DNA of 64,000 nucleotides, taken from Candidatus Binataceae bacterium. Its GTDB lineage: Bacteria > Desulfobacterota > Binatia > Binatales > Binataceae. The notes beneath the pieces were generated by a model, which worked only from the letters and a program-made list of their open reading frames with translations, was not told where the DNA came from and ran no database searches. The stretch covers positions 11,422-75,421 of the forward strand of contig DASXMJ010000023.1 in NCBI GenBank assembly GCA_036495685.1. The letters run 5' to 3'. Below are positions 1-64,000 of this stretch, in pieces. The stretch's first letter is position 1. Every line of letters begins with the position of its first letter. The translations under genes and the position numbers were made by a program.

Positions 1-1776
1 TTCGCTACCAGCCAGCCGAGGCCGATTGGTTCTGAGCAGCAGAATCGAATCGCCGGCCTGCTGGAAGCAAGCCGTGACCCGCCGGCTCACGTCCGCCATC
101 ACGCCGAGTACCGCGATGGTGGGGGTGGGAGGAATAGCGCGCCCTTCGGTCTCGTTGTAGAAGCTGACGTTGCCACTCACTACTGGGGCACTAAGCGAGC
201 GGGCCGCATCGCCCAAACCGCGCACACCCTCGGCGAATTGCCACATTATCTCCGGCCGCTCCGGATTTCCGTAGTTGAGGCAGTTGGTTATGCCCACCGG
301 CCGCGCACCCGCGCAAGCCACATTGCGCGCGGCTTCCACGACGGTGGCAACGGCGCCCAGATAGGGGTCGAGAGCGCACGCACGAGGATTGGAGTCCACC
401 GTAAGCGCGATCGCACGCCGGCTGTGCTTGAGCCGCAGCACGGCGGCGTCGCTTAACCCGGGTCCCGAGACGGTATTACCCTGCACGAGCGAGTCGTACT
501 GGCGAAACACCCAGCGCTTCGAGGCTACGTTGGGATTCTCAAGTAACGCTTTAAGTGCCGCAGAGGGCGCTGGAACGCGAGTGGTCACGCGCCCACCAAC
601 GCGGGAGGGCACAACCGGTTTCATCGGGCGCTCGTAAGCGGGCGCTTCTTCGGCCAGTACACCGACCGGAAGGTCGGCGACCAGCTGACCACGCCAGCGC
701 GCGCGCCACCGGCGCTCGCCGATAACCTCGCCAATCACCACCGCGTGAAGATCCCAGCGCTCGAAGATCGCCTGCAGTTCTGCTTCGCGCCCGCGCTTGG
801 CAACGATCAGCATACGCTCCTGCGACTCCGACAGGAGAATTTCGTACGGCGTCAGATTTGGCTCGCGCAGCGGAACCCGGTCCAGGTCGAGCTCGACTCC
901 CAGCCCTCCCCGCGCCGCCATCTCGCTCGAAGAGGAGGTCAGACCCGCCGCGCCCATGTCCTGGATCGCGACGATCGCGCCGCTCTTGGCTGCCTCGAGG
1001 CATGCCTCGATCAGCAGCTTCTCGGTAAACGGATCGCCGACCTGGACGGTGGGGCGCTTGGACTCGCTTTGCGCATCGAACTCCGCCGATGCGAGCAGCG
1101 ATGCGCCGTGAATTCCGTCGCGCCCGGTGGCGGAGCCGACGTAGAGAACCGGGTTGCCCACCCCGCTCGCGCGCGCGCTCAGCAGCTCGCCGCGGCGCGC
1201 GAGTCCGAGACAGAACGCATTGACGAGGATGTTTCCGTTGTAGGATGGGTCGAACATCACCTCGCCCGCCACCGTCGGCACCCCAACGCAATTGCCGTAG
1301 CCGCCGATTCCGCCGACCACGCCGCCCAGCAGATAGCTGGTGCGCGGATGGTCGAAAGATCCGAACTTGAGGGAGTTCATCGAGGCGATCGGCCGCGCGC
1401 CCATCGTGAAAATGTCGCGCAGAATTCCGCCGACGCCGGTGGCCGCGCCCTGGTACGGCTCGACGAAAGACGGATGGTTGTGGCTTTCGATCTTGAAGGC
1501 CGCGACCCAGCCGTCGCCGACATCGATGGCGCCGGCGTTTTCGCCGGGACCCTGGACCACCAGTTCGCTCCGGCTCGGCAGCGTGCGCAGGTGCTTGCGC
1601 GAGGACTTGTAGGAGCAGTGTTCCGACCACATTACCGAGAACACGCCGAGCTCGGTGTAGGTGGGCATGCGGCCGAGGATTGTTTCGATCTTCTGAAATT
1701 CGTCCGGGGTGAGGCCGTGCACGCGAGCTTGCTCGCTATCCACGCGCGGCTCACCGGGCAGTGAAACCGGAATCAT
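1..1776 (-). CDS. purL: Phosphoribosylformylglycinamidine synthase subunit PurL (FGAM synthase II); C-terminus truncated by window edge
   Basis: Not in ORF track because it has no stop inside the window. Reverse-strand translation from ATG (1776-1774) gives MIPVSLPGEPRVDSEQARVHGLTPDEFQKIETILGRMPTYTELGVFSVMWSEHCSYKSS...NHPSFVEPYQGAATGVGGILRD..., hallmark PurL motifs. Its ATG overlaps the purQ stop (ATGA). Confidence 0.9.
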   Translation of the reverse strand, partial: MIPVSLPGEPRVDSEQARVHGLTPDEFQKIETILGRMPTYTELGVFSVMWSEHCSYKSSRKHLRTLPSRSELVVQGPGENAGAIDVGDGWVAAFKIESHNHPSFVEPYQGAATGVGGILRDIFTMGARPIASMNSLKFGSFDHPRTSYLLGGVVGGIGGYGNCVGVPTVAGEVMFDPSYNGNILVNAFCLGLARRGELLSARASGVGNPVLYVGSATGRDGIHGASLLASAEFDAQSESKRPTVQVGDPFTEKLLIEACLEAAKSGAIVAIQDMGAAGLTSSSSEMAARGGLGVELDLDRVPLREPNLTPYEILLSESQERMLIVAKRGREAELQAIFERWDLHAVVIGEVIGERRWRARWRGQLVADLPVGVLAEEAPAYERPMKPVVPSRVGGRVTTRVPAPSAALKALLENPNVASKRWVFRQYDSLVQGNTVSGPGLSDAAVLRLKHSRRAIALTVDSNPRACALDPYLGAVATVVEAARNVACAGARPVGITNCLNYGNPERPEIMWQFAEGVRGLGDAARSLSAPVVSGNVSFYNETEGRAIPPTPTIAVLGVMADVSRRVTACFQQAGDSILLLRTNRPRLAGSE

Positions 1777-2462
1777 CGCGCGCTCTCGATAATCGAGCGG
1801 AAAATCTTGAGGCCGTCCTCACCGCCGAGCAGCGCCTCGACCGCGTGTTCCGGATGCGGCATGAGGCCGAACACATTGAATCGTTCGTTGGCCACGCCCG
1901 CAATCGCGTGCAGCGAACCGTTGGGGTTTGCCGCGTCGCTCTGCTGTCCGGCGGCGTCCACGTAGCGTAGCAGCACCTGCCCGCGCTCTTCCATCTGGCG
2001 AAGTTCGGCTGCCGGCGCCACGTAAAGTCCCTCGCCGTGCTTGATCGGCAACTTGAGCACCTCGCCCTGGCGCAGCGCGCAGGTAAACGGGGTCTGCGCG
2101 TTTTCGACGCGCACATGTACAGGCTCGCAGATGAACGACAGGGTGCGATTTCGCGTCAGCGCACCCGGCAGCAGATGAGCCTCGCACAGCACCTGGAAGC
2201 CGTTGCAGGTGCCAACGACCAATCCGCCCTCGGCGGCGAATTTGGCGACGCTGTCCATTATCGGGGAAAACCGTGCGATCGCGCCGCAGCGGAGATAATC
2301 GCCGTAGCTGAAGCCCCCCGGCAATAGCACGCATTCCACACCTTGAAGGGAGGTGTCTTTATGCCACAGCAGCGATGCTTCCTGGCCCATCACCTCCCGC
2401 AGCGCCCAGAGCGCGTCGTTGTCGTCCAGCGAACCGGGGAACCTGACTACCCCCCATTTCAT
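1773..2462 (-). CDS. purQ: Phosphoribosylformylglycinamidine synthase glutaminase subunit PurQ
   Basis: Class I glutamine amidotransferase sequence (MKWGVVRFPGSLDDNDA...GTCNGFQVL...HPE). Start re-set to the MKWGVV ATG at 2462-2460, which overlaps the purS stop by ATGA. Confidence 0.92.
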   Translation of the reverse strand: MKWGVVRFPGSLDDNDALWALREVMGQEASLLWHKDTSLQGVECVLLPGGFSYGDYLRCGAIARFSPIMDSVAKFAAEGGLVVGTCNGFQVLCEAHLLPGALTRNRTLSFICEPVHVRVENAQTPFTCALRQGEVLKLPIKHGEGLYVAPAAELRQMEERGQVLLRYVDAAGQQSDAANPNGSLHAIAGVANERFNVFGLMPHPEHAVEALLGGEDGLKIFRSIIESAR

Positions 2463-2704
2463 TCGCCTTCGACCTCGAACGTGTAGTCCTCGATGAGCGG
2501 ATTGGCGAGCAACCGCTCGCACATCTGGTGTGCCTGGTCACGCGCCTCGGCAGTCGATTGGGCGCCGATCTCAAGCACGATGTACTTGCCGATCTTGACG
2601 CCGGCAACGCTCTTGAAGCCAAGGCTCTTCAGCGCATGCTCGACTGCGCGGCCCTGCGGGTCGAGGATTCCCCTGCGCGGGGTAACGAAGACTTTCACCT
2701 GCAA
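2459..2704 (-). CDS. purS: Phosphoribosylformylglycinamidine synthase subunit PurS
   Basis: 81-aa protein MQVKVFVTPRRGILDPQGRAVEHALKSLGF..., typical PurS; it sits immediately upstream of purQ. Confidence 0.9.
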   Translation of the reverse strand: MQVKVFVTPRRGILDPQGRAVEHALKSLGFKSVAGVKIGKYIVLEIGAQSTAEARDQAHQMCERLLANPLIEDYTFEVEGE

Positions 2705-2806
2705 GCGCGGACCCTCCTCCCCGCGTCCGGCGGGAAACGCCCGGAGGAGCGGTGCGCTATCTCAAACATCGGGACTCATCTGCTCCGCGCGCCGGAACCG
2801 CGACAC

Positions 2807-3523
2807 TCAGCTCTCCACCCTGCGCAGCATCTCGTGGTAAGCCTCCTCCACGCCACCCAGATCGCGGCGAAACCGGTCTTTGTCCAGCTTTTGGCGCGTC
2901 TGCTTGTCCCAGAAGCGGCAGGTGTCGGGACAGATCTCGTCGCCCAGCAGGATCTCGCCCTTGTGGCGACCGAACTCCAGCTTGAAATCGACCAATAGTA
3001 CGCCGCGCTCATCGAGGAAGCGCTTGAGGATTTCATTGACCTTAAGTGCCAGTGACTTGATTTGCTCGATCTCGGGCGCAGTCGCCCACCCGAATTCGAT
3101 CGCGTGTTCGGGGTAAATCAGCGGATCATCTAGCGGGTCGGACTTGTAGTAGTACTCGACCACCGGCTGCTTGAGCGGCGCGCCCTCCTCGCGGCCGAGC
3201 CGCTTCGCCATCGAGCCCGCGACGATATTCCGCACCACGGTTTCGACCGGAACGATATCGAGGCGCTTGCACAGCATCTCGCGATCGTCCAGGCGGCGGA
3301 CAAAATGGGTCCTGACCCCGGCGCGTTCCAGCAGAGTGAAGAACAATTCCGACATCCGGTTGTTCATCACACCCTTGTCTTCGATGGTCCCGCGCTTTTT
3401 GGCGTTGAACGCGGTCGCATCGTCCTTGAAGTACTGGATCACGAGGTCCGGGTCCGACGTCGTGTAGAGCTTCTTGGCCTTGCCCTCGTAGAACATTTCA
3501 CGTTTTTGAGGAGCAGATTGCAC
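2807..3523 (-). CDS. purC: Phosphoribosylaminoimidazole-succinocarboxamide synthase (SAICAR synthetase) PurC
   Basis: MFYEGKAKKLYTTSDPDLVIQYFKDDATAFN... matches the SAICAR synthetase family. The true start could be the internal M at 3496. Confidence 0.9.
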   Translation of the reverse strand: MQSAPQKREMFYEGKAKKLYTTSDPDLVIQYFKDDATAFNAKKRGTIEDKGVMNNRMSELFFTLLERAGVRTHFVRRLDDREMLCKRLDIVPVETVVRNIVAGSMAKRLGREEGAPLKQPVVEYYYKSDPLDDPLIYPEHAIEFGWATAPEIEQIKSLALKVNEILKRFLDERGVLLVDFKLEFGRHKGEILLGDEICPDTCRFWDKQTRQKLDKDRFRRDLGGVEEAYHEMLRRVES

Positions 3524-3651
3524 TTTTATCTCCGTTTGCTTTCAACTATCTGACTGCCGCTAGGCCGACAACGAAACCGTCCGGACGACTATCCACAACA
3601 GGGTTTTTCTATTCACAACGCGCGTCGAACCGGGGTGCGTGAATCTCTCTA

Positions 3652-5022
3652 TCACCCTCCCGATTTGGGCGCGTAACGTTCAACCAATGCCGCCGCGAGG
3701 CCTCCGTAGCTGCGCGGCGAGAGCTTCCGGAGCGCTTCGCGAGCGCGGTTTTCAAGCGGCAAAGCCTCGATAAATTCCTGGATCGCGCGACGGTCGACTC
3801 TCCGGCCACGGGTCAGCTCCTTCAGAGTCTCATACGGCCGTGGCAGCCCATAGGCGCGCATCAGCGTCTGAATACCCTCCGCAACCACCTCCCAGGCCTC
3901 CTCATCCTCAAGATCCGCGGCGATTCGAGGCTCGTTGACCTCGACGCGGCCCAGGCCTCGCTCGAGTGCCGCCAGGGCGACTACCACGTGCCCGAACGCG
4001 GTCCCCACCGCGCGCAGCGCGGTGGAGTCGCTCAAGTCCCGCTGCCAGCGGGAAATGGGCAGTTTCGCCGCCAGATGCCCCAGCAGTGCTGATGCGGTCC
4101 CGAAATTGCCCTCGGCGTTCTCAAAATCAATCGGATTGACCTTGTGTGGCATCACCGACGAGCCGGTCTCGCCCTTGACCGCCTTCTGGCTGAAGTAGCC
4201 GATCGAGATATACGCCCATATGTCGCGGCAGAAACCGAGCAGGATGGTGTCGATGCGTTCAACCACCGCGAACATCTCGGCCATAAAATCGTGGCTTTCG
4301 ATCTGCGTGGTCAGCGGGTTCCAGACCAGGGCCAGACCCTCCACGAATCTCCGCGAATGGGCGAGCCAATCGACCTCGGGAGCAGCAAAGTGATGAGCAT
4401 TGAAATTGCCGACCGCGCCGTTGCATTTGCCCAGATATTCCTGGCGCCGGAGCTGGGCAAGCTGGCGATCGAGGCGCGCCGCAAAAATGGCGAGTTCCTT
4501 GCCAAGAGTGGTCGGCGAGGCTTCCTGGCCGTGGGTTCGCGCGAGCATGGCAAGCGAGCGGTAGCGATAGGCCAGGCCGGAAATACGCGCAACGATCTTC
4601 TCGATCTGCGGAATCAGCTCTCGCTGCGCGAATTCCTTCAGGCTGAGCGCGTAGGCGAGATTGTTGATGTCCTCGCTGGTACAGCCGAAATGTACCAGCT
4701 CGATCGGCAGTTTTCCGTCCACCATCGCCACGCGTTCTTTCAGGAAATACTCAACCGCTTTCACGTCGTGGTTGGTCTCGGACTCGAGCTCCTTGACTTT
4801 GCGGGCATCGTCGAGTGAGAAGCTCTCGTAGATTGCCCGCAACTTTTTCTGCGTTGCTGCCGGCAGCGGCGCCAGCGCGTCGAATCGAGAATTTTCCGCG
4901 AGGGTCAAGTACCATTCGACTTCGACCCTCACGCGATAACGGATCAGGGCGAACTCACTGAAATATTCCGCCAGTACACGCGTGCGTGCGCGGTAACGCC
5001 CATCGATGGGGCTTACCGCCAT
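3652..5022 (-). CDS. purB: Adenylosuccinate lyase PurB
   Basis: MAVSPIDGRYRARTRVLAEYFSEFALIRYRVRVEVEWY... is a class I PurB N-terminus. The ORF-track start at 5145 is a GTG extension with an Arg-rich leader, so I prefer the ATG at 5022 (alternative 5145). Confidence 0.88.
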   Translation of the reverse strand: MAVSPIDGRYRARTRVLAEYFSEFALIRYRVRVEVEWYLTLAENSRFDALAPLPAATQKKLRAIYESFSLDDARKVKELESETNHDVKAVEYFLKERVAMVDGKLPIELVHFGCTSEDINNLAYALSLKEFAQRELIPQIEKIVARISGLAYRYRSLAMLARTHGQEASPTTLGKELAIFAARLDRQLAQLRRQEYLGKCNGAVGNFNAHHFAAPEVDWLAHSRRFVEGLALVWNPLTTQIESHDFMAEMFAVVERIDTILLGFCRDIWAYISIGYFSQKAVKGETGSSVMPHKVNPIDFENAEGNFGTASALLGHLAAKLPISRWQRDLSDSTALRAVGTAFGHVVVALAALERGLGRVEVNEPRIAADLEDEEAWEVVAEGIQTLMRAYGLPRPYETLKELTRGRRVDRRAIQEFIEALPLENRAREALRKLSPRSYGGLAAALVERYAPKSGG

Positions 5023-5141
5023 CAAAGCGGCATCGATATCGGCCGACTTGAATGCCACCGGGACTCGAGATCGTTTGAGTACCACGGAATTATCGCCCAT
5101 CGCCCAACACCTAGATAGAGGGTCGCGTTCTTTCAGTTCGC

Positions 5142-5582
5142 TCACCGTCCGGTGTGCCCGAAACCACCCGGTCCGCGGCCACTTCCGGCGAGTTCATGCA
5201 CTTCCTCGATCTCGGCCCGCACCGCGGGCGCGATCACGAGTTGCGCGATGCGATCGCCCGGATGAATTTCAATCGTGCGGTCGCCCAGGTTCACGATCAG
5301 CACCTTCACCTCACCACGATAGTCCGCGTCGATAGTTCCCGGTGAGTTGATCATGGTGAGGCCTTCATTGATCGCCCGGCCGCTGCGAGGTCGAACCTGC
5401 CCCTCATAGCCGGGAGGAATTTCAATCGTCAGGCCGGTCGGAATCGCACGCCGCTCGTGGGGAGCGACGAAAACGGTGCCGCTGACGTCGGCTGCCAGGT
5501 CCATCCCGGCGGCATGCTGAGTTTGATATACGGGAAGCTGCGCGCTTTGGCGAAGACGCCTGAATTTGATGACTACGCTCAT
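5142..5582 (-). CDS. dut: dUTP diphosphatase (dUTPase)
   Basis: MSVVIKFRRL...HAAGMDLAA...RSGRAINEGLTMINSPGTIDADYRGEVKVLIVNLG match dUTPase motifs. Start set at the MSVV ATG. Confidence 0.88.
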   Translation of the reverse strand: MSVVIKFRRLRQSAQLPVYQTQHAAGMDLAADVSGTVFVAPHERRAIPTGLTIEIPPGYEGQVRPRSGRAINEGLTMINSPGTIDADYRGEVKVLIVNLGDRTIEIHPGDRIAQLVIAPAVRAEIEEVHELAGSGRGPGGFGHTGR

Positions 5583-5716
5583 GCTTGGGAGAAGTGCTCC
5601 AGCAGCTCCGATCAAAGCGGAATGCTAGAAGCAAAGCGAGCGCAGCGGCGCTGGAATTCCACAAATGCCCGCTCCCGGTTGCCCTGCCCTTCATGCGGAC
5701 CAAGGCGCAGAAGACG

Positions 5717-6979
5717 CTAGCCGAGTTCGGAAAAAACGCTGGTGCCGAGCTGGCGGCCCTTTAGGTCACCGAGCAGGGCCATCGCCATCTTGCCGGGTTC
5801 GAACAGCGCATTCGCCAGTTCGACGATCTGATCTGCGGTGACGCTGTCGATGCCATCGGCCAGTTCTTCGAGCGGGACCTCGCGCGCAAAGTAAATCTCG
5901 TTGCGCGCGAGCCGGTTCATCCTGCTCTCGGTCCCTTCCAGACCGAGCAGCATGTTGCCTTTGATCTGGCTCTTGGCGCGCGCCAATTCCTCGGGCCTGA
6001 GACCCTCCCGCACGACCTTGCGGATCTCCTTGAGCGTCACTTCGAGAACTTCGTCGAGCCACTCTGGATTGGTCCCCGCGTAGATGAGCGAGTAGCCGCA
6101 GTCCGCGTACGATGCCATCGATGAGTAAATACTGTAGACGCGGCCGCGCTTCTCGCGGACTTCCTGGAACAAGCGCGACGACATCCCGCCCCCCAAGGCG
6201 GTGTTAAGCACGTAGCTGGTGTAGCGCAGGTCGCTGACCTGGCTTAGGCCGGGACCCCCGATGCAGATATGCATCTGCTCGAGCTGCTTCTCGTGGTTCA
6301 CCACCATCGGCGTTTCGTCGGGTGGCGCAATTTTCTCGACTCGCCCATCGCCGGGAATTCCGCCGAACAGGCGCTGGCAGTCGTGCACCAGTTGATTGTG
6401 ATCCACCTGTCCGGCTGCGGCGATGAAGATTCGACCCGCGCGATAGCGCTCGCCCATGAATGACACCAGGAGGTCGCGATCGATCCGGTTTACCGTAGCG
6501 ACGGAACCGAAAATCGGCAGCGCCAGCGGATGGCCGCGCCAGAAGTTGAGCGTAAATAGGTCGTGGATGAAATCGTCCGGGGTGTCTTCGGCCTGGGAGA
6601 TTTCCTGCAGGACCACCTGGCGCTCGCGATCGATTTCTTCCGGGGCAAACAGCGACTCCAAAAAAATGTCGGCGAGCAGTTCGGTGGCCATCGGCAGATG
6701 CTGCCCCAGCACCTTGGCGTAGTAGCAGGTGTACTCCTTCCCGGTAAACGCGTTCAGCACGCCGCCGACCGCGTCCATCTCTTCGGCGATTTGCGCGGCG
6801 GTGCGCTTGCGCGTGCCCTTGAACAACAGGTGCTCGATAAAGTGGCTCACACCATTGTCGGCAGGTTCTTCGTAGCGCGAGCCGTTCTCCACCCAGATTC
6901 CGATGGTGCTCGAGAGGACGTGCGGCATGGACTCGGTCAGAACCCGCAGGCCGTTGCTTAGGCTGGAGCTGGAAATCAT
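5717..6979 (-). CDS. M16 family zinc metallopeptidase (pitrilysin/insulinase-like, HxxEH)
   Basis: NGLRVLTESMPHVLSSTIGIWVENGSRYEEPADNGVSHFIEHLLFKGT contains the inverted zincin HFIEH motif. The ORF-track N-terminal extension (Arg-rich, overlapping pnp) is rejected, and the start is set at MISSSS. Confidence 0.82.
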   Translation of the reverse strand: MISSSSLSNGLRVLTESMPHVLSSTIGIWVENGSRYEEPADNGVSHFIEHLLFKGTRKRTAAQIAEEMDAVGGVLNAFTGKEYTCYYAKVLGQHLPMATELLADIFLESLFAPEEIDRERQVVLQEISQAEDTPDDFIHDLFTLNFWRGHPLALPIFGSVATVNRIDRDLLVSFMGERYRAGRIFIAAAGQVDHNQLVHDCQRLFGGIPGDGRVEKIAPPDETPMVVNHEKQLEQMHICIGGPGLSQVSDLRYTSYVLNTALGGGMSSRLFQEVREKRGRVYSIYSSMASYADCGYSLIYAGTNPEWLDEVLEVTLKEIRKVVREGLRPEELARAKSQIKGNMLLGLEGTESRMNRLARNEIYFAREVPLEELADGIDSVTADQIVELANALFEPGKMAMALLGDLKGRQLGTSVFSELG

Positions 6980-7001
6980 CGGCTGATCTGCTGGCCGCGG
7001 A

Positions 7002-9095
7002 CTACTTGGCCCGCGCCAGGTCCTGCTTCGCCTCGCGCAGCGAGAGCCGGATCTTGCCGCTGCGATCCACGTCCAGAACCTTGACGTCGACCTCGTCGCC
7101 TTCACGTACCACGTCCTCGACGCGGCGCACGCGCTCCTCAGAAAGCTGCGAGATGTGGAGCAAGCCGTCGGTGCCCGGCATGATTTCAACGAACGCCCCG
7201 AACTCGACCACCTTGCGCACCTTGCCGTGGTAGATCTTGCCGACCTCGGGCTCGGCACAGATCGCCTGGATTGCTGCGATCGCCTTTTCCAGCGAGGGGC
7301 CATCCGCCGACGCGATGAGCACGGTGCCGTCGTCCTCGATATCGATCTTGGCGCCGGTTTCCTCGACCAAACCGCGAATCACCTTGCCTCCCGGGCCGAT
7401 CACCTCGCGAATCTTGTCGGGCTTGATGTGAATGGTCACGATGCGCGGCGCGTAAGCCGAGATGTCCTTGCGCGGGGTCGCGAGCGCTTTCTCCATCACC
7501 GACAAGATGAACAGACGGGCGTCGCGCGCCTGGTAGAGCGCCTGGCGCAGGATCTCGCGGGTGATGCCGCCGGCCTTGTTGTCCATCTGGATGGCGGTCA
7601 CGCCGCTAGCCGTGCCGGCGACTTTAAAGTCCATGTCGCCGAGATGGTCTTCGTCTCCAAGGATGTCGGTGAGGACCGCGACCTTGTCCCCTTCCTTGAC
7701 CAGTCCCATCGCGATTCCCGCGACCGGCGCCTTGATCGGGACGCCGGCATCCATCAGTGCGAGGGTTCCGCCGCAGACGGTGGCCATCGAGGAGCTGCCA
7801 TTCGATTCAAGCACCTCGGAGACCACCCGAATCGTGTACGGAAAATCCGCCTCGTCCGGCAGCACCGGCGTGAGCGCGCGCTCCGCCAATGCCCCATGAC
7901 CGATTTCGCGCCGCGACGGAGCGCGCAGAAATTTGACTTCTCCCGTGGAAAACGGGGGAAAGTTGTAGTGCAGCATGAATTTCTTGAATCGCTCGCCGAG
8001 CAGCGCATCGATCTTCTGCTCGTCCGAGCCGGTACCCAGGGTTGCGGTCGCCAGCACCTGGGTCTCGCCGCGACTGAACACCGCCGAGCCATGTGTGCGC
8101 GGCAGCACTTGCACCTCTGCGCTCAGCGGGCGGATGTCGGTGGGCTTGCGATCATCGATGCGCCGGCCCTTGTCCAGAATTTCGGAACGGACCCGTTCGC
8201 GCACCAGCTTGTCACAGGCCTCCGCCAGCTCGCCGCTGCGCTCGGCGAATCGTTCGCCCAACTGGGCAACGGCCTGGTCAGTCAGCGAGTAGAGCGCCGT
8301 GTTGCGCTCCTTCTTGCTCGCGATCGAGAGCGCCCGCTCGATGCCATCGCCGATCTGCTGCTTGACCGCCACCAGCAGCTCCGGGTCCAGAGCCTTCTGG
8401 GTGAATTCACGCTTGGGCTTGCCCGCGAGGTTGCGCAGCTCTTCCTGCATCTCGAACAGGGGTTGCATCGCCTCGTGTGCGGTAAACAGCGCCTCGACCA
8501 CGGTGTCCTCGTCGACCACTTCAGCACCGCCTTCGAGCATCACGATCGAGTCCGGCTTGGCCGCGACCATCAGCGAGATGTCGCTGTTTTCCAGGTTTCC
8601 GATCGTCGGGCTTACCGCGATCTTGCCGTCAATTCGACCCATCCGAAGCGCCGCCACCGGACCATTGTGCGGCACGTCGGAGACCTGCAGGGCAGCCGAC
8701 GCCGCGATGAGCGAAAGCGCCTCGGTATCGTTGTCCCGATCGGCGGACAGAACGTTGACGATGATCTGTGTCTCCCGATCGTATCCCTTGGGGAACAAGG
8801 GGCGCAGCGCCCGATCGATCAACCGCGAGGTGAGAATTTCCTTCTCCGACGCGCGCCCCTCGCGCTTGAAAAATCCGCCGGGAATTTTTCCCGCCGCGAA
8901 AGTCTTTTCAGCGTAATCGACGGTCAGCGGCAGGAAATCGACTTTGTCGCGGGCTTCATAATCCGAGGTAACGGTGGCGAGTACCACCGTTTCGCCATAC
9001 TGGGCGAGCACCGAGCCGTGAGCCTGCTTCGCGAGCCGACCGGTTTCGAGCGACAAACGTCGCCCTGCGAGGTCAATTTCGAGTTTTCGAGACAT
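7002..9095 (-). CDS. pnp: Polyribonucleotide nucleotidyltransferase (PNPase)
   Basis: 697 aa with two RNase PH domains and KH plus S1 domains at the C-terminus (GKIYHGKVRKVVEFGAFVEI...). Its position downstream of rpsO is conserved. Confidence 0.95.
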   Translation of the reverse strand: MSRKLEIDLAGRRLSLETGRLAKQAHGSVLAQYGETVVLATVTSDYEARDKVDFLPLTVDYAEKTFAAGKIPGGFFKREGRASEKEILTSRLIDRALRPLFPKGYDRETQIIVNVLSADRDNDTEALSLIAASAALQVSDVPHNGPVAALRMGRIDGKIAVSPTIGNLENSDISLMVAAKPDSIVMLEGGAEVVDEDTVVEALFTAHEAMQPLFEMQEELRNLAGKPKREFTQKALDPELLVAVKQQIGDGIERALSIASKKERNTALYSLTDQAVAQLGERFAERSGELAEACDKLVRERVRSEILDKGRRIDDRKPTDIRPLSAEVQVLPRTHGSAVFSRGETQVLATATLGTGSDEQKIDALLGERFKKFMLHYNFPPFSTGEVKFLRAPSRREIGHGALAERALTPVLPDEADFPYTIRVVSEVLESNGSSSMATVCGGTLALMDAGVPIKAPVAGIAMGLVKEGDKVAVLTDILGDEDHLGDMDFKVAGTASGVTAIQMDNKAGGITREILRQALYQARDARLFILSVMEKALATPRKDISAYAPRIVTIHIKPDKIREVIGPGGKVIRGLVEETGAKIDIEDDGTVLIASADGPSLEKAIAAIQAICAEPEVGKIYHGKVRKVVEFGAFVEIMPGTDGLLHISQLSEERVRRVEDVVREGDEVDVKVLDVDRSGKIRLSLREAKQDLARAK

Positions 9096-9175
9096 GGTTG
9101 TGACACCTGAGGGAGGAACCGGGCCGCGGGACGACTGCGGATTTTTCTGATCCGCCGGGCACCTCGGATGGTGCG

Positions 9176-9205
9176 CCCGAGGACCGGTCGAGCGACCGGC
9201 TCGGG
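9176..9205 (-). promoter_or_regulatory. Strong stem-loop in the rpsO-pnp intergenic region (rpsO terminator / pnp leader processing hairpin)
   Basis: On the minus strand the sequence reads CCCGAG-CCGGTC-GCTC-GACCGG-TC-CTCGGG, a nested 6+6 bp stem. A second hairpin follows (CGGAT-CAGAAAA-ATCCG). The location matches the known pnp autoregulatory leader in other bacteria. Confidence 0.55.
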
Positions 9206-9258
9206 CCCGCGTCTGCCCCTCTCAAAGGGGAGCGACGCGGCCGTAAATGAATTGCGGC

Positions 9259-9528
9259 CTATCTCCGGATACCGAGCTTTTCGATCAGCCCTTTGTAACG
9301 GGCAAAGTCGCGGGAACGCAGATAGTCCAGCAGCCGACGGCGCTGGCCTACCAGCTTGAGCAGGCCGCGACGCGTATGATGATCTTTCGCGTGCGTGCTC
9401 AGATGCGAGGTGAGCTGCTCGATGCGCGCCGACAGCAGCGCGACCTGTACCTCAGGCGATCCGCTGTCGTTGGCAGTGCGAGCGTTGGCTTGGACTATTT
9501 CCCGTTTGCGGGCGACAGAAAGGGGCAT
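9259..9528 (-). CDS. rpsO: 30S ribosomal protein S15
   Basis: 89 aa with [13 protein letters not shown]...[40 protein letters not shown], the canonical S15 sequence. Confidence 0.95.
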
Positions 9529-9704
9529 CAGGAGCTCTTACTTTTTCCCTATCTTCCTTTGTTAGCCGCCCAAACTAGCAGAGGGTCATCGACGAGTAAA
9601 GGTTTCCGAATGGCTCTCTTAGTTCAGCAAAAATGTCCGCTTCTAACCGCTCAGCGAAAGTGTCCGCCCGGATGCGTGGCGGTGGGTAACCTCGCGCCGC
9701 CGAT

Positions 9705-9733
9705 TTGACGATTGCGGGCCGCCTCCCGATAAT
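9705..9733 (+). promoter_or_regulatory. Putative sigma70-type promoter (TTGACG-17-GATAAT) for the downstream zinc-ribbon/bPH gene
   Basis: TTGACG at 9705-9710, a 17-nt spacer, then GATAAT at 9728-9733, about 40 nt upstream of the ATG at 9775. Confidence 0.4.
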
Positions 9734-9774
9734 CGCACAGTGAATGGAGCGAGGTGAGGTGGCGGGGCGGCGCG

Positions 9775-10314
9775 ATGCGATGCCCTCAGTGCGGTTTTGA
9801 GGCAGCCCAGGGCGCGATGTTTTGCTCGCGCTGCGGCACCCGGTTGTTCGCGCCGAAGCCGGCGGCGATACGCGAGTACGCGCTCCTCAAAGTCCGCCCT
9901 TCGCTATGGTACTGCGCCAACTTCTTCATCGTCGGTTTGCTGGTAACCGCGTTCGGCGGACGTACTTTGTATGTTCAGCACAACCTGTGGCGCATCGCCT
10001 TCGCGCTGATGGCGCTGGGAGTCGTAATTTTCGTGAGCGGATTCGTGGCAAACCGTTCGGTGGATTGGAGCGTGACTTCGGACCGGATAATCGAGCGCCG
10101 AGGGGTGCTCGCGACTACTCGCCGGGAGATGGAGCTTGCCGACATTCGCTCGGTCGAAGTTTCGCAACGCTTCCTGCAGCGGATGCTCGGGCTCGGAGAT
10201 GTGACGATCGCGTCCGCGGCGAGCGCGGACTTCATCGTTCATCTGAGCCATGTCGCCAAGCCAGGCCAGATCGCTGAGACCGTGCGCCAGGCGCGTCTGA
10301 AGAGGCTCGCCTGA
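9775..10314 (+). CDS. Zinc-ribbon + bacterial PH (bPH_2/YdbT-like) domain membrane protein
   Basis: N-terminal CPQCG...CSRCG zinc ribbon, two predicted TM helices, and a C-terminal PH-like region. Start moved from the GTG at 9754 to the ATG at 9775, which follows a GAGGTGAGGTGG RBS. Confidence 0.6.
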   Translation: MRCPQCGFEAAQGAMFCSRCGTRLFAPKPAAIREYALLKVRPSLWYCANFFIVGLLVTAFGGRTLYVQHNLWRIAFALMALGVVIFVSGFVANRSVDWSVTSDRIIERRGVLATTRREMELADIRSVEVSQRFLQRMLGLGDVTIASAASADFIVHLSHVAKPGQIAETVRQARLKRLA

Positions 10315-10316
10315 CC

Positions 10317-10952
10317 ATGACCCGTCATCCCGACCTACGCCACGAACGCAAACTCTGGCGTACCGGCATCGAGACGGTCGCGGGAGTCGACGAGGCGGGG
10401 GTCGGCCCGATGGCGGGTCCGGTGGTTGCCGCCGCGGTGATCTTTCAGCCGGAAACGTTTATAAAGGGCGTGCACGATTCCAAGCAGCTGCTCGTCGAAC
10501 AGCGCGAGGAACTGCACGTTAAGATCCGCGAACGCGCGCTTACCTTCGGCATCGGGGTCGCGGAGGTCGAGGAGATCGATCGCCTCAACATCTATTGGGC
10601 AACCATGCGCGCCATCGAGCGTGCGCTCGGGGCCCTCAAGCGAGCGCCGGAACACGTATTGATCGATGGCCGCAAGGTTCCCGGCCTGGCGATCCCGCAG
10701 ACCCATATCGTCGGTGGCGATCGCAAGAGTTTCTGCATCGCCGCCGCCTCGATTCTCGCCAAGGTAACCCGCGACCGAATCATGGCTGCTTATGATGACC
10801 AGTACCCCGGCTACGGCTTCGCCCAGCACAAGGGCTACTGCACAGCGGATCATTTTCAGCTCCTCGAACAGCTCGGGCCTTCTCCGATCCATCGCCGTTC
10901 GTTCTCCCCGGTGGCGCTCGCCGCGCAGCTGAAGCTGGATCTGATCGGCTGA
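10317..10952 (+). CDS. rnhB: Ribonuclease HII
   Basis: GVDEAGVGPMAGPVVAAAVIF...DSKQL...IAAASILAKVTRD are RNase HII motifs. Confidence 0.9.
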   Translation: MTRHPDLRHERKLWRTGIETVAGVDEAGVGPMAGPVVAAAVIFQPETFIKGVHDSKQLLVEQREELHVKIRERALTFGIGVAEVEEIDRLNIYWATMRAIERALGALKRAPEHVLIDGRKVPGLAIPQTHIVGGDRKSFCIAAASILAKVTRDRIMAAYDDQYPGYGFAQHKGYCTADHFQLLEQLGPSPIHRRSFSPVALAAQLKLDLIG

Positions 10953-11048
10953 ACTGTATACTACTTGACTATAACTGTATGAATGTTGATTAACCCTTTC
11001 TTGATTGATCGCAGTTAATCATCTAGCGTGAGTTTGAGGGTTTCTTTT

Positions 11049-12056
11049 ATGGCGCTAGAACGCGATAAGCATTCCGCCCAGCGTGCGCTGCTCACCCTCC
11101 AGGAGACGCAGCTGCTAGAGCTCTACCGCCGGATGGTGCTGATCCGGCAGTTCGAGGAGAAAACCGCCGAGATGTACGCGCGCGGCAAGATCACCGGCTT
11201 CTGCCATCTGTACGCGGGCGAGGAGGCGGTTGCTGTCGGTGCGATCTACGCGCTTTACGACAAGGACTACGTCCTCTCCACCTACCGCGAGCACGGACAC
11301 TGCCTGGCCAAGGGCGCCGACCCCAAGGTGGTGATGGCTGAGCTGTTCGGAAAGATTACCGGGATCTCCAAGGGGCGGGGCGGCTCGATGCACCTGTTCG
11401 ACCCCGATCTGCGCTTCATGGGCGGCTACGCCATCGTCGGTGGCGGACTGCCGATCGCAACCGGGCTGGGACTTTCGGTGCAGTACAACGAAGGCCCCGA
11501 GGTGGTGTGCTGCTTCTTCGGCGACGGCGCGCTGCCGCAGGGCGCGTTTCACGAATCGCTCAACATGGCATCGCTGTGGAAGCTGCCGGTTGTGTTCGTC
11601 TGCGAGAACAACTTTTATGGCATGGGCACGATGGTGCAGAACGCCATCTGTCAGGAAGAACTCTACCGCTTCGCGGAACCGTACAAGATGCCGGGCGTGC
11701 GGGTGGACGGAATGGATGTGCTGGAAGTTTACGGCGCCACCATGGAGGCGGTCGCCCGGGCCCGCGAAGGCGACGGCCCTTCATTGATTGAAGCCGTCAC
11801 CTATCGGTTCCGCGGGCACTCGATGTCGGATCCCGCCGAGTACCGGTCCAAGCGCGAGGAGCGCATCTGGCAGGAGCGCGACCCCATCAAGAATCTCCGT
11901 CGCCGGATGCTCGGCGAACGGCACGTCGCGGAGGCGCGCCTCGGCGACATTGAAGCCGCGGTGGCCCGCGAGATCGAGGAAGCGGTGAAGTTCGCGGACG
12001 AAAGTCCCGAGCCTTCGGTCGACGAACTGGGCACAGGCATCTACGCGGGCTCCTGA
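11049..12056 (+). CDS. pdhA: Pyruvate dehydrogenase E1 component alpha subunit (TPP-dependent)
   Basis: MYARGKITGFCHLYAGEEAVAVG...GKGGSMH...YRFRGHSMSDPAEYR. ATG at 11049 is preferred over the GTG at 11028. Confidence 0.9.
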   Translation: MALERDKHSAQRALLTLQETQLLELYRRMVLIRQFEEKTAEMYARGKITGFCHLYAGEEAVAVGAIYALYDKDYVLSTYREHGHCLAKGADPKVVMAELFGKITGISKGRGGSMHLFDPDLRFMGGYAIVGGGLPIATGLGLSVQYNEGPEVVCCFFGDGALPQGAFHESLNMASLWKLPVVFVCENNFYGMGTMVQNAICQEELYRFAEPYKMPGVRVDGMDVLEVYGATMEAVARAREGDGPSLIEAVTYRFRGHSMSDPAEYRSKREERIWQERDPIKNLRRRMLGERHVAEARLGDIEAAVAREIEEAVKFADESPEPSVDELGTGIYAGS

Positions 12057-12069
12057 AGGGACTTTTCCA

Positions 12070-13044
12070 ATGGCGAAAATCAGCTATCGCGAAGCTCTCA
12101 ACATCGCGCTGCGCGAGGAACTCGACCGCGACGAGCGCGTTTTTATCATGGGCGAGGAAGTCGGCTACTTCGGCGGCGCCTTCAAAGTGACCGACGGGCT
12201 GCTGGCGGTGTACGGCGAGAAACGCATCCGGGACACTCCCATTTCGGAACTCTCGATAGTGGGTGCGGGGGTTGGCGCCGCGATGGGCGGGCTCAAGCCG
12301 GTAGTCGAATTGATGACCATAAATTTTGGCCTGCTCGCGATGGATCAGATCGTCAACCACGCGGCCAAGATCCATTACATGTTCGGCGGCAAGGCCAAGG
12401 TGCCGCTGGTGATTCGTGCGCCGCAAGGCGGGGGCCATCAACTCGGCGCCCAGCACAGCCAGAGCCTGGAGGCGTACTTTCTGCATTGCCCGGGCCTGCG
12501 CGTGGCAATTCCCGCAACCCCGGCCGACGCCAAGGGCCTGCTGAAAACCGCGATTCGCGGGGACGATCCGGTGATGTTTCTGGAGCACGAATCGCTCTAC
12601 GGAATCAAAGGTGAGGTTCCGGACGACAAGGACTTTGTGGTCCCGTTTGGAAAGGCCGTGGTGTTGCGCGAAGGCAAGGACCTCACCATCGTCGCCTACT
12701 CCAAGTGCGTGTACGATGCGCTGGCGGCGGCCGAAGCGCTTGAGGAGGGCGGCATCGACGCCGAGGTTATCGACCTGCGAACCTTGAATCCGCTCGATCT
12801 CGAAACCCTCGTCACCTCCACCAAGAAGACCGGGAAAGTGATCATCGCCTACGAAGGATGGCGCACCGGCGGCGCCGGTGCCGAGATCGCCTCGCAGATC
12901 TACGAAGCCGCCTTCGATCATCTCGACGCCCCGGTGGGACGCGTCGCTTCGCTCGACACTCCGATGCCCTACAACGCCAAGCTCGAGCACGCGGTCCTGC
13001 CGAGCTCGGGCGACATAGTTAAAGCCGCCGAGGAAATGATGTAG
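12070..13044 (+). CDS. pdhB: Pyruvate dehydrogenase E1 component beta subunit
   Basis: Transketolase-like pyrimidine-binding and C-terminal domains (ISYREALNIALREEL...VFIMGEEVG...). Confidence 0.9.
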   Translation: MAKISYREALNIALREELDRDERVFIMGEEVGYFGGAFKVTDGLLAVYGEKRIRDTPISELSIVGAGVGAAMGGLKPVVELMTINFGLLAMDQIVNHAAKIHYMFGGKAKVPLVIRAPQGGGHQLGAQHSQSLEAYFLHCPGLRVAIPATPADAKGLLKTAIRGDDPVMFLEHESLYGIKGEVPDDKDFVVPFGKAVVLREGKDLTIVAYSKCVYDALAAAEALEEGGIDAEVIDLRTLNPLDLETLVTSTKKTGKVIIAYEGWRTGGAGAEIASQIYEAAFDHLDAPVGRVASLDTPMPYNAKLEHAVLPSSGDIVKAAEEMM

Positions 13045-13085
13045 CGCGCCGCAGCGACCGGCCACGCCGTCGGAAAGAGCCAGCC

Positions 13086-14477
13086 ATGAGCAACGAAATT
13101 GTAATGCCCAAGCTCTCCGATACGATGGAAGAAGGCAAGATTCTCCGTTGGCTTAAGCACCCCGGGGACACCATCCACCAGGGCGAGCCAATCGCGGAAG
13201 TCGAAACCGACAAGGCCGACATGGTGCTGGAGTCGTTTGCGGAAGGGATCCTCGATCAGATCAAGCTCAAGGAAGGCGAGAGCGCCCCGGTCGGAGCGGT
13301 GATCGCGACGATGCGCGGCGCGGGCGACGCCACCCGGCCTTCTGCCGCTGCGGAATCCGTCAATGGACCGAGTGCCGAGACCAAGTCGAAACCAGTGGAA
13401 AAGAAAAGCGCACCAATCCCGATTCGACCGAAGACCAGGAAAGACCTTCCTGCCGCACCCACCCCGCCGCCACCGTCGGCCGCGGACGAGGACGTGAGCG
13501 AGGAAGTGCATCCCGCGATGAGTTCACGGCGCTCCGCCGCACCCACCGCCATTCCGATGCCTCCGCGCGCTCCCACCGCCACTTTGGTCGATCGCGTCGA
13601 ACCGTCCCCCGACGGGCACAAGTTCCGCGCCTCGCCGCTCGCACGGCGCGCTGCCGAGGAAGCGGGAATCGACCTTGCCGCCGTACACGGCACCGGCCCG
13701 GAGGGTCGGATCACGAAACGCGACATCGACAACTTTCTGCGCGAGCAGCAGCTCTTCCGCTTTCGCCGCATCGTTTCGCCGCGCGAGGGTGCGCCGGGGT
13801 CGCACGAAGACCTGTCCAGAATGCGCAAGACCATCGCGAATCGGATGGCTGCATCCAAACGCGAGATTCCGCACTTCTACGTGACGATGGAAATCGACAT
13901 GGCGGAAGCGGTGAAACTCAAGACCTCGCTCGCCCAGGCCGAACTGATCGAAGAGGACATCACCTACAACGACATTATCGTAAAGGCCCTCGCGCTGGCG
14001 CTGGCACGCTATCCGCGAATCAATGCCTCCTTCGAGAACGATGGCATCACGATTCATCCGAATATCAACATCGGCGTCGCGGTCGCGGTCGAAGATGGTC
14101 TGGTGGTCCCGGTGATCCACGCATGCGAGCAGCTCTCACTAATCGAGATCGCCGGGGTGGCACATCGCCTGGTGGCAAAAGCCGGGCGCGGCGGTTTCAC
14201 CGCCGGTGAGTTGTCAGGCGCGACCTTCACGATTTCCAACATGGGCATGCTTGGCATCGAACATTTCGCCGCCGTGATCGTTCCGCCGCAGGCCGCGATC
14301 CTGGCGGCGAGCGCAATCAAGGATCGCCCGGTAGTGCGCGACGGCGCGCTCGCGGTTGGTAAGACCATGATGGCGACGATGTCGTGCGACCATCGGATCA
14401 TCGACGGGGTGGTCGCGGGTCGGTTCCTCCAGGAACTGAAGCGGTTCCTGGAAAATCCGGCGAGCCTGCTGCTGTGA
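13086..14477 (+). CDS. pdhC: Dihydrolipoamide acetyltransferase (PDH E2)
   Basis: N-terminal lipoyl domain (ETDKADMVLES), an Ala/Pro-rich linker, a peripheral-subunit-binding domain, and a catalytic domain ending in DHRIIDG. Confidence 0.9.
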   Translation: MSNEIVMPKLSDTMEEGKILRWLKHPGDTIHQGEPIAEVETDKADMVLESFAEGILDQIKLKEGESAPVGAVIATMRGAGDATRPSAAAESVNGPSAETKSKPVEKKSAPIPIRPKTRKDLPAAPTPPPPSAADEDVSEEVHPAMSSRRSAAPTAIPMPPRAPTATLVDRVEPSPDGHKFRASPLARRAAEEAGIDLAAVHGTGPEGRITKRDIDNFLREQQLFRFRRIVSPREGAPGSHEDLSRMRKTIANRMAASKREIPHFYVTMEIDMAEAVKLKTSLAQAELIEEDITYNDIIVKALALALARYPRINASFENDGITIHPNINIGVAVAVEDGLVVPVIHACEQLSLIEIAGVAHRLVAKAGRGGFTAGELSGATFTISNMGMLGIEHFAAVIVPPQAAILAASAIKDRPVVRDGALAVGKTMMATMSCDHRIIDGVVAGRFLQELKRFLENPASLLL

Positions 14478-14547
14478 GCCATGCTTCGCTAGAATGATGG
14501 TGTGACCCGCGCGTGCACCATCAGCGCAGGCCCGAAAGGATCTCAGC

Positions 14548-15960
14548 TTGGCAAACTCCCGCTACGACCTGGTGGTAATCGGCTCCGGACCCGGCGGCTA
14601 CGTTGCCGCGATTCGCGCCAGCCAATTGAAAATGAACGTCGCGGTAGTGGAGCGCGACCGCCCGGGCGGCGTGTGTCTTAACTGGGGCTGCATCCCCTCG
14701 AAGGCTTTGCTGAGTTCCGCCGAGGCGATGGAGACCATTCGGGGCGCGAGCCGGGAGCATGGAATTGAAGTCGGCGAAATTCGTTTTGATTTCAAGAAAG
14801 TGATCGCACGCTCGCGAGCCGCGGCCGAGAAGCTCTCGCGCGGCGTCCGTTTTCTGTTCAAAAAGAATAAAATCGATTTGTATGAAGCCAATGCAGAGGT
14901 CATCGGACCGAACACGGTGGCGCTGCAGGCACTGGACGGCAAGCCGGCTCTCGACGTTAAGCGGCTCGAGGCCGAGCGCATCCTGCTCGCGGCGGGCTCC
15001 GGCGAACGATTGTTCCCGGGCATGCAGATCGGCGACGGCGTGATGACCAGCAAGGAAGCGCTGGTGCGTGATTCGCTGCCAGCCAGCATCGCCATCATCG
15101 GCGCCGGCGCAATCGGGCTCGAGTTTGGCTACTTTTACCAGGCGTTTGGCACCAAGGTGACGATCATCGAGCTCGAAAATCAGATGCTGCCCGGCTTTGA
15201 TGCGGAAATCGCCGAGGAGCTGCGCCGCGCGTTCGTCAAGCGCGAAGTTATCGTGCTGCTCGGTCACGGCTACAAGTCGATGGCGCGCGACGGCGATATG
15301 TGGAGCGTCACGGTTGATGGCGCGGGCGCGGAGAAGTCCGTCCAGGCTGAGGCCGTGCTGGTGGCGGTGGGACGCGCGCCGCTGAGCGCAAAGCTTGGAC
15401 TGGAGAAGGTCGGCGTGGAGTTGGAGCGGGGAGGATTCATCAAGATCGATGACTCATTCCGTACCACCTGCCCGAGCATCTATGCGATCGGGGATGTTGG
15501 GCGGCCTCCCCTGCTCGCGCACAAGGCTTCAGGTGAGGGAGTCGCCGCGGTTGAGATCATGGCGGGAGTCCGTCAGCCCGGGTTCGATTTGCTCTCGATC
15601 GCGGGCTGCATCTACTGCGAGCCCGAAGTCGCCACGGTCGGGCTTAGCGAGGCGGATGCGAAGGCGCGCGGGATCGAGGTAAAGGTCGGCAAGATTCCGT
15701 TCCGGGCCATGGGAAAGGCGGTCGCGATCGGTCACCCCGACGGGTTTGTCAAGCTGGTGGTCTCCAAAGAGTACAGCGAAGTGATCGGATGCCAGATAAT
15801 CGGCAACCACGCGACCGATCTGATTTCGGAGGTGGTGCTCGGCAAAACCCTGGAAGCGACCACCGCCGAATTCGGGCATACCGTACATCCACATCCGACG
15901 ATGTCGGAAGCCATTATGGAAGCAGCGCTGGCCGCAGAGGGTGAGGCAATAAATTACTAA
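14548..15960 (+). CDS. lpdA: Dihydrolipoyl dehydrogenase (E3)
   Basis: GSGPGGYVAAIRA...GGVCLNWGCIPSK redox disulfide plus FAD and NAD folds. Confidence 0.92.
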   Translation: MANSRYDLVVIGSGPGGYVAAIRASQLKMNVAVVERDRPGGVCLNWGCIPSKALLSSAEAMETIRGASREHGIEVGEIRFDFKKVIARSRAAAEKLSRGVRFLFKKNKIDLYEANAEVIGPNTVALQALDGKPALDVKRLEAERILLAAGSGERLFPGMQIGDGVMTSKEALVRDSLPASIAIIGAGAIGLEFGYFYQAFGTKVTIIELENQMLPGFDAEIAEELRRAFVKREVIVLLGHGYKSMARDGDMWSVTVDGAGAEKSVQAEAVLVAVGRAPLSAKLGLEKVGVELERGGFIKIDDSFRTTCPSIYAIGDVGRPPLLAHKASGEGVAAVEIMAGVRQPGFDLLSIAGCIYCEPEVATVGLSEADAKARGIEVKVGKIPFRAMGKAVAIGHPDGFVKLVVSKEYSEVIGCQIIGNHATDLISEVVLGKTLEATTAEFGHTVHPHPTMSEAIMEAALAAEGEAINY

Positions 15961-16010
15961 ACCTCCCTGACCCGGTTCAAGACAACCAGCGGAGTAGTTC
16001 ACTGATCAAG

Positions 16011-16727
16011 ATGGGAGAGCAACTCGCGATAGTCGACTTGGGAAATGTCGAATACCAGCGCGCGCACGCCCTCCAGCAAGCGCTGGTCGGGGCGCGGCTG
16101 CACGAGCAGATATCCGACACCCTCCTGGTCCTCGAACACCCGCACGTCTACACGCTCGGCCGCGGCGCTGACGAGAAGTTCATCCTGGCCCCGCGTGCCA
16201 AGGTGCCTGTCATCCGGGTCTCGCGCGGGGGGCAAGTCACCTATCACGGACCCGGGCAAGTAGTCGCCTATCCGATCCTGAAACTCGAAGGGCCGGCGCG
16301 TGACGTGGGCCGCTATCTGCGCCAATTGGAGCAGGTCATGATCGACGCGCTCGCACAGCATGGCGTTTGCGCGGAGCGCCGCGACCGGCTCACCGGAGTC
16401 TGGATCGGAGCCCGCAAGATCGCGTCGATTGGAGTGGGTATTCGCCGCTGGGTCACGTATCACGGGCTCGCACTCAACCTAAGCACGGATTTGTCTTATT
16501 TCGATTCGATCGTCCCGTGCGGAATCGAGGGATGTCGAATGACTTCGCTGGCACGACTGGGGCGCGAGGATATCGGCATGGCCGAATTCACCTACAGTCT
16601 GTGCGAGAATTTTCGCAAGGTTCTTGGCTACGCCCAGCTGACTTACCCGAACGGTGAGACAATCTGGAGCTGGTCGGACCAGCGACCGAATAGCGCCGAA
16701 CCTCCCGCAAATGAAGCCTCCGGCTAG
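16011..16727 (+). CDS. lipB: Octanoyltransferase LipB
   Basis: LVLEHPHVYTLGRG...RGGQVTYHGPGQVVAYPIL...ARKIASIG; it is adjacent to lipA. Confidence 0.88.
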   Translation: MGEQLAIVDLGNVEYQRAHALQQALVGARLHEQISDTLLVLEHPHVYTLGRGADEKFILAPRAKVPVIRVSRGGQVTYHGPGQVVAYPILKLEGPARDVGRYLRQLEQVMIDALAQHGVCAERRDRLTGVWIGARKIASIGVGIRRWVTYHGLALNLSTDLSYFDSIVPCGIEGCRMTSLARLGREDIGMAEFTYSLCENFRKVLGYAQLTYPNGETIWSWSDQRPNSAEPPANEASG

Positions 16728-16732
16728 CAGAT

Positions 16733-17596
16733 ATGGTTGAGCGGAAACATCCCGACTGGATCAAAGTTCGCGCGCCCGTCTCGCCCGAGTATTTCCGTAC
16801 CCGCGCCATCCTCGGCGAACTGAAACTGCACAGCGTCTGCCAGGAGGCATGCTGTCCGAATATCGGTGAATGTTTCTCGCATCACACCGCCACCTTCATG
16901 CTCATGGGCGATGTCTGCACGCGCAATTGCCCCTACTGTGCCGTAGCCCATGGCAAAGTCCGCCCGCTCGATCCGGATGAGCCGCGGCGCATCGCCGAGG
17001 CGGTCGCTCGACTTGGTCTCCAACACGTTGTCGTGACCTCGGTGGATCGCGATGATCTGCCGGATGGTGGAGCGGCGCATTTCGCAGCAACCACGCGCGC
17101 AATCAAACAGGCGCTGCCCGCAACCCGGGTCGAGGTTCTGGTGCCAGATTTCCAAGGATCGTTCGCCAGCGTCGAAACGGTCGTGGCCTCTCCGGTCGAC
17201 ATTTACAACCATAACGTGGAGACGGTGCCGAGCCTGTATCGCAAAGCACGGCCGGGCGGGCAGTACCGCCGTTCTCTCGAGGTTCTATGGCACGCAAAAG
17301 ATCGCGCGCGATCGCTTAAACGAAACCTCCTCACCAAGACCGGAGTTATGCTCGGCCTGGGCGAGCGACGCGACGAACTGCTCGAGGTGATGCGCGACTT
17401 GCGTGAAATCGAGTGCGACATACTGACCCTAGGCCAATATCTCCGCCCCTCCAAGGAACACCTTCCCGTCGAACGTTACGTCACTCCGCAGGAATTCTCC
17501 GATCTGAAGCGGACCGGTATGGAACTCGGTTTCCGCCACGTGGAGTCGGGTCCCCTGGTGCGCAGCTCTTACCACGCCTGGGAACACGTTAACTGA
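16733..17596 (+). CDS. lipA: Lipoyl synthase LipA (radical SAM)
   Basis: CQEACCPNIGEC and CTRNCPYC cysteine motifs typical of LipA. Confidence 0.92.
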   Translation: MVERKHPDWIKVRAPVSPEYFRTRAILGELKLHSVCQEACCPNIGECFSHHTATFMLMGDVCTRNCPYCAVAHGKVRPLDPDEPRRIAEAVARLGLQHVVVTSVDRDDLPDGGAAHFAATTRAIKQALPATRVEVLVPDFQGSFASVETVVASPVDIYNHNVETVPSLYRKARPGGQYRRSLEVLWHAKDRARSLKRNLLTKTGVMLGLGERRDELLEVMRDLREIECDILTLGQYLRPSKEHLPVERYVTPQEFSDLKRTGMELGFRHVESGPLVRSSYHAWEHVN

Positions 17597-17941
17597 AGCC
17601 ACTGGAAGGTTTCTTGGTCGAGGTTCTGAGACTCGACCTGGTCTCGTTCAATGTCGAATCAGGTCGAAGCCTGAACTGGGCTTGTGACCGGCCGGAGGCA
17701 GAGCGCTAAGCGGCTCATCGTCTAAGCCTCGCGGACCTCTTTCAGGGCAACCCCAACTATCGCCGGGCGATAGCACTGGTGTTCAGGGTACAATCACAGC
17801 CTCGATAGCCGCCGGGATAGTCCCGCGCGTAGTTGCTGACGCTAACCAAAATCTGGCCAGCGTTTTCGCCAGACAGAAACGGGCTGCCAGTGACCAACAC
17901 CGACAGCCCGCTGGATTTCAACAGCCTTGGCGTCCACTGCC

Positions 17942-18802
17942 TCAGTTCCTGGACCTCAGTTCCTGAACCTGGTGTTGGCGAGTCTGCAGGTAGAAATCCT
18001 GTACCGCTCCGTAGAGATCGACTGCATAACGGTCGGCTTCTTCGAACTGATCCATGTGCTGCGAGCGGTAGTTCACCGCTTCGCCCAGACGCCATCCAGC
18101 GCTCGCGGAAAATGGCACCCACCAGGACACATTGGTCATATAGGTGAGGTAGGTCAGCGGGTTCATGAACGCGTCGGCGGCTTTTCCTGCCGTGTCGGTC
18201 ACCGTCGAAGGGCCAAGGAAGGGCAGCATCAGATAAGGCCCCGCAGGAACCCCGTAGTAGCGAAGGGTCAGGCCGAAATCGTTCGGACGCTCCTGAAGCC
18301 CAAACCACGTCCCCGCGGGATCAAAAAATCCAGCCAGGCCCAGGGTGCTGTTGATGCCAAAACGCGCAACCTCGGTACCGGCCTGTGGAAAATGCAATTG
18401 AAACAGACTGTTGGTGAAGCGAGGGATTACGTTGACGTTATCGAAGAACTTGCTGACGTGCTCGCGCACCGGCTCGGGCGCGATGAAGGAGTACCCCTTT
18501 GCAACCGGCCGCAAAACCCAGTCATCAAGCTTCAGGTTGACGCTAAACATCGTCTCGTTGAAGGGCGCCAACGGGTCGCTATACACCGCCTGGCTCTCGC
18601 CCGGGGGCAGATTCTCGGCCCCCTGAACGGCGCCTTGGCTGACGGGGTTGTTGCTCAGCGGCGCGATGTCCTGCGCCGAAGCCGTCGCGACAAAGGATAA
18701 CGCGACGAGCAATGAAACCGCCGCGATGGCGCGAGATACGAATCGGCTGCCGATTCGATTCCCCTGTTTTCTGATAAACGCTTTCGTGCTCATCTCCGCC
18801 AA
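17942..18802 (-). CDS. mlaA: MlaA/VacJ family outer-membrane lipoprotein
   Basis: Signal peptide, then DPLAPFNETMFSVNLKLDDWVLRPVAKGY...NFFDN-like motifs of the VacJ family. It lies directly downstream of mlaC. Confidence 0.8.
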   Translation of the reverse strand: MAEMSTKAFIRKQGNRIGSRFVSRAIAAVSLLVALSFVATASAQDIAPLSNNPVSQGAVQGAENLPPGESQAVYSDPLAPFNETMFSVNLKLDDWVLRPVAKGYSFIAPEPVREHVSKFFDNVNVIPRFTNSLFQLHFPQAGTEVARFGINSTLGLAGFFDPAGTWFGLQERPNDFGLTLRYYGVPAGPYLMLPFLGPSTVTDTAGKAADAFMNPLTYLTYMTNVSWWVPFSASAGWRLGEAVNYRSQHMDQFEEADRYAVDLYGAVQDFYLQTRQHQVQELRSRN

Positions 18803-18878
18803 TCAAAGCTCCTTAGGACGAGCGGTCCACCCGAATGTTGCTAGGCTACCATTATCGCCGATTGGGGCAAGCAGCCGG

Positions 18879-19526
18879 TCAGGTTCCCATCGACGCTGCC
18901 AACGAGGCCTCTTTGCTCTTAAGATCGCCAATGAGCGTGCTGTAACCCTTGGTCGCCATGATCCGGTTAAACTGATTGCGATAGTTCGCGATGATACTGA
19001 CCGCATCGACGGTTACATCGTAAATCTGCCAGCGACCCTCCTTGTTAAGTAGCCGGAATTCGAGATCAATCGGACTCTTCCCCGGCATCAGCACGTTGGT
19101 CTTGACCATTGAGTATTGCGTGCCGTCGTTCTGCGCACTCAGGTACTTGACGTCGCCGCTGGTGAATTCGTTGATTTTAGCGAGATAGGAATTCTCGATA
19201 AAGGTGACGAACACCTTCTGGAATTCCTGCTGCTGGTCGGGGGTAATCTGCTTCCAGTAGTACCCCATTGCCGATTTCGACATGGTCCTGAAATCGAAGG
19301 TCGCAGACACGATATCGCGCAATTTCTGCTGGCGCGTCGCGGTGGGAGTCTGCTTATCGCGCAAGACCTCCAGCGCCTGGCCAACGGTCGTCTTTACCAC
19401 CGTCATGGGGTCATCCGCGGCCGCTGCCAGCCGGCTGGCGCCCGAGACCAGCAGAATTGTGCCTAGTGTGAGCGCGGCAAGGCGCTTGAACCTACTGCCT
19501 TTGAGAAGAGCTTTTGAACTTCGCAT
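18879..19526 (-). CDS. mlaC: MlaC (Ttg2D/toluene-tolerance) periplasmic phospholipid-binding protein
   Basis: Signal peptide plus a Ttg2D-like sequence. Start set at MRSSKALL so that it no longer overlaps mlaD. Confidence 0.78.
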   Translation of the reverse strand: MRSSKALLKGSRFKRLAALTLGTILLVSGASRLAAAADDPMTVVKTTVGQALEVLRDKQTPTATRQQKLRDIVSATFDFRTMSKSAMGYYWKQITPDQQQEFQKVFVTFIENSYLAKINEFTSGDVKYLSAQNDGTQYSMVKTNVLMPGKSPIDLEFRLLNKEGRWQIYDVTVDAVSIIANYRNQFNRIMATKGYSTLIGDLKSKEASLAASMGT

Positions 19527-19530
19527 AGCG

Positions 19531-20061
19531 TCACTTCTTGGGCGGATTGTTCGGTGGGGATTGCTGACTTTCCTGGTTCCCGCCACTCGCGCCGTTGTGG
19601 TTTTGGTCGTCGGGCTTCGTGCCGAGGTTGTTGATCATCTGGCCGATCGCGTTCTCAAGAACGAACGAGGATTCGGTCTGTATGATTCGGCCTCCGTCAG
19701 CTAGGATTTTTTCACTTGGCCCGAGCTGGATCGATATGTATTTGCCACCGATGATGCCGGTGCTTCGTATCGAAGCGATCGCCTCGTCGTCGATTTTCAC
19801 GCCATGGTTTATCTGCATCGTGACGCGCGCCTGATTGCCGACCAAGATTTCGCTGAGAACCTTGCCGATTTGGACCCCCGCGATATCCACCTCGTCGCCG
19901 TCCTTCAGACCGCTGATATTGTCGAAGTTTGCATATAGCCGGTAGCTCGGCGTTGGCAGGATCGAAATCTGTCCGAGCCTAAACGAGAGAATTGCCAGCG
20001 CCACGATGCCCAGCAGGGCGAAAAGACCAACGATAAATTGTGTCGCGCGACTTGCGTACAT
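19531..20061 (-). CDS. mlaD: MlaD (MCE domain) protein
   Basis: N-terminal TM helix followed by an MCE domain (YRLYANFDNISGLKDGDEVDIAGVQIGKV). Confidence 0.82.
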   Translation of the reverse strand: MYASRATQFIVGLFALLGIVALAILSFRLGQISILPTPSYRLYANFDNISGLKDGDEVDIAGVQIGKVLSEILVGNQARVTMQINHGVKIDDEAIASIRSTGIIGGKYISIQLGPSEKILADGGRIIQTESSFVLENAIGQMINNLGTKPDDQNHNGASGGNQESQQSPPNNPPKK

Positions 20062-20063
20062 GT

Positions 20064-20861
20064 TCAGGAACTCACCTGATTGTTCTCCAAATCATCACCC
20101 GCGGCCCTGCCCGCCAAAAACTGTTTGAAATCCTCGTCGCCTGAAGCCGTGAGCTCGTCAACCGTACCCACCAACTTCATCTTTCCGCGATGCATGAACG
20201 CAACGCGATCCGAGATCGAGAAGACTTCCGGCACATCGTGGCTCACCACTATCGCGGTCAGGCCGAAATCCTGCTGCGTTTTGCGCACCAGCCGGTGAAT
20301 CGACCCGGTGCGAGTGGGATCGAGCCCCGTGGTCGGTTCATCGAGCATCAGGATTTTCGGCTGGGTCACGAGCGCCCGCGCCAGGGCCGCGCGCTTCTGC
20401 ATGCCGCCGCTGAGCTCGGACGGGAACTTGTCTTCCATTCCCTCTAGACCGACCGCAGCCAGGGTCTGCTGCACTCGGCGATTAATCTCTTCGCGCGCAA
20501 GATCGGTCTTCTCGACGAGCGGGAACGATACGTTGTCAAATACGCTCATCGAATCAAACAGCGCTCCGGCCTGAAATAACATCCCAAACTTCTCGCGAAC
20601 CGCATTCAAGCCTCGGTTGCCCAGCTTCGTGATCTCGATGCCGTCTATGGTTATCGAGCCCGAGTCGGGACGCAGCAACAGGTTCAAGTGCTTCAGGAAC
20701 ACCGTTTTGCCGCATCCGCTCGGACCTACGATGGTCGTAATGGTCCCGGTCGGAACCGTCAGATCCACACCATCGAGCACCTGCTGGCGGTCGAAGCGGC
20801 GCTTGAGTCCGCGGACCTCGATTGCATTCCCGGTGGTCGTGCCGTTGCTCTCGAAACTCAT
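20064..20861 (-). CDS. mlaF: MlaF ABC transporter ATP-binding protein
   Basis: Walker A GPSGCGKT, ABC signature LSGGMQKR, Walker B LMLDEPT. Confidence 0.88.
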   Translation of the reverse strand: MSFESNGTTTGNAIEVRGLKRRFDRQQVLDGVDLTVPTGTITTIVGPSGCGKTVFLKHLNLLLRPDSGSITIDGIEITKLGNRGLNAVREKFGMLFQAGALFDSMSVFDNVSFPLVEKTDLAREEINRRVQQTLAAVGLEGMEDKFPSELSGGMQKRAALARALVTQPKILMLDEPTTGLDPTRTGSIHRLVRKTQQDFGLTAIVVSHDVPEVFSISDRVAFMHRGKMKLVGTVDELTASGDEDFKQFLAGRAAGDDLENNQVSS

Positions 20862-20876
20862 CGCAAATTGCCCATG

Positions 20877-21653
20877 CTACAAGAGAATCGAGCCCATGAA
20901 ATAGTCCCACGCCAGCACCAGCACGCTGGATAGGACAACCGCCTCGGTGGTGGCGCGACTGACGCCGGTGGCCATCCGCTTTGCGTGATAGCCTTTGTAA
21001 CAACATACCGACATTACCACTACGCCAAATACCAGCGCCTTATAGAGAGTTAATGCGATGTCGTGGCGAGTCATATTGGCGGCGAGATTGTTGAAGTACG
21101 CCCCACCCGACGCGCCGAGGAGGCGGCACCCGACCAGGTACCCGGCCCAGATCCCTATGACGTTAAAGGTGACCGTGAGAATTGGGAAACTCACAACCCC
21201 CGCGATCATGCGAGGCGATACCAGGTATTGGAGCGGATTTATCGCCATCACCGTGAGCGCGTCGATCTGCTCGCTCGCCTGCATCGAACCGAGTTCCGCC
21301 GCCATCGCTGAGCCTGCGCGCGCGGCGATCATCAAGGCGGCGAGAACCGGCCCCAACTCACGCACCAGCGCGAGCCCCACCAGCGTCCCGAGCGAGTCTT
21401 CTGCGCCAAACAGATGGAGGGTGTGATAGCCCTGCAGCCCGAGCACCATTCCGGTGAAGGTTGCGATAAGCACTATCAGCATGAGTGACTCGGCGCCGAT
21501 AATCCTGACCTGACGCAAGGCCAACCGCGGCTTGTACGGCGGCAGCAGCGTGTAGAGGACGGATCGAAACAGAAACAGGACGAAGTTTCCCAGCGCGACG
21601 ATACCATCGAGAATAAACGCGCCCAGGCGCTCGACTAATTCGACTATCGACAT
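20877..21653 (-). CDS. mlaE: MlaE ABC transporter permease
   Basis: Polytopic permease of the MlaE/Ttg2B family, directly upstream of mlaF. Confidence 0.85.
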   Translation of the reverse strand: MSIVELVERLGAFILDGIVALGNFVLFLFRSVLYTLLPPYKPRLALRQVRIIGAESLMLIVLIATFTGMVLGLQGYHTLHLFGAEDSLGTLVGLALVRELGPVLAALMIAARAGSAMAAELGSMQASEQIDALTVMAINPLQYLVSPRMIAGVVSFPILTVTFNVIGIWAGYLVGCRLLGASGGAYFNNLAANMTRHDIALTLYKALVFGVVVMSVCCYKGYHAKRMATGVSRATTEAVVLSSVLVLAWDYFMGSILL

Positions 21654-21672
21654 TGGCCTGCGGAACCGAGTC

Positions 21673-22317
21673 TCAGTGCTGTGCGATCCCGAGGCGAACC
21701 AGCTGGTTCAACGTGTGAGTGGTGGACGATGCACGCACGAATTCGTAGAGGTCCTGCGGCAGATCAAGATCGAGCGCCGGACGCGCCAGCCGCAACACTC
21801 GGCAGGCGAGGTTTCGGCTCTGGCAGTTATCGAGATGACGTACCAGGCTCAATCTGCCGAATTGGGTCGGTACGACATCGGCGGGAGAGCGCGCGATCAC
21901 ATTGGTACCGCTAAAATCTCGCGAGGGTACCAGTACGGCGCCACCGCCCGCGGGCATGGCGTCGAAGACCTCGTTGATATCGCCGCCGGTGATCGCCGGA
22001 ATGTCGGAAAGAACGGTGCACACGGTGGCGGCGCCCTTTGCCACCAGTCGTTCGGTAGCGAGTGCCACCGCCACATTCAGTCCGCGCGGAGTCTGCTCAT
22101 CGATCGCCAATGCACCGCCCTCGCGCGCGAGGCTCAGCAACCCGCAGTCCGAGGTGACCACCGCCACGCAGTCCGCGTTGCGCGCGGAAAGCGCGGCCGC
22201 GAGCACGTCACGAAACATCGCCTCTGCCAGTATCTTTCGCTCGGCCGGCGGCAGCACCGAAGCCAGCCGATTCTTGGCAAACGCGAGCTCCTTCGCGGCG
22301 ATCAAAATTGCGCGCAC
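21673..22317 (-). CDS. cofC: CofC/FbiD-like 2-phospho-L-lactate (or PEP) guanylyltransferase (F420 biosynthesis), MobA-like NTP-transferase fold
   Basis: MRAILIAAKELAFAKNRLASVLPP...VLVPSRDFSGTNVIA resembles the CofC/FbiD family. It sits 20 nt upstream of mlaE on the same strand. Confidence 0.6.
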   Translation of the reverse strand: MRAILIAAKELAFAKNRLASVLPPAERKILAEAMFRDVLAAALSARNADCVAVVTSDCGLLSLAREGGALAIDEQTPRGLNVAVALATERLVAKGAATVCTVLSDIPAITGGDINEVFDAMPAGGGAVLVPSRDFSGTNVIARSPADVVPTQFGRLSLVRHLDNCQSRNLACRVLRLARPALDLDLPQDLYEFVRASSTTHTLNQLVRLGIAQH

Positions 22318-22496
22318 GGCGTCACTTTATAACCTACCGAACAGGCGTAGCCAACGGATGCGGTGATACCGGCCACCAGGGCACGCGACACCTTTTGACA
22401 TTCTGCTTGACACCGTTTGGAGCCAAGCCAAGATAAGGGATGAACCGGGTTGCGTCAGCCGCGGCCCGCAAACCCTTCTACATCCGGGGGACCCCA

Positions 22497-23375
22497 ATGC
22501 CCACAATCGGCCGAATCTCATCGCTGCTTGTCCCTGCCGTGGTGCTGGCATTTGCAACGACCTCGGTGAGCGGATGTCACCGGGAATCGGTTGAGGATTA
22601 CCTCGCCGCCGGCGACTCCGCAATGCAGGCAAACAAGCTGGCCGACGCCGAACATCAGTACTCGGAAGCGGCGAAAGCCGCGCCCAACGATCCGAGAGTC
22701 CATGTCGCGCTCGGCAACCTCTACACCTTCGAGCACAAACCACAGCCGGCGCAAGTGGAAGACATGAAGGTTATCGATCTCGACCCGCGCAACCCGGCAG
22801 CACACGTCGCGCTCGGTAATCTGTATCTCGATCAGCAGGAGACACGGCAAGCCGAGGAACAATATCGCGCGGCGATCGCGCTCGATCCCTCCCACGCCAA
22901 CTACTACCTGCAACTCGGTGAGGTGCTGAGCCGCGAAGGCCGGAGCGCCGATGCAGAAGCGCAGTACCGCACCGCAATCGGACTCGATCCCAAGAGCGCA
23001 CAGGCGCATCTGGCGCTCGCGAACTTTCTAAACAGCCAACCCGGGCGCCAGGCAGAGGGTGATGCCGAACTCTCCACGGCACGAATTCTCGACCCCAAGC
23101 TCGCCGCCTCCGCACCGCCCGCCGCTGGCTCAACCGAGGAGGGGGCGCCCGCGGGAGCGGCGGCCTCAGGCTCGACAAAGATTAAGCCGCTCAACAAGGT
23201 TTTCCTGCTCACCAAGAACTCGCCGGTCTACGAAAGCCCCGATACCACCAGCAACGTGGTCGGACAGGTCCATAAGAAGAAGTACGTGCATGTGGTCGGA
23301 TTGGCCGGGAGCTATCTGCAAATCAAATTGCGCAACGGTACCGTGGGCTTTGTGCCCGAGACCGCCGCCGAGTAA
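22497..23375 (+). CDS. TPR-repeat lipoprotein with C-terminal SH3-like/beta domain
   Basis: Signal peptide with lipobox (VSGC) when started at the MPTIGR ATG (22497). Several TPR repeats (HVALGNLY..., HLALANFL), a low-complexity Ala/Pro linker, then a small C-terminal domain. Confidence 0.65.
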   Translation: MPTIGRISSLLVPAVVLAFATTSVSGCHRESVEDYLAAGDSAMQANKLADAEHQYSEAAKAAPNDPRVHVALGNLYTFEHKPQPAQVEDMKVIDLDPRNPAAHVALGNLYLDQQETRQAEEQYRAAIALDPSHANYYLQLGEVLSREGRSADAEAQYRTAIGLDPKSAQAHLALANFLNSQPGRQAEGDAELSTARILDPKLAASAPPAAGSTEEGAPAGAAASGSTKIKPLNKVFLLTKNSPVYESPDTTSNVVGQVHKKKYVHVVGLAGSYLQIKLRNGTVGFVPETAAE

Positions 23376-23424
23376 TAGGCAATTCAGAGGCTGCAATTTC
23401 GACCAATCGGGAGAAACCAGGGCC

Positions 23425-24135
23425 ATGGCCAACGAGGGGATTCTGGAACGCGAAGTCGATTTTCCGGGTAAGGCCTGTACGCTCAGCGCGTATACCGCGG
23501 AACCGCAGGATGGTCCGCCTGCCCTGCCCGCGGTCATCGTCGTGCAGGAATGGTGGGGACTGAACGATCATATACGCGACGTTGCGCGGCGCTTCGCGCG
23601 CGAAGGATACGTCGCCGTGGCGCCGGATCTCTATTCTCGCCAGGGCCACAAGGTCGCCAACGACCCCAATACCGCCGCTCAGCTGATGGGTGGTCTGAAG
23701 CAAGCCGACGGAATCGAGGATCTCAAGACCACCGTCGCATGGATCCGTGATCAGAAACGGACGCGATCCTCCAAGATGGGCATCATTGGCTTCTGCATGG
23801 GCGGGAGCTATGCGCTTCTGTTACCCTGCGAATCGAAGGAACTCTCGGCCGCGGCTCCCTTCTATGGAGAGATACCGCCCGACAACAAGATCCGCGAGCT
23901 GTCCTGTCCGGTTTTTTATGCGTACGACACCAACGATGGATGGATTAATCGTTCGGATGTCGATCGGTTGCAAAAGGCCCTGCGGGAATTTGGCAAGCAG
24001 GGCACGGTGAAGCTCTACCCGGGATGCTCTCACGGATTTTTCAACGACACCCGTCCCGACGTCTACAACGCAGAAGCCGCTCGCGATGCATGGCATCAGG
24101 TCCTGCAATTGTTCAGTGCGAATTTGAAGGGTTGA
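23425..24135 (+). CDS. Dienelactone hydrolase family protein
   Basis: VIVVQEWWGLNDHIRDVARRFAREGYVAVAPDLY...GFCMGG are DLH motifs. The ORF-track Pro/Arg-rich N-terminal extension, which overlaps the TPR gene, is rejected. Confidence 0.8.
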   Translation: MANEGILEREVDFPGKACTLSAYTAEPQDGPPALPAVIVVQEWWGLNDHIRDVARRFAREGYVAVAPDLYSRQGHKVANDPNTAAQLMGGLKQADGIEDLKTTVAWIRDQKRTRSSKMGIIGFCMGGSYALLLPCESKELSAAAPFYGEIPPDNKIRELSCPVFYAYDTNDGWINRSDVDRLQKALREFGKQGTVKLYPGCSHGFFNDTRPDVYNAEAARDAWHQVLQLFSANLKG

Positions 24136-24161
24136 GGGAGAATACGGGGTCGCCGTCGATA

Positions 24162-26090
24162 CTAATTCGGAGCTGACTCTGGTAGCGCCGTCCCGGCGGC
24201 GCCTTCTTCTGCCCTCATTTCTAGCGCCCAGGTCTCAATATTTGGTCCGCTCAGGTAGATGAGACGCCCCTCGTCGGGCGTGCGCTCGCGAAGCCAGCGC
24301 GCGACGATTTGCATCGGTTCCAGTTCGTCGCGTGTAACCGGCCTTGCCTTATAGCGCTCGAAGTGTTGGATAACAAAGTCTCTTACTTCCGTCCCCGCCG
24401 CTGGCGAATCTAGTTTCCGGGTCAGGGCGAGTCGTCCCGAGAGAACCACGTGTGCGGCGCGGTCGTCGTCGGAACCAGTGACGATGACCAGGTTGTTCTC
24501 GGTGATGACCTGGCTCAGCCGCGAGGCGCGGTGCGACAGGGTCACCAGCGATTCCAGGTCACGGCGCAATCTCGCCGCTTCCTCGTAGCGCAGCGCGGAT
24601 GCGGCGTCATCGCGAGCGCGTGCCAGGTCGCCCAAAAGCTGCCCTCCGCGTCCTTGCAAAAAAACCATCGCCCGGCGTACGCGGACTCCATAGGCGTCGG
24701 CGCTGATGCCCGCGTTGCAGGGCGCGCAACAATGACCCATCTGCCCGTAGAGACAAGGCGAAAAGTCGGGATCGGGCGCAAGTCTTCCGGAGCAGGTCCG
24801 CAAACCCAGAATTCTCGACAGCGCATGTATGGAATGGTCGAGGCTGCGTCGTCCGATGAACGGACCCAGATACCTGACCCCGGGACGTGCGCCTATCCGG
24901 GGCGCGACCACAACGCGCGGAAATTCGTCGCTCAGGTCCAGCTTGATGAAATAGGCCGGCGCGACCGACTTCAGCATTCGGTTGTATGGTGGCTTGAGTT
25001 CGCGAATCAGCTCCGACTCAAGCAATGCTGCCTCCAGCGCCGATCGCGCGACGCGCGTCTCGATGGCGTAAACATGGCTGATAAGCTCTGCCGTCTTGGC
25101 GTTAACCGCCGCGGTGAAATACGACCCGACGCGCTCGCGCAGGCGGCGGGCTTTGCCGACGTAGAGCAGGTCGCCACGCGCATTGCGCATCAGATAAACC
25201 CCGGGCGCCAGGGGCAGCGCCGCAATGTCTTCGGGCGAAACATGCCGCTCGATGCGACGACCGGAAGGGCCGCGGCCATGCAGATCAAGCAAGCGGTCGA
25301 GCCGGCCAATTCCCATGTTTTCCGCTATTTCCAGAAAGACGCTCAAAATTTCAGCCGCCATGCGCGCATCGCCGAGACCGCGATGCCGTCCGGCGGTAGA
25401 CAATCCGAAATGCTCCGCCAGCAGATCGAGGCGTCTTCGCTTGAGCGATGGAAGAAAGCGTCGTGCCATGCGCAGCGTGCACAGGATCGGATTGCGCAAC
25501 CCGATTCCAAAGATTCGACGGAATTCGAAGTTCAGAAATGAAAAATCGAACGTGGCGTTGTGCGCGACCAGCACCGAGGGACCAAGAAAGTCGCGAAACG
25601 CGGGCAAGACCTTTTCGATCGGTGGCGCCGCGGTCACCATCTCATTACTGATCGAGGTGAGCCCACTGATGAAGCGCGGAATCGGCCCCTGAGGCCGCAC
25701 CAGCGTCTCAAATGACTCGACCATTCTGCGCCCCACCATCCGATAAGCGCCGATCTCGATGATCGTGCCGGGTCCCGCCCGCCCGCCGGTGGTCTCCAGG
25801 TCAACGACGCAGAACGACGCTTCGTTCAGCGGCACCCGCAGCGCCGCGCACCTGCGCAACGACCACAGCGAGGTCGCCGTATCGAAAACAAAATTGGGAT
25901 CGGAAGCGAGCAGCGTGTTGACGATCCGCGCGGCGAGTTCCGGATCAGAGCCAGCGCCCGACAGCAACAGGCCCAGCAGTTCGCGCGCATCGGCCCCCGC
26001 CGGCCGCGACTCCAGAAACGCGTACAGTTTCTCTTTGGTAGTCGCACGCGGATCGCGTGCAGTATTCAATCTCACCGTCTCCACGACCAA
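24162..26090 (-). CDS. Fusion protein: DnaQ-like 3'-5' exonuclease (DEDDh) + GIY-YIG nuclease + UvrC-type Cys-rich and UVR domains (Cho-like/Rv2191-like)
   Basis: FCVVDLETTGG...VAHNATFDFSFL...HRGLGDARMAAEIL is a Pol III epsilon-like exonuclease. GVYLMRNARGDLLYVGKARRLRERVGSYF is GIY-YIG. C-x-CC-x-C and YEEAARLRRDL are UvrC-like. About 100 aa of N-terminal and about 200 aa of C-terminal sequence have unknown function. Confidence 0.8.
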   Translation of the reverse strand: MVVETVRLNTARDPRATTKEKLYAFLESRPAGADARELLGLLLSGAGSDPELAARIVNTLLASDPNFVFDTATSLWSLRRCAALRVPLNEASFCVVDLETTGGRAGPGTIIEIGAYRMVGRRMVESFETLVRPQGPIPRFISGLTSISNEMVTAAPPIEKVLPAFRDFLGPSVLVAHNATFDFSFLNFEFRRIFGIGLRNPILCTLRMARRFLPSLKRRRLDLLAEHFGLSTAGRHRGLGDARMAAEILSVFLEIAENMGIGRLDRLLDLHGRGPSGRRIERHVSPEDIAALPLAPGVYLMRNARGDLLYVGKARRLRERVGSYFTAAVNAKTAELISHVYAIETRVARSALEAALLESELIRELKPPYNRMLKSVAPAYFIKLDLSDEFPRVVVAPRIGARPGVRYLGPFIGRRSLDHSIHALSRILGLRTCSGRLAPDPDFSPCLYGQMGHCCAPCNAGISADAYGVRVRRAMVFLQGRGGQLLGDLARARDDAASALRYEEAARLRRDLESLVTLSHRASRLSQVITENNLVIVTGSDDDRAAHVVLSGRLALTRKLDSPAAGTEVRDFVIQHFERYKARPVTRDELEPMQIVARWLRERTPDEGRLIYLSGPNIETWALEMRAEEGAAGTALPESAPN

Positions 26091-26492
26091 CCCAGCCTCA
26101 CCCGGCTAAAACGACTATCAAGTCGCTCCGCGGATGGGAATGCGGGGAATCCGGGAGTCAGTCGGTTGATTTCATGGAAGTTTAGCGCTATCGCGCTGGC
26201 GGCCGAGACGCCCCGCGCCGATGCGCGTATCTTACAGGGCCAGTAGCGCCGTAGTGCGCGCCTTCGCGAGGAGTTGCCGCTGCTCTCGCGCTCCGCGTCA
26301 GCCCAGTAGCGCGCCGTGGCAGCGGAGGATCTGATTGTCGTCGCGGCCCGCCATGGAACATCGCTTCTACCGTCACGCAAGAACTGGTTCTGGCGGTGAT
26401 CTTTGCACCCGCGATGGCCAGGTAGGATTAAGAAGCTGACGGAGCTGCAGCAAGACTGCATGGCCCGGTCGTCTCCATAGGGCGAAGGCTGG

Positions 26493-27098
26493 CTATTGGT
26501 CGGCGCGGAGTCGCAGGCCGTTCCACATTCGGTCGGCGGATTCGCTGACTTCGCGCCGAGCACGCTGTTTGTCGGAAGCGTGCGCAATCAGCCGCGCGGC
26601 TTCATTCATCGCCCCCATAATCATATGGGCCAGAGGCTCGACCGGTTGTTTTTCGATGATGCCAGCGGCGATGGATACCTCGATCGCGGCCTTCATCCCC
26701 GCCAGGTAATAGCTCTCATCGGATTGGCGAAAGCCTTCCGAGCCAAGCACGGCGGGGGCATCGATCAGGATGATTTGCTGGACGGCGGGATCAAGGCACG
26801 CTTCAAGAAAAGCCTCATTTGCCGTCATCAACGCCCGCCACGGATCCGACTCTTTCGCTGCGGCCTCAGTACATTTGGCAGCCACTTTCAGCTGTTCCTC
26901 ATGGAGGACCGCCTTGAACAGATCCTGCTTGTCCTTGAAATGGTGATACAGGGCGCCGCGTGTCACTCGCGCGCGCCTCACAATGTCTTCGGTCGCGGTG
27001 TCGGCGTAACCGCGTTCGGCGAAGAACTTCCGCGCAATTTTCACAAGGGCAGTGCGAGTAGCAGCCGAGTTTTCGGCCTGGCGACTCTTGACAGACAT
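26493..27098 (-). CDS. TetR/AcrR family transcriptional regulator
   Basis: HTH sequence TRTALVKIARKFFAERGYADTATEDIVRRARVTRGALYHHF. Confidence 0.88.
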   Translation of the reverse strand: MSVKSRQAENSAATRTALVKIARKFFAERGYADTATEDIVRRARVTRGALYHHFKDKQDLFKAVLHEEQLKVAAKCTEAAAKESDPWRALMTANEAFLEACLDPAVQQIILIDAPAVLGSEGFRQSDESYYLAGMKAAIEVSIAAGIIEKQPVEPLAHMIMGAMNEAARLIAHASDKQRARREVSESADRMWNGLRLRADQ

Positions 27099-27111
27099 AC
27101 GTTTAGTAAGT

Positions 27112-27130
27112 TACATACAGACAGTATGTA
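27112..27130. promoter_or_regulatory. Perfect 7-5-7 inverted repeat TACATAC-AGACA-GTATGTA in the TetR/hydrolase divergent intergenic region (candidate TetR operator)
   Basis: Palindrome read directly from the sequence. It lies between the tetR start (27098) and the hydrolase RBS GGAGG (27153) and ATG (27163). Confidence 0.55.
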
Positions 27131-27162
27131 TCAATATTCACGTTCTCTTGTGGAGGTTAGCA

Positions 27163-28026
27163 ATGAACGCGTCTGAGTTCCAGTCCATGCGAAAGTTCGC
27201 CGACACCCCGTTTGGCCGCATCGCCTACGTGGAGGGCGGCAGCGGACCTGTCGCGCTGTTCGTTCACGGGTTTCCGCTGTGTGGCTACCAATGGCGCCAT
27301 GCTCTGGTTGAACTCTCACCGGTGCACACCTGTGTGGCGCCAGACATGATGGGCGTGGGGTATAGCGAGATTCCCGCGTCACAGGACCTTACGTTCGAAT
27401 CCCAGGCTGACATGCTGGCCGCGTTTCTGGACGCACGCTCGATCAAGCAGGTTGATCTCGTGGCAAACGACACGGGTGCCGGCGTAAGCCAGGTGTTTCT
27501 CTCACTTCATCCGCATCGCGTACGCTCGGTCACCCTTACCAACTGCGAAGTCCACGACTTGTGGCCGAACGCGATGCTGGAGCAGTTTTTCACCGCACTC
27601 AAGTCCGGCGTGGTGGGGGAGTTGCTAGGGAACATCGTGGGCGATCCTGCGGCCGCCGCGCCGCTTGCCACGGCATATGAATATCCGGAGACCCTGAACA
27701 AAGAATCGCTTGAAATGTATTTCACTCCCTTCGCAGAGTCGGAAGCGCGCCGCGAGCAGGTGAAGGGTTTTTCGCAGTTCGAGCGCAATCGCGAACAGTT
27801 AGTTGCAGCAGCCAAGGGGCTCCGCGCGTCAAAGGTTCCCGCGCAGGTTCTTTGGGGCGAGGGAGATACCGCCTTTGATGCTCGCGCCTCGATCGAGTGG
27901 TTCAGGGGCAATCTCGGCGGACTGCGCAAAGTAACCACAATTCCAAACGCGAAGGTATTCTGGCCAGAGGAGCATCCTCGCCTTTTGACAGTGCTGCTCA
28001 AAGAGTTCTGGTCCGGCGTTAACTGA
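27163..28026 (+). CDS. Alpha/beta hydrolase (haloalkane dehalogenase/epoxide hydrolase-like fold)
   Basis: FGRIAYVEGGSGPVALFVHGFP...VANDTGAGV (nucleophile elbow). Start at the ATG that follows the GGAGG RBS; the upstream extension is rejected. Confidence 0.8.
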   Translation: MNASEFQSMRKFADTPFGRIAYVEGGSGPVALFVHGFPLCGYQWRHALVELSPVHTCVAPDMMGVGYSEIPASQDLTFESQADMLAAFLDARSIKQVDLVANDTGAGVSQVFLSLHPHRVRSVTLTNCEVHDLWPNAMLEQFFTALKSGVVGELLGNIVGDPAAAAPLATAYEYPETLNKESLEMYFTPFAESEARREQVKGFSQFERNREQLVAAAKGLRASKVPAQVLWGEGDTAFDARASIEWFRGNLGGLRKVTTIPNAKVFWPEEHPRLLTVLLKEFWSGVN

Positions 28027-28482
28027 AGGTTTTGCGGAGCTGCCTCGGCGGTCGCTCCTCTGAATCGAAAAATCAAGAAGTTGGATCGGAGAACCAAATG
28101 CGCTCCCGCCGAGGCACGATGGCAGTTCTCAACAAGCTCGCATCACTCCAGCAGATCGACTCCTCGCAGCTCGCCTCTCTCGGATTCCGTATGAGCGGAA
28201 ACTCCTCGCTTGGAGAGCGCGCAGCTGCGCGGAGTCGTAGGCTTTCGCGGCGGCCTACATCTCGAACGACAAGGGCCGGTCAGGCGAAGGCGAAGGTTTG
28301 GGTAGTGACCGGTGGCGACGATCAGGTGGTGCTCCTCGATCACGGGAACCAGTTTCAGGCCGAAGGTCGCGGAACGCGATCACGACGTTCTTCAAGGAAA
28401 CCCTTGCGCGGCGTTTCGGAACCTCAGCCGTTGAATGATTAATTTGCAGTTACGCCGCTCCGCGCAACGATAGGAGAAACAC

Positions 28483-28815
28483 ATGAGCCCAAAGCAGGTT
28501 GGTCTTTCGATCGTGCTGGTCGGATTTGCGGCCCTCAACGCGTATTGCTTCTACACTTTTGGAACGGAGGGCTTTCTTCACGCGGCGCTTGCCAATGCAG
28601 CGACGGCGGCGGTCTTTATTGACCTGGTGATCGCGCTGACGATGGTCGCTGTGTGGATGGTCCACGACGCTGCGCAACGTGGTACGACCGTTCTCCCGTA
28701 TCTGCTTTTGATGCCTTTCTTGGGCAGCATGGGCCCTCTGATCTATCTGCTCGGACGCTTTCGGGATGGTGCCGAGAACCGGAGCGCCTCCATTCTGGAT
28801 CCGCGCCAAACGTAG
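28483..28815 (+). CDS. Small integral membrane protein (three predicted TM helices), unknown function
   Basis: Good RBS (AGGAGAAACAC-ATG) and hydrophobic segments SIVLVGFAALNAYCFY, AAVFIDLVIALTMVAVWMV, LPYLLLMPFLGSMGPLIYLL. Confidence 0.55.
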   Translation: MSPKQVGLSIVLVGFAALNAYCFYTFGTEGFLHAALANAATAAVFIDLVIALTMVAVWMVHDAAQRGTTVLPYLLLMPFLGSMGPLIYLLGRFRDGAENRSASILDPRQT

Positions 28816-28906
28816 TAGGCTGCGGCCCAGCTTCGGAAAGTCGCACCGGGTGGCGCGATTCGAGGCGAGGGTTTACAATTGCACTCAATATCGTCGAGGC
28901 ACTGCC

Positions 28907-29446
28907 ATGGAACGAGCTGAAGTTTCGCGCGACGTCGAAGCAATCCAGATTCCCGCTGGCTCGAAGACCAATATCGAGAAGGGAACTGAGGTTTACATAA
29001 CCCAATCGCTGGGCGGAACCTTCACGGTCCAGGCGCCCGCCTACGGTGGCTTGTTCCGCATCGCCGGAAAAGATGCCGACGCGCTCGGCAAAAAACCCGA
29101 AGATGCGGCACCCGCGCGGACTGGTACCGCGGGCGACCTCGAGGCGATGGTGTGGGAACAACTGAAGACCTGCTTCGACCCCGAGATTCCCGTCAACATC
29201 GTCGATCTCGGTCTCGTCTACGGCATGGAAATCAAGGATCGGGACGACGGAAGCCACAAGGTCGAGGTCAAGATGACCCTAACCGCGCAAGGTTGCGGGA
29301 TGGGGGGATCGATCGCGTTCGATGCGCGGCAAAAGCTCATGGGCTTGCCCGGCGTCTCCGAAGCGGATGTCGATCTGGTGTGGGAACCACCCTGGAATCC
29401 GCAGATGATCTCCCCCGAGGGCCGCGAGCGTTTGGGTCTCGATTGA
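28907..29446 (+). CDS. sufT: Long-form SufT-like Fe-S assembly protein (N-terminal extension + DUF59/MIP18 domain)
   Basis: C-terminal DPEIPVNIVDLGLVYGMEI...TLTAQGCGMGG is a DUF59 domain. The N-terminal roughly 80 aa are typical of the long SufT form. Start set at MERAEV (28907). Confidence 0.65.
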   Translation: MERAEVSRDVEAIQIPAGSKTNIEKGTEVYITQSLGGTFTVQAPAYGGLFRIAGKDADALGKKPEDAAPARTGTAGDLEAMVWEQLKTCFDPEIPVNIVDLGLVYGMEIKDRDDGSHKVEVKMTLTAQGCGMGGSIAFDARQKLMGLPGVSEADVDLVWEPPWNPQMISPEGRERLGLD

Positions 29447-29717
29447 AGCGACGGTTTGGCCCGAACCAACCGAGTTTCGGACGACTCCTCAGTGCTCCAC
29501 CCAGCCGCCTCTCAGTGCGGCCAACGAGGTCCGATTTGACGGAGCGCGCGAGCTGGTGAGTCGTCGGTGTTCGACCGTCGCTGCGAAATGCTCGACACCA
29601 AATGAATGAGCGGCCCATGAGCCCGCTCTCCGGCAGGTGAATCAGCTGGACCAACGATCGGGCCGCCGCTGCGCGAGCAGGCAGAGGGTGTGCCTGCGCA
29701 GCTTAAGGTGCCCGGCG

Positions 29718-29746
29718 TTGACACGCTGGTAGACCTCCGATATTGA
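29718..29746 (+). promoter_or_regulatory. Putative promoter of rplU-rpmA (TTGACA-17-TATTGA)
   Basis: TTGACA at 29718-29723, a 17-nt spacer, then TATTGA at 29741-29746, about 20 nt upstream of the rplU ATG. Confidence 0.35.
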
Positions 29747-29765
29747 ATTTGGTTCCGGTATTTCC

Positions 29766-30080
29766 ATGTTTGCGATCGTAAAGACGGGTGGAAAGCAGTA
29801 CCGCGTCGGCGTGGGCGACCAGCTTACGGTCGAGCGGATCCCTGGCGATGTCGGCGCGGAAGTCGCCCTCACCGAAGTATTGGCGCTCGGCGGCGAAACC
29901 CCCAAGGTCGGAACTCCGCTGGTAGCGGGCGCTTCCGTGCGCGCGAAGATCGTTCAGCAGCCCCGCGGCAGCAAGATCATCGTGTTCAAGAAGAAGCGGC
30001 GTAAAAACTATCGCCGCAAGCATGGGCATCGGCAGGAATTGACGATACTCAAGATCGAAGAGATTTCGGCGGGGGCGTAG
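29766..30080 (+). CDS. rplU: 50S ribosomal protein L21
   Basis: [25 protein letters not shown]...[21 protein letters not shown]. Confidence 0.95.
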
Positions 30081-30135
30081 ATCCGCCGCTCGACTTCGCG
30101 GGAACTCTGCCGCTCTTCTCCGGAGGAGACCAGCC

Positions 30136-30408
30136 GTGGCGCACAAAAAAGGACAAGGTTCGACCCGCAACGGCCGCGACAGCCCCGGGCAGCATCGCGG
30201 TATCAAGATTTACGACGGCCAAACCGTCAAGGCCGGCAACATTCTCGTGCGCCAGCTTGGCACTAGAATTCATCCGGGCCGCAACGTCGGTATGGGGCGC
30301 GACTACACGATCTACGCGCGTATCGATGGAATCGTTAAGTACCAACCGCGCGGCGAGAAGCGCCAGGTGAGCGTCGAGCCGAAGGCCGCGGCGGAACCTA
30401 ACTCTTAA
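30136..30408 (+). CDS. rpmA: 50S ribosomal protein L27
   Basis: [24 protein letters not shown]... Confidence 0.95.
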
Positions 30409-30528
30409 AGCTTACGAGAGGGCGCACCGGAGCCCCGCGGGAAGTCCCGCGGGGCTTTTCATTTTGGGCGCGCTGTTATTCACTGGCAGGGCACCGGGCC
30501 CAAGCATCGGTTCCGGAGCGGGAGGACG

Positions 30529-31557
30529 ATGGCGATGAAACTCGGGTTAGTAACAGGGTATACCGGCACTGGCGTGCCGATGGATTTGATCCACGCAGCC
30601 GAGGACGCGGGCTTCGATTCAGTATGGACGGCCGAAGCTTACGGCTCGGACGCTATCGTCCCACTCGCCTGGATCGCAGCTCAGACCAGGAGGATCAACC
30701 TGGGCACCGGAATCATGCAGATGCCGGCGCGCACACCCGCGATGACGGCGATGACCGCCATGACGCTGGATGCGATGTCGGGCGGGCGTTTCATTTTGGG
30801 CATCGGCCCTTCCGGTCCGCAGGTGGTCGAAGGATGGCACGGCATGCCCTACGGTAAGCCCCTCCAGCGGACGCGCGAGTATATCGAAATCGTGCGCAAG
30901 ATCCTGGCGCGGGAAACGCCGCTCGAGCTTAATGGCAAAGAATACCAGATTCCCTACCACGGCCCCGGCGCTAGCGGCCTCGGCAAGCCGCTCAAGAGCA
31001 TCATGCACGGCCGTAAAGATATGAAAATCTACACAGCGTCGATCAGCCCCAAAGGAATCGCGCTCGCGGCGGAAATCGCCGACGGTGTTATTCCCGTGTG
31101 GATGAATCCGGAACGTTGGGACCTTTACGCAGGGCCACTCAAGGAAGGCTTCGCCAGGACTGGCGGTAAAAAGTCTTTGGATAACTTCGAAGTGGCCCCG
31201 TTTGTTACTTGCGTGATGGGACCGGATGTCGAAAAGTGCCGGATGGCCGTCAAAGGCAATCTCGCCTTGTACATCGGCGGAATGGGCGCTCGCTCGAAAA
31301 ACTTCTACAACGACTACGCCCGCCGGCTCGGCTACGAGGACGAGGCAGGAAAGATTCAGGACCTTTACCTTGGCGGCAACAGGACTGAAGCAATCGCGAT
31401 GGTGCCTGACGGGCTGGTTGATGCAGTCGCGCTGATCGGACCAAAGGAACGGATCGCGGATCGCCTCAAGGCCTGGAAGGACTCACCGGTTAAGACCATG
31501 CTCATCGGAACCGGATCAATCGAAGCGGTCCGTACCCTCGCAGAACTCTGCGCCTAG
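30529..31557 (+). CDS. LLM-class (luciferase-like monooxygenase fold) F420-dependent oxidoreductase
   Basis: [11 protein letters not shown]...[46 protein letters not shown]... is the characteristic TIM-barrel LLM family sequence. Confidence 0.75.
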
Positions 31558-31844
31558 CCAGGGGATTGGTCTGAAATCTCCTCACCCCTGGCCAGCGCCA
31601 GGGTGAGGTAGAACGTGGGCACCGTCACGGAACCGTGGGGGATCACTTCGTAAAACCTTCCGAACTTTTGGTTCCCATCGGCAAGGCAAGATCGCTCGGT
31701 TTTTCCAGCTGATAGGAAACGCAGGCTTCATCGTCGCAGTCGGACACTTGACTGTTTCCCCGGACCAATACGGGCCATTCGCGGGACCCAAAGCTAAGGC
31801 GGCCGCCCCGGCGCCACCGGCGACTGATATAATGCGTCAGCGGT

Positions 31845-32861
31845 ATGCGGTTCATTGACGAAGCGCGAGTGTTCGTTCACGCCGGCAAGGGAGGTGACGG
31901 CGCGATTGCTTTTTTGCGCGAAAAATACCGGCCCTTCGGCGGCCCCTCCGGTGGTGACGGTGGTCGTGGCGGAAGTGTGATATTCGAGGTCGATGAAGGC
32001 CTCTCGACCCTGCTCGACTTCAAATATCAACCGCGATTGGTCGCCCGCGATGGTGAGCCGGGCCGCGGTAAGCAGCAGTATGGCCGGGCCGCCGATGATC
32101 TGATCGTATGCGTCCCGCCCGGTACCGTGGTCCTCGATGACCAAAGCGGCGAAGTGGTCGCCGACCTGGTCATGCCGGGGGGACGCGCAGTTATCGCGCA
32201 AGCCGGTGAAGGGGGACGCGGCAACAAGCACTTCGCGACCCCAACCCGGCGATCGCCGCGCATCGCAACGCCGGGCGTGCCCGGAGAACAACGATGGGTC
32301 AGGTTGGAGCTTCGTCTTGTTGCGGAAGCCGGACTGGTGGGACTGCCTAATGCGGGTAAGTCCACACTGCTGGCGGCGTTAAGCGCGGCCCGACCGAAGA
32401 TCGCGCCCTACCCTTTCACCACACTCGCTCCCAACATCGGTCGTGTGTTTGTGTCCGAAGAAGAGAGCTATACCATCGCCGACATTCCCGGACTGATCGA
32501 AGGGGCGCATCTCGGACACGGACTAGGGATTCGCTTCCTGCGCCATCTATCGCGAACCCGGCTGCTGCTCTATGTGTTGGATGGCTCTTCGAATCCCGAG
32601 AAAGCCTACGCTACGGTTCGCGGCGAAATAGGCGCTTTTGATCCTGCTTTGCTCGAACGCCCCGCCCTGATCGCACTGAATAAGATCGATTTACTCCCAA
32701 CCGGGGAGCGCCAGGCAGCGGCACGTGCGCTTGAGGTCTCCCTCGGGCGTCGGGTTTTGCCGATCTCCGCGGCAGAAGGGATCGGTCTTAAACCTTTGAT
32801 CGCGCAAATTGCGCTGAAGCTCTCGGAACTCGATCAGGCAGCGGACGAATGTCCCAGCTGA
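31845..32861 (+). CDS. obg: GTPase Obg/CgtA
   Basis: MRFIDEARVFVHAGKGGDGAIAFLREKYRPFGGPSGGDGGRGG is the Obg fold, followed by a G-domain (GLPNAGKST). Confidence 0.93.
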   Translation: MRFIDEARVFVHAGKGGDGAIAFLREKYRPFGGPSGGDGGRGGSVIFEVDEGLSTLLDFKYQPRLVARDGEPGRGKQQYGRAADDLIVCVPPGTVVLDDQSGEVVADLVMPGGRAVIAQAGEGGRGNKHFATPTRRSPRIATPGVPGEQRWVRLELRLVAEAGLVGLPNAGKSTLLAALSAARPKIAPYPFTTLAPNIGRVFVSEEESYTIADIPGLIEGAHLGHGLGIRFLRHLSRTRLLLYVLDGSSNPEKAYATVRGEIGAFDPALLERPALIALNKIDLLPTGERQAAARALEVSLGRRVLPISAAEGIGLKPLIAQIALKLSELDQAADECPS

Positions 32862-33994
32862 ACTACAAGGCGCCCATCCTCGCTCGCGCCAGGCGCGTCG
32901 TCGTCAAGGTGGGCAGCGCGGTGCTCTCGGGCCCGCACGGGCTCCTCAGCGAAGTGATTGACCGGCTCGCCCTCGAGACGGAGTCCGCGATTCGTGGTGG
33001 CCGTGAGGTCATCGTCGTCACCTCGGGGGCGATCGCTGCCGGGCGCGCGCGTTTGTCGAGGCTGGGCGACACTAGCATCGCGGCGCGACAAGCCGCGGCC
33101 GCAGCGGGTCAGATCGATCTGATGCGCGAATGGGCGCGGGCCTTTGCCAACCACAATCGGAGCATCGGGCAGCTGCTGCTGACGCATCAGGATCTCGCGG
33201 AACGCCGCCGGCGCATCAACGCCAACCAGACGATCGGGGCGCTGCTTGCCGCGGCGGTGGTCCCGGTTGTCAATGAAAACGACACCGTGGCGGTCGAAGA
33301 GATCAGGCTCGGCGACAACGATGTTCTTTCATCACTGGTCGCAACTCTGGTCCAGGCCCAGTTGCTGATCATCCTGAGCGACGTGCCGGGGGTTCTTACC
33401 GGCGATCCGCGCCGGCGACCCGACGCGCGCCTGGTTCCTCTTCTGACCGATCCGGAAGCGGGGATGAGCGGGCTGGTTGCGGAAAGCGCGGGCCCCCTCG
33501 GCAGCGGCGGCATGGCAACCAAGCTCAAGGCCGCCCGCGAAGCAGCCCGCGGCGGAATACCCTCGGTCATCGCACCCGGCGGCGAGCCGGGGGTGTTGAG
33601 TGCGGTTCTGGATCCGGCATGCGAGATCGGAACCTTGATCATTCCGGCCGGTGAACGCCTGAAAAGCCGTAAACACTGGATCGCCTATGCACTGCGCCCG
33701 GCAGGGGCGTTGGCGGTCGATCGCGGAGCGGCCGATGCGCTGCGCGCCAGGGGCCGCAGCCTGCTGCCCTCGGGAATAAAGAAGGTGCAAGGTGATTTTG
33801 GCGGAGGAGATTGCGTCAGCCTGCTCGACCCGGATGGGGTCGAGTTCGGACGTGGGCTGGTCAACTACCCCGCGGCCGATGTGATAAAGGTGATGGGCCG
33901 CCGTTCCACGGAAATCTCAGGCGTGCTTGGCTACAAGGTTGCCGATGAGATCATCCATCGCGACAACTTTGTGCTGCTCAAGGAAATTGCATGA
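32849..33994 (+). CDS. proB: Glutamate 5-kinase with C-terminal PUA domain
   Basis: VVKVGSAVLS... amino-acid kinase domain plus a PUA domain; it overlaps the obg stop. Confidence 0.9.
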   Translation: MSQLNYKAPILARARRVVVKVGSAVLSGPHGLLSEVIDRLALETESAIRGGREVIVVTSGAIAAGRARLSRLGDTSIAARQAAAAAGQIDLMREWARAFANHNRSIGQLLLTHQDLAERRRRINANQTIGALLAAAVVPVVNENDTVAVEEIRLGDNDVLSSLVATLVQAQLLIILSDVPGVLTGDPRRRPDARLVPLLTDPEAGMSGLVAESAGPLGSGGMATKLKAAREAARGGIPSVIAPGGEPGVLSAVLDPACEIGTLIIPAGERLKSRKHWIAYALRPAGALAVDRGAADALRARGRSLLPSGIKKVQGDFGGGDCVSLLDPDGVEFGRGLVNYPAADVIKVMGRRSTEISGVLGYKVADEIIHRDNFVLLKEIA

Positions 33995-35244
33995 GTCTTG
34001 AATCCGATGTGATAGCCATGCTCGGGAGAGCGCGGGCGGCCGGGCGCAAGCTCGCGCTCGCTCACGCGGAGCAAAAGAATGCCGCGCTGCTCGCGCTGGC
34101 GAAAATTCTGCGTGCCTCACGCGGCGCGATTCTCCAGGCCAACGCGCTCGATCTCGACCGCGCGCGTAGCCACGGACGGGCAGGGGCTTTTCTCGAACGA
34201 CTGACTTTGAACGAAAGCAGGATCGAGGCGATGGCCAGGAGTGTGGAGGAGGTTGCGGCTCTTCGCGACCCGGTCGGTGAAGAGATTGAAGCGCGCCAGC
34301 GGCCCAATGGCCTTGCCATCTGCAAGATTCGAGTTCCGCTCGGATTGATCGCGATCGTTTATGAATCGCGTCCCAACGTCACCGTCGATGCGGCCGTGCT
34401 GTGTCTCAAGTCCGGCAACGCGGTGGCGCTGCGGGGCGGCTCAGAAGCACGTTCCACCAATTCCTTCCTGGCTAGATCGGTTGCCAAGGCGCTCGCTGAA
34501 GCGGGTCTCGATGCCGAGTGCGCGACTTTCGTGGAAGATCCGGACCGCGAGGTGATTCAGATTCTGAAGCGGCACCCTGAGCTAATTGACCTCATCATTC
34601 CGCGCGGCGGGAAGGCGCTCAAGGACGCGCTCGAAGGATCGGCGGTGCCGCTGCTCCCGCATTTTGACGGGCTGTGCCACACTTACGTGGATCGCGCCGC
34701 CGACCTAAAGATGGCCGAAGAGATTTGCTTCAACGCCAAGTGCAGCCGTCCTTCGGTGTGCAACGCGATGGAGACCATGCTCGTGCACTCGGCCATCGCA
34801 GAGCGCTTTCTTCCGCCCATCGCGACCCGACTTAAGAAAGCAGGCGTGGAGATTCGCGGAGATGAGCGGACCCGTCGCGTGCTGCGCGATGCGCGTCCCG
34901 CGACCGAAGCGGATTGGGATACGGAATACTTGGACCTGATTCTCTCTGTGAAGGTGGTGGATTCGGTCGATGAAGCCATCGTTTTCGTCGAGCGCCACGG
35001 ATCGCATCTAGCCGACGCAATAATCACGCAGGACCGCTCCGCGGCAAAACGCTTTGAACGCGAGGTCGATTCGGCTACGGTTTATGTAAATGCATCGACC
35101 CGTTTTACCGACGGGTTCGAGTTTGGATTTGGCGCGGAAACCGGAATCTCCACCAATCGGCTTCATGCACGAGGGCCGATGGGTCTCAGCGAGCTGACCA
35201 CGTACAAGTATGTGGTTCACGGCAACGGGCAGGTGCGCGGCTAA
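33991..35244 (+). CDS. proA: Gamma-glutamyl phosphate reductase
   Basis: Aldehyde dehydrogenase-like ProA ([37 protein letters not shown]). Overlaps the proB stop by ATGA. Confidence 0.9.
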   Translation: [417 protein letters not shown]

Positions 35245-35274
35245 GCGCAACTAATTGGGAGGCCGTCCGCGGCA

Positions 35275-35913
35275 ATGCGTGTAGGTCTGTTTGGGGGGAG
35301 CTTCAATCCAATCCACTTCGGCCATCTGCGATCGGCCGAAGAAGACCGCGAGGCTCTCAGTCTCGACCTGGTCTATTTCATTCCCGCCGCGTCGCCTCCG
35401 CACAAGGTCGAGGGCGATCTCGCGCCGGCGGAACATCGCCTTGCGATGGTGCGGCTTGCGACCAAGGGCAATCGCCACTTCATGGCATCGGATGTCGAGA
35501 TTCGCCGCACCGGCCGCTCTTACACCATCGAAACCGTGAAGTACTTCCTCGCAACCCTCCGCCAGCCGGCGACGCTGTACCTGCTGATGGGCGCCGATCA
35601 ATTTGCGGAACTCGAGACCTGGAAGGACTGCGGCGAGATCGTTTCGCTGTGTAACATCGCCGTGCATACCCGGTTACCGGAAGGTGAAAGCGGTCCGGCC
35701 AAGGTCTCGCTTGCCGCGCTGAACGGGTTTGGTTACAGTCAAAAAGAAGATCACTACGTGCACACGAGCGGGCACACGCTTTCGTTTATCGCAAGTTCGG
35801 TTATTCCTTACTCGGCTACTGCAATTCGCCGCAAAATTCAGCGCGGACAATCAATCAACTATCTCGTCCCGAGTGATGTCGCGGACTACATCCAACGACA
35901 CGCGCTTTATTGA
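35275..35913 (+). CDS. nadD: Nicotinate-nucleotide adenylyltransferase
   Basis: MRVGLFGGSFNPIHFGHL (HxGH motif). Confidence 0.9.
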   Translation: MRVGLFGGSFNPIHFGHLRSAEEDREALSLDLVYFIPAASPPHKVEGDLAPAEHRLAMVRLATKGNRHFMASDVEIRRTGRSYTIETVKYFLATLRQPATLYLLMGADQFAELETWKDCGEIVSLCNIAVHTRLPEGESGPAKVSLAALNGFGYSQKEDHYVHTSGHTLSFIASSVIPYSATAIRRKIQRGQSINYLVPSDVADYIQRHALY

Positions 35914-36326
35914 TTAGAGGCACACCGAACCCAAGCGTGGATTCACGAGAGAAGGCACTCACCGCGGCTGAAGCGGCGCTGGAAAAGAAAGCCTACGACC
36001 TGGTCGTGCTCCAATCGGAGCATCTCTCAACCATCGCGGACTACTTCTTGATTGCGACTGGGCGGTCCGACGTGCAGGTGCAGGCGATCGCCCGCGGCAT
36101 CGAAGAGCGGATGGTCAAGGACGGGATGCGCCCGCTCGCAGTCGAAGGCTTAAATCATGCACACTGGGTCGTGCTCGACTATGACGACGTCGTCGTGCAC
36201 ATCTTTTACGAGCCGGCCCGCGACTTTTACCGTCTCGAACGGACCTGGAGCGATGCGCGCCGCGTCGAGCTGCCCGCCCCGATCCAGGCTCAGGTCGAAG
36301 GCCTGCGCCTGCACGCGCTGGCGTGA
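35910..36326 (+). CDS. rsfS: Ribosomal silencing factor RsfS (Iojap)
   Basis: DLVVLQSEHLSTIADYFLIATGRSDVQVQAIARGIEE...HWVVLDYDDVVVHIF. Confidence 0.88.
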   Translation: MIRGTPNPSVDSREKALTAAEAALEKKAYDLVVLQSEHLSTIADYFLIATGRSDVQVQAIARGIEERMVKDGMRPLAVEGLNHAHWVVLDYDDVVVHIFYEPARDFYRLERTWSDARRVELPAPIQAQVEGLRLHALA

Positions 36327-36388
36327 ATCGGGGCGTCGGTCCGTGCCCAGTCCGCGTAATCCGCCAATGTTCTGACCACAACCCTCGC

Positions 36389-37087
36389 ATGGTTCGAATC
36401 GGGACATCGGGCTTCAGCTACAAGGAATGGTGCGGCACTTTTTACCCCGAAAAAATCGCGGGGCCGAAGATGCTCGCCTTCTATGCGGCGCGCTTCCCGA
36501 CTGTCGAAATCAACTACACGTTCCGCGCGATGCCGCGCCGCCAGATGCTCGAAAAGTGGTGCGGCGAAACCCCCGAGAGTTTCCGCTTCTCGCTCAAAGC
36601 CTCGCAACGAATCACTCATATTGCCAAGCTCCGGAACGTGGAGCGCGAAATCGATTACTTCATTGAGACGGCTCAGGCGCTGGGTCAGCGCCTGGGACCC
36701 ACGCTCGTTCAACTGCCACCCGGGTTCAGAAAGGACCTGGTAGTTCTCAAGGACTTCCTGTCTCTGCTGAATGACCGCATGAAGACGGCCTTCGAGTTCC
36801 GCAACAAGTCGTGGCTGAGCGACGATACTTTCGCCATGCTGCAAGAGGCGGGCTGCGCGCTGTGTATAGCCGAAACCGACCAGCTCGCAACCCCGGCGGT
36901 GCGAACAGCGCCCTACGCTTACATGCGCTTGCGCAAGGAGAACTACGCTGACGCGGACCTGGCGCGATGGGCTGAACAGATCAGGAAGCTGGCGAGTGAA
37001 TGCACCGAAGTGGATGTATTTCTGAAGCACGCAACCGGCGCCCCGGCCTTGGTCGAAAAGCTGACCGCGATGGTTGGGTCGGTATGA
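36389..37087 (+). CDS. DUF72 (YecE-like) family protein
   Basis: MVRIGTSGFSYKEWCGTFYPEK...FPTVEINYTFRAMP; start set at the MVRIGTSG ATG. Confidence 0.75.
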   Translation: MVRIGTSGFSYKEWCGTFYPEKIAGPKMLAFYAARFPTVEINYTFRAMPRRQMLEKWCGETPESFRFSLKASQRITHIAKLRNVEREIDYFIETAQALGQRLGPTLVQLPPGFRKDLVVLKDFLSLLNDRMKTAFEFRNKSWLSDDTFAMLQEAGCALCIAETDQLATPAVRTAPYAYMRLRKENYADADLARWAEQIRKLASECTEVDVFLKHATGAPALVEKLTAMVGSV

Positions 37088-37205
37088 TATTTCCCCACGG
37101 GCAGCGTACTGCCTCGAAATTGGTGCCATTCCGAGGCGGAGCACGGGCGTGGCCTTGTGTTCAGCGCCCCCACCGATGCCAGGTAGTGAGTGACGTGGCT
37201 GCAAA

Positions 37206-37556
37206 ATGATCGACAGCGGCAAAATCCACGACTACCACGCGCACGTCTATTACGATCCGCGAAAACGAGGCACCGCCTCTCGACTGCGCCGCGCGATCGA
37301 AAAGGCATTTCGGGTTGAAATGGGGCGCTGGCACGATCAACCCGTCGGCCCGCATCCGCGATCGATGTACCAGGTCAAGTTCGCCCGCGGCGAATTTCCG
37401 AAAATTGTCCCGTGGCTGATGCTGAATCGGGGCGGGCTTTCAGTTCTGGTCCATCCGAATACCGGCGATGCGTACCACGATCACGCGATCAACGCCCTCT
37501 GGCTCGGGAAGTCGCTACGCCTGCGTCTCGCCTGTCTTCGCCCGCGACGAAAGTGA
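37206..37556 (+). CDS. DOPA 4,5-dioxygenase-like (YgiD/DUF1224) family protein
   Basis: 116 aa with YHAHVYYD and HP...HDH motifs. Confidence 0.6.
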   Translation: MIDSGKIHDYHAHVYYDPRKRGTASRLRRAIEKAFRVEMGRWHDQPVGPHPRSMYQVKFARGEFPKIVPWLMLNRGGLSVLVHPNTGDAYHDHAINALWLGKSLRLRLACLRPRRK

Positions 37557-37697
37557 TTTAGGCGGCGTTCTCAGTATCGTCAGCTGTGCGCTCGGCAGTA
37601 CAGGAAATTACTTTAGGCGATTGCGCTAGTAGAAGGTCGTGAACTACCGCGTCAAGTGTTGGCGCGTTCGCATCCCAACTGAGCGCCGCAATTTGGT

Positions 37698-38510
37698 TCA
37701 CCTCCGTGCGAGGTGGGTTTTTGTGTGCGCGCGAATGCGAGCTGCTAGCAAGTCTGGGATCTCGACCTGTGGAAAATGTTTGCACGGCAGGCTCTCGACG
37801 TTGAGGTTGGCCCTGCGTGCGACCTCAGCATTCGTAGCCACAATCCAACTATCCCAAAGACCGCCTACGGACCAAGAAATCGGCCGATATCCTAGTTCCT
37901 CCGAGGTGTATCTGTGATCGGCGAGTCCCTCCCACAAATAGTGTCGGACCCAAGTCACGTAATTCTTCTCGAGGCGCAGATGATAGTCTTGACCAATCGC
38001 ATCCCAAGCTCGCGCGTCGCTGTTAGCCTGATTCCGGAATAGGCCCTTACAACTGTTCACTATCGCTGTGTCATCGAGGTCGTTGAGTGCGAACAAGGTT
38101 GCCGTGGCATCGGGCGGAACGGAGTCTCTAAGCAGGGCCGCCTCATGCACGATAGCATTGCGCACTATTTCGGGATGTCGCGCTACCAGACTTAGCGCAG
38201 CCAAGCCCGCTGAGCTGCAGCCATAGAATGCTGCAGGTGCGAGGTTGAGCGACGACATCAGTGCGGCGATTTGGCCGGCAAGCATAGTCGCCGTTACCTT
38301 CCCAAACTCCGATGGTGGACCGGATCGGGAGAAGCCCGGCATATCGAAGGTGAGTATTGTGAATTCATCTGACAGAACATCCGCGACGGTCTGAAAGCTT
38401 GCACTGTCGCCCTCGCCGGACGGCATCAAAACCACCGACGGACCGTCACCTCGCAGTTCGCAATACCAATCGATCTCGGACGCATCGTGGTGAAAGATTC
38501 TGGCTTTCAT
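37698..38510 (-). CDS. Alpha/beta hydrolase
   Basis: VVLMPSGEGDSASF...FYGCSSAGLAALSL (nucleophile elbow G-x-S-x-G). Start set at MKARIF. Confidence 0.7.
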   Translation of the reverse strand: MKARIFHHDASEIDWYCELRGDGPSVVLMPSGEGDSASFQTVADVLSDEFTILTFDMPGFSRSGPPSEFGKVTATMLAGQIAALMSSLNLAPAAFYGCSSAGLAALSLVARHPEIVRNAIVHEAALLRDSVPPDATATLFALNDLDDTAIVNSCKGLFRNQANSDARAWDAIGQDYHLRLEKNYVTWVRHYLWEGLADHRYTSEELGYRPISWSVGGLWDSWIVATNAEVARRANLNVESLPCKHFPQVEIPDLLAARIRAHTKTHLARR

Positions 38511-38658
38511 GAGATTTGACTTAGTGAGGGAAGGAAACTCTGTCCCACGGCGCTTGCAGGGGTCGATGTTGCTGGTAACTGTTGGCTCGCTGGTCTTTCT
38601 GCAGGCGTCTGTGCGTTTCATCGCGGGGGTCCCGCCGCCGGTAACGTTACCATGCTCT

Positions 38659-39213
38659 TCAGGATTGCCCCCCAACCTGCGCGAGGACGAAATCAACTCT
38701 TTCGCAGACCGGCAATCTCGGAATTTCGATCAGCTCATACCCGCACCTTAGGTAGACCTCCAGTGCCAATGGGTACTGCGCCAGCGCATCTTCAAAGCTG
38801 TGCCGTCGTTCCTCGTCCTGCTTGAAGATTTCTGGCCACGGGGGCGTGACGAACACCTTCCTCGCGTAGCGGTAGATTCGTGCGGCCGCACGATGATGCT
38901 CCAGAGTGCGGACATTCAGCAATCGCGACCATCCGATTGCTTCTGGAATGCCACGATCAAAAAATACCGGATTGGTTCGCTCCACCACCTCTTCGAAGAC
39001 GTCCATGTCCCGCGCCAGCAGAAGCTCTCTGAATTTGACCTGATCCTGCCACGGGGTCGCATCGCCTCCGATACGAAGCTGTTGCCGGACGATCCGGCGT
39101 CCCACCTCGTCGATGCATAGAAATCCACGCCTGCGCAAGGCATCGATGAGGGTGGACTTTCCACCGCCCGAGCATCCGGTGATCACGTAGAAGTTACTTC
39201 GTTCCAGAGTCAT
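38659..39213 (-). CDS. P-loop AAA_28-type ATPase/kinase-like protein
   Basis: Walker A ITGCSGGGKSTL; size and fold are typical of the AAA_28/NadR-C-terminal-like family. Confidence 0.6.
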   Translation of the reverse strand: MTLERSNFYVITGCSGGGKSTLIDALRRRGFLCIDEVGRRIVRQQLRIGGDATPWQDQVKFRELLLARDMDVFEEVVERTNPVFFDRGIPEAIGWSRLLNVRTLEHHRAAARIYRYARKVFVTPPWPEIFKQDEERRHSFEDALAQYPLALEVYLRCGYELIEIPRLPVCERVDFVLAQVGGQS

Positions 39214-39365
39214 AAAATTTTCCCAGTCGACGCTCCTCCCAAGCCCGGGAGAAGCCGCTGCCGTTGGTCGCGTGCAAGAGGCGAGACCAGTTTCACGCGC
39301 CAGAAAAGGCGCGCGACCACAGACTCGCCAGGCTCACGAGCGAACCGCAGAAGGAAAACGTACGC

Positions 39366-39605
39366 TCAGACGCGGCGCACCAGGTGGGTAATCCAGACCA
39401 GGATGACGGCACCAATCGTCGCTACCACCAGGGAACCGATCATCCCCTCGGGCCCTGCCACTCTCAGTTGCGCGAAGATCCATCCCCCGATGATTCCGCC
39501 GATGAGGCCGAGGATCAGGTCCCCAATCAACCCGTAGCCGGCGCCCTGCATCAGCTTCCCCGCAAGCCAGCCGGCAAGAATTCCGATTATGATTGTCCCG
39601 ATCAT
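39366..39605 (-). CDS. GlsB/YeaQ/YmgE family stress-response membrane protein
   Basis: 79 aa, Gly-rich TM helices (IIGILAGWLAGKLM...GLIGGIIGGWIFAQL). Confidence 0.8.
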   Translation of the reverse strand: MIGTIIIGILAGWLAGKLMQGAGYGLIGDLILGLIGGIIGGWIFAQLRVAGPEGMIGSLVVATIGAVILVWITHLVRRV

Positions 39606-39626
39606 GAGGTTTCCCGCGTCTGCGCG

Positions 39627-40286
39627 CTAGCAACCGGGCGCATGATGCACGCCCGTGCGCTGGAACGCCAGCGTCTGTAATTCCTCGGCCAGGGTCAGCG
39701 TGCGTGCGTGGGCCGCACGCGCCATCTGCTGGGACTCCTCGTCGACGGCCAGACGTGCCAGAAAGTGCCGACCCAGCTGATGATGATGTTGCTCGTCGGG
39801 CTGGATCACGCCGCGATACAGCAAGGAGGTTGCGATGTCTCCCGCCCGCTCGCAGAGCTCGATGAACTGCACGTTCTTGACCAGCGCGATAGCTTCGCGC
39901 GTGAACTGCCCTGCGGCAACGCGCTCCACGTCGTTCTCCAAGGTGCTCAGAAACTTGAACAGGGGGCTGTATCCCTGGGCGAGAGGGTCGAATCCCTCGA
40001 GGTCGTCGCCCAGACTGTGGAGTCGCTCGACGATTAGTCGGTAGTGGCGGGCCTCGTCGCCGGCCTGCCGAGCGAGCGCGAGCTTCAGCTCCGCGCCGCG
40101 CGCTGAGGGCATCCACAATGCGGCAATCTCACTCGCTTCGAGTTCGTTTTTCAGCGCAACTCGCAGCAGATTGCGCGGACTCAAGTCACCGCGCGCTTCC
40201 ACCCCGAGCGCCTGAGCGGGAGCCAGTCGTTTCAAGATTGATTCGTTTTCGGACGCGAGTTCCGCGATAAAAGCTACAGCGTCCAT
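39627..40286 (-). CDS. Ferritin-like diiron-carboxylate family protein
   Basis: Two E...ExxH sets (ELEASE...GDEARHYRL and EAIALV...PDEQHHHQL) on a four-helix-bundle-sized protein. Confidence 0.55.
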   Translation of the reverse strand: MDAVAFIAELASENESILKRLAPAQALGVEARGDLSPRNLLRVALKNELEASEIAALWMPSARGAELKLALARQAGDEARHYRLIVERLHSLGDDLEGFDPLAQGYSPLFKFLSTLENDVERVAAGQFTREAIALVKNVQFIELCERAGDIATSLLYRGVIQPDEQHHHQLGRHFLARLAVDEESQQMARAAHARTLTLAEELQTLAFQRTGVHHAPGC

Positions 40287-40312
40287 GGTTTGCAGACCCT
40301 ACACTCGCGCGC

Positions 40313-40432
40313 CTACTTCTTCTGTTCCATCGGTACGCCGCAGCACTTGAGCGCGCCGGTCCCACCCTTGGTGACAATTACCTGCGATCCGCATTTGCCG
40401 CAGATATAAACCTTACCCAGCTGATTGGCCAT
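40313..40432 (-). CDS. Desulforedoxin-like mini-protein (39 aa, C-x2-C-G...C-C-G Fe(Cys)4 motif)
   Basis: Not in ORF track (below the 60-aa cutoff). Translation: MANQLGKVYICGKCGSQVIVTKGGTGALKCCGVPMEQKK. RBS GGGAGAT 5 nt upstream. It lies 26 nt upstream of the ferritin-like gene. Confidence 0.6.
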   Translation of the reverse strand: MANQLGKVYICGKCGSQVIVTKGGTGALKCCGVPMEQKK

Positions 40433-40465
40433 CTCCCAGTCCGTTCCTCTTGTGAAATTGATTGC

Positions 40466-41221
40466 TCACGCGCCGCGGAACAGCGGCTTGCGCTTCTCCA
40501 GAAACGCACGCACTCCCTCGGCGCGATCGGCAGTCGTTTGTAGCAAGGCGTAGAGATCTTCCTCAAGCCTGACGCCCTGCTCCAATGTCATATCATACCC
40601 TTTTATCACCGCATCTTTGACCAGTCGCGCGGCCAGCGGCGCGCGGCTCAAGATCGCCTCGACAACCGCACCCCCGGTGCGAGCCAGATCGCGCTCATTT
40701 TTCGCAAGATAGGCTACCAGTCCGATTCGATGCGCCTCGGTTCCATCGATAGCCGCGCCGGTGAGGATCATGCGCAGTGCGTGCGCCGGTCCCACCAGCC
40801 TGGGAAGCCGCTGGGTTCCGCCGAACCGCGGCAAACCGCCCCGCCCTGCCTGGGTGAGTGCGAATCGCGCGGATGCCAGCGCGACGCGGATGTCGGCGGC
40901 CATCGCCAATTCCAGCCCTTCGTCGGTGGCGTCTCCATTGACGATCGCGACGGTGGGCTTCGAGATCGCTGCGAGCGACTCGACCAGTGCAGGGTTCACC
41001 TCCGGGGCGAATCCGCTGCAGAAAGCTTTGCCGGTGCCGGTGATCGCGAGCATCCGCGCGGAATCATCATCTTCGACTTCTTCGAAGAGTTCGATGAGCC
41101 GCGCCGCCGCTTCCGCGCCGAGTTTCGCGCTCCGCGCCAAACCGACCAGCCGCGCGGTAACACATCCTCCTGCGGCGCTGATCTCGATGGGCCGCCGAGC
41201 CTCCGGGTGATGTCCCTGCAA
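40466..41221 (-). CDS. Enoyl-CoA hydratase/isomerase (crotonase) family protein
   Basis: AITGTGKAFCSGFA...GLELAMAADIRV...GTQRLPRLVG is the crotonase fold. Confidence 0.8.
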   Translation of the reverse strand: MQGHHPEARRPIEISAAGGCVTARLVGLARSAKLGAEAAARLIELFEEVEDDDSARMLAITGTGKAFCSGFAPEVNPALVESLAAISKPTVAIVNGDATDEGLELAMAADIRVALASARFALTQAGRGGLPRFGGTQRLPRLVGPAHALRMILTGAAIDGTEAHRIGLVAYLAKNERDLARTGGAVVEAILSRAPLAARLVKDAVIKGYDMTLEQGVRLEEDLYALLQTTADRAEGVRAFLEKRKPLFRGA

Positions 41222-41265
41222 GGCATGCGCGGTTTTTGAGCGAGCGCGCGGCGTGCCGGTCTCTC

Positions 41266-42801
41266 CTATTCCGCCCTCAGGTCCTTGCGCAGAATTTTAC
41301 CCAGCTGGTTCTTGGGTAGCGCGTCGAGAAACGCTATCTTCTCGGGCCGCTTGAAGCTGGCCAGTCGCGACCTGCAGAACTCGGTCAATTCCGGTTCGCT
41401 GGCACTGGCGCCTTTGCGCAACACCACAAATGCTTTCACGGTCTGGCCCCACTCCTCCGACGGAACTCCCACAACCGCGACCTCATCGACTGCAGGATGG
41501 CTCATCAGGACGGTTTCGATTTCTGCCGGAGCGATGTTCTCGCCGCCGCGAATGATCATGTCGTCCTTGCGCCCGGCGAAGAACACATACCCATCTTCGT
41601 CCAGCCATCCCAGGTCTCCGGTCGCACGCCAACCGTCAGGCAGCGCGGCGTCATCGGCCCGGCCCGCGTATCCCTTCATGATCCGCGGTGTGCGAATGAT
41701 TATTTCACCGACCTGTCCGGCGGGAAGCACCTTGCCCTCCTCGTCGCGGACCCTCACTTCGACGTCGGGTAAGGGTTTGCCGATCGAGTTGAGGCGCTTG
41801 AGCTTGAGCTCGACCTCCGCGGGGGAACCCTCGAGACGATGGTCATCCGGACCCAGCACCGTAAGTGACGACGTGGTCTCGGTCTGCCCGTATGCGTTTA
41901 CGAATCCCACCGTCTTCGGAAATGCATCGATCGCGCGCCGGATAACCTGGATCGGCATCGCAGCGCCGCCGTAAGCCAGGTTTGTCAGGGTAGATAAATC
42001 GGTCTTCGAGAAGGACGGCTCATCGAGCAGCTGTTTCATCATGGTGGGGACCACGAAAGCGTGCGTCACCTTCTCGGCCGCAACCAGCTCGAGCCAGGTT
42101 TTGGCATCGAATTGCTGCATCACGATCATTTTGCGACCCGTCCAAATATTGGTCATGTACGCGGTGGTTCCGGCGATGTGGTAAAACGGCACGCACACCA
42201 GTGCGATCCCCCGGTCGCTCCCATCGGCCATCTCCACGTTCGCGGTGACATAGGCAGTGAAGTCGCGGAACGAAAGCATGACGCCCTTGGGCAGCGAGGT
42301 GGTGCCGCTGGTGTACATCAAGATGGAGGTATCTTCGTCTTCCACCTCGGCCTCGGTCTCGTCGGGCTCCGCTTTCGCTGTCAAATCGCCCAGCCGCGGG
42401 ATTCCGCCCCTGCCCTCGCCGATCGCGAGCAAGGAGTGCACCTTCAAGCGAGGGCGCATCCGCTCGATCAAATCGAAATAGCGATCGCCGACCAGCAGCA
42501 CACGTGTTTCGGCGGCGTTGATCATGTACTCGAGCTCATTTTCCTTGGCGCGGTAGTTGAGCGGAAGGAATGTCAGTCCCGCCTTCGCCGCCGCATAGTA
42601 GCTGGCGACGTAACAATCGGAGTTGGTATCAAGCGTGGCGACCACATCGTGGCTCTTCAGTCCGGCCTGCTTGAAAACGGCTGCCAGACGCGCGACCTGA
42701 TCGGCGAGCTGCGCATAGTTCAGCCGTTGCCTCCCAAAAACCAGAATCTCCTGATCCGGCACAATGCTGGACGGGATGGTTACGAAATTGACAGTGTTCA
42801 A
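41266..42801 (-). CDS. AMP-forming acyl-CoA synthetase (fatty-acid--CoA ligase)
   Basis: AMP-binding motifs MYTSGTTSLPKGV, YGQTE, GWRATGDLG...GRKDDMIIRGGENI. Confidence 0.88.
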   Translation of the reverse strand: MNTVNFVTIPSSIVPDQEILVFGRQRLNYAQLADQVARLAAVFKQAGLKSHDVVATLDTNSDCYVASYYAAAKAGLTFLPLNYRAKENELEYMINAAETRVLLVGDRYFDLIERMRPRLKVHSLLAIGEGRGGIPRLGDLTAKAEPDETEAEVEDEDTSILMYTSGTTSLPKGVMLSFRDFTAYVTANVEMADGSDRGIALVCVPFYHIAGTTAYMTNIWTGRKMIVMQQFDAKTWLELVAAEKVTHAFVVPTMMKQLLDEPSFSKTDLSTLTNLAYGGAAMPIQVIRRAIDAFPKTVGFVNAYGQTETTSSLTVLGPDDHRLEGSPAEVELKLKRLNSIGKPLPDVEVRVRDEEGKVLPAGQVGEIIIRTPRIMKGYAGRADDAALPDGWRATGDLGWLDEDGYVFFAGRKDDMIIRGGENIAPAEIETVLMSHPAVDEVAVVGVPSEEWGQTVKAFVVLRKGASASEPELTEFCRSRLASFKRPEKIAFLDALPKNQLGKILRKDLRAE

Positions 42802-42810
42802 GGAGCCTGT

Positions 42811-43617
42811 TTACCTCCTGGGTGCCCCGGGCCTTCTTGGGTGCCGGAGCCCGCGCGTCCCGCGGTCGTGACGATGCTCATGCCCGCTCAGCATCAAGAG
42901 GCGATAGGCGAGACGCCGTTCCAAGGAAAGCCCTTCTCCGAGTGGCAACTCGAGCCCGCCCCACACCGCAAGCTTGATCAGCGCGGTATTTTCGCGGGGC
43001 AGTTGGGCGAACCAATGAGCCAGTTCCAGCGCGCGGCTCTCGAGCTTCGCCACCGAGACGACTTCGGCGACCAAACCTATAAGCAATGCGTCTTGCGCGT
43101 CAATCCAGCGGCCCGAAACCGCCAGGTCCAGCGCGCGGCCGAGCCCAAGGCGGCGTGAGGCCGTCTGGGTGCCGGCGACACCGGGGATCATTCCGACCCC
43201 GGTCTCGGGCAGGCAAATCCGGGTATCTTCCGCGGCGATCGCGATGTCACACAGCAGCGCCATCTCAAGTCCGCCGCCCACGGTGAACCCGTGAACCGCC
43301 GCTATGGTTGCGACCGGTAGCGCTTTCAGTCGACCCCACACGTCGCGGCGGAAGCGAACCCAGCGCGCGACCACCGGCGACGGCGCCGTGCCGAACTCGT
43401 GCAAATCACCCCCGGTCGAGAATGCCGGGCCGGCGCCGGTCAGTACCATCGCGCGGACTTCGACGTCATCATGTACCGCGCTCAAAGCACCGAACAGAGC
43501 ATCGCGCATGGCGACGTTGTAGGCGTTCAGCTGGTCGGGCCGATTCAGCGTCACCCACGCGACGGCGCCGCGTTTTTCGTAGAGGACCGCGTCAGGCCGG
43601 TCCACGCTCTCGCTCAT
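42811..43617 (-). CDS. Enoyl-CoA hydratase/isomerase family protein
   Basis: Crotonase fold (VAWVTLNRPDQLNAY...AMVLTGAGPAFSTGGDL). Start set at MSESVD (ATGA overlap with the upstream ACAD stop); the Arg-rich extension is rejected. Confidence 0.8.
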   Translation of the reverse strand: MSESVDRPDAVLYEKRGAVAWVTLNRPDQLNAYNVAMRDALFGALSAVHDDVEVRAMVLTGAGPAFSTGGDLHEFGTAPSPVVARWVRFRRDVWGRLKALPVATIAAVHGFTVGGGLEMALLCDIAIAAEDTRICLPETGVGMIPGVAGTQTASRRLGLGRALDLAVSGRWIDAQDALLIGLVAEVVSVAKLESRALELAHWFAQLPRENTALIKLAVWGGLELPLGEGLSLERRLAYRLLMLSGHEHRHDRGTRGLRHPRRPGAPRR

Positions 43618-44723
43618 AGTTCCAGAATGTTCGCCAGCTGCAGGCGATGCTCGCTCGGATCGCCGAACAGTATCGAGCTTGCGCGCGCACGTTTGAAATA
43701 CAGATGCGCGGGATGCTCCCAGGTAAAGCCCATGCCTCCGTGAATCTGGATATTCTCGGCCGCGGCGTGAAAGTACGATTCTGAACAATACGACTTGGCC
43801 AGGTGCGCAGCTTCAAACCCATCTTCGCCGTCGGCTATAGCGAACGCGGCGTGATAGGCGGCGGAACGTGCGAACTCCGTTTCCACCAACATATCGGCGC
43901 ATTTGTGCTTGATCGCCTGAAACGAGCCGATCGGCCGGCCGAACTGCAGACGGGTCTTCGCGTACTCGGTCGACATTTCAAGGCAGCGCTGCGCGCCGCC
44001 TACTTGCTCGGCTGCCAGCATCGTCACGCCAAGCGCCATCACCTGTTTGAGCGCTCCGGTGGCCTCGCCCGCCGAAATGCGCGTTGCGGGGGTGCTCGAG
44101 AAATTCAGTCGCGCCATCTTGCGGGTCAAATCGAGCGTCGGCAGCGCGTGCCGCTCCAACCCCGACGCGTTCGCTTCGACCTGAAACAATGCCAAGCCGT
44201 CGTCGGCCTTGGCCGCGACGATCAACGCATCCGCGAGGTGCCCGTCTAGAACGTAGTCCTTCACTCCGCTCAGCTTCCACTCGGACCCCACGCGGGTGGC
44301 ACGCATCGCGACGGAGGCGAGATCCCATTTCCCGGCCGCTTCGGTCACCGCGACGGTCGCGATCGACTTGCCCGATGCGATGGCGGGCAGGAGTTTCCTT
44401 TGCGCCGCTTCATCGGCACCGTGTAGTAGAGCGCCCGTTGCCAGGACCGCACTTGCCAGATAGGGTCCGCAGAACAACACCCGTCCCATCTCCTCCATCG
44501 CGATCGCCAGCTCGACCGGGCCCAGGCCCGCACCGCCATGGCGCTCCGGCACCATCAGGCCAAGCAGCGACAATTCCGATGCCATGCGTTCCCAGGTCCT
44601 GCGATCGTAGCCCGGCTCGGTCTCCATCAGGGTGCGGACCGTTGCCTCAGACGATTCGTTCTCCATGAATCGGCGCACCGTCTGCCGAAGTTCCTCGTGC
44701 TCGTGCGTGAAAGCGAAATCCAT
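43614..44723 (-). CDS. Acyl-CoA dehydrogenase family protein (possible non-catalytic/partner subunit)
   Basis: ACAD N, middle and C domains. The usual C-terminal catalytic-base motif Y-E-G is replaced by ...ILFGDPSEH, so Glu at the canonical position looks absent (alignment by eye). Confidence 0.75.
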   Translation of the reverse strand: MDFAFTHEHEELRQTVRRFMENESSEATVRTLMETEPGYDRRTWERMASELSLLGLMVPERHGGAGLGPVELAIAMEEMGRVLFCGPYLASAVLATGALLHGADEAAQRKLLPAIASGKSIATVAVTEAAGKWDLASVAMRATRVGSEWKLSGVKDYVLDGHLADALIVAAKADDGLALFQVEANASGLERHALPTLDLTRKMARLNFSSTPATRISAGEATGALKQVMALGVTMLAAEQVGGAQRCLEMSTEYAKTRLQFGRPIGSFQAIKHKCADMLVETEFARSAAYHAAFAIADGEDGFEAAHLAKSYCSESYFHAAAENIQIHGGMGFTWEHPAHLYFKRARASSILFGDPSEHRLQLANILEL

Positions 44724-44765
44724 TGTGGTCCTCTTGAGGTCCGTGACGACGATCGACGTTGAGGC

Positions 44766-45995
44766 TCAGGCGCTGCGCGGAATCTGTTTCCACGGAACGT
44801 CCTTGTCGGAGCGCGGTTCGCCGGGCAAACCCAGCACGCGCTCGCCAAGGATGTTGCGCATGACTTCGGAGGTCCCGCCTTCAATCGAGTTGGCGCGCGC
44901 CCGCAGGAACTGGTACTTGGTCAGCGAGTTACGCCCTTCGCGCGCGCGCGAGGTGGGCCGGCGCCGTTTATAGCCGGGCTCGTATATCAGCGAGTCGGCT
45001 CCCATCACGTCCATCGCGCATTCCCAGATGCGCTTGTTGAGCTCAGCCTGGGCAAGTTTGACGACCGAGCCCTCCGGCCCTGGGTTGCCCGCTTTGCGCG
45101 CGGCCTTCCCGCGCTGGGTGGTCATCCGTAACAGTTCGGCTTCGATGTACAGCTTGGTAATTCGATCGCGCAGTAAAATTTCCGCGTCCGGCGAGAACTG
45201 TCCCTGTTCGCGTGACTTCCACAAATTTATCAATACGCCGATCGAGCCGGCGCCGCGGCGGGTCGGGCCGCCGCCGCCAATCGCGGTTCGTTCGTTCATC
45301 AGGGTGGTGATAGCTACCTTCCATCCTTCGCCTTCACGGCCCATCAGCCGATCCGCCGGAATCTTCACGTCGGTGAGAAACACTTCGTTGAACTCGGCTT
45401 CTCCGGTTATTTGATGGAGCGGCCGCACCTCGACGCCGGGACTTTGCATATCGAGCAGGAAGTACGACATCCCCGCGTGCTTGGGAGCATCGGGATTGGT
45501 GCGCGCCAGCAACATGCCCCATTTCGAGACGTGGGCGAGGCTGGTCCAAACCTTCTGGCCATTCACCGTCCAGTAGTCACCCTCGCGGGTCGCGCGAGTC
45601 GCCAGCCCCGCGACGTCGGAACCCGAGCCGGGCTCGCTGAAAAGCTGGCACCAGATGTCTTCGCCGGTGAAGATGCGGCGCAGGAGTGTTTTCCTCATCC
45701 AATCGGTACCGTGGGTGAGCACAGTCGGCGCGCCCATCCCAATGCCGATCGCGTTGATCATCATGTCATCGTAGTGGGTCTTGGCGTGCTTGCTGAGCTC
45801 GTCAGCAATGACGGCCTGCATGCCCGGGCTGACTCCCAAACCTCCGAATCCCTCGGGAAAATGGACCCACGCCAGACCGTAATCGTACAGCTTGCCGCGG
45901 AAGGTAAATTGGTCGACCTTGTCGGGATGCGCCTCTTCCAGAAGCGCGCGTACCCGCTTGCGCAAATCCTCTTCGCTGATCTCACGCTGGGCCAT
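44766..45995 (-). CDS. Acyl-CoA dehydrogenase
   Basis: Full ACAD with ...ANSIEGGTSEVMRNILG, i.e. catalytic Glu present in the IEGGTSE context. Strong RBS AAGGAG 7 nt upstream. Confidence 0.85.
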   Translation of the reverse strand: MAQREISEEDLRKRVRALLEEAHPDKVDQFTFRGKLYDYGLAWVHFPEGFGGLGVSPGMQAVIADELSKHAKTHYDDMMINAIGIGMGAPTVLTHGTDWMRKTLLRRIFTGEDIWCQLFSEPGSGSDVAGLATRATREGDYWTVNGQKVWTSLAHVSKWGMLLARTNPDAPKHAGMSYFLLDMQSPGVEVRPLHQITGEAEFNEVFLTDVKIPADRLMGREGEGWKVAITTLMNERTAIGGGGPTRRGAGSIGVLINLWKSREQGQFSPDAEILLRDRITKLYIEAELLRMTTQRGKAARKAGNPGPEGSVVKLAQAELNKRIWECAMDVMGADSLIYEPGYKRRRPTSRAREGRNSLTKYQFLRARANSIEGGTSEVMRNILGERVLGLPGEPRSDKDVPWKQIPRSA

Positions 45996-46271
45996 CGATG
46001 TCCCACTCCTTACGAGCAGATCCCATTTTCATATCACAGTTGCACCCTGGCAGTAGACACTCGGAAGACCCGGGCACCCCTTTCCGCAGCAGCCGTATTG
46101 GTCGTGGCGCGAGCATCAAAGGCTGCTTTGAGTGGCGCAGTCGCGCGCGGTTTTTACTGGTTCCAGACCGCCGTGGTCCAGTGAACCTCAAGCGTGCTGC
46201 TTGCGATCTCAGGCCTCCGAGAGCCGCACTGGGAGTGCAAGGACGATGGAATAAGGAACGCGGCGAACTTC

Positions 46272-47888
46272 TCAAACTGAATGCAGCTCGGCACTGTCGC
46301 TGTAAGCAACTGCCGGCCGGCCGCGCTCGTACACCACGCGCCCGCCGATCAACGTCATATCCACCGGCAGGCTGAGGAGTTCGTCGGGGTTCAGGGTCGC
46401 GGGGCTTCGCGGCAGTACGATGAGGTCGGCCAGCTTGTCCGATGCGATTTCGCCGGCATCGATACGCGCAAGGCGCGCCGCATCGCGTGTGAACATCGCA
46501 AAGGCTTCACTCGATTCCAGACATTCCTCGGGTGCGAGTACCTGCCCGTCTACCGTCGACCGCGAAATGGCCGCCGCGATTGCCGCCAGCGGTCGCGCGG
46601 GTGTTACCGGTGCATCGGTTGCCCCGACCAGCTCAATTCCGGCCGCCAGCAGGCTGCGCGCCCGATAGAGATGCGGAACTAGACCGGGCTCTTCGAGGTA
46701 CTTGGGCCCGCGAAAATGCAGAAACCCCGGGTTGCTGACTACCCAGGCACCGCTAGCCGCGATTCTCGCGATCAGGTCCGGCGAGATCGTGCCGCCGTGT
46801 TCGATGCGGCAGAGGGGAAGCGGCTTGTCGCTCGCAAACTGCCGACGGGCGACTTCGATCGCATCGAGCGCCTGCTCGAGTTCCTCTATTTCGGTGGTGT
46901 GATAGGCGCAATCTAGGCCGTTTCCTAGTCCAATCCGGGTGCACCGCGCCATCCCACCCTCGTTGCCGCCGCGGGCGGGCATGAACTTGAGTGCAGCAAT
47001 CCGAATGCGTCCCGCCCGGGCGCGTTCCAGGGCCTGGGGCAATGCATCGAGGTACGGTGCTCCGAGCATCACGCCCACCCGCTGGCTTATCGCTCCGCAA
47101 CTGGTCAGTTTGGCGAACAGCGCGATCTCCGCTGGTCCATTGCGAACGGTTGCATCGGTGAATGCAGTCACTCCGGCAGCCGCCAGTTCACGGCTCATCA
47201 CCCCGGCGCGAGATTCAATTTCCGCGGGGGTGACGCGCGGCATTTGCGCGCCGAGCCATTCCTCCATCCCAACGAAGAGGCCAGTTAGGCGTCCGGTCGC
47301 ATCGCGATGCATTTGCGCGCCGTCCGGCGGCCGAAACTTGGGGTTTTCCAGGCCGAGCTGATTGATCGCACGCGTGTTCAGCCACGAACCATGAAGCGTC
47401 TGATGACGCAGCCGCAACGGATTTTTGGGTACCGATTGGTCAAGCTCGTCTCGGGTGGGACCACGCTTTTCGGCGAGCATCGTCTCATCGCAGCCAAAGG
47501 CCCTTAGCCAATTACCCGGGGGTGTCTTACCCGCGGCGGCGCGCAAATCAGCGAGCAAATCACCGAGGGTGCGGCAGCGCCAGACCGAGATGCCCGTTTT
47601 CACCGCGGCGGCCTCGAGAAAATGTATGTGCGAATCAATAAACCCGGGGGCAACCGTTCGCCCCGCAAGCTTCACCAGGTGGGTTCGCGGACCAACGCAC
47701 GCTTTGAGGCGGGCAAAGGGTCCATAGTCGACGATCCGTCCGGCAGCAATCGCGACCGAATCACTGCCGGGCCGGCCAACGACCTCCCCCTCGTGAAGAA
47801 CCAAATCGGCTTTGACCGCTTGATTGACCAACGTTGATTCGCCCGCCCGAAGCGGCGGCAAAATCTCGCCCCGCGCGGGGCTCGTCAT
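46272..47888 (-). CDS. Amidohydrolase family (Amidohydro_3/YtcJ-like metal-dependent hydrolase)
   Basis: GFIDSHIHFLEAA metal-binding HxH and overall size are typical of Amidohydro_3. Its start overlaps the upstream mini-ORF stop. Confidence 0.75.
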   Translation of the reverse strand: MTSPARGEILPPLRAGESTLVNQAVKADLVLHEGEVVGRPGSDSVAIAAGRIVDYGPFARLKACVGPRTHLVKLAGRTVAPGFIDSHIHFLEAAAVKTGISVWRCRTLGDLLADLRAAAGKTPPGNWLRAFGCDETMLAEKRGPTRDELDQSVPKNPLRLRHQTLHGSWLNTRAINQLGLENPKFRPPDGAQMHRDATGRLTGLFVGMEEWLGAQMPRVTPAEIESRAGVMSRELAAAGVTAFTDATVRNGPAEIALFAKLTSCGAISQRVGVMLGAPYLDALPQALERARAGRIRIAALKFMPARGGNEGGMARCTRIGLGNGLDCAYHTTEIEELEQALDAIEVARRQFASDKPLPLCRIEHGGTISPDLIARIAASGAWVVSNPGFLHFRGPKYLEEPGLVPHLYRARSLLAAGIELVGATDAPVTPARPLAAIAAAISRSTVDGQVLAPEECLESSEAFAMFTRDAARLARIDAGEIASDKLADLIVLPRSPATLNPDELLSLPVDMTLIGGRVVYERGRPAVAYSDSAELHSV

Positions 47889-48031
47889 CAGTCCGAGGAA
47901 GGCAGCGGCTTTGCTTCCTTGATCTTCATATCGCCTTCACAACACTCCAGTGCACCGGGACCCGCCTTGTTGCAGAGCACCTCGGTGCCGCAGTTTTCGC
48001 ACAGGTAACGTTTGCCAAGCATGTTTGCCAT
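47888..48031 (-). CDS. Desulforedoxin-like mini-protein paralog (47 aa, C-x2-C-G...C-C-E)
   Basis: Not in ORF track. Translation: MANMLGKRYLCENCGTEVLCNKAGPGALECCEGDMKIKEAKPLPSSD. The stop TGA overlaps the amidohydrolase ATG by 1 nt (TGATG). Confidence 0.55.
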   Translation of the reverse strand: MANMLGKRYLCENCGTEVLCNKAGPGALECCEGDMKIKEAKPLPSSD

Positions 48032-48078
48032 TTCTCGTATCTCTCCTTAGCGCTGCAGTCCGTAACAACTCGACTGCT

Positions 48079-49128
48079 TTACTTTAAACCTTGCGGAAAT
48101 GGAATGTCGGAGACCTCGGCTTCGAGCTCTCCTGCGATATCGGCGATCGTGAGTCGGGTCCCTGGCTTCCAGACGCTGTGATTCAGAATCGCAAGACCTA
48201 TGACGCCCAGTCGCGGAGAAACCTCGACACTGCTCAGCCGGCCCACTTCCTTGCCCTCGAACCGCGCCGATACATTCAGCGCCGGCACGCGTTCGCCCTC
48301 GATGACGAGGCCATAGAGCTTTTTTTTGATACCGCCTCGTGCGGTCGCACGCTCGATAGTTTCCTGGCCGACGTAACATCCCTTGTCGACTGAGATGGCG
48401 CGGTTGAGCCGCGCCTCCAAAGCGATGGTCTTGTCTGTGGAGTCAACTCCAACCCTCACGATACCGTTTTCGACCCGCACGATCTCAATGGCATCGGTCC
48501 TGATCCGCCGGAAATCCGCTCCCAGAGACTCGATCGACGAGAGGACATCCGCAACCCTTTGGCGCGGCGCCAGTATCGTCCCGGCGGAGGCCCCGAATCG
48601 TGGCAGGTTGCCAATCGATATCTCACCCGTGCGTGTCCATCTCCATTTTTCCGGCACAACCACATCCTTGGTAGTAGCCCGGATGGCCTCGGCAGCCCGC
48701 GGCCCCTCTACATCGACAACCACCAAATCGGGGCAGTCCTCGAATTCCACATCATCGGCCACCAGCAGCTTCTCCAGATGCTCGCGGGTCTGGCTCCAAG
48801 CCGCTTGGTCGATTTCAATCAGAATGGACGCGTCGTCGATCCACGCGAAAAACTCTGCGATCAGGTGCGCATGTTCGGTGAGGAACAGCGCCGGAACGAT
48901 GGCGCCAGAGCGAGCATTTTTGATGTCGTTGCTGCACATCCCGTGAAGGAACGACACCCGATCATCACCAAACACGCGAATGAGCTTGCGCTCGAAGAGC
49001 GCACATACCCCTGCACCGCGCTGAAGTACGTCGTAGTCAGCGAGTACCTGCGCACGGTTCGCAGAAGCTGGGGCTAAGGTTCTGGTCGTTTCCTGGGTGT
49101 TTTGCACGGTTCCAGAGTGCTGCGCCAA
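48079..49128 (-). CDS. ygfZ: YgfZ/GcvT-like folate-binding protein (Fe-S cluster repair/tRNA-modification associated)
   Basis: GcvT-like aminomethyltransferase folate-binding fold (VSFLHGMCSNDIKN...). Confidence 0.7.
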   Translation of the reverse strand: MAQHSGTVQNTQETTRTLAPASANRAQVLADYDVLQRGAGVCALFERKLIRVFGDDRVSFLHGMCSNDIKNARSGAIVPALFLTEHAHLIAEFFAWIDDASILIEIDQAAWSQTREHLEKLLVADDVEFEDCPDLVVVDVEGPRAAEAIRATTKDVVVPEKWRWTRTGEISIGNLPRFGASAGTILAPRQRVADVLSSIESLGADFRRIRTDAIEIVRVENGIVRVGVDSTDKTIALEARLNRAISVDKGCYVGQETIERATARGGIKKKLYGLVIEGERVPALNVSARFEGKEVGRLSSVEVSPRLGVIGLAILNHSVWKPGTRLTIADIAGELEAEVSDIPFPQGLK

Positions 49129-49265
49129 TGGTACATTTTACTAGCCGGAAGGGATGCTCGCCACCCTGCGACCGGCGAGCTCGGATTGCAGCCGGTTCAT
49201 GGTTGGCAGCGCTCCGCTGATGGCGGTCAATGGGATATGATTTAGATGGAGGGAGCCAAACATCC

Positions 49266-49403
49266 ATGGGCCCGTTCTTGTTGGGATTGATAATCGGATT
49301 TGGCGGCGCGCTTGCACTGTTCATTTACAACGAAGGCGACTTGTTCCTGAAGCTTTCGCAACAGATTAAGCAAGCCGCTCAGCGCTTCAAGCAGTCGTCG
49401 TGA
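49266..49403 (+). CDS. Putative 45-aa single-TM membrane mini-protein
   Basis: Not in ORF track. Translation: MGPFLLGLIIGFGGALALFIYNEGDLFLKLSQQIKQAAQRFKQSS. RBS GGAGGGAG 8-10 nt upstream. It ends 10 nt before the next gene. Confidence 0.4.
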   Translation: MGPFLLGLIIGFGGALALFIYNEGDLFLKLSQQIKQAAQRFKQSS

Positions 49404-49413
49404 GGCAAACAAG

Positions 49414-50292
49414 GTGCGTGGACTGTCTCTGGTCCGCTGCGCCTGCCTGGGCGCCGCGATCGCCGGCTGCCTGACGGTCATCCGATCGGCGCACGCGGCG
49501 GATGCGCCCAAAGTCGTCATCACCGCGTTTACCCCTGAGGGGGGGACCTTCCACGTAATCGGATTTCTGGAAGGCAACGATCTCGCATCGGCGGGTATTT
49601 TCGATCGGGGTGAGAAGCTCAAAGACATCGCCGTCGCAGGCACACCCGGATCCCAGCGCGTGAACTTTGATTTTGCGATTGAAGCTCCGTCGCCCACCAT
49701 GATGATCGAAGTTACCGACGGCGTCGGCCGAACCGCCTCCGCGCCAATCCTGCCGGCAAACGCGGCCTCACCCGAGGGAGCAGCCGCAAACCCCGCGCCC
49801 GCATCCACTGCCGCCGGTGAGGACACGGCCTCGGTTCCCTCTTCGCCGCCCGAAGGATCCGGCAATGCCATAGAGATCCCGCGTTACGGCGGCAGCGCGG
49901 CGCTTTCCCGCCAGCCTAATCCACGCTTCCCGGGAGGGGTCGGCAACCCGATGACCAATGTCGAGATCGGCGTCATGAGCGTGCTTCCGGTTCTCTCGAA
50001 ACCGGGTAGCTACGAAGTGACCGGGCAGATCGTGGGCGCGGGGATTCGCCGCGCCGGCATCTTTGTCAGTGGCCGCCCGGTTAGGCCGATTCCGGTGGCG
50101 GCCGGGACCTTCACGCCATTTGACGTGGTCTTTCCGCTCACCGGGGGACGCAACGTGACCATCCGCGCATACGGGGCGGGCAATCAGTACATCGAACTGC
50201 CGATAAACCTGGACAGCCCGGCAGCGATGTACAGCAATCCTTACACACCGCCGCGCGGTCCGCTGATGAATCGGTATGGTCCTCCGCCCTAG
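49414..50292 (+). CDS. Secreted hypothetical protein (signal peptide; Ala/Pro-rich linker; C-terminal beta-rich region)
   Basis: The signal peptide MRGLSLVRCACLGAAIAGCLTVIRSAHAADAP is cleavable. No recognisable catalytic motif. Confidence 0.55.
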   Translation: MRGLSLVRCACLGAAIAGCLTVIRSAHAADAPKVVITAFTPEGGTFHVIGFLEGNDLASAGIFDRGEKLKDIAVAGTPGSQRVNFDFAIEAPSPTMMIEVTDGVGRTASAPILPANAASPEGAAANPAPASTAAGEDTASVPSSPPEGSGNAIEIPRYGGSAALSRQPNPRFPGGVGNPMTNVEIGVMSVLPVLSKPGSYEVTGQIVGAGIRRAGIFVSGRPVRPIPVAAGTFTPFDVVFPLTGGRNVTIRAYGAGNQYIELPINLDSPAAMYSNPYTPPRGPLMNRYGPPP

Positions 50293-50366
50293 GAGGCCAA
50301 CTTGCCCGCTAGCGGCGCCTTGGATAAATTTCTTTTTCTTAACTTCCCATCGAGAGTGCATAGACA

Positions 50367-50930
50367 ATGCTGATTCAAGCGACGCAACTCCGCGCCGGAA
50401 TGGTGTTGGAATACAACAAAGACCTTTGGCGGGTGATGACGGTAACCCACATCACGCCAGGCAACTGGCGCGGGATGGTCCAAACCAAGCTGCGCAATAT
50501 CAAGAGCGGCTCGCAGACCGAAAATCGGTTTCGTTCCGAAGATCGCGTCGAGCGAATCATCCTGAGCCAGCACACGATGCAATTTCTTTATCAGGATGGC
50601 GATGATTTTCATTTCATGAACACGGAAACCTTCGAACAGATCACCATTCCAAAAGAACTGATCGAGGACGTCGCCGGTTTTCTCACGCCGAATCTGGAAG
50701 TCGAAGTCGAGTTCTACGAGACGACTCCCCTCAACGTGACCCTGCCCAAGACCGTCAGCCTCAAGGTCATGCAGACCGATCCCGGCATGAGAAACGCAGC
50801 GGTGACCAATACCTTGAAACCGGCAACGGTGGAGACCGGGATGGTGATTCAGGTCCCGCACTTCGTCGCCGAGGGCGACACGATTACGATCAACACCGAA
50901 ACCAGAGAGTACCTGTCGCGCTCCAAGTGA
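50367..50930 (+). CDS. efp: Elongation factor P
   Basis: FHFMNTETFEQ...KPATVETGMVIQVPHFV...TETREYLSRSK. The tip loop reads TPGNWRGM instead of KPGKGQAF. Confidence 0.88.
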   Translation: MLIQATQLRAGMVLEYNKDLWRVMTVTHITPGNWRGMVQTKLRNIKSGSQTENRFRSEDRVERIILSQHTMQFLYQDGDDFHFMNTETFEQITIPKELIEDVAGFLTPNLEVEVEFYETTPLNVTLPKTVSLKVMQTDPGMRNAAVTNTLKPATVETGMVIQVPHFVAEGDTITINTETREYLSRSK

Positions 50931-50973
50931 GCGCCCACCGCCCGGCACGTCGCCAAATGCCGCGCGGGATCGA

Positions 50974-52119
50974 GTGATGAACCGCGCAGCGCGTCAACCC
51001 CTCGAACGCAGGCCGCCGGCGTCGCGGCCGCTGCGCTTTGGACCACAGCTGTTCATCGCGCAGACTCAACCTGGATTCGAGTCGATCGTGTGGAGCGAGA
51101 TCGAAGCTCGGGTACCCTCCGCTCGCGAACAGGCGCGCCGGCAGGTTGGGGATCGCGCGGGACTGTCGATATTTACCACCTCCACTCCTCACAAGCTGCG
51201 CTCGCTTCGCTGTGCAGAAGATGTCCTTCTCCTGGCCGGCTATCGCTACGGCCTAAGCAGCGAATCCGCTGGGCTCGATCAGATTCGTTTTGCCTCTCGC
51301 GAGGCGCCCTTTGTAGAAGAAGCACTCAATGCCCGCGTGGTCTTCCAGCCTGCGGCGCGCGCCGGACGTCGACTGCGCTTCCGGGTCGTCGCCCGACAGG
51401 TGGGCGACCACGAGTTTCGTCGCGTCGACCTCCAACGCGTTGTCGGCCTCGGCATCGCGGAACGCCGCGACCATACCTGGCGTCTCGATGAGGACGCGGC
51501 GGACGTTGAATTCTGGGCAACCCAGATCGGCAGCGAACTGCTGCTCGGGATCCGCCTCAGTGATGAGCGCATGCGCCACCGCGATTACAAGATCGCACAT
51601 CGCCCTGGTTCGCTACGCCCGGCCGTGGCCGCCGCGATGGCCTGGCTTTCCGACCCGCGCGATGACGATATCCTCCTCGACCCATTCTGTGGCGTCGGCA
51701 CGGTGCTCATCGAACGCGCCCACCTGGGACGCTATCGAAACCTCATCGGGAGTGATCGCGACCCGAGCGCGATTCGTGCCGCGCGGGAAAACATCGGACC
51801 GCGCTTCAAGCCGCTCGAACTCCATGACGACTGGGACGCCGGCGCGCTACCGCTGGCGGATGCGAGCGTGACAAAAATCGCAACCAACCTGCCCTGGGGG
51901 ATAAAGCACGGCTCGCATGCCGTGAATCGTCGCCGCTATGGCGATTGGCTCGCGGAAATGAATCGCGTGCTGGCGCCGGAGGGAAAAATGGTCCTACTTA
52001 CGGCGGAGTGGCGACTGATGCGCGATCTGATCGAGCGCGGCGCACTGGCAGTCGAGAACCGGTTGCGGGTGACGGTATTGGGTGCGCCGGCCTCGCTCTA
52101 TCTGTGCAAAAAGGTCTGA
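50974..52119 (+). CDS. THUMP-domain class I SAM-dependent RNA methyltransferase (UPF0020/RlmL-like)
   Basis: N-terminal THUMP-like region and a methyltransferase core with DPFCGVGT (motif I) and NLPWG (motif IV, N6-A/N2-G type). Confidence 0.75.
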   Translation: MMNRAARQPLERRPPASRPLRFGPQLFIAQTQPGFESIVWSEIEARVPSAREQARRQVGDRAGLSIFTTSTPHKLRSLRCAEDVLLLAGYRYGLSSESAGLDQIRFASREAPFVEEALNARVVFQPAARAGRRLRFRVVARQVGDHEFRRVDLQRVVGLGIAERRDHTWRLDEDAADVEFWATQIGSELLLGIRLSDERMRHRDYKIAHRPGSLRPAVAAAMAWLSDPRDDDILLDPFCGVGTVLIERAHLGRYRNLIGSDRDPSAIRAARENIGPRFKPLELHDDWDAGALPLADASVTKIATNLPWGIKHGSHAVNRRRYGDWLAEMNRVLAPEGKMVLLTAEWRLMRDLIERGALAVENRLRVTVLGAPASLYLCKKV

Positions 52120-52129
52120 GCGTCCTCGG

Positions 52130-52978
52130 TCACACCGCATTGAAACCGGCTTGGCTGAACAGCACCCGATCGCGACCCATCCGCGACTGCAACCGTGCAA
52201 GCAGCTCGCGTTCGGCCCCTGGCTGGAACCATGTCGCGTAGCCCAGCCTTTCGTAGAGGTCGCCCACCCCGAGCGCGCGCGAGCGTCGCCCGCTCGCACC
52301 GTCGCCTTCGAAATAGGTGTCGAGCACCGCGCGATCTGAAACGTTCGCAACCATCTCGGCGAAGCGAGCGGGATGGTTCGGCATCATGGGAGCAATCGCA
52401 ACCTGCACGAAGATTCCCGCGTCGCGTAGACGCGCACAGGTTAGAAGCCTTCTCTCCACTGACGAAGAGGTGGGAGTGATTGCACGCCGCACCGACTCAT
52501 CGTCGGTCTCCAGGGTGATCGACACGATCAGCGAACCGCCAAGCGCCCGGAGCAGCTCGATGTCCCGTTCCACCATGGGACTTCGCGTCTGCACGAGCAG
52601 GCGGCGAATTCGATGCCGGTGAAATATCTCCAACGAGCGGCGAGTCAGTTCGAGCCGTCGTTCGAGGCCCTGGTAAGGGTCGGTCGCCGACGACATGAAA
52701 ACCGTGACCGCATCCAGCCGGCCGGCCCGCTCCAAGGCGCAGAGCTCTTTTTCGAGCAGGTCCGGAAGGTTGGATTTGGCAATCACCCATTCGCCCCACC
52801 CTCCTTTCTGCGCATGAGCGACGGGCAGCATCCTGACGTAGCAGAATGGACAACCACCGCCAGCGCCGAATCCACACCCGACGTACGGATTTAGCGAGTA
52901 CGCGAATCCTTTCAGGAACCCACCGGTCGGGGTAAGCGCGCGGGTTGCGGGCCGCGATGTGTAGCGGCGTCCCGCCAC
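52130..52978 (-). CDS. Radical SAM protein of the SplB/COG1533 (spore-photoproduct-lyase-like DNA repair) family
   Basis: SLNPYVGCGFGAGGGCPFCYV Cys cluster and a TIM-barrel-sized body. It abuts the upstream TolB-like gene with no gap. Confidence 0.6.
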   Translation of the reverse strand: MAGRRYTSRPATRALTPTGGFLKGFAYSLNPYVGCGFGAGGGCPFCYVRMLPVAHAQKGGWGEWVIAKSNLPDLLEKELCALERAGRLDAVTVFMSSATDPYQGLERRLELTRRSLEIFHRHRIRRLLVQTRSPMVERDIELLRALGGSLIVSITLETDDESVRRAITPTSSSVERRLLTCARLRDAGIFVQVAIAPMMPNHPARFAEMVANVSDRAVLDTYFEGDGASGRRSRALGVGDLYERLGYATWFQPGAERELLARLQSRMGRDRVLFSQAGFNAV

Positions 52979-54316
52979 TTACTTTTGCGCGGGAGAGTAG
53001 AAGGCTTGTACTCCGGCGTCGACCTGCCGCGGATTGCTGCCATCGATCGGAACAACCCAAACCGAGGGCGGGGGAGTATTTTGCATCTCCGCATTCGGCT
53101 CGACCAGCAAACGCACACCCGCGAAAACAATCGCGGTGGAGTTGGTTGACCAGTTGGAGTGCGACAGCGCAAGCTGCTCGAAAAAACGATAAGCGATCGA
53201 CTCCTCTTGGGTCGAGAGAAAGCGGCCCAGGTCGCGGGTCTCATTGTTCTTTAAATTCACCACCTTCCACACGTAGTAGGGTTTCTCGCTGGGCACCCCG
53301 ATGTAGGCGAGGTAACGCGCATCGGGCGAGAAGAAATATGCCGCGACCTCATCCTGGGTTAGGTCGCGCGAACTCGCATCCTGGATATCGACCAGTTTGA
53401 TCCCGTGAAAAGTGGGATCATGTGGAACGACGGTGGTCGCGTATGCAAGGTGGCGGGAATCGGGCGACCACACCAGACTGTTGTCGCCGACTGGCAGGCT
53501 CACGATCGATCGAGCATGATCGCCGTTCGTGTCGGCCACCACGATGTTCGATTCGGCGTGATAGTTCGCGATATAGGCGAGATGCTTGCCGTCCGGAGAC
53601 CAGCACGGAGTCTTGAAGGGAGTGCGGCCGCTGGAAAGCACTTTGTCGACTTGCTGATTAGTCTCGGTAACCGAAAGCAGACCCACTCGCTCGGTGCTCT
53701 GCGGGTCGGACCCGGAGGTGTGAAAGACCAAGCGATCCCCGGTGCTGTGCCAATCGAAATACAGAGGGATACCCGTCATCACGATCCGGATCGGCGCGCC
53801 TTCCTTGGCCTCGCAAAGCATCAGGCTGAGCCCTGCCGGCTCGTCCAACAAAAAGGAAATGTGTTTGTTGTCGGCCAGCCAGTAGATGTAGACGACATGC
53901 TCGTTGCGGCTCTGGTAGATCTGCGCGGCCTGCCGACGGGCCAGATCATAGACCCATACCGCGAATGATTGGCCGTGGGGGCCCTGTCCAACCGAGGAAT
54001 AGGCAATGCGGGTACCGTCGGGTGAGAATGTCGGCCATCCATATTGCAGTATCTCGGACTTCTCGTCCGCTGGCTGGTAGGCGATGGGAAGCGCGCCGGT
54101 TTCGCGTCGCACCTGCAAGCCCTGCGCCGGGCAGGTCAGGCACTCCGGCTTCGCGCCGGCGTCATGCGCATAGTGGATGTTATTGTCGGTCCCGACAAAG
54201 ACGATGGCTCCCGCCGGCACCGCGGCTATCGCAGCGCGACTCGGGACGACCGGAGCGCCAGCCGCTGCGAGAACAAGCGCCACAGCCCACAGCAAAACAC
54301 TCGACCTGCGTAGCAT
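52979..54316 (-). CDS. Periplasmic WD40-like beta-propeller (TolB/PD40-repeat) protein
   Basis: Signal peptide MLRRSSVLLWAVALVLAAAGAP. Repeated ...SPDG..LAY... blades (FSPDGTRIAYS, WSPDGKHLAYI, WSPDSRHLAYA, FSPDARYLAYI). The upstream extension is rejected. Confidence 0.75.
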   Translation of the reverse strand: MLRRSSVLLWAVALVLAAAGAPVVPSRAAIAAVPAGAIVFVGTDNNIHYAHDAGAKPECLTCPAQGLQVRRETGALPIAYQPADEKSEILQYGWPTFSPDGTRIAYSSVGQGPHGQSFAVWVYDLARRQAAQIYQSRNEHVVYIYWLADNKHISFLLDEPAGLSLMLCEAKEGAPIRIVMTGIPLYFDWHSTGDRLVFHTSGSDPQSTERVGLLSVTETNQQVDKVLSSGRTPFKTPCWSPDGKHLAYIANYHAESNIVVADTNGDHARSIVSLPVGDNSLVWSPDSRHLAYATTVVPHDPTFHGIKLVDIQDASSRDLTQDEVAAYFFSPDARYLAYIGVPSEKPYYVWKVVNLKNNETRDLGRFLSTQEESIAYRFFEQLALSHSNWSTNSTAIVFAGVRLLVEPNAEMQNTPPPSVWVVPIDGSNPRQVDAGVQAFYSPAQK

Positions 54317-54430
54317 CAAATGTACAATCGCTCCGGCGAACGGCGAAGGCAAGCCGCCGACGGACGCGGTCGCGTCTCGCACGCATCCTGCGGGTTGACA
54401 CCGGACCGGTCTCGGGACCAAAGTTAGACC

Positions 54431-54850
54431 ATGTGGCGGGCAACATTCGTGTTAAGCGCTGCGCTGTTATTGGTCGCGCCTTCCTTCGTGCGCGCCCAGG
54501 GTTATTCCGACCTGGATAAACAGGATCCGACCGAGTACGACGATCAAGATTCGCAACTCCTGAATATGGTCAGCTACGTGTTGCGCCCGATCGGTTTCAC
54601 TTTGGAATGGGGAATCGCGCGGCCGCTGCACTACTTGGCAACCCAGAGCCCGGTTGCCCCGGTGCTCGGTGCAAACACCGATTCCGATCGCGAGCGGCTG
54701 CCGCCGATCACCCAGTTACCGCTACCGGACGATATCCAGGAAAGCGCCACCACACATCACGACACCGTTATCAGCTCGCCGTATCAAGCCCCCGTCAGTT
54801 CCGCGACTCCGGCGCAATCGGCGGGGTCAAATCAGCCGGTTCTGCATTGA
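54431..54850 (+). CDS. Secreted hypothetical protein (signal peptide, acidic, low complexity)
   Basis: Signal peptide MWRATFVLSAALLLVAPSFVRAQG; no similarity I can recognise. Confidence 0.45.
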   Translation: MWRATFVLSAALLLVAPSFVRAQGYSDLDKQDPTEYDDQDSQLLNMVSYVLRPIGFTLEWGIARPLHYLATQSPVAPVLGANTDSDRERLPPITQLPLPDDIQESATTHHDTVISSPYQAPVSSATPAQSAGSNQPVLH

Positions 54851-54910
54851 TGTTTTGGACGGCGAGTGGACTCCTGCCGGTCTCCCATTGAATTGTTCCG
54901 GTTTTCCACG

Positions 54911-54926
54911 TTAGAATTTTTTCTAA
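54911..54926. promoter_or_regulatory. Perfect palindrome TTAGAATTTTTTCTAA upstream of the Rieske gene (second palindrome GGATTACCTAATCC at 54948-54961)
   Basis: Both palindromes were read directly from the sequence; they lie 70 and 36 nt upstream of the Rieske ATG (54997). Confidence 0.4.
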
Positions 54927-54996
54927 TCGGCACGCGTCTAACAATGAGGATTACCTAATCCGTCGTCAGTCGGGCGGAGGTTCGAAAAGCATCTAA

Positions 54997-55605
54997 ATGG
55001 CCGCAGCACTGAAGGATAAAGCACCGACCGATCCGGCCGAACTCGCGAAGTGGCGGGCGGACGAGCAGGCGAAAGAACGCGCGCGGCGCGACAAGGAAAA
55101 GACCGAGATCGGTTCGCTGTGGAGCCGGCGGGATTTTCTGGGGCGCCTTGGGTGGGGCGGGTTTGGAGCTTTCGCCACCATCGGTTTGCTGGCTGCAGTT
55201 CGCTCGGCCTTTCCGCGGGTGCTGTTTTTGCCGCCCTCCAAATTTTCTGCCGGTTACCCGGGCGATTATGTGATCGGCGAGGTGAGCGAGAAATTCAAGC
55301 AGGATTTTCGGACCTGGATCGTCCGCACCAAGGCGGGTTTCTACGCCATCTTTGCAAAGTGTACCCACCTCGGATGTACTCCGCGGTGGCTCAAGACCGA
55401 GCAGAAGTTCAAATGCCCGTGCCACGGCTCCGGCTACTACATCAGCGGACTCAACTTCGAAGGTCCGGCACCGCGGCCAATGGATCGCTTCAAGATTTCG
55501 CTTGGCGATGACGGTCAGTTGATTGTCGACAAGTCGGTCCTCTACGAAATGCAGCCGGGAGTCGACCCCAACGAACAGCACCCCGAGAGCATTCTCAAGG
55601 CTTGA
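54997..55605 (+). CDS. Rieske [2Fe-2S] iron-sulfur protein with twin-arginine signal (QcrA/PetC-like)
   Basis: Tat motif SRRDFLG followed by a TM helix; Rieske boxes CTHLGC and CPCHGS. Confidence 0.85.
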   Translation: MAAALKDKAPTDPAELAKWRADEQAKERARRDKEKTEIGSLWSRRDFLGRLGWGGFGAFATIGLLAAVRSAFPRVLFLPPSKFSAGYPGDYVIGEVSEKFKQDFRTWIVRTKAGFYAIFAKCTHLGCTPRWLKTEQKFKCPCHGSGYYISGLNFEGPAPRPMDRFKISLGDDGQLIVDKSVLYEMQPGVDPNEQHPESILKA

Positions 55606-55931
55606 GCTGAATCGCCGAGCTTTTTGAGCGGCGCGGGAAACCAATCGTTCGCGCATTTGGGTTGGTTTGAGAAAGCGATCGCCCCGATGCGCGTCCTCTG
55701 TCCGTGGGCGCGACCCCCACGTCTTTCGGCACCTAGAGCACCGCGCAAACGCCAGGCGAGTCGACTCGCAGGCTCGTTATCAGCGCACCGAATTACCTGC
55801 GGCTATGGGCCGATCGAAGTAAGTTCAATCGCACATGACGAGCGAAAGTCGCGGACCCCGAGCGGCGAAGCCGGTCGGAGTCGCGCCATCTCGGGTGAGC
55901 GGGCATTAGTGATGCTACCGCTGCGGTTGTC

Positions 55932-57011
55932 CTAGCGGCGAAAGTTACGTCGATAGGCGAGATAGTTGGCGCACACTTTAGCGCCCAGCTTTTCCGCGGT
56001 GCGGCGCGACGGCCAATTGTCGTCGACGACCAAGGTGTAGCTCAAGTACTTCGCCCCCCGCTGGATAAGTTTCAGATACGCGTACGACGCCATCGCCAGG
56101 TTCACTCCGCGTCCACGCGCCACTTCGCGTACGCCGATGCCGAGAAAATTGAGTTTCTCGGAATCCTCGAGAACTCGCCCGGGCTTGAGCGCCGCGTGCG
56201 CGGTTTCTTCCGGCACGACCATCAGGGTACCCACCACCTCGCTGCCGCGGCATGCGACCAGCGAGGTTTCGAGTCCGCCCAGCATGTCGAAAAAACCGAG
56301 AATCTCGGCGTATGCTTCGTTGCTCGCAGCAACGAATCCCCAATGGTTATAGAACGCCTCGTTCCATGCGGGTGCGAACTCGTTGACGCGTTTTTCCGGC
56401 GGCAAGTCTTTTAGTGGCACAAGCTCATATCCGCCACGGCGCCCCGCCTCGAGGGCGCTCTCGTAGCGCGCGATCAGTTCAGGTGTGACCTGTATCTTGT
56501 AGTCGACCAGCCCCTTTTCACTTTCAAACCCGGCGTCCTTGATCAGAGAGTGATAGTAGTCCGGGTTCTGCCTCATCAGGTTGGGCGGCAACGCGTCGTA
56601 TTCATCGACCACGAAGGGCATTTCGATCGGCAAATAGAAGCCGGCGCGTGCGGCCAGCGCGCCCTGCGCTTGCAACCATTGGCAGGCTGCGTCCATGAGT
56701 TCGCGAGTGGCGCGATACGAGCCGGGGCGGGCCTCAAACAACGCCAGGTGCCCCAGCCGGTCGTTCCAGCGCTGGTAATAATCTGGGTCTAAGAGGGCGA
56801 GCACCCGGGCCTGCATCTCCCCGCCTTCCCGCGCCACGAACGCCTTCATGGTCTTCCCGGTTGCGAACGCGCTCACGCCCAGCAAGAACGGGAGCTGCAT
56901 CTCGGTCGCGGCCGGCCACCGCGCCGTGAGTTCGGGCCGGATCACGTCCTGGAGCTTGATGAAGGCGGTGAACCCCGCTTCGGTGTCCGGCGATTCAATT
57001 CTAATGGTCAC
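55932..57011 (-). CDS. GNAT-family N-acetyltransferase domain protein (large, two-lobed)
   Basis: The C-terminal region (RGRGVNLAMASYAYLKLIQRGAKYLSYTLVVDDN) resembles the GNAT acyl-CoA binding core; the N-terminal half is unassigned. Confidence 0.5.
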   Translation of the reverse strand: MTIRIESPDTEAGFTAFIKLQDVIRPELTARWPAATEMQLPFLLGVSAFATGKTMKAFVAREGGEMQARVLALLDPDYYQRWNDRLGHLALFEARPGSYRATRELMDAACQWLQAQGALAARAGFYLPIEMPFVVDEYDALPPNLMRQNPDYYHSLIKDAGFESEKGLVDYKIQVTPELIARYESALEAGRRGGYELVPLKDLPPEKRVNEFAPAWNEAFYNHWGFVAASNEAYAEILGFFDMLGGLETSLVACRGSEVVGTLMVVPEETAHAALKPGRVLEDSEKLNFLGIGVREVARGRGVNLAMASYAYLKLIQRGAKYLSYTLVVDDNWPSRRTAEKLGAKVCANYLAYRRNFRR

Positions 57012-57155
57012 TTTTCCCGGTTCTCATCAGATCGCATGATGCCTCGCCTTGTTTCTCTGATCCACGTAAGCTATCAGCGTGCAGGCAGAACCTAGCGCCG
57101 CGCGCCGCGCAGGGTCAAATCTGCGCGGGCCCGCGAGGCTGCAGGAGTGCAAGCT

Positions 57156-57368
57156 ATGGTAGAAAAGACGATCGAGCTGACGGGAATCTCCTCCAACTCG
57201 ATTGAAGACGCGGTTCAAATTGCAATCGCACGCGCCGGGGTGACCATTTCGGGCATCCACTCGGTGCATGTCGAGGATGTCTCGGCTGCGATCGAGAACA
57301 ATCGCGTCGTACGCTGGAAGGTCAGAATCAAGGCGACCTTCCAGGTGAAAGACGAACTGCACGAATGA
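57156..57368 (+). CDS. Dodecin (flavin-binding/storage) family protein
   Basis: 70 aa with VEKTIELTGISSNSIEDAVQIAIARA...WKVRIKATFQVKD, the dodecin beta-alpha-beta-beta topology. ATG at 57156 with an AGGAG RBS. Confidence 0.7.
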   Translation: MVEKTIELTGISSNSIEDAVQIAIARAGVTISGIHSVHVEDVSAAIENNRVVRWKVRIKATFQVKDELHE

Positions 57369-57491
57369 ACCGCCCGCCCGGCGATGGGGGACATCTCCGC
57401 ATCGCGGTCGAGCGGATCGTCACGTGCTCGGCGGGAGCCGGATCGCAAGGGCGTCACGCCATGCGCAGCCGGCCACTCGGAGTCTTACGCG

Positions 57492-58490
57492 ATGGCGACC
57501 AAAATAGTTGAAGTTCATCCCGGCATCTATGAAATCTTTCTGCCGCTGCCGATGCGGCCGACAATCATCAATGTTTATCTGATTGATTGTCACGGAGCCT
57601 GGGCGCTAATCGACACCGGCATGAATTCACCGGACAGCGTCCGCACGCTCGAGGAAGCATTCGCGCAGGTCGGAATCAGGATCGAAGATCTCGACATCCT
57701 CATCGGCACCCACCACCACATCGATCATTTTGGCGCCTCCGGCGCGATACGCCAACGCAGCCACGCACAGACCTACCTGCACCCGCTCGAAACCGAGCGC
57801 GCCGGCCGCATGCTGATGTTTGGCAAGGTGAGTCATGCCGATCGTCCCGAGTCGCGGGCATTTTTTCAGCTGCACGGATTTCCGATCGACGACTTTTCCC
57901 CGGCCGGAATGCGCCCCGCCTGGATGGGCACCGACCTGTACAGTCCGGTGACCGAACCTGACCATCTGACCAAAGACGGAGATATCTTGAAGGTTGGTGA
58001 CCGGACTTTGGAATTTATTTGGACGCCCGGACATTCTCCCGGTCATAACGTAATATACTTGCGCAAAGAGAAAGTGATGATTGTGGGCGACCATCTGTTG
58101 CCAAAGATCACCCCGCACGTGGGACTTTATCCGGACAGTCCCGATGGTAATCCACTGGGAGATTTCATTAACTCGCAATTGAAGGTTCAGCGTTTCGAGG
58201 TACAGTCGGTGCTTCCCGCCCATGGAGGCGTCTACAGCGATCACCGCCACCGCGCCAACCAGATTATCGAACACCATCGGTACCGCGAAGCCGAGATGCT
58301 GGATCTGATCAAACAGCGGCCGAAAACGGCATTCGAGGTCGCACAGACTGTGTTTGGCGGCGAAGAACGCCCGATATTTCACGTGATGGCGGCTACTTTC
58401 GAGACCCTCGCGCATTTGCAACTTGCATGCATCGAAGGCCGGGCCCGCAAAATGGAGCAGAATAACAGGATGGTTTTCCAAACCTTGTGA
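57492..58490 (+). CDS. MBL-fold metallo-hydrolase
   Basis: THHHIDHFG (HxHxDH) metal site. Start set at MATKIV. Confidence 0.8.
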   Translation: MATKIVEVHPGIYEIFLPLPMRPTIINVYLIDCHGAWALIDTGMNSPDSVRTLEEAFAQVGIRIEDLDILIGTHHHIDHFGASGAIRQRSHAQTYLHPLETERAGRMLMFGKVSHADRPESRAFFQLHGFPIDDFSPAGMRPAWMGTDLYSPVTEPDHLTKDGDILKVGDRTLEFIWTPGHSPGHNVIYLRKEKVMIVGDHLLPKITPHVGLYPDSPDGNPLGDFINSQLKVQRFEVQSVLPAHGGVYSDHRHRANQIIEHHRYREAEMLDLIKQRPKTAFEVAQTVFGGEERPIFHVMAATFETLAHLQLACIEGRARKMEQNNRMVFQTL

Positions 58491-58615
58491 TTGTGTTACG
58501 GGGGGTTTGCTAAATCCTTTAATCGGTGTATTTTGACGCTGCTTTGACTTGGGTGGGGTGGATTGCCCGTTGTGGGCCTTGTTCGGGGGAGGCCCCCAGA
58601 GTGAAGGAGGATGCC

Positions 58616-59005
58616 ATGAGACGGACCATTAAGTTGTTGCTGTTCTCAGCGGGGCTGGCTTTCCTGGTCGCCGGCTGCGCTAATCAGAGCGGTGGCGGTA
58701 CAGGGGCCAGCGCTCCAGCGGGAGGCCAGGCAGCTCAGGGAGGCACGGCCGCAGCCAGCGCCGGCGACGCGAGCATGCGAGACTTCAATCTTCGCGTGAA
58801 ATGCCCTGGCGTTCACGAATTGAAGCAGCACGGATGGTCTGATCAGCAGATCGTTCAGCAGCTCTCGGTCTCTCAGGACGACATCCCTGCTTGCGAATCG
58901 TGGGTCCAGTCACAGCCGAAAGGGTACATTCCTCCACCACCTCCCGGCACCGCTGCCGCAGGAGCTCCCAAAGCAGTTCCAACAACCCCAGCGGCCAAGC
59001 AATAA
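58616..59005 (+). CDS. Lipoprotein, unknown function
   Basis: RBS AAGGAGG. Signal peptide MRRTIKLLLFSAGLAFLVAGC (lipobox) followed by Gly/Ala-rich low complexity. Confidence 0.6.
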   Translation: MRRTIKLLLFSAGLAFLVAGCANQSGGGTGASAPAGGQAAQGGTAAASAGDASMRDFNLRVKCPGVHELKQHGWSDQQIVQQLSVSQDDIPACESWVQSQPKGYIPPPPPGTAAAGAPKAVPTTPAAKQ

Positions 59006-59081
59006 CGGCTTTGGCTTAACCGCGAGCGCATGATCGGTAGATCTACCGTCGCACGCGTCGCGATTGGTTAGTCAATAAAAC

Positions 59082-59114
59082 AAGCGGCACGGCGTCTCGG
59101 GCGCCGTGCCGCTT
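59082..59114. terminator. Bidirectional intrinsic terminator hairpin between convergent genes
   Basis: AAGCGGCACGGCG-TCTCGGG-CGCCGTGCCGCTT is a 13-bp GC-rich stem, followed by TACTTTT on the plus strand and by TTGTTTTA on the minus strand. Confidence 0.7.
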
Positions 59115-59151
59115 TACTTTTAGCCGGACCGTCGGTGCTTACGACGGAGCT

Positions 59152-59583
59152 TTAGGCGCGAGCTGCGCGCTTGTTTTCGCGCCGCGAGGGAGCACTGATA
59201 CGCCCGCTGCGCACTACCGGGGAGCGACGCGCCAAGCGTCGGGTCGAAATCCCCGCAAGCTGCTGACTGCGCCAGTCCTTGAGTCCGCGGCGCAAAAACT
59301 GCGGCTCGATTCCCAGCGTCTCGCACACGGTCTCGAACGAAAAGGGACCTTCGCCCCCTTCACCGCAAAGCCAAGTCTCCGCTTCTTGGAAGAGACGCTT
59401 GCGTGACCCACCCGTGGCATCGGCGTTGTTCTGAAAGCAGCGTAGAGCGTCCTCCAGAATAGCCATCATTAGCTTTTTTACGGGCCGAATTCTGCTGTCA
59501 TCTCGACGACTGTCGTAGAATTGTTCAGGCGTCAAGACGTCCGGAACAAAAAGCGATCCCAAAGAGCTGTTTTCCCATTCCAT
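59152..59583 (-). CDS. Hypothetical protein (no family recognised)
   Basis: 143 aa from the MEWENSSLG ATG, ending in an Arg-rich C-terminal tail. It is preceded by a 300-nt partly AT-rich region. Confidence 0.45.
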   Translation of the reverse strand: MEWENSSLGSLFVPDVLTPEQFYDSRRDDSRIRPVKKLMMAILEDALRCFQNNADATGGSRKRLFQEAETWLCGEGGEGPFSFETVCETLGIEPQFLRRGLKDWRSQQLAGISTRRLARRSPVVRSGRISAPSRRENKRAARA

Positions 59584-59911
59584 GATACTGATCCTGTCCC
59601 TCAACCACCACGTTTTGTATTTAGATTACAACAAACATACGCGGTACGAGGCTCTTATTTCTGCTATTTTTCACCTTTTTCCTGCAAAAACCGTGCCCGA
59701 GGCTTCCTAATTCTGGAGCCGGACAAATCAGCGTAGAGCTTATGGATTAGCGGGGCTACTTGTTGGTGGGATGAGCTCTGCTGCCGCGTTTTGCGAATCG
59801 ATCCGCATTTCGCAAACCGCCAGTACGGCCGGGGCGGTAACCCAAAAGGGGCGGAAACCGCCTCTACGCTCAATCGAAAAGCCAGCCCGGTCTCAGCTTC
59901 GCTGCGCTTCT

Positions 59912-60583
59912 CTACTGCACATTATCGGGGCCGCCGCCGGTGCCGGACGGTCCAAGCTTGCGCTCTTCGAGCTTGAAGCTCAGGACATCAATAAGACAAT
60001 CGGCACGGTCGCCAAAGGCCTCCAGTATGGTTTGCTTTTCCAGCGGTGTCACGTCGAGATGAAAGGACAGAAAATTGATCAACTCGGCTCCGCGAAACCC
60101 GCGCTCCTCGACCAGTGCCCGCCATGCCTCCTGCGCGGGGGCACCAAAATAACTGAACAGCACTTCGCGCAGGCCCTCCAGGGTTTCCGAGTCGCAATCC
60201 AGGGCCTCGCGCGCAACCGGACACCATTCGACTTCCGCCTGGCGGTAGGAGCGCTCGCGGATCTCGTGCATGACGCGAAACTCGGAGATTCCCTGCAGAA
60301 CGAGGTTAAAGCGCCCATCCGGAACCTGGACCAACTCTTCTATTCTGCCCGCACACCCGACTTCGAAAATATCCGGATACGCATGGTAGCTCTCTTGCGT
60401 AACATAGTCCTGCTGCCACTCGCCCTTGAGCAGGATCATCCCAATTAATCCATCGCCGGCCGAAGCATCCGCGACCATCTCCTTGTAGCGAGGCTCAAAG
60501 ATGTGCAGCGGAACCTTGATTCCCGGAAACAGTACCAGGTTCGGCAGCGGAAAGAGCGGAATAATTCTCGGGAAGTCAGACAC
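59912..60583 (-). CDS. Lon N-terminal (LON substrate-binding/PUA-like) domain protein, standalone
   Basis: IPLFPLPNLVLFPGIKVPLHIFEPRYKEMV is the classic Lon-N start. There is no AAA+ or protease domain in the 223 aa. Confidence 0.75.
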   Translation of the reverse strand: MSDFPRIIPLFPLPNLVLFPGIKVPLHIFEPRYKEMVADASAGDGLIGMILLKGEWQQDYVTQESYHAYPDIFEVGCAGRIEELVQVPDGRFNLVLQGISEFRVMHEIRERSYRQAEVEWCPVAREALDCDSETLEGLREVLFSYFGAPAQEAWRALVEERGFRGAELINFLSFHLDVTPLEKQTILEAFGDRADCLIDVLSFKLEERKLGPSGTGGGPDNVQ

Positions 60584-60645
60584 GATCTGCCAGTTGGAGA
60601 TTAAAACCGGAGCGCCCGACCCGTCAAGGTGAACGTCTTTCCTGC

Positions 60646-62094
60646 TTGCGCGATAGCGTCTGCTCGCCGCCTCCGGGATCCATCGATTGCAGTGTTATAA
60701 GTATTGGGAGGCTGACCGCAAATCAGGACTTTACCCCAATGGGTGCGCGCTCGGGCAACAACTATCTTTCTGCACTAAAGAAGCTTGGTGCCGAAATCTG
60801 GCTCGGCAATGAACGCATCCGCGATGTGACATCCCATCCTGCATTTGCCAGTCGCGCACGGGCCACCGCCTCGATCTATGACATGCAGATCGAAAACCCC
60901 GAGGCCATGACCTTCCGCACCGAGGACGGGGGTCGCGCCGGCCTCTCATTCATTCAGCCGCGAAGCGCCGAGGAGCTCCGCAAGCGCGGCAAGATGATCA
61001 AGACCTGGGCCGATTACACGTGTGGCTTCCCGGCGGACACGCCCGATCTGGTGAACGTGAGCCTTGCCGCCATGGACGCGGCCCAGCAGTTTTTCGGCGC
61101 AAGCGATTCGCGGCACGGCGACAACGTCCAGAGGTACTACCGGGAGGCACGCAATCATGACTGGCGCGCTACCGAGGCCTTGCCGGATCCAGGCCGGAGC
61201 GAGACTGGCGTCGGTGGAGCGACCGCCGCGGAGCCGCTTAAGACCGTCGGGCGCAATGACGCGGGACTGGTAGTCAGCGGGAGCCGCAGGCTTCCGACTA
61301 GTGCCCCGCTCTGCGAGGAGCTTCTGGTTCTTCCGTCGATTACGCTCGAGACCGGACCGGCCGCTGAGCCGCTGGCCAACGAGTTCGCGATTCCCTGCAA
61401 TACCAGGGGACTCCGGATCGTCTGTCGCGGGATTTATAACCCGGAGCGCCCCCTTTCTGACCATCCGCTCCGACCACGTTTCGACCAGTTGGAATGCATT
61501 GCCGTGTTCGACAGGGTGGTCGTTCCGTGGGAACGCGTGTTTCTGGCCGGCGATGTCGCTCGCTGCAATGCCGAGCAGTCGTCGACAAACTCGGCCATTC
61601 ACCGCGCGCATCTTGTGGCGGTCCACAACCTGGCCACCGCCGAGTTTCTGCTCGGGCTCGCAGCGGGCATCGCACACGATGCGGCTCGGACGTCGTCGCC
61701 GGGTGTCCGCGAGCGGCTGGCGCAAATGATTGTAATCACCGAATCCTTGCGGGCGCACTTGCACGATGCGCAAGCGGATGCCGCCGCGGATCGGTGGGGC
61801 GTGTTCGTTCCTGCACGCGGAGCTCTCGGGGCCGTGATGGGCGGTTCGCTTTCGGGTTTGTACCGGCGACTGGCCGAGATAGCTGGGCTCTGCGAAGAGC
61901 CACCAGCCCATCCGGATCAGCCGGTGACCATGCATGAGCTGGTACAGATGCTGGCGCGTAATTTCTCTGGCGGTCCTCATTTAGCAAGCCAAGCCTCCGC
62001 GCTCGACGATTCGGCGGGCACGGCAAGCTTGGAAGACACCGACTTGAAGCCGTTGATTGACCGCACCGCGGCATTCCTCTCCCGGGCGGACTGA
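60646..62094 (+). CDS. HpaB-family (4-hydroxyphenylacetate 3-monooxygenase oxygenase component-like) flavin-dependent monooxygenase
   Basis: NNYLSALKKLGAEIWLGNERIRDVTSHPAF and PRFDQLECIAVFDRVVVPWERVF match the HpaB N-terminal and central motifs. The start is uncertain (TTG at 60646 or ATG at 60739). Confidence 0.65.
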   Translation: MRDSVCSPPPGSIDCSVISIGRLTANQDFTPMGARSGNNYLSALKKLGAEIWLGNERIRDVTSHPAFASRARATASIYDMQIENPEAMTFRTEDGGRAGLSFIQPRSAEELRKRGKMIKTWADYTCGFPADTPDLVNVSLAAMDAAQQFFGASDSRHGDNVQRYYREARNHDWRATEALPDPGRSETGVGGATAAEPLKTVGRNDAGLVVSGSRRLPTSAPLCEELLVLPSITLETGPAAEPLANEFAIPCNTRGLRIVCRGIYNPERPLSDHPLRPRFDQLECIAVFDRVVVPWERVFLAGDVARCNAEQSSTNSAIHRAHLVAVHNLATAEFLLGLAAGIAHDAARTSSPGVRERLAQMIVITESLRAHLHDAQADAAADRWGVFVPARGALGAVMGGSLSGLYRRLAEIAGLCEEPPAHPDQPVTMHELVQMLARNFSGGPHLASQASALDDSAGTASLEDTDLKPLIDRTAAFLSRAD

Positions 62095-62207
62095 CAACCT
62101 GATGTCCACTTCGAGAATTCGCATGGACACAATCGCACAATCTCTGCGCCCGTATGAGCGTAGCGTCTTGCGGCAATCGAGCGGGTCCGTAATCGTGGAG
62201 TGGCACG

Positions 62208-62852
62208 ATGGCGCGACTTCGAAAAGCAGCAAAGATCTGGCGCCAGCCCCAGTCGCGCGCTGCCGCCGGCTGCGCCGAGGTCGAGGCCGCAGACGGTCTC
62301 TTTGCGATAAATCCGGCGGCGATTTTCGGCAGCTCCGCGCCGCTGGAGATCGAACTGGGAGCCGGTACTGGCGATTTCATCGTCGCGCGCGCGGCCGAAT
62401 TTCCTGAGCGCAATTTCCTTGCGATCGAGTCGTCGGGGGTTGTCTCGCGGATGCTGGCGGTGCGCTGCGGCCGTGCGGCGCTGCGCAATCTGCGGGTGCT
62501 CAGGATGGATGGGCGCACGCTGGTAAACCTGATGATCGGATCCGAGAGCGTGAGCTCCTATCACATCTACTTTCCTGACCCCTGGCCAAAAGAGCGCCAC
62601 CACAAACGTCGGCTCTTCACCCCGTATCTGGTCGCCAATCTGGAACGTACCCTCGCCCCGGGCGGAGCGCTGTATGCCGCGACCGATGTCGGCGAGTATG
62701 CCGGCGAGATCTTCGCGATGCTCGACGCGACCGCGCTGGTCTGCTCGGCCGAGGAAGTTCCCGGCTGCGTTAAAACTGCATTCGGCCGAAAGTTTGCTGC
62801 CAGCGGAAAAGCTATCCACGCGCGCGCGTATCGAAAATCGCTATGCCTGTGA
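62208..62852 (+). CDS. trmB: tRNA (guanine46-N7)-methyltransferase
   Basis: LEIELGAGTGDF...FLAIE...HIYFPDPWPKERHHKRRL are TrmB signatures. Confidence 0.85.
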   Translation: MARLRKAAKIWRQPQSRAAAGCAEVEAADGLFAINPAAIFGSSAPLEIELGAGTGDFIVARAAEFPERNFLAIESSGVVSRMLAVRCGRAALRNLRVLRMDGRTLVNLMIGSESVSSYHIYFPDPWPKERHHKRRLFTPYLVANLERTLAPGGALYAATDVGEYAGEIFAMLDATALVCSAEEVPGCVKTAFGRKFAASGKAIHARAYRKSLCL

Positions 62853-62982
62853 ACCGTGCCGCTTTAAAAAAGCGCCGGGGCATAAGCTTCTACTGAATCG
62901 GCAGGCCTCCAATCCCTGTTACCTTTCCTCTCGACCTGATTTGCATTGACTGTTGGGCTTGTTTAACCTGAACCCTCAGTTC

Positions 62983-64000
62983 ATGCGCAGATTGTTCGCG
63001 ATATTTGTGGCCTTCTGTCTTCTGTTAGTCGCCGGTTGCGCCATCAAAAAGGCCCCCACCGGTGAGGACTACTACCAGCAGGCCCAGGCCAATTTCGCCC
63101 ATCATGAGTACAACGCCGCCATCGAAAACTATCAGCTGGTAATCGACAAATACCCTTTCAGCCCGTACGCCGAAGACGCGGAGCTGAAGATCGGGCTGGC
63201 GTACTACGAGATGAAGGATTACGCGGAGGCGATCGGATCGCTGGATGATTTTCAGCGCATGCACCCGACCAGCAAGAACCTCGAACTCGTCAGCTACTAC
63301 ATCGCGATGAGTTACTACACCCAGATCGGCCGCGAAGACCAGGATCAGACCAAGACCGAGCAGGCGCTGAAGCATTTCGAGATTATCGAGCAGCGGTTCC
63401 CCGAAGGATCGTTCGCGGAACTTGCGCGCCAGAACGCGAACGTCTGCCGCGAGATGCTCGCGCGTCACGAAATGGTGGTTGGCAGCTACTATTTCAAGCG
63501 CGCGAACTTCCGCGCCGCCGAATCGCGGCTCGCCGAGCTGATGCAGAAATATCCCGACACCCCGATCGCACCGGATGCGCTGTTTGAACTCGGCCAAGCG
63601 CTGGAAAAAGAGGGCAAGAAGTACTCGGCGGCACAAGCATTTTCCGCGCTCGAACGCCACTATCCCGAGACCCCCTATTCGGCCAAAGCCAAGGCGGACT
63701 TGAAGAAGCTCAACCAGCCAATCGACACCGAGGAAGATCCCCTGCCGCTAGTGCTGGCCGAGACTGGGTATGGCGGCCAGCAGACCGACCAAGAGCACGT
63801 GGTCGTTCGCCAGCGCGATGCGACCCTCGACGAAAGCGCGGCCGCTGCTCCACCCTCGACGCCGGGCACCCCCGCACAACCTTCGAACAATCAGTTAGCT
63901 GCGCTCAGTCATCGATCGGCCTCGGCCTACGGGCCTGACGGGCTGCCGATTCTCGATCGGCCTGATAGCCAGGCACCAACGCACGCGGCGGGACCCGCCA
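62983..64000 (+). CDS. bamD: Outer membrane assembly lipoprotein BamD/YfiO-like (TPR), 3' end beyond window
   Basis: Not in ORF track (no stop before the window end). Translation: MRRLFAIFVAFCLLLVAGCAIKK...YYQQAQANFAHHEYNAAIENYQLVIDKYPFSPYAEDAELKIGLAYYEMKDY... has a lipobox and BamD-like TPR repeats. The minus-strand ORFs 63025-63660 and 63675-63890 are antisense artefacts. Confidence 0.75.
   Translation, partial: MRRLFAIFVAFCLLLVAGCAIKKAPTGEDYYQQAQANFAHHEYNAAIENYQLVIDKYPFSPYAEDAELKIGLAYYEMKDYAEAIGSLDDFQRMHPTSKNLELVSYYIAMSYYTQIGREDQDQTKTEQALKHFEIIEQRFPEGSFAELARQNANVCREMLARHEMVVGSYYFKRANFRAAESRLAELMQKYPDTPIAPDALFELGQALEKEGKKYSAAQAFSALERHYPETPYSAKAKADLKKLNQPIDTEEDPLPLVLAETGYGGQQTDQEHVVVRQRDATLDESAAAAPPSTPGTPAQPSNNQLAALSHRSASAYGPDGLPILDRPDSQAPTHAAGPA

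Follow-up and report, generated by a model that had tools for sequence, protein, structure and literature searches.

The minus strand of the window, i.e. the whole 64,000-nucleotide stretch of Candidatus Binataceae DNA analyzed here, carries a cluster of acyl-CoA genes together with two genes for very small cysteine-rich proteins. At its upstream end lies a gene for a GCV_T-fold protein (48079..49128, (-); PF01571 and PF08669), a predicted YgfZ/CAF17-like Fe-S cluster assembly/insertion factor that scores 68.3 bits against TIGR03317 (CAF17_like_YgfZ; cut-off 49). It is situated directly upstream of Dx2 (47888..48031, (-)), which is followed by an Amidohydro_3 amidohydrolase (46272..47888, (-); PF07969, 212 bits). 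Two acyl-CoA dehydrogenase (ACAD) genes with Pfam Acyl-CoA_dh domains come next (43614-44723 and 44766-45995, (-)); among the Binataceae loci, this pair is found only in the closest relatives, L001-L003. The remaining enzyme genes encode an enoyl-CoA hydratase (ECH1; 42811..43617, (-); PF00378, 157 bits), an AMP-binding acyl-CoA ligase (41266..42801, (-); PF00501, 276 bits; NF004837 long-chain-fatty-acid--CoA ligase, 480.8 bits, cut-off 476), and a second enoyl-CoA hydratase (ECH2; 40466..41221, (-); PF00378, 135.6 bits). The listed open reading frame of ECH1 reaches 43788; because the PF00378 match begins only at residue 72 of this long frame, translation likely starts at 43617, with an ATG that shares bases with the ACAD stop codon (ATGA). 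After a gap of 33 nt, ECH2 is followed by Dx1 (40313..40432, (-)), then by the gene for the ferritin-like protein FTN (39627..40286, (-)) and, 21 nt further, by a Transgly_assoc gene for a small membrane protein of the GlsB/YmgE family (39366..39605, (-); PF04226, 47.4 bits). The original prediction had placed Dx1 and FTN at the tail of a beta-oxidation-like operon with a GlsB gene next to them, and this gene order is what we find. A Pfam scan of the cluster yielded neither a reductase gene nor one for a ferredoxin-NAD(P) reductase, and the Rfam and promoter/terminator scans returned nothing informative at the locus.

Dx1 encodes a desulforedoxin-type Cys4 mini-protein of 39 aa, MANQLGKVYICGKCGSQVIVTKGGTGALKCCGVPMEQKK; the 120-nt frame and its peptide had been predicted exactly. 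Residues 6-36 align without gaps over 31 residues to residues 4-34 of desulforedoxin (1CFW/1DXG), with Cys11, Cys14, Cys30 and Cys31 in register, which agrees with the predicted Fe(Cys)4 signature. The HMM search proposed along with it gave a divided answer: PF06397 (Desulfoferrod_N) matches above its gathering threshold (32.6 bits, cut-off 23, E 6.3e-8), whereas the NCBIfam model TIGR00319 (desulf_FeS4) does not reach its cut-off (27 bits vs 36.05). Homologs were searched with a 40-aa query, i.e. the 39 residues plus the in-frame upstream codon (E), and orthologs within loci were located with a relaxed Dx pattern; a strict regular expression missed most of them. All 26 orthologs keep the ATG and exactly 39 codons as well as the four Cys, which are also invariant in 11 aligned Dx1/Dx2 sequences. 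Variable columns at codon positions 1/2/3 number 10/8/35, pN/pS is about 0.11, and identity between loci amounts to 82-97%, exceeding that of every neighboring enzyme. By these measures strong purifying selection acts on Dx1, and the mini-ORF is a genuine gene with conservation far beyond chance, as had been anticipated. The attribute 'unannotated' does not hold for public data, where 87 protein clusters of Dx1 have been called, many of them named 'desulfoferrodoxin-like iron-binding protein' by JGI. GC3-based gene calling preferred an ORF antisense to Dx1 and missed ECH1.

The start region differs from the earlier description. The heptamer GGGAGAT, taken as the ribosome-binding site, abuts and overlaps the ATG, so that its spacing is zero; a conserved GAGGA/AGGAG is present 12-13 nt upstream instead. 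In the window this Shine-Dalgarno-like GAGGA occupies 40445..40449 (-), 12 nt 5' of the Dx1 ATG, and the orthologs likewise conserve a purine-rich AGGA/GGAG at a distance of 10-16 nt. Sulfate reducers are the best-known source of desulforedoxin-type mini-proteins; the genomes of the uncultured soil phylum that hosts Dx1 indicate an aerobic metabolism. Dx1 presumably serves as a small carrier of single electrons, although a Zn/Fe knuckle is also conceivable; its metal content and redox chemistry, like the metal content of FTN, we infer from the sequences.

The 47-aa paralog Dx2, MANMLGKRYLCENCGTEVLCNKAGPGALECCEGDMKIKEAKPLPSSD, shares the Cys pattern of Dx1 and remains just under the PF06397 cut-off (22.6 bits vs 23). 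In most Binataceae loci, too, a further Dx-like match with 46-59% identity to Dx1 lies a few kb upstream. Small Zn-ribbon proteins are known to scaffold thiolase-type complexes. By analogy, Dx1 and Dx2 could be Zn- or Fe-knuckles that serve as structural or regulatory subunits of the cluster enzymes (hydratases, amidohydrolase), in which case FTN would be unrelated to them. Two paralogs within one cluster, each adjoining an enzyme gene, fit this idea: the stop codon of Dx2 overlaps the ATG of the amidohydrolase (TGATG), and Dx1 comes after ECH2 in 97% of loci. Furthermore, the C-terminal tail of Dx2 (...KEAKPLPSSD) is identical in 14 of 14 copies extracted, suggestive of a docking peptide, and Dx1 is more conserved than any of the enzymes around it. 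We nevertheless regard such a subunit role as very unlikely, given that the Cys spacing with its adjacent CC pair is the specific signature of desulforedoxin and not that of a generic zinc ribbon.

FTN, the 219-aa neighbor, is a DUF455-related, ferritin-like protein of the predicted di-iron-carboxylate type. Its motifs E48...E78xxH81 and E131...E165xxH168 comprise all six canonical di-iron ligands, invariant in 84 homologs, so the two E...ExxH motifs recognized earlier are well founded. The predicted core is a four-helix bundle with the ligand order E / ExxH / E / ExxH that characterizes the ferritin-like superfamily; FTN is a ferritin-like helical bundle with a full di-iron ligand set. Cys145 is placed beside the metal site. 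In the alignment of 84 homologs, the third core helix has an invariant E131 and a near-invariant E121, and an E-x-x-E motif is absent from it; the rubrerythrin of D. vulgaris carries an extra carboxylate ligand as E-x-x-E on its third helix. The 219 residues include neither a Cys4 motif nor a rubredoxin domain. PF02915 (Rubrerythrin) does not match FTN at E <= 1 and matches five of 17 relatives weakly (best E 8.6e-5). In structural comparison, the nearest neighbor is neither rubrerythrin nor nigerythrin. According to sequence and model, FTN is not a rubrerythrin, and its predicted fold is ferritin-like without being specifically that of rubrerythrin. FTN also falls below the gathering threshold of PF04305 (DUF455; 29.0 bits vs 34.3), although 17 of 17 relatives match this family best; our literature search on DUF455 found nothing on the function of the family. 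With 490 clusters at 50% identity, FTN defines a compact, widespread and uncharacterized ferritin-like family, recognizable by its invariant C-terminal HHAPGC. JGI pipelines sometimes label homologs PaaA-like or COQ7-like.

The junction between Dx1 and FTN (40287..40312, (-)) is a 26-nt spacer between the Dx1 stop and the FTN ATG at 40286, precisely as predicted, without overlap and without a predicted terminator (the terminator scan of the spacer gave nothing above chance). Because this spacer and the 21-nt spacer behind FTN are short and a terminator is absent, Dx1, FTN and the GlsB-like gene are most likely co-transcribed here. Translational linkage, which the original prediction had assumed, finds no support. 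In relatives the spacers span 16-181 nt (16-33 nt in 15 of 25 FTN-selected loci), some contain hairpin or REP-like repeats, and no stop-start overlap occurs among them. A check of the top-ranked representatives, which covered every long N-terminal extension among them, revealed no fusion of a Dx or rubredoxin domain to FTN.

How often the two genes are neighbors depends on the gene from which the question is asked. The Dx1-selected sample consists of 80 metagenomic loci, of which 71 enter the upstream count and 68 the downstream count; neighbors were identified by tblastn of defined queries and from the gene calls of the encoding contigs. An ECH gene is located upstream of Dx1 in 69/71 loci, and FTN directly follows Dx1 in 11/68. 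The other 84% are without an adjoining FTN, a count that refers to the gene next to Dx1, as FTN could still sit elsewhere in those genomes. In 32/68 loci the GlsB-like gene comes directly after Dx1 with no FTN in between, and in 25/68 the place is taken by other genes, about 12 of which are NodB deacetylases. The loci L084-L088 and L099 are examples of Dx1 without FTN; L164 retains a truncated FTN remnant, and in L098 the gene is interrupted. Five identical Dx1 peptides were found both with and without FTN. A co-variation of the Dx1 sequence with the presence of FTN was considered and rejected, as no Dx1 residue tracks FTN. Some genes near these loci have an iron or oxidative-stress flavor: the YgfZ-like gene in the window, a catalase in L087, and Fur plus KatG beside FTN in L082.

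The FTN-selected sample comprises 26 Binataceae and 56 non-Binataceae loci. Within Binataceae, FTN lies directly after Dx1 in 26/26 loci if the frameshift in L009 is counted as a sequencing error, otherwise in 25/26. Probing via a single gene can therefore inflate the apparent conservation of a pair: 25/26 seen from FTN stands against 11/68 seen from Dx1. Outside Binataceae, a Dx gene was found beside FTN in 0/56 loci. The typical arrangement there is a triad of peptide deformylase (def, in 49/56), a receiver-like gene (RL, directly upstream of FTN in 42/56) and FTN; some other FTN genes neighbor DinB_2, and acyl-CoA genes are absent from these surroundings. Out of 40 RL-FTN junctions, 17 have a 4-nt overlap (ATGA/GTGA) and two are in-frame fusions, e.g. 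P0208. The predicted RL fold is a (beta/alpha)5 receiver (pLDDT 93; TM 0.65-0.74 to DivK, CheY and NtrX) with an unusual conserved motif, TTHxL..TQPxHxRC. Pfam provides no model for this family, and PDB sequences searched with the RL profile yielded no significant match. RL is absent from the 64-kb window and from the surroundings (about 8 kb) of every Binataceae FTN. That the real conserved partner of FTN is a divergent receiver domain beside peptide deformylase provides a testable lead. The neighborhood survey thus speaks against the co-occurrence that had been expected for the pair.

These neighborhoods also bear on a catalytic role of FTN in the pathway that the cluster encodes. By analogy to rubredoxin-AlkB and to the phenylacetyl-CoA epoxidase PaaABCDE, FTN could act as a di-iron oxygenase or desaturase on an acyl-CoA intermediate, with Dx1 coupling the electrons. 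Its location at the downstream end of the ECH / acyl-CoA ligase / ECH / ACAD cluster would agree with this, as would the PaaA-like and COQ7-like labels. We consider it highly improbable: most copies of the acyl-CoA operon are devoid of FTN, in other phyla the neighbors of FTN are def plus RL, or DinB_2, and not acyl-CoA genes, the core resembles Dps-like and bacterioferritin-type proteins best, and the cluster lacks a reductase.

What deserves more weight is the original prediction narrowed to the Binataceae that carry FTN: here Dx1 would reduce the di-iron center of FTN physiologically, and the two polypeptides would form a peroxidase or oxidase, analogous to the rubredoxin or Dx domain plus di-iron domain of rubrerythrin and desulforubrerythrin, in which Dx1 has replaced the receiver-like partner. 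In C. jejuni desulforubrerythrin, one chain contains a Dx domain, a di-iron four-helix bundle and a rubredoxin domain, and such fusions indicate that both sites can work together as a peroxidase (as cited in PMC7482061). Besides the existence of these natural fusions, several observations are compatible with a reductant role: both genes are on one strand, mostly with short spacers; Dx1 is genuinely a Cys4 protein of the Dx type and the ligand set of FTN is complete; all Binataceae FTN genes immediately follow Dx1; RL is missing from these loci and from the window; and a stress-gene theme surrounds the locus. Yet where no FTN adjoins Dx1, as in 84% of the Dx1-selected loci, Dx1 is retained with its sequence unchanged, and many phyla possess FTN without any Dx. 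No Dx-FTN fusion appeared among the representatives inspected, and the spacers, with inserted repeats in some, can be as long as 181 nt. In function, a redox carrier is no equivalent of a receiver domain, which makes the 'replacement' an ad hoc assumption. Moreover, since the FTN-positive Binataceae loci are all syntenic, their adjacency may go back to a single inherited event. On these grounds we view a reductant role of Dx1 as possible, though rather doubtful. The more specific version, in which Dx1 was recruited as a dedicated FTN reductant, so that an independently evolved two-polypeptide analog of rubrerythrin or desulforubrerythrin, with the receiver partner replaced, would detoxify H2O2 or O2 in an aerobic soil phylum, appears unlikely.

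We favor, with some reservation, the interpretation that two separable genes came to lie side by side within a single lineage and do not constitute a dedicated split rubrerythrin. Each gene usually occurs without the other, which argues for neighbors in one lineage and not for a dedicated pair. In this model, Dx1 closes, as its conserved final member, a Binataceae acyl-CoA cluster with the order YgfZ-like, Dx2, amidohydrolase, two ACADs (closest relatives only), ECH, acyl-CoA ligase, ECH, Dx1. FTN belongs to a different, widespread ferritin-like family, which in other phyla is usually partnered by a divergent receiver-domain protein; some Binataceae have it between Dx1 and the GlsB-like gene, and in other relatives it has been lost, truncated or interrupted. 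Should the two proteins interact, reduced Dx1 could pass electrons to the di-iron site, where H2O2 or O2 would be reduced. Electron transfer of this kind is possible in the FTN-bearing lineage and would represent the opportunistic use of a nearby carrier. Because every Binataceae FTN directly follows Dx1, the dependence may be one-sided, with FTN relying on Dx1 while Dx1 does without FTN; the absence of RL near these genes fits Dx1 having taken over the partner role.

Had the evidence borne out a split rubrerythrin, peroxide defense would have gained a new architecture. From that proposal the identities of the parts and their shared strand are retained, but not the dedicated unit, since adjacency is facultative and neither fusion, among the representatives inspected, nor coupling is observed; the neighborhood should hence not be propagated as a two-component system. 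What the locus adds is a setting for Dx-type mini-proteins: two highly conserved paralogs inside an acyl-CoA/YgfZ cluster of an uncultured soil phylum, for which the main Binatota genomics paper makes no mention of rubredoxin, rubrerythrin or ferritin.

Compared with known systems, the locus encodes side by side what rubrerythrin, nigerythrin and desulforubrerythrin likewise combine, a Cys4 site and an E/ExxH/E/ExxH di-iron bundle; here, however, these are two genes with facultative adjacency, and FTN differs from rubrerythrin by extra N- and C-terminal helices, the HHAPGC tail and the missing rubredoxin domain. The best matches to the FTN core are Dps-like and bacterioferritin-type proteins (PA4880, the B. 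fragilis 'thioferritin' 2VZB and D. desulfuricans Bfr 1NF4). In contrast to them, FTN has about 80 more residues, which form additional helices at its two ends, gives no sign of cage assembly, and in other phyla comes coupled or fused to a receiver-like domain. By family, the DUF455 (PF04305)/MiaE-like ferritin-like enzymes are nearest, though the score is under the cut-off. Outside Binataceae, the coupling or fusion of RL to FTN resembles that of a response-regulator receiver to its effector, whereas the window itself is without the RL partner. Dx1, finally, is a stand-alone peptide of about 36-39 aa with the C-x2-C...C-C pattern, like the desulforedoxin of D. gigas (1DXG/1CFW). Unlike the latter, it belongs to an uncultured Binataceae-type soil bacterium and not to a sulfate reducer, has a conserved MANQLGK N-terminus, and ends an acyl-CoA operon that contains its paralog in the same cluster.

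The 39-aa mini-gene Dx1 (40313-40432, minus strand; product MANQLGKVYICGKCGSQVIVTKGGTGALKCCGVPMEQKK) is a real gene; it encodes a desulforedoxin whose host and context are unusual, and the gene call is already public. As originally predicted, the peptide is of the desulforedoxin type: it scores 32.6 bits against the Pfam model PF06397 (Desulfoferrod_N; cut-off 23), and the closest solved structure is D. gigas desulforedoxin, to which it aligns without gaps and with the four cysteines in register. Against NCBIfam TIGR00319 it reaches 27 bits, under the cut-off of 36. Throughout 26 orthologous loci the ORF starts with ATG and spans exactly 39 codons, the sole apparent exception (L009, from a long-read MAG) being due to one inserted base. 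Conservation at these loci is that of a coding sequence: variable alignment columns at codon positions 1/2/3 number 10/8/35, and the mean pS of 0.56 and pN of 0.06 give a ratio of 0.11. Because Dx1 is called in public assemblies (87 protein clusters, 79-97% identity across most of the peptide, many with the JGI label 'desulfoferrodoxin-like iron-binding protein'), it is unannotated only in the ORF track used for the original prediction. The ribosome-binding site proposed there, GGGAGAT, overlaps the start codon and has to be replaced by a conserved Shine-Dalgarno-like GAGGA/AGGAG, 12-13 nt 5' of the start.

In the window, Dx1 follows an enoyl-CoA hydratase gene (ECH2) after 33 nt. Its stop lies 26 nt before the ATG of FTN, a 219-aa ferritin-like gene (39627-40286, minus strand), and 21 nt further on comes a Transgly_assoc gene of the GlsB/YmgE family (39366-39605, minus strand). 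Promoter/terminator and Rfam scans found no terminator or known RNA element around Dx1-FTN; hence FTN is probably co-transcribed where it is located between Dx1 and the GlsB-like gene. Upstream, the stop of an acyl-CoA dehydrogenase gene and the likely start of the first enoyl-CoA hydratase gene, ECH1, overlap as ATGA (43614-43617, minus strand); the ECH1 ORF listed with a start at 43788 is longer and probably extends too far.

The same cluster holds a 47-aa paralogue, Dx2 (47888-48031, minus strand; MANMLGKRYLCENCGTEVLCNKAGPGALECCEGDMKIKEAKPLPSSD), which scores 22.6 bits against PF06397 (cut-off 23). The Dx2 stop and the start codon of an Amidohydro_3 gene overlap as TGATG, and directly 5' of Dx2 lies a GCV_T-fold gene with an NCBIfam CAF17/YgfZ Fe-S assembly domain (68.3 bits, cut-off 49). 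The C-terminal tail KEAKPLPSSD is identical in all 14 extracted copies. Most Binataceae loci show a second Dx-like match a few kb upstream of Dx1, which indicates that Dx-type mini-genes belong to the whole cluster and not to FTN. That these peptides serve as a non-redox scaffold seems quite improbable to us.

Judged from its sequence and predicted structure, FTN is very probably a di-iron-carboxylate protein. The ligands E48, E78, H81, E131, E165 and H168 are invariant in 84 homologues, and the AlphaFold2 model (pLDDT 89, pTM 0.85) has eight helices, with a C-terminal tail that is disordered; conserved ligands and a confident helical model together argue against a non-metal-binding bundle and uphold the di-iron motifs initially noted. 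C145 and the C-terminal H214-H215-A-P-G-C219 (39627-39647, minus strand, last six codons and stop) are likewise invariant; in more distant members the C-terminus reads ...C(R/Q)APGC (C-x4-C) or ...PGC. The tail may be a swinging thiol or a metal-binding tail. Cys145 lies beside the predicted metal site. Pfam yields only sub-threshold ferritin-like matches for FTN (DUF455, 29 bits against 34.3; Ferritin; Phenol_Hydrox); across 17 family members the matches are to DUF455 (17), Ferritin (16), MiaE_2 (9), Rubrerythrin (5) and COQ7 (4). Foldseek found no strong match in the PDB, and the family profile retrieves a single significant PDB sequence, D. desulfuricans bacterioferritin (E 4e-4). Neither in sequence nor in nearest fold is FTN a rubrerythrin. 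A profile search run exhaustively over 1.84 billion representatives places 490 clusters in the FTN family. A role as an acyl-CoA oxygenase is, in our estimate, very improbable.

The pairing was examined through the distribution of the two genes. In a scan probed with FTN (one genome per species; best 80 of 267 relatives analysed), the 26 closest loci (65-96% identity) come from Binataceae or from MAGs labelled 'delta proteobacterium'. Dx1 stands directly 5' of FTN in all 26, in the fully syntenic order YgfZ-like, Dx2, amidohydrolase, ECH, ligase, ECH, Dx1, FTN, GlsB; given this synteny, the adjacency may represent one inherited event. The Dx1-FTN spacer ranges from 16 to 181 nt, with hairpin or REP-like repeats in some loci. 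Those of L019-L025 carry a hairpin right after the Dx1 stop and repeated 'tcatcctgagcgctgcgcgaaggatc' units, duplicated in L024 (spacer 7847-8000), which look like REP or MITE-like insertions.

The other 54 of the best 80 and two loci from a separate lookup (57-64% identity) form a non-Binataceae set, in which no Dx-like ORF occurs within 1.5 kb of FTN (0/56). They derive from Methylomirabilota/Rokubacteria, Chloroflexota, Acidobacteriota, Proteobacteria and Verrucomicrobiota MAGs, one Binatia MAG and two MAGs labelled Thaumarchaeota. Fusions of a Dx or rubredoxin domain to FTN were absent among the top-ranked members, including all those with a long N-terminal extension.

Seen from Dx1, the adjacency is facultative. 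A metagenome scan with the Dx1+Dx2 alignment returned 551 relatives, the best 80 all Dx1-type. Among these, 71 loci extend far enough upstream to be scored, and 69 of them have an ECH gene there; FTN follows in just 11 of 68. Directly after Dx1 come GlsB (32/68) or other genes (25/68), the latter including some 12 deacetylases of the NodB type and a truncated remnant of FTN. FTN-free loci of three Dx1 protein clusters read ligase-ECH-Dx1-GlsB, YgfZ-like-Dx2-amidohydrolase-ECH-ligase-ECH-Dx1-GlsB-like and ECH-ligase-ECH-Dx1-OmpA. A comparison of 45 FTN-positive with 63 FTN-negative loci reveals no Dx1 position diagnostic for FTN, and five peptides recur identically with and without it: the sequence of Dx1 is independent of FTN. 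There are signs of FTN decay after Dx1: in L164 the first ORF, about 47 nt downstream, is a 90-aa C-terminal remnant ending ...LHAPGC, and in L098 (3226-3522) FTN is interrupted following about 86 codons. The split rubrerythrin pair originally proposed is not borne out by these distributions.

Outside Binataceae, FTN belongs to a conserved triad with peptide deformylase (def) and RL, a protein that is receiver-like and about 115 aa long (e.g. L036 5895-6898 and L075 4260-5339, from L027-L080). Def is present at 49 of the 56 loci; RL adjoins FTN in 42 and is nearby in 4 more. Their junctions include four-nt ATGA/GTGA overlaps (17/40) and in-frame fusions (2/40), a fusion also being present as database representative P0208. 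Pfam has no model for the RL family (1,308 matches; motif TTHxL..TQPxHxRCxRVVTKE), whose named members are all 'hypothetical protein'; a single divergent member reaches 30.6 bits against Response_reg. The bacterial-type triad also occurs in L028 and L032, MAGs labelled Nitrosotalea and Nitrosocosmicus, with 67-100% identity to Methylomirabilota/Rokubacteria-type queries; these are probably bacterial contigs mis-binned into archaeal MAGs. A third context, seen once (L082, 7254-12327), has FTN directly behind DinB_2 and, no more than 1.5 kb downstream, Fur and a catalase-peroxidase of the KatG type; it hints at a link to iron or peroxide stress.

We found no RL in Binataceae loci or in the window. 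This absence, the position of each Binataceae FTN directly after Dx1, and the existence of Dx-domain/di-iron fusions such as the desulforubrerythrin of C. jejuni, which PMC7482061 cites, leave room for a lineage-restricted pair with Dx1 as electron donor to FTN; we consider it possible but unlikely, and doubt still more that a non-rubrerythrin di-iron protein has acquired Dx1 as its dedicated reductant. The best-supported reading, to which we lean slightly, is a lineage-specific juxtaposition. Dx1 would be the terminal gene of the Binataceae acyl-CoA cluster, and FTN would belong to a di-iron family that is independent, widespread and uncharacterised and that elsewhere has a receiver domain as its dedicated partner. 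Some Binataceae have FTN between Dx1 and the GlsB-like gene; in relatives it would have been lost or decayed.

Within the ferritin-like superfamily, FTN with RL is an uncharacterised variant and a better lead than a split rubrerythrin. The Rubrerythrin model matches just 5 of 17 members of the FTN family, weakly (best E 8.6e-5). RL shares its predicted fold with response-regulator receiver domains (AlphaFold2 pLDDT 93; TM 0.65-0.74 to those of DivK, CheY, NtrX and Spo0F).
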